Assembly: GCA_043825875.1 (NCBI GenBank)
Contig: JBDRRF010000108.1
Location: 1 to 15,400, forward strand
Direction: 5' to 3'
Source: Pseudomonadota bacterium
GTDB taxonomy: Bacteria; Desulfobacterota; Desulfobacteria; Desulfobacterales; RPRI01
DNA length: 15,400 nucleotides
Under the pieces are notes generated by a model, which was not told the origin of the DNA, made no database searches, and was given only the letters and a program-made list of their open reading frames with translations. Shown piece by piece: positions 1-15,400 of the stretch. A program made the translations under genes and the position numbers. The number at the start of each line of letters is the position of its first letter. Position 1 is the first letter of the stretch.

Positions 1-196
1 TTCGCTGTTGTACTCCTTCTGTTTGATCGAAAAAACCGTTTTGAATACCAGTTGTATCACGCAAAACAAAACTGGATTCAAAAAAACCATGAAAACTGGA
101 TTCCATTTCTGCTGCCGCATTCGAAGAGAAAATTCCTAACAGCACAAAAATTGCAAACACAAACAAACATGTTTCCTCCCATCTTCTCTTACCCAT
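1..196 (-). CDS. N-terminal part (runs off window) of a secreted/outer-membrane protein, possibly DUF1302-like
   Basis: ATG at 196 with SD AGGAGG (208-203). The frame is open to the window edge: MGKRRWEETCLFVFAIFVLLGIFSSNAAA|EMESSFHGFFESSFVLRDTTGIQNGFFDQTEGVQQR. This has a basic N-terminus, hydrophobic core and AxA cleavage motif of a Sec signal peptide. The family guess is from recalled similarity only. Confidence 0.75.
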   Translation of the reverse strand, partial: MGKRRWEETCLFVFAIFVLLGIFSSNAAAEMESSFHGFFESSFVLRDTTGIQNGFFDQTEGVQQR

Positions 197-425
197 GTCT
201 TTCCTCCTAAATTAAGTGTTTTAAAAAAAGATACAATTTCCACCTACTTTGTTTGTCTCACCTCCTTTTCTTATTAAACTCTAACATCAAATAAGGTATA
301 GCAAACTACATCCTGATCCATCCTAATTAGATAACAGCAAGAAATTGTTCGTGGTATAAAAGCCAGGGTCCAGTATTGAAGCAGGAATATATAAGAACGA
401 TTCTCTTTAGTGTTTATTTCAGCAT

Positions 426-733
426 CGAGCATACCGAATGTCAAGATAATTTTGTAGTTTTATGGTGATATGGCCCATAGATGTCTTTATATATGGCCAG
501 ATGTTGTTAGTAAATCGTCAAATGGTTAACATTAGCGCTCATCATCGATTCTTGACAAACATACGGTAACCATTTATAAACGAACATGCCAAATGTCAAG
601 ATATATTTTTAGCTTCTCGGTGATATGGCCCGTAATTATCTTTTTTTTGGGCCATATGCTGTTAGGAAATAGTCAACTGATTAATGTTGGCGCCCATCAT
701 CGGTTCTTGACAAACATGCAGTAACCATTTATA
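426..733. repeat. Imperfect tandem duplication with 155-bp period (426-578 and 581-733) in a divergent intergenic region
   Basis: Shared blocks exactly 155 bp apart: AATGTCAAGATA (437/592), GGTGATATGGCCC (464/619), TTCTTGACAAACAT (549/704), GTAACCATTTATA (566/721). Confidence 0.95.
552..580 (+). promoter_or_regulatory. Candidate sigma70 promoter toward the Lrp/AsnC gene; second copy at 707-735
   Basis: TTGACA-17 bp-TATAAA (552-580) and TTGACA-17 bp-TATACA (707-735). Minus-strand TTGACA boxes at 444-439 and 599-594 point toward the leftward gene. Confidence 0.45.
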
Positions 734-803
734 CAGAGACCATTTATGAAGTTGAAAGGTCGAGCTTAGAAACAATGTTTTCGTATATACCGGAAGTGTT
801 ATA

Positions 804-1745
804 ATGGTCGAAAAGAAAAAAACGTCAAAGTACCAGGTCGATGAGCTTGACCTGATGCTGATAAAAGAACTTGAAGCCAATTCCAGACAAAGCAATCGCC
901 AGATTGCCAAGAAGCTGGGTGTAACTTCAACAACAGTTCAGATAAGGCTTCAAAGGCTTCTTGATGAAAGAATGATCAAAATAATCCCTGTGCTGAATCC
1001 GGTAGCGATGAAATTCCAGACTAGGGCATTTTTTGGGTTGAATATCACTCCCGGCAGTTCCAATGCCGCGGTCGTATATTTGAAACCGTTAGCCTGTGTT
1101 CAGACTATCAATATCACAGCGGGTCACTTTGATATGACGTTATTTGCGGTGTTCCATGATATCGAAGAAATGCTTGCTTTTGTTGACGGCGAATTGAGCA
1201 AGGTTCCGGGCCTTGTTAGTATTGAAGAGATTATGGTCCTGAAGGTGGTGAAAAGAACATGGGCACATTATGATTGCAGCGCTGGCCTGGCTGGGCTGTC
1301 AGAACAACGTGACCTTGACGAATCGGAGACCAGATTGATAGATGCTCTGAAGTTGAATCCCAGAGAGACTATTATGAATTTGAGCAGAAAGCTTGGATTG
1401 AGCAGAAAGCTTATAAGCAGAAAGCTTACCGGACTTGTCAATGATAACATAATCGCTTTCACCATTCTGGTCATACCTGAAAGATCTGCTGTGCAGGCAC
1501 AAGTATTCTTGAAGGTTTACCCCGGAGAAATCAACAATGTGGCTACAGCGCTGGCTACAAATAAGAAAATTGCTCATGTGCTCATCGTTAGCGGTCAATT
1601 CAAGGTGTTCTTTGCTGCCGTTTTTCGCAATATGGAAGAATGCATTTTTTTCATCAATGGAGATATGCGTAATATTCCAGGCATCAATAGCCACGAGACG
1701 GCTGTCTCTGTAGCATCGCTAAAGCAGTCTGTATTGCTTGGATAG
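804..1745 (+). CDS. Lrp/AsnC family transcriptional regulator with two tandem HTH + RAM modules
   Basis: HTH1 'VDELDLMLIKELEANSRQSNRQIAKKLGVTSTTVQIRLQRL' and RAM1 'TAGHFDM'. HTH2 'LDESETRLIDALKLNPRETIMNLSRKLGLS' and RAM2 'VSGQFKVF...IPGINSHET'. At 313 aa it is about twice a normal Lrp. Confidence 0.92.
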   Translation: MVEKKKTSKYQVDELDLMLIKELEANSRQSNRQIAKKLGVTSTTVQIRLQRLLDERMIKIIPVLNPVAMKFQTRAFFGLNITPGSSNAAVVYLKPLACVQTINITAGHFDMTLFAVFHDIEEMLAFVDGELSKVPGLVSIEEIMVLKVVKRTWAHYDCSAGLAGLSEQRDLDESETRLIDALKLNPRETIMNLSRKLGLSRKLISRKLTGLVNDNIIAFTILVIPERSAVQAQVFLKVYPGEINNVATALATNKKIAHVLIVSGQFKVFFAAVFRNMEECIFFINGDMRNIPGINSHETAVSVASLKQSVLLG

Positions 1746-2170
1746 TAACGAAATTGCTTAGGGTAATTTGGCATGCATGTTTTTCTCTTACCATGCCTTT
1801 CTGTTTAAATCCGCACGAAACTCCGATTTGGGCCCGTGGCAAGCCCTCTGGGCTATAGGTTTTGGGGAAATCCTCCCACCCTTCCAATGATACTCAATGG
1901 CAAACCTCATGGCAGGAGGGCTTTTCGCTACTTAATCAGGGAATCCTTGGTAAATACATTTCAACTGTGCGGTACATGGCAGAAACAAGAATGTCTTTGT
2001 ATTGATTACTGTTGTTCTTATCGATTACTTTAGGTAAATTCATAGACTGCCCAATACCGGCAATTAAAACAGAACAAATAACGAACTTATTGACAATCCA
2101 AAATACTTTACTATTCCCACTCGTTTTATGTTTTTTCTTTCCAACTTCATAGTTGTTATAGTTATATTCT

Positions 2171-2270
2171 CTCATCGGCATGAATCAGCTCTTTTGCTAT
2201 TTCATGCCTTGCCTGACATTGCAGTATAAATTGTTACTCTCTTTCAAAAGAGCTGATTTATGCCGATGAG
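2171..2270. repeat. 100-bp element with 26-bp inverted arms (25/26 match) around a 48-bp spacer
   Basis: CTCATCGGCATGAATCAGCTCTTTTG (2171-2196) and CAAAAGAGCTGATTTATGCCGATGAG (2245-2270). Confidence 0.95.
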
Positions 2271-2500
2271 CACCTCTATTAAATTAAAAGAACGACGGCT
2301 TTTTTAAAAACTCAAACATAAAAAACTGGTATTTTGATGAATTCATTGCTATTGTTAAAAAAATTATGTTATGTAGTATAAATTACTTCCGGTTATTTAA
2401 TATTTATAAATACAATATATTAGTGTAAGAATGCTTGAGGCATTGGTTTCTTCATTTATTGTATTTTTTTATTTGTATTCTTATAGGTGTTATACTATTC

Positions 2501-5065
2501 ATGCTTGTTTTACGAGGTACAAAGAGTTCCTATGATAGTCCCAAACTGTATAAATCGCTTGGATCTCTATTAAAAGACTATAGAAAATGGCGTGGAGTAA
2601 GCCAGGAATTTATTTCAGACCTGATAAGAGTAAGCGTTAGACAATTACGCAATTGGGAATCAAACCGACGCCGTGTTCGCTTCGAAAATCTCCATGATCT
2701 TTCAGAGGTTACAGGTATTCCCATGCAGGTATGTGTAGCTCTTAACGCAGACCAACCCATGTGGTATACCTTGCAAAAAAGATGGTTTGCGTCCTCGCCG
2801 GTATTAGCGGATTCATTGCCAAATACACTATTCAAATACTCCGGAAAATTGGACGATGCCTTTACTTTATCCAAAGAAAAAATTAGAACTGACAAGCAGT
2901 ATAATATGGTACTTTCGTGCCATAATGATATTTACCGTGCGCTAAAACCGCTTAGAAGAGATGTTGTCGAAAAGGCATCTTCAATCATTCCTGATTTGAA
3001 CTTTATTGTTTTGGATTCCTGGGGCCATTATGTGGGACATAGCATCTGGCTACCCTTAAAAAAAGATGCATTTGATCAGCTAAAGAAGCAAAAATCATTT
3101 GAGGGCTGGCTTACACCCGAAATCATCAGCGATGTTGTTGCTCTTAAGGAAGGCGCATTATTATTGTTTTCTATATATATTTCCAGCATAAATGTAGCGT
3201 ACTATAACCAAATAAACGCCACGCATTACCTCACCGATATTGATAAAAAAGAAAGATACATAGTTGGTATGTATACGGCCATGAAAGAAACTCATGAACT
3301 GCTAAGTACCTTAGGCTTTAAATTATCAAAAAATGATAAACAAGCAATATCGGAAGATTACAATATACTTTATGAAACCGGATTAGATATTGTTATGAGA
3401 CCCGGCGGGCCATGGCATTGGTTGCTTGAAAAACATAAACCAAAGGAGGAAAATGATCTGACCGAAAGGTCCGAACCAAAAGAGATGTCAGTTGTTGATC
3501 CGGAAACATTAAGCAAAGATATAGAAATGTTTGAAAAATATTCATTGGATAAAATATCCGGCATCAAAACGTCAACACCGGATAATGATTCCGGCGCCCT
3601 GATCGTTGACAGATGCAAACCATTTGATCATCAACCGGAGCATAGGAATTCATTTGAAGACTTTACCGTTCAGGCTAAGCGGCAAAGCGGGTTAGACAAA
3701 CTTGTATATCCAAATAAGAATTTCTCATTATATGGGAAAAAGGAAAAAGCAAATATTGCCTTAAACGGAACATACCGCAGAAAAGTTGATGACCTTACTT
3801 TAACCAGAGAAATTATTAGAACTGACAAGCAGTATAATATGGTGCTTTCGTGTCATAATGACATTTACCATACACTTAAACCACTTAGAAGAGATGTTGT
3901 CGAAAAGGCATCTGCAATTATTCCTGATTTAAATTTTATGGTTTTGGATTCCCGAGGCTATTATGTGGGGCATAGCATCTGGCTACCCTTAAAAAAAGGC
4001 GCATTTGAACAGCTAAAGAAGCAAAAATCATTTGAGGGCTGGCTTACGCCAGAAAGCATCAGTGATATTGTTGCTCTCAAGGAAGGCGCATTATTATTTT
4101 TTTCTTCATATATTTCCAGCATAAACATAGCGTATTATAAAACCATACAGGTAGCACATTACCTTGCCGATATTGATAAAAAAGAAAGATACATAGTTGG
4201 CATGTATTCAGCAATGAAAGAAACTCATGAATTGTTGAGTACCATGGGATTTAAGATATTAAAAAATGATAAACAAGCAACATCAAAAAATCACAATATA
4301 CTGTATGAAGCAGGATTAGATATTGTGATGAGATCCGGCGGGCCATGGCATTGGTTGCTTGAAAACCATAAACTGAAGGAAGAAAATGATCTAATCAAAA
4401 GGTCCGAACCGAAAGAGACGTTAGTTGTTGATTCGGAAATATTAAGCAAAGATCATGATATGTTAGAAAAATATTCATCGGAATCATTATCCGGTATCAA
4501 AACGTCAATACCGGATAATGATTCCGGCGCCCTGATCGTTGACAGGCATAAATCATTTGATCCCCACCCGGAGCATAGAAATTCATTTGAAGACTTTACC
4601 GTTCAGGCAAATAAGCAAAGCGAGTTAGACAAACTTGTATGTCCAAATACAAATTGCTCATTATATGGTAACAAAGGAAAAGCAAATATCGTTTTAAACG
4701 GAACATACCACAGAAAAGGTAAAAAACCAGGCCGCCGCTTCCTTTGTAAAGTATGTAAAAAATCTTTTTGCAACAGAACCGGAACTATATTTTATAATTT
4801 ATGTTCATCTGAAGAGAATGTCTTAAAAGCTCTTAAGCTTTTGGCCGATGGCAACCAACTTTCATATACAAAAAAAGTCCTAGGAGTAAAATTTCGCACA
4901 ATCCGCCGCTGGCTAAAAATTTTTCATGAGCACAATGCGGAACTAAATACATTGCTTAGAAATAAGCTAAACATGTCGGAAGCTGAAATCAATGCTTTAA
5001 TGAGTAATCTTGAGAATAATTTTCAATTAAACCCACATAATTCAGATAATTCAGAGTTAGAATAG
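2501..5065 (+). CDS. Chimeric putative regulator: XRE-family HTH + two tandem GNAT-like units + C-terminal IS1/InsA-like zinc ribbon-HTH
   Basis: XRE HTH 'LGSLLKDYRKWRGVSQEFISDLIRVSVRQLRNWESNRRR'. Duplicated 311-aa unit with GNAT-like hallmarks ('FIVLDSWGHYVGHSIWLPL', 'YTAMKETHELLSTLGFK'). C-terminal 'CPNTNC...RFLCKVCKKSF...TGTIFY...LGVKFRTIRRWL'. Start is uncertain (ATG 2501 preferred over TTG 2435). Confidence 0.85.
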   Translation: MLVLRGTKSSYDSPKLYKSLGSLLKDYRKWRGVSQEFISDLIRVSVRQLRNWESNRRRVRFENLHDLSEVTGIPMQVCVALNADQPMWYTLQKRWFASSPVLADSLPNTLFKYSGKLDDAFTLSKEKIRTDKQYNMVLSCHNDIYRALKPLRRDVVEKASSIIPDLNFIVLDSWGHYVGHSIWLPLKKDAFDQLKKQKSFEGWLTPEIISDVVALKEGALLLFSIYISSINVAYYNQINATHYLTDIDKKERYIVGMYTAMKETHELLSTLGFKLSKNDKQAISEDYNILYETGLDIVMRPGGPWHWLLEKHKPKEENDLTERSEPKEMSVVDPETLSKDIEMFEKYSLDKISGIKTSTPDNDSGALIVDRCKPFDHQPEHRNSFEDFTVQAKRQSGLDKLVYPNKNFSLYGKKEKANIALNGTYRRKVDDLTLTREIIRTDKQYNMVLSCHNDIYHTLKPLRRDVVEKASAIIPDLNFMVLDSRGYYVGHSIWLPLKKGAFEQLKKQKSFEGWLTPESISDIVALKEGALLFFSSYISSINIAYYKTIQVAHYLADIDKKERYIVGMYSAMKETHELLSTMGFKILKNDKQATSKNHNILYEAGLDIVMRSGGPWHWLLENHKLKEENDLIKRSEPKETLVVDSEILSKDHDMLEKYSSESLSGIKTSIPDNDSGALIVDRHKSFDPHPEHRNSFEDFTVQANKQSELDKLVCPNTNCSLYGNKGKANIVLNGTYHRKGKKPGRRFLCKVCKKSFCNRTGTIFYNLCSSEENVLKALKLLADGNQLSYTKKVLGVKFRTIRRWLKIFHEHNAELNTLLRNKLNMSEAEINALMSNLENNFQLNPHNSDNSELE
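2853..4718 (+). repeat. In-frame intragenic tandem duplication with 933-bp period (about 2853-3785 and 3786-4718)
   Basis: ATTAGAACTGACAAGCAGTATAATATGGT occurs at 2882 and 3815. The unit ends AACGGAACATACC(G/A)CAGAAAAG finish at 3785 and 4718. The constant offset of 933 bp equals 311 codons. Confidence 0.97.
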
Positions 5066-5280
5066 TTTTCGTTGCCAAAGTATTCGATGAATACCCTTTT
5101 GTAAAATCTTATGAGCTTACACTAGAACATACCGATTCCTTAAGTGATTTTATGCAATAACTTACAAAAGAACTTGTCTATAGCGCTTGCCACAAATGCG
5201 TTCCGTCCGGGTATGGGGAATACATTCAAATTTCAATAAAATTTGCCACAGGACTTCAATGAAGTACCAAAAAGGGTTAT

Positions 5281-5315
5281 TTCCAAATCTCAAATACTAT
5301 ATTTGTGATTTGGAA
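5281..5315. repeat. AT-rich hairpin with 16-bp arms (one mismatch)
   Basis: TTCCAAATCTCAAATA-cta-TATTTGTGATTTGGAA. Confidence 0.8.
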
Positions 5316-5393
5316 TTTGACTATTGGTATTTTTTTGATATATAAATAAATATATTACCATAGAGGAATAACAGGTTATAAACCCAATTGTTC

Positions 5394-5536
5394 GAGCCAC
5401 TTTCAAAACGTTTCAGTTTGATCAAGCTCAAGGCGGGAGAAAATTTCAACCACAGGAATACATTTAGTATTTCGAGGATTGAAATTTGAGCCCAACGCTT
5501 AAGATCGGCCAAAATGGGGCGTTTTGAAACTGGCTC
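5394..5536. mobile_element. 143-bp MITE/REP-like nested palindromic element
   Basis: Terminal inverted repeats GAGCCACTTTCAAAACG / CGTTTTGAAACTGGCTC (16/17 match). Inner arms AAATTTCAA...TTGAAATTT and AATAC...GTATT. No convincing coding capacity. Confidence 0.75.
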
Positions 5537-5692
5537 ATTCGCATAAGACTTCTTACCCCGAAAAAGTATTAAATGCAGGTTACTCAAAAGTCTCTCTATT
5601 TTAAAAAGCCTTTATCGGAAATTGCCGGTCTTGCTTGACCTGAAAGAAGTTTTTGTATAAATGTTTTCATTTTGCGAAAAAAGGGAAATATT

Positions 5693-7024
5693 ATGGCAGA
5701 ACATGTAGAATTGATATACGGAGGGGAAAAATACACTCTGCCCGTAGTTACGGGTACAGAGGGTGAAAAAGCAGTTGATATTTCCATACTTCGTGAAAAA
5801 ACAGGCTTAATAACTCTTGATACCGGTTTTGCCAATACCGGTAGCTGTATAAGTTCAATTACTTTTATGGATGGGGAAAAGGGTATTCTCCGTTACAGGG
5901 GAATCCCCGTTGAACAGCTTGCTGAAAATTCTTTATTTATTGAAACAACATATCTTTTGGTAAACGGAGTGCTGCCTACAAGAAAGCAACTAACCGATTT
6001 TTCCATTCTTTTAAACGATAATTCTCTTATTCATGAAGACATGCAATCGTTTTTTCAGAGTTTTCCAAGGGCTTCTCATCCTATGGGAATTCTTTCTTCA
6101 ATGGTTACTGCTCTTAGAAGTTTTTATCCCGAACTTAAAGTCGAATCTGTAGAACAAATAAATTTAACTGTTACACGCCTGCTTTCCAAGATTCGAACAC
6201 TTGCCGCCATGTCTTACAAGATATCCAGAGGGCATAAAGTTGTTTATCCGCGCCCGGATCTGTCCTATTGTGCTAATTTTCTTAACATGATGTTCGACAG
6301 CCCGGTCAGGCCCTATCAGATCGATGATGAGATGGTCAAGGCTTTAAATGTTTTCTGGATTCTCCATGCAGATCACGAGCAAAACTGCTCAAGTTCTACA
6401 GTCAGGATGGTCGGAAGCGGGAGAGTAAATCTTTACGCCGCTATTTCCGCCGGAATTGCAGCCCTTTGGGGTCCTTTGCATGGAGGGGCAAATCAGGCTG
6501 TTGTAGAAATGCTTACAAGAATAAAAAGAAAAGATGGTGGTAATGTTAAAAAAGCTGTTGAAAGGGCTAAAGATAAAAAAAATCCTTTCAGACTAATGGG
6601 TTTTGGGCACAGGGTTTATAAAACCTATGACCCGAGAGCAAAGATTATGAAAAATACTTGTGATATTATTCTTGAAAAACTTCAGACAAGCGACCCTTTG
6701 CTTGATATAGCAAAAGCGCTGGAAGAGGTCGCATTGAAAGATACTTATTTTCTGGAACATAACCTCTATCCTAACATAGACTTTTACAGCGGTATTTTAT
6801 TAAGAGCTCTTGGCATACCTACCAATATGTTTACAGTCATGTTTGCAATAGGAAGACTTCCAGGGTGGATAGCTCAGTGGAAGGAAAGTGCGGATGATCC
6901 CAAATGGAAATTAAGTCGTCCGCGGCAAATATATGACGGTCCGCCGTTGACGGAATATATACCCATAGACGAAAGGAAAAAACATCATATGGATTACGGG
7001 CATAAAAAACACATAAATAGTTAG
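5693..7024 (+). CDS. gltA: Citrate (Si)-synthase
   Basis: Motifs 'DGEKGILRYRGIP', 'LHADHEQNCSSSTVR', 'GPLHGGANQAV', 'MGFGHRVYK', 'YPNIDFYSG' and 'RPRQIY'. ATG 5693, preceded by AAGGGA, is preferred over TTG 5672. Confidence 0.97.
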   Translation: MAEHVELIYGGEKYTLPVVTGTEGEKAVDISILREKTGLITLDTGFANTGSCISSITFMDGEKGILRYRGIPVEQLAENSLFIETTYLLVNGVLPTRKQLTDFSILLNDNSLIHEDMQSFFQSFPRASHPMGILSSMVTALRSFYPELKVESVEQINLTVTRLLSKIRTLAAMSYKISRGHKVVYPRPDLSYCANFLNMMFDSPVRPYQIDDEMVKALNVFWILHADHEQNCSSSTVRMVGSGRVNLYAAISAGIAALWGPLHGGANQAVVEMLTRIKRKDGGNVKKAVERAKDKKNPFRLMGFGHRVYKTYDPRAKIMKNTCDIILEKLQTSDPLLDIAKALEEVALKDTYFLEHNLYPNIDFYSGILLRALGIPTNMFTVMFAIGRLPGWIAQWKESADDPKWKLSRPRQIYDGPPLTEYIPIDERKKHHMDYGHKKHINS

Positions 7025-7074
7025 GATACAACAAGACAAGACCTTAAAAATCCGCGTGGCACAATAGCAAATAT

Positions 7075-7113
7075 TTAGAGCATAAGCGCTTATGGATAGC
7101 GCTTATGCTCTAA
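7075..7113. terminator. Perfect 16-bp-arm hairpin between convergent genes; probable bidirectional terminator or small repeat element
   Basis: TTAGAGCATAAGCGCT-tatggat-AGCGCTTATGCTCTAA. There is no clear U-tract on either side. Confidence 0.55.
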
Positions 7114-7187
7114 TAGTAAAATGAAACGATTTGTAAAACTTGTAATCGACCAACAGTAGGCATCTGCAACAGTATAGAAGCCTTATA

Positions 7188-7493
7188 TTATTTAAATTGC
7201 CCGAGAGGTCTTTTAAAGGTATATCCTGCAGGTTCAACTACTAATTTATCCCAGGCTGCTGCAATATTTCCACCAAGAGCAGAGAAGGGGGAAGAAAGAA
7301 TAAATACAGCAGAACCTGTAGCAAGACTGACAATTCCAACCGGTCTCACCGCAACAAAGTCGGCAATCATAGCAATACCTTCATGTGTTTCCGTATTGGT
7401 GTAGTCTATTGCAAGCACCGTGGAACCGGATGATATAATTAGCAGTGCAATAATAGATAAAATCATAACAGGTTTTTTAAATGGCGTGTGCAT
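7188..7493 (-). CDS. Small exported/membrane hypothetical protein
   Basis: SD AAAGGAGA upstream of the ATG. A signal-peptide-like N-terminus is followed by the hydrophobic segment 'MIADFVAVRPVGIVSLATGSAVFILSSPFSALGGN...LVVEPAGYTFKRPLGQF', a pattern I recall from small conserved proteobacterial proteins. Confidence 0.85.
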   Translation of the reverse strand: MHTPFKKPVMILSIIALLIISSGSTVLAIDYTNTETHEGIAMIADFVAVRPVGIVSLATGSAVFILSSPFSALGGNIAAAWDKLVVEPAGYTFKRPLGQFK

Positions 7494-7695
7494 GAATTTC
7501 TCCTTTCCATTTTACACGTTTAAAAAATAAATTTTAAAAAAAACAGAGAAAGTACAGAGTATAAATAAAACAACCGCATAAAAAATCTATATCTCCATTT
7601 AAACAGGTTGCTTTTTTATCCAAATATTGTCTTACTGTAAATATAGCATACAATTTTAAAAATATTAACAATAATTATATATTTTGCAAACAAAA

Positions 7696-10146
7696 ATGTC
7701 AAACAACACTAAATATATTGATGTTGCGGTTGATTTGCCTGTATATAGCATATTCACTTACATTGTTCCCGAAGGCATACATGATGTTTTTTTACCGGGG
7801 AAAAGAGTGACTGTTCCCTTCGGGCAAAGAAACATAACAGGGTATGTGCTTTCCGAAAGTAAACATACAAGTGAATATGATGATAAAGAAATAAAACCTA
7901 TAAGAGATGTTATAGATAAAACATCTCTTTTCCCGCCTTCTATGGTACCTTTTTTAAAATGGATTGCAGATTATTATATTTATCCTATCGGTGCAGTAAT
8001 AAAAACAGCTCTTCCAGGTGGTCTTAATTCTTATGAAATTATAAAATATTCAATTACTGCTGCAGGAAAAGAAGTGCTGGATGCAAACCGGATTTTTGCC
8101 CTTGATAAAAGAGTTTTAAGCTTACTTGAAACATGCCCCTTTAGTATCAAAGGACTTTGCGGGAAACTGAATGAAAATATTTCAGCTTCACTTCTCTTTT
8201 CAATGGAAAAACGAGGCTGGATAGTAAGAGAAAAAGAAATAAAACCCGGCAAGACAAAAGCCAGGTTGGAATCATACGTATGTCTTTCCGGCGGCGGGTT
8301 GCCTGACAGCAAGTTATCATTATCACGGAAAAAGGTAATAGATTGCTTAAAAACTTATGGCGAACTGTCTCTTAAACGTTTAAAAGAATATGTTCCCAAT
8401 GCAGCAAGAGTTGTTAAAGCATTAGAAAGTGATGGATATCTTATTTTATCCAAAAAACCGGTTTATCGTGATCCTTTCGGAGAAGAAATAAGTCCGGATA
8501 TTGCTCCTGTTCCAACCCATGAACAGGAAAGTGTTATTTCCAATGTAATAAACTTTCTTGGCAAAGGCTTTTCTCCTTTTCTTCTTTCCGGAGTTACGGG
8601 AAGCGGCAAAACCGAAGTTTACATGAAACTTGCCTCCGCAGCCATTGATAAGGGGTATTCCGTTCTTGTTCTAGTGCCCGAGATAGCGCTTATATCTCAG
8701 ATAGAAAAAAGGTTCAGGGCACGTTTTGGTGAATGTGTGGCAATTTTGCACAGCGGTCTTTCTTCCGGAGAAAAATATGATCAATGGAGCAGAATAACAG
8801 ATAAAAAGACTTTGATTGCAATCGGTGCAAGATCTGCTGTTTTTGCTCCTTTAACAAACATCGGATTAATAGTAGTCGATGAAGAACATGATTCATCGTA
8901 TAAGCAGGAAGGAGGACTTAGATATAATGCACGAGATCTTGCAGTTGTCAGGGCAAAACTTGAAAACTGTATAGTACTGCTCGGTTCTGCAACTCCTTCG
9001 GTTCAGTCGTATCAAAACGTTTTATCAAATAAATTTTCAGGACTTTCTTTAACAAAGCGTATAGAAAACAGGACGCTGCCTGAAGTTAATGTTGTGGATT
9101 TAAAAAATAACCGTAACAGCCGGGGAATGAGACGGTATTTTTCACAAGAGCTTATAGATGGTATTAAAAGCACTTTGTCCCGAAAAGAACAGGTTCTGCT
9201 GTTTCTAAACCGCAGAGGTTTTGCAGGTTTTCCTGTATGTTCTGCTTGCGGAGAAGCTGTCAAATGTAAAAACTGCGATATTTCGCTTACACTTCATAAA
9301 TCAGCAAATGCATACAAATGTCATTATTGCGGTTATACAAAAGCTGCAAATTCCAAGTGCGCCAAATGCGGATCTGCTGCAATTAAACTTCTTGGGCTTG
9401 GCACGGAAAAAATTGAAGAAGCGGTTAAAACTCTTTTCCCGCAGGCCAGAGTTGCAAGGATGGATTCGGATACAACAATTCGTAAAGGCTCCGTATTAAA
9501 AATATTAAAAGATTTGAGCGAGCATAACATTGATATACTTATCGGAACCCAAATGGTTGCAAAAGGGCATGATTATCCAGGCATTACACTTGTAGGCATA
9601 ATCTGTGCGGATCTATCACTTTCTTTCCCCGATTTCAGGGCGTGCGAACGCACCTTTGGGCTTTTAGCCCAGGTCTCAGGCAGAGCAGGACGTGGAGATT
9701 CAAAAGGAAGCGTTATACTCCAGACATATAATCCGGATCATTTCACTATTCTGTCAGCAAAAAAACAGGATTTTATATCTTTTTATGAAAAAGAGATAGT
9801 TTTTCGAAAGGATTTGAATTACCCTCCATTTTCAAAAATGATTATGATCAGGCTTTCAGGCAAAGATAAGAAAAGAACCCAAGAATGTGCAAAAACTTTG
9901 GGGAAACATTGCAATGAATTGAAAAACGGGAACAAATCATTTGAAAAATCTGTAATTGTGCTTGGCCCTGTTGAAGCTTCCGTTGCCAAGGTTGCTGACC
10001 GTTACAGGTGGCAAATTCTTTTAAAAGGCTATAGTTTTAATCCCCTCCATCGGTTTGCAAAAATAATTGTCCTTGAAACAGCCAGTAAAATTTGCGGGAA
10101 AGATGTTAGTGTGGTTATTGATGTTGACCCGTATTTTATGATGTAA
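7696..10146 (+). CDS. priA: Primosomal protein N' (replication restart helicase)
   Basis: 'GKRVTVPFG', Walker A 'GVTGSGKTEVY', 'DEEHDSSYKQ', 'LGSATPS', four CxxC pairs (CSAC, CKNC, CHYC, CAKC), 'QVSGRAGR' and C-terminal 'IDVDP'. Confidence 0.98.
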   Translation: MSNNTKYIDVAVDLPVYSIFTYIVPEGIHDVFLPGKRVTVPFGQRNITGYVLSESKHTSEYDDKEIKPIRDVIDKTSLFPPSMVPFLKWIADYYIYPIGAVIKTALPGGLNSYEIIKYSITAAGKEVLDANRIFALDKRVLSLLETCPFSIKGLCGKLNENISASLLFSMEKRGWIVREKEIKPGKTKARLESYVCLSGGGLPDSKLSLSRKKVIDCLKTYGELSLKRLKEYVPNAARVVKALESDGYLILSKKPVYRDPFGEEISPDIAPVPTHEQESVISNVINFLGKGFSPFLLSGVTGSGKTEVYMKLASAAIDKGYSVLVLVPEIALISQIEKRFRARFGECVAILHSGLSSGEKYDQWSRITDKKTLIAIGARSAVFAPLTNIGLIVVDEEHDSSYKQEGGLRYNARDLAVVRAKLENCIVLLGSATPSVQSYQNVLSNKFSGLSLTKRIENRTLPEVNVVDLKNNRNSRGMRRYFSQELIDGIKSTLSRKEQVLLFLNRRGFAGFPVCSACGEAVKCKNCDISLTLHKSANAYKCHYCGYTKAANSKCAKCGSAAIKLLGLGTEKIEEAVKTLFPQARVARMDSDTTIRKGSVLKILKDLSEHNIDILIGTQMVAKGHDYPGITLVGIICADLSLSFPDFRACERTFGLLAQVSGRAGRGDSKGSVILQTYNPDHFTILSAKKQDFISFYEKEIVFRKDLNYPPFSKMIMIRLSGKDKKRTQECAKTLGKHCNELKNGNKSFEKSVIVLGPVEASVAKVADRYRWQILLKGYSFNPLHRFAKIIVLETASKICGKDVSVVIDVDPYFMM

Positions 10147-10202
10147 TAACTATAGCTATATATACCACAAATTCATAAATTAACTCTAATACGGGATTAA
10201 AT

Positions 10203-11459
10203 ATGGCAGAAGATAAAAAAGCAGTCAGAAAAACTATTAATGCTGCTTTTGAAATGAATAAAATAATGTCGCAGTATTTTTATGAAATGGATAATGCGGC
10301 AAAAACCGGAGAAAAAAAAATTGCATGGTGTTCCAGTGTTGGGCCGGCCGAAATATTAAGGGGCATGGGTTTTCTTGTATATTTTCCCGAAAATCACGGC
10401 GCAATGCTTGGCGCAACCCGTATGTCAACGGAAATGATTCCTTATGCAAATGCCCGCGGGTATTCTCCTGATATATGCTCGTATCTTACTTCTGACATAG
10501 GAGCATATATAAGAGGTTTAACACCGCTTAAAAAAGCATATGAAGGAATAGAATGCGTACCCAAACCCGATGTTCTTGTATGCAATACGAACCAGTGCAG
10601 AGATGTTCAGGACTGGTTTTTCTGGTATTCAAAAGGGTTTAATGTTCCTTTGCTTGTAGTAAACACACACAGGGGCATTAAAGATGTGAATAAATCACAT
10701 ATTGAATCTGTGGCAAGGCAATTAGAAGCTCTTATCAAACCTTTGGAAAAAATATCCGGCAAAAAATATGACGCCGACAACATGAAAAAAGCTGTAGCTC
10801 TTTCCCGTGAATGTTCCGATTTGTGGAAAAAAGTTTTAGATACAGCAGCAGCCGTTCCTTCTCCCATTACTTTTTTCGACGGCACAATTCATATGGCGCC
10901 AGCAGTAGTACTTAGGGGAACGCAACAGGCAGTCGATTACTATAAACTTCTTTACGCTGAATTAAGTCAAAGGATACAAGACAGGCAGGGTTCTCTTGAT
11001 AACGAGAAGTTCAGAATATACTGGGAAGGCATGCCCATCTGGGGCAGGCTGCGCGACCACTCCGAAATGTTTACAAGCCTTAATACAAATGTGCTTGCTT
11101 CCACATATTGCAACAGCTGGATATTCACAGATTTTGACCCCGAAGATCCTTTTACCAGTATGGCGAAAGCTTACACCAGGTTGTTTATTACAAGATCGGA
11201 TGAGGCTAAACAGGAATATATCAAGGAGATGATGGATTTCTTTAAAATCGATGGTATTATTTACCATGATGCAAAAACCTGCCCGCACAATTCCAACTGC
11301 CGCTATGGAATGCCTCAAAGGCTTGAAAAAGAAACAAAGATTCCATATCTTATAATAAACGGCGATTTAAATGATCTAAGGTGTATATCAGACGATCAGA
11401 CAACAACAAATATCGAAGCTTTTATCGAACAACTTGAGGAAAATAACCAGCATGCTTGA
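10203..11459 (+). CDS. 2-hydroxyacyl-CoA dehydratase / class I benzoyl-CoA reductase family subunit (HGD-D, Fe-S)
   Basis: 'YFPENHGA', 'GYSPDICSY', 'PKPDVLVCNTNQC', 'RIYWEGMPIW', 'IDGIIYHDAKTC', 'IPYLIINGDLND...TTNIEAFIEQL'. Confidence 0.9.
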   Translation: MAEDKKAVRKTINAAFEMNKIMSQYFYEMDNAAKTGEKKIAWCSSVGPAEILRGMGFLVYFPENHGAMLGATRMSTEMIPYANARGYSPDICSYLTSDIGAYIRGLTPLKKAYEGIECVPKPDVLVCNTNQCRDVQDWFFWYSKGFNVPLLVVNTHRGIKDVNKSHIESVARQLEALIKPLEKISGKKYDADNMKKAVALSRECSDLWKKVLDTAAAVPSPITFFDGTIHMAPAVVLRGTQQAVDYYKLLYAELSQRIQDRQGSLDNEKFRIYWEGMPIWGRLRDHSEMFTSLNTNVLASTYCNSWIFTDFDPEDPFTSMAKAYTRLFITRSDEAKQEYIKEMMDFFKIDGIIYHDAKTCPHNSNCRYGMPQRLEKETKIPYLIINGDLNDLRCISDDQTTTNIEAFIEQLEENNQHA

Positions 11460-12822
11460 CAGTTTGTTTAAACCAAAGTCAGTTGCCATAATCGGTGCAT
11501 CAGTAAAAGAACTTTCCATTGGAAACAGAATATTAAAAAACCTTGTAGATTTTGGTTATACAGGTTCAATATATCCGATAAATCCACAGGCAGATGAGAT
11601 ACAAGGCATAAGGGCATATAAAAGCATTCTGGATGTCCCCGGCGAAATAGATCTTGCTCACATTATTATTCCAAACAGGTTTGTCCCGCAGGCAGTAGAA
11701 GATTGCGGTAAAAAAGGCGTTAAATCCATTATTATAAATTCCGCAGGCTTTAAAGAAACAGGCCCTGAAGGCGAAGCTATTGAGAAGGCTTTCCTTTTAT
11801 GTGCAAAAAAATACGGCATCAGGATCTTCGGTCCCAATTGCCAGGGCATAATAAATACTGATCCGAACGTAAGGGCTTATTGTAATTTTGCATTCACAAA
11901 ACCTGAAGCCGGCTATATTTCAATAGCTGCACAAAGCGGTGGTGTGGGAGAGTTGATACACCAGGGTTTTTATGAAATGGGAATCGGAACCCACCTATAT
12001 GCATCTAATGGAAATGCCTGCGATATATCCATTACCGAAATATTAAAATACTTCGGAGATGATGCAGGAACCCGCGTTATAGTACTTTATATTGAAAGTA
12101 TTTCAGATCACAAAGCATTTGTTGAAGCTGCAAGAAAAATAGCAGAAAAAAAGCCTATTCTTGCTATGAAAGCAGGCCGTACCGGTGAAGGTGAAAAAGC
12201 AGTATATTCCCATACCGGCAGTTCGGCGGAAAAAGATATAATCACAGATATTATTTTAGAAAAAGCCGGCATCCTTGTATTTAAAAATGAAGGCGAATTA
12301 TGCCGGGCAGCAGCAGCTTTTGCTTTGCAGCCGCTTCCGAAAGGAAACCGTGTGGGAATTATTACAAACACCGGAGGTCCTGCAATTATTGCAACAGATG
12401 TGCTTATAGATTCAGGGCTTGATATACCCATGCTTTCGGAACAAGTAAGAGATTATCTGACAGAACAACTTCATCCTGAAGCTTGTGTCAATAACCCTGT
12501 TGATCTGCTTGCAACAGGATTAAGTGAACACTTTCGCATTGCAATAGAGGCAATGATAAATGAAGATCATATAGACAGTATTTTTATAAATTTTGTGACG
12601 CCCTTTTTTGTGGATACGGAAAGCATAGCTAAAGAAATTGCCAATGCCGGCAGGCAGAAGAAAAAACCGATAATATGCAATCTCATGACAGATAAAAGGC
12701 TTTGGACGGAAACCATCAAAATATTAAAAGCTGGGGGTATCCCCTGTTACAGTTTTCCTTCTGATGCCGCAGGAGCCCTTGCTGCGCTTGTGCGTTATTC
12801 CGGAGTACAGCTTGAAAGGTAA
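11452..12822 (+). CDS. Acyl-CoA synthetase (NDP-forming) alpha-type subunit (CoA-binding + ligase domains, no ATP-grasp)
   Basis: 'LFKPKSVAIIGAS', 'YPINP', 'GPNCQG', 'QSGG', phosphohistidine loop 'SHTGS', 'TNTGGP' and 'NPVDL'. ATG 11452 overlaps the end of the upstream gene (ATGCTTGA). Confidence 0.92.
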   Translation: MLDSLFKPKSVAIIGASVKELSIGNRILKNLVDFGYTGSIYPINPQADEIQGIRAYKSILDVPGEIDLAHIIIPNRFVPQAVEDCGKKGVKSIIINSAGFKETGPEGEAIEKAFLLCAKKYGIRIFGPNCQGIINTDPNVRAYCNFAFTKPEAGYISIAAQSGGVGELIHQGFYEMGIGTHLYASNGNACDISITEILKYFGDDAGTRVIVLYIESISDHKAFVEAARKIAEKKPILAMKAGRTGEGEKAVYSHTGSSAEKDIITDIILEKAGILVFKNEGELCRAAAAFALQPLPKGNRVGIITNTGGPAIIATDVLIDSGLDIPMLSEQVRDYLTEQLHPEACVNNPVDLLATGLSEHFRIAIEAMINEDHIDSIFINFVTPFFVDTESIAKEIANAGRQKKKPIICNLMTDKRLWTETIKILKAGGIPCYSFPSDAAGALAALVRYSGVQLER

Positions 12823-12868
12823 TCACAGAAAATGTGGGTGCAAATTTTGAGGAAATAGATAAATCACA

Positions 12869-13444
12869 ATGAATGCCATCTGGATTGTTCTTATTACCGT
12901 AAGTATTGTCACTGCGATCTTTACAGGAAGACTGGAAGAGCTTACAAAAGCCATTTTTGACGGAGCGAAAACTGCGGTTGAAATATCGCTTTTTCTGGCA
13001 GGCATAGTATCATTATGGCTTGGCATTACAAAGATTATAGAAGAATCAGGGCTTATTTATAAAATTTCACATTTTTTCAAGCCTGTTATTAACCGCCTGT
13101 TTAAAGCAATCCCGGAAAACCATCCTGCTGTGACATCCATCACGCTTAACATTCTGGCAAATTTCTTCGGCCTTGGAAATGCCGCAACACCGCTTGGTAT
13201 AAAAGCAATGCAGGATCTTCAGACTTTAAATGAAGACAAGGATAATCTGACATTTGAAATGATGCTTTTTATTGTACTTAATACTGCAAGCATCCAGTTT
13301 GTACCCTTTACTGTTGTAGGAATTCTTTCGGACTTTGGATCTTTGAATCCGTCCGGCATAGTATTTCCAACCATATGCGCGACATTGATATCTGCCGCTG
13401 TTGCGGTAAGCATACTTTTTCTATTTAGAAGGCTGCTAAAATGA
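12869..13444 (+). CDS. spmA: SpmA-like membrane protein (nucleoside-recognition Gate domain)
   Basis: 'LWLGITKIIEESGL', 'NILANFFGLGNAATPLGIKAMQDLQ', 'VLNTASIQFVP'. Confidence 0.92.
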   Translation: MNAIWIVLITVSIVTAIFTGRLEELTKAIFDGAKTAVEISLFLAGIVSLWLGITKIIEESGLIYKISHFFKPVINRLFKAIPENHPAVTSITLNILANFFGLGNAATPLGIKAMQDLQTLNEDKDNLTFEMMLFIVLNTASIQFVPFTVVGILSDFGSLNPSGIVFPTICATLISAAVAVSILFLFRRLLK

Positions 13445-13968
13445 AGACTATCGGTTATATCTCCCAGCTTATGATCCCGGCTTTTATTTTGTTTACGGTC
13501 TTATATGGCGCATTCAAAAAGGTGCCGGTATATGACTCCTTTGTGTCAGGAGCAAAAGAGGGAATCCAGGTAATTGTTAAAATCTTTCCGTATCTTCTTG
13601 CTATTTTCATAGCCGTCAAAGCTTTTGCAGCATCCGGCGCTTTTGATATTATCAAATCGATCTTATCCGGTCCCCTTGATATATTAGGAATTCCACCTGA
13701 AATACTTTCCGTTGCAATCATAAAACCTCTTTCAGGAAGCGCATCAACTGCCATTTTCACAGACATAGTAAACAGCACCGGCCCTGATTCACTTGCAAGT
13801 AAAATCAGCGCAGTAATTATCGGTAGCGCCGAAACCACATTTTATGTTCTTGCCGTTTATTTAGGAGCAGTAGGTATCCGCAAAACAAAATACCTGGTAC
13901 CGGTATGCGTTATCGCCGACATCGCAGGTATCATTATCGCTATAGCTATTGTGAAGATGATGATTTGA
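13441..13968 (+). CDS. spmB: SpmB-like membrane protein
   Basis: 'KVPVYDSFVSGAKEG', 'KPLSGSAS', 'GPDS', 'GSAETTFYVLAVYLGAVGIRKTKY'. It has a 4-bp ATGA overlap with spmA. Confidence 0.92.
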   Translation: MKTIGYISQLMIPAFILFTVLYGAFKKVPVYDSFVSGAKEGIQVIVKIFPYLLAIFIAVKAFAASGAFDIIKSILSGPLDILGIPPEILSVAIIKPLSGSASTAIFTDIVNSTGPDSLASKISAVIIGSAETTFYVLAVYLGAVGIRKTKYLVPVCVIADIAGIIIAIAIVKMMI

Positions 13969-14017
13969 TATCGAATTTCTTTTTTCAAAAAGTTCCTTTA
14001 AACAGAGGCGTCGAATA

Positions 14018-15400
14018 CGGTTCATCCCCACGGGTGTGGGGAACATTACACCTCAAACTGCGTATAACCTGCCATCGACGGTTCATCCCCACGGGTGTGG
14101 GGAACATGTGACCAATTGGAATGGAGAGATGAAAAATATAGGTTCATCCCCACGGGTGTGGGGAACATTCGTCATAATTACTCCACAAATAAGCCGGTAA
14201 CGGTTCATCCCCACGGGTGTGGGGAACATCATAACATTTTCGTGTTTAAATTTATTTTTCCGGTTCATCCCCACGGGTGTGGGGAACATAGAAGGTACAA
14301 CATGAAAACTGCTAAAACGATCGGTTCATCCCCACGGGTGTGGGGAACATATCCAGATCATCTCGAATATCTTTTATACGATCGGTTCATCCCCACGGGT
14401 GTGGGGAACATGCCGCTTTCGCTGAAGCTTCTGTATCGAGGAGCGGTTCATCCCCACGGGTGTGGGGAACATGAACGCAAAAAAGCCCCTGGAATGTCCA
14501 AGGGCGGTTCATCCCCACGGGTGTGGGGAACATTCCATAAACTCGTTAAAGGCATCCTCCGAAGCCGGTTCATCCCCACGGGTGTGGGGAACATACAGCC
14601 TCCCTCCATAAGATTGCTTTAGTAATCGGTTCATCCCCACGGGTGTGGGGAACATCCGCAAAGCCAACCTCTTTCTGTCCCAACAAGCGGTTCATCCCCA
14701 CGGGTGTGGGGAACATTTGATTATCAGGTACATTTGCCCTGATATTAGCGGTTCATCCCCACGGGTGTGGGGAACATGCGTGAGCATAGGCACAATCTTT
14801 AAAGAAAAACGGTTCATCCCCACGGGTGTGGGGAACATCTTTCAGCAACAATTTGTTTTCGTTTGTAACGCGGTTCATCCCCACGGGTGTGGGGAACATT
14901 CCTGAGAATGGCCTGATTTTTATTCATGAACCGGTTCATCCCCACGGGTGTGGGGAACATGTGCCGGTTCAGTTATTTATATTGGCTGATTCCGGTTCAT
15001 CCCCACGGGTGTGGGGAACATTTGTAGCGTTTGCGTTCGCTGTTTGTGGCTATCGGTTCATCCCCACGGGTGTGGGGAACATAAAGGATATCACGGTTGA
15101 AGTTCGTCGTAAAGCGGTTCATCCCCACGGGTGTGGGGAACATATCAAGACTATAAACAAATGTTGTCTTATATTCGGTTCATCCCCACGGGTGTGGGGA
15201 ACATAAAAATTAATTACGGCCCAAGAAGGGCCCGGCCGGTTCATCCCCACGGGTGTGGGGAACATTCAAGATGATACTTGTCAAAAAGAGGAAAGAACGG
15301 TTCATCCCCACGGGTGTGGGGAACATGAACATGCGAGAATATTAAAAGAAAGGGACGACGGTTCATCCCCACGGGTGTGGGGAACATTCGATGTATTCAG
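14018..15400 (-). CRISPR. CRISPR array with type I-E-like 29-bp repeat; 23 repeats and 22 complete spacers in view, continuing past the right edge
   Basis: Repeat CGGTTCATCCCCACGGGTGTGGGGAACAT starts at 14018, 14079, 14140, 14201, 14261 ... 15359, with a 61-bp period (once 60). Its reverse complement ATGTTCCCCACACCCGTGGGGATGAACCG matches the layout of the E. coli I-E repeat (GTGTTCCCC...GGGGATAAACCG), which implies minus-strand transcription. Confidence 0.99.

Follow-up and report, generated by a model that had tools for sequence, protein, structure and literature searches.

What kind of protein results when one bacterial open reading frame begins with the helix-turn-helix (HTH) of a host regulator and ends with the DNA-binding part of a transposase? 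The window (the whole stretch of DNA analysed, 15,400 nucleotides) carries such a frame, and an earlier note, made from its sequence, had described a DNA-binding motif at each end with two copies of a central domain between them, and had read the whole as an acyl-CoA- or ligand-sensing regulator that had recruited a transposase fragment. The layout was borne out, with an XRE-HTH at one end and an InsA module at the other, and the C-terminal motifs quoted in that note match the sequence in position (CPNTNC from 4640, CKVC at 4745, RTIRRWL at 4895-4915 and LNMSEAEINALMSNL at 4967-5011). The window gene is neither an IS1 element nor a standard acetyltransferase. An alternative TTG start is possible at 2435, 5' of the start at 2501, and the frame is organized as follows:

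2501 to 5065, plus strand: open frame of 854 amino acids (aa), in the order XRE-HTH, GNAT-fold, linker, GNAT-fold, linker, InsA
2570 to 2728, plus strand: XRE (Cro/C1) HTH, aa 24-76 (PF01381, E 4.5e-10)
2852 to 3400, plus strand: first GNAT-fold domain, which lacks the QxxGxG/A pyrophosphate loop (AF2 model, fold comparison and motif test)
About 3788 to 4333, plus strand: GNAT-fold copy 2, lying together with linker 2 in the second unit of a duplication
4640 to 4783, plus strand: InsA-type Cys4 Zn ribbon (CPNTNC...CKVC), the four Cys invariant in 57 of 57 fused family members
4784 to 4939, plus strand: InsA tri-helical HTH (domain search, fold model and family alignment)
4940 to 5062, plus strand: InsA C-terminal helices, with a degenerate ELDxLW-FVKK position and without an A-run slippery site

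The N-terminal HTH scores 39.8 bits with HTH_3 against a cut-off of 23 and belongs to the XRE/Cro-C1 type. At the other end, the C-terminal part matches the IS1 transposase model NF033558 (E 2.7e-7, under the family cut-off), and its nearest relatives are 167-aa proteins (about 50% identity). These relatives are encoded by intact IS1-family elements, 1182-1203 bp long, that end in 30-bp terminal repeats, have an A-run slippery site following W-S-F-V and contain a DDE-type InsB frame at -1, which identifies the 167-aa proteins as InsA. The nearest real donors are elements L095-L099; the window module is 47% identical to InsA residues 8-143 of an intact IS1-family element, and identity to the donor reaches 67% in paralogs. 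The IS1/InsA origin suggested in the earlier note is thus supported by both the model match and the InsA identity. A fold search with the InsA model returned generic HTH matches alone (best Z 6.6), which is not informative on the InsA fold since no solved InsA was among the matches.

How much of the element was taken? The earlier note saw a truncated transposase fragment; instead, the captured unit is the complete un-frameshifted InsA repressor together with its tail past the slippery site and the inner IS left end. InsA of Escherichia coli IS1 acts as a repressor binding both IRL and IRR (parts of PMC12428005 and PMC12903888). The 0-frame InsA tail beyond the slippery site is kept in the family and in L134 follows InsA to near its native end. 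The A-run slippery site itself is absent from the window copy and from 41 of 51 members, a loose pattern being matched in 10 of the 51. The expectation that no DDE core follows the module held: InsB gave no tblastn match at E≤1 in the window's own genome or in 67 fetched family loci, and in none of the 51 members extending to the FVKK motif does the -1 frame exceed 53 codons. Paired IS ends were likewise not found, G000 having no donor-end 17-mer within two mismatches, and the fused genes showed no InsB, no right end, no tip of the left end, no -10 box and no InsA start. As the earlier note had it, LNMSEAEINALMSNL occupies the position of the catalytic motif (ELDALW in the donor IS) without its D and W, but this loss is peculiar to the window ortholog clade, and in the fused members at large D is kept in 69% and W in 84%.

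The module is maintained by selection. Among reciprocal-best orthologs with more than 65% identity, dN/dS was 0.11-0.19 for Zn ribbon and HTH, 0.10-0.14 for XRE, 0.12-0.28 for GNAT and 0.43-0.71 for the linker (two duplicated genes were left out of this set and analysed apart). For the window copy against its G011 and G016 orthologs, the values were 0.11-0.15 for the Zn ribbon and 0.23-0.46 for the HTH. Domestication, as proposed before, therefore has purifying selection on its side, with InsB and paired ends not found; none of the observations that would have overturned it was made, namely a missing InsA match, a missing GNAT fold, homologues without the module or with it decaying neutrally, or an InsB frame or IS1 ends at this locus.

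The fused modules nest among IS InsAs in the phylogenetic tree. In the full InsA tree the fused set needs three changes and two odd database proteins fall inside it, while in a thinned tree (these two proteins and four long branches dropped, stand-alone rows cut to 30) the fused modules form one side of a branch (SH 84); on these sequences, a single origin of the fusion is neither shown nor rejected. Two stand-alone InsA-like proteins with a native N-terminus, P0119 and P0117, were also seen; P0119 is without the KK residues of the slippery site and clusters with one of the fused members, and the two were possibly domesticated separately.

The central domain had no match by sequence in PDB or Pfam, there was no Pfam GNAT match among 63 members, and an Atlas search gave unnamed clusters plus one cluster with 12% Acetyltransf_1. 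The fold search alone identified it: the AF2 model (pLDDT 87.5) matches GNAT (Foldseek E 4e-5; best structural comparison VIA, Z 12.8, rmsd 3.0 over 146 aligned residues), in keeping with the GNAT-like unit first suspected. The best folds are N-terminal acetyltransferases and the GNAT-like domains of CurA, SxtA and GphF, and H141, D172 and H180 are conserved across the family, which would suit active acyltransferases (or decarboxylases) whose DNA-binding domains merely autoregulate or localise the enzyme. We consider this quite improbable, given that the missing Pfam match is accompanied by a gene context that is a regulator's and by loss of the GNAT motif A pyrophosphate loop. The consensus of this loop is Q/R-x-x-G-x-G/A; it occurs in 0 of 63 family members and 0 of 59 stand-alone XRE-GNAT sequences, and the beta4-alpha3 loop in our model has two residues only. 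Because the motif is absent in 63/63 and 59/59, the domain is probably a sensor rather than an acetyl transferase. Its absence from all 63 members also disfavours the acyl-CoA sensing suggested at first.

The doubling of this domain has its own history, for which these features are needed:

2855 to 3785, plus strand: first unit of an intragenic tandem duplication of 933 nt (87% DNA identity to 3788-4718)
3788 to 4718, plus strand: second unit, with GNAT-fold copy 2 and linker 2
3707 to 3787, plus strand: dead Zn-ribbon fragment produced by the duplication, with neither Cys remaining here or in G008

The two central copies are thus a direct repeat, each unit holding GNAT, linker and the first ~27 Zn-ribbon codons, and the ribbon remnant of copy 1 reads YPNKNF against CPNTNC in the intact ribbon. 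Since the duplication is shared with the G008 ortholog, and one contig of run X2 from another study spans window positions 2297-5014, it is not an assembly artefact. It also predates the split from G008, because dS between the copies (0.33-0.37) exceeds that between the window and G008 orthologs (0.12). Both GNAT copies are kept under purifying selection (dN/dS 0.24-0.36 overall, 0.24-0.34 for copy 1 against copy 2). What had been taken for the design of the protein is nevertheless a private duplication, present in 2 of 72 members; the same XRE-GNAT-InsA architecture in its usual single form was recovered in 56 of the 72, the remaining 14 of these members with XRE and central domain being without InsA.

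With 14 members lacking it and at least three separate losses forced on the family tree, InsA is dispensable. Within one genus the family occurs in five of 17 genomes, a single genome giving as many as 36 search matches: the window genome has 12 related loci (including the window ORF), and four of the other 16 genomes have 18, 18, 36 and 2 matches. Among 24 genomes of other genera there was one weak match, to the XRE part only; an order-wide search of 400 genomes matched one further genome outside the genus, and none of 400 other genomes across the phylum matched at E≤1e-20, these searches being samples that include some incomplete genomes. Source labels of family proteins include Desulfobacterium. 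Across paralogs the XRE recognition helix is near-uniform and the InsA helix is diversified.

InsA is one of three transposase heads seen on this scaffold. Four orthologs without InsA, one of them (C69) in the window genome, have an IS630 DNA-binding head at the N-terminus (NF033545, E 1e-14 to 2e-17); they form a clade nested among InsA-bearing members, and the head, with a dN/dS of about 0.25 where measurable, is under purifying selection. In the metagenomic member P0159 the head is of IS481 type and shares 58% identity with an IS481-type transposase; as sequence this capture is real, and being one sequence on a 1.7-kb contig it does not imply fixation beyond itself. At L092 (5000-5629), InsA is replaced by about 210 C-terminal residues without a Pfam match.

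What the family might regulate is indicated by its genomic context. The upstream gene is divergent in 59 of the 62 members for which it was called, compared with 718/3630 (20%) genome-wide. DUF1329 or DUF1302 faces 22 of the 62, and most other facing genes encode flavin, molybdenum, tungsten or short-chain oxidoreductases and similar enzymes; the facing genes are mostly uptake or catabolic. DUF1329/DUF1302 genes are needed by Pseudomonas putida for growth on fatty esters (part of 10.1101/2020.07.04.188060). At the window locus the upstream region contains:

1959 to 2170, minus strand: 5' remnant of a divergent DUF1329 gene that is intact at the G008 ortholog locus
2171 to 2270, no strand assigned: hairpin of about 100 nt with 25-26-bp arms, in the divergent promoter region

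A DUF1302 gene starts divergently at 196, beyond an Lrp-type gene. The latter (804-1745) encodes a double Lrp/AsnC regulator with two HTHs and two ligand domains, conserved in G008 and G016, and between it and the DUF1302 gene lie two tandem 155-bp copies (426-733; 80% identical) with TTGACA promoter-like ends. In the hairpin type, 13 of 32 predicted pairs show compensatory changes and the loop has a conserved motif; the element lies about 40 bp ahead of DUF1329/DUF1302 genes in either orientation, and 16 of 72 family members have one in the 900 bp upstream of them; Rfam gave no real match over window 1-7700. Its loop resembles an IS end, but at the positions where the loop is least conserved, and this resemblance was set aside without formal testing.

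Elsewhere in the window, 5394-5536 is a 143-bp MITE-like repeat with 16-bp inverted ends and 288 genome matches; 4-bp target duplications flank 111 of 168 full-length copies, no autonomous partner was found, and the G008 ortholog has had the end of its ORF replaced by one copy. At 10203-12822, a 2-hydroxyacyl-CoA dehydratase subunit is followed by a 462-aa acyl-CoA synthetase (NDP-forming) alpha-type protein, in which domain search found no ATP-grasp domain. A CRISPR array (14019-15400; 29-nt repeat, 61-nt spacing), presumably type I-E from its repeat, runs off the contig end.

Gibbs/motif sampling of 27 upstream regions revealed no shared operator, the -35 box alone being found. TTGACA is present upstream of 50/71 family genes versus 96/502, and as it has no IS context we discarded it as an IS-end-like operator and read it as an ordinary -35 box. 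Likewise, a weight matrix built from 12 IS ends showed no enrichment over upstream regions (p 0.2-0.75). Inside the genes the matrix did find sites, which in the window correspond to:

3596 to 3613, plus strand: IS1 left-end remnant (inner part, degenerate), first copy, reading A-L-I-V-D, weak alone and assigned by homology
4529 to 4546, plus strand: the same, copy 2, at a 933-nt offset

The match is significant in the linker of 28 of 58 InsA-bearing members, on one strand and in one frame, versus 0 of 14 others, a contrast that is partly trivial as the 14 mostly lack the linker too, and kin are not independent; in 18 of the 58 the site also beats synonymous recoding. A second test avoided circularity by choosing sites by amino acid alone (linker V-D): Val is GTT in 81 of 82 such sites, compared with 46% elsewhere in linkers and 51% genome-wide, and in 15/15 after thinning to ortholog groups. 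The site consensus equals the inner segment of the IS end, oriented as in the element and lying just ahead of InsA; in 34 of 58 members at least two sites are present, mostly with a spacing of 18 or 21 nt. Inheritance alone does not suffice to explain this conservation, because InsA fourfold codons match the IS in only 41% (Val codons in 105/283, 37%). The inner IS left end thus survives in the linker under codon-level constraint. A stand-alone InsA made from an internal promoter was considered and rejected: the IS -10 box and start codon are gone from the fused genes, a -10 box follows 4 of 82 sites, as in background, and no SD+ATG was seen. In linker 2 a perfect 19-bp inverted repeat (4479-4526) lies just ahead of the remnant, and its linker 1 counterpart is imperfect.

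Starting from what is observed (the fusion, the loss of InsB, purifying selection, the divergent neighbour and the conservation of the inner IS end at the DNA level), we propose, with a probability of roughly 0.58, that the protein is a ligand-responsive local repressor whose InsA part binds the IS-end remnant in its own gene and represses it, possibly looping to the XRE-bound promoter. An XRE-HTH/GNAT-fold scaffold would have been fused in frame to the left end and whole InsA of an IS1-family element; the XRE head would bind the divergent promoter region, repressing an uptake or catabolic operon, and the GNAT-fold domain would sense a small hydrophobic substrate without acetyl transfer. Binding of InsA within its own gene, comparable to that of native InsA at IRL, would result in negative autoregulation and would hold each paralog at its own locus by a tether or loop; such tethering could allow the coexistence of dozens of paralogs whose XRE helices are nearly the same. 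A bolder version, which we put forward tentatively as possible, is that the XRE-GNAT scaffold repeatedly captures IS1 InsA, IS630 and IS481 heads, that the IS1 protein and its operator were taken together with the operator kept in frame, and that self-tethering loops to the divergent promoter solve cross-talk and let one genus reach about 30 copies serving different catabolic operons.

The InsA recognition helix bears on whether the site is still InsA's own. Its residues have diversified (K 60%, F 51%, D 42% and H 46%, against 91-100% in IS copies), and site quality does not covary with them (Spearman 0.09, p 0.51; group means -0.16), as might be expected if InsA in a local regulator had been repurposed for new promoter sites or as a protein-contact or dimer module, the motif being held by the XRE head or an mRNA-level signal; a precedent is the Tc1 HTH captured by Caenorhabditis F-box genes and proposed for protein contacts (part of PMC12062965). 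Such repurposing seems to us unlikely, in that what is conserved corresponds to the inner IS end, oriented as in the element and placed just before InsA, with frequent doubling at a spacing of 18 or 21 nt, and basic Zn-ribbon and HTH core residues are retained. The drift of contact residues from the IS consensus in most paralogs, and the tie of each gene to a different metabolic operon, also make it very improbable that the fusions are host silencers binding the ends of incoming IS1, IS630 and IS481 in trans. Supplying InsA in trans lowers IS1 transposition in E. coli by about 1000-fold (part of PMC12428005), and donor InsB was not found in G000, G008, G011 and G016, though multi-copy IS are often missing from assemblies, which makes their absence weak evidence.

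Within the preferred reading, autorepression through the IS-end remnant, the window copy, itself divergent, may be a relaxed member, given its doubled sensor, weak site (not significant alone, score -0.2) and partly lost target gene. Two RNA runs gave no coverage of the gene, which says nothing either way about its expression. Outright decay after loss of the DUF1329 target, in a family that otherwise works as described, would accord with the DUF1329 remnant, the degenerate tail motif, the weak linker site, and dN/dS values against G008 of 0.66 for the Zn ribbon (seven nonsynonymous, three synonymous changes) and 0.96 for linker 2. We find it hard to credit, however, as both species keep an intact ORF, the same comparison shows constraint on XRE (0.23), on the two GNATs (0.32-0.36) and on the HTH (0.11), the GNAT copies are constrained against each other too, and DUF1302 still starts divergently.

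In the open-access literature we found no description of this family or of a domesticated IS1 InsA fusion. Here donor element, captured protein, putative operator and dozens of diverged paralogs are all known together, which makes it testable how bacteria gain transcription factors and how a large paralog set avoids cross-talk. Among uncultured relatives of sulfate reducers, the family is also a marker of operons for uptake and catabolism (DUF1302/DUF1329, flavin and Mo/W oxidoreductases). Compared with known systems, the family shares with IS1 InsA (E. coli IS1, NF033558) the Zn ribbon plus HTH, the un-frameshifted tail and the left-end DNA ahead, and differs in that the module is C-terminal on a host protein and inherited at syntenic loci. 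The central domain shares its fold with GNAT enzymes (Ard1/Nat acetyltransferases, CurA GNATL, SxtA and GphF; Z 11-12.8, rmsd 3.0-3.5), but at 6-12% identity, without the pyrophosphate loop and with DNA-binding domains fused. The same scaffold, with motif A likewise missing, is seen in stand-alone XRE-HTH/GNAT-fold proteins of about 290 aa (P0164-P0256), themselves uncharacterised, which come from other phyla (labels including Nitrospirota and Cyclobacteriaceae), fall outside the family in the tree and had no transposase module in those inspected.

Transposase DNA-binding domains serving as host regulators are well documented in eukaryotes, the SETMAR and KRAB fusions being host-transposase fusions of this kind. 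The name host-transposase fusion genes (HTF) has been given to eukaryotic cases (PMC8700633), and the further examples in the parts of PMC8700633 and PMC2910039 drawn on here are eukaryotic. The present family has the hallmarks of such fusions, i.e. an in-frame host domain, a lost catalytic core, orthology across species and purifying selection. Like them it joins a transposase DNA-binding domain to a host domain and shows genus-level expansion and repeated capture; unlike them it is bacterial, involves no splicing, keeps donor end sequence in the coding region, and took heads from three IS families onto one scaffold. It is a bacterial counterpart of the eukaryotic host-transposase fusions, and a rare bacterial case of parts of jumping genes being reused by the host.
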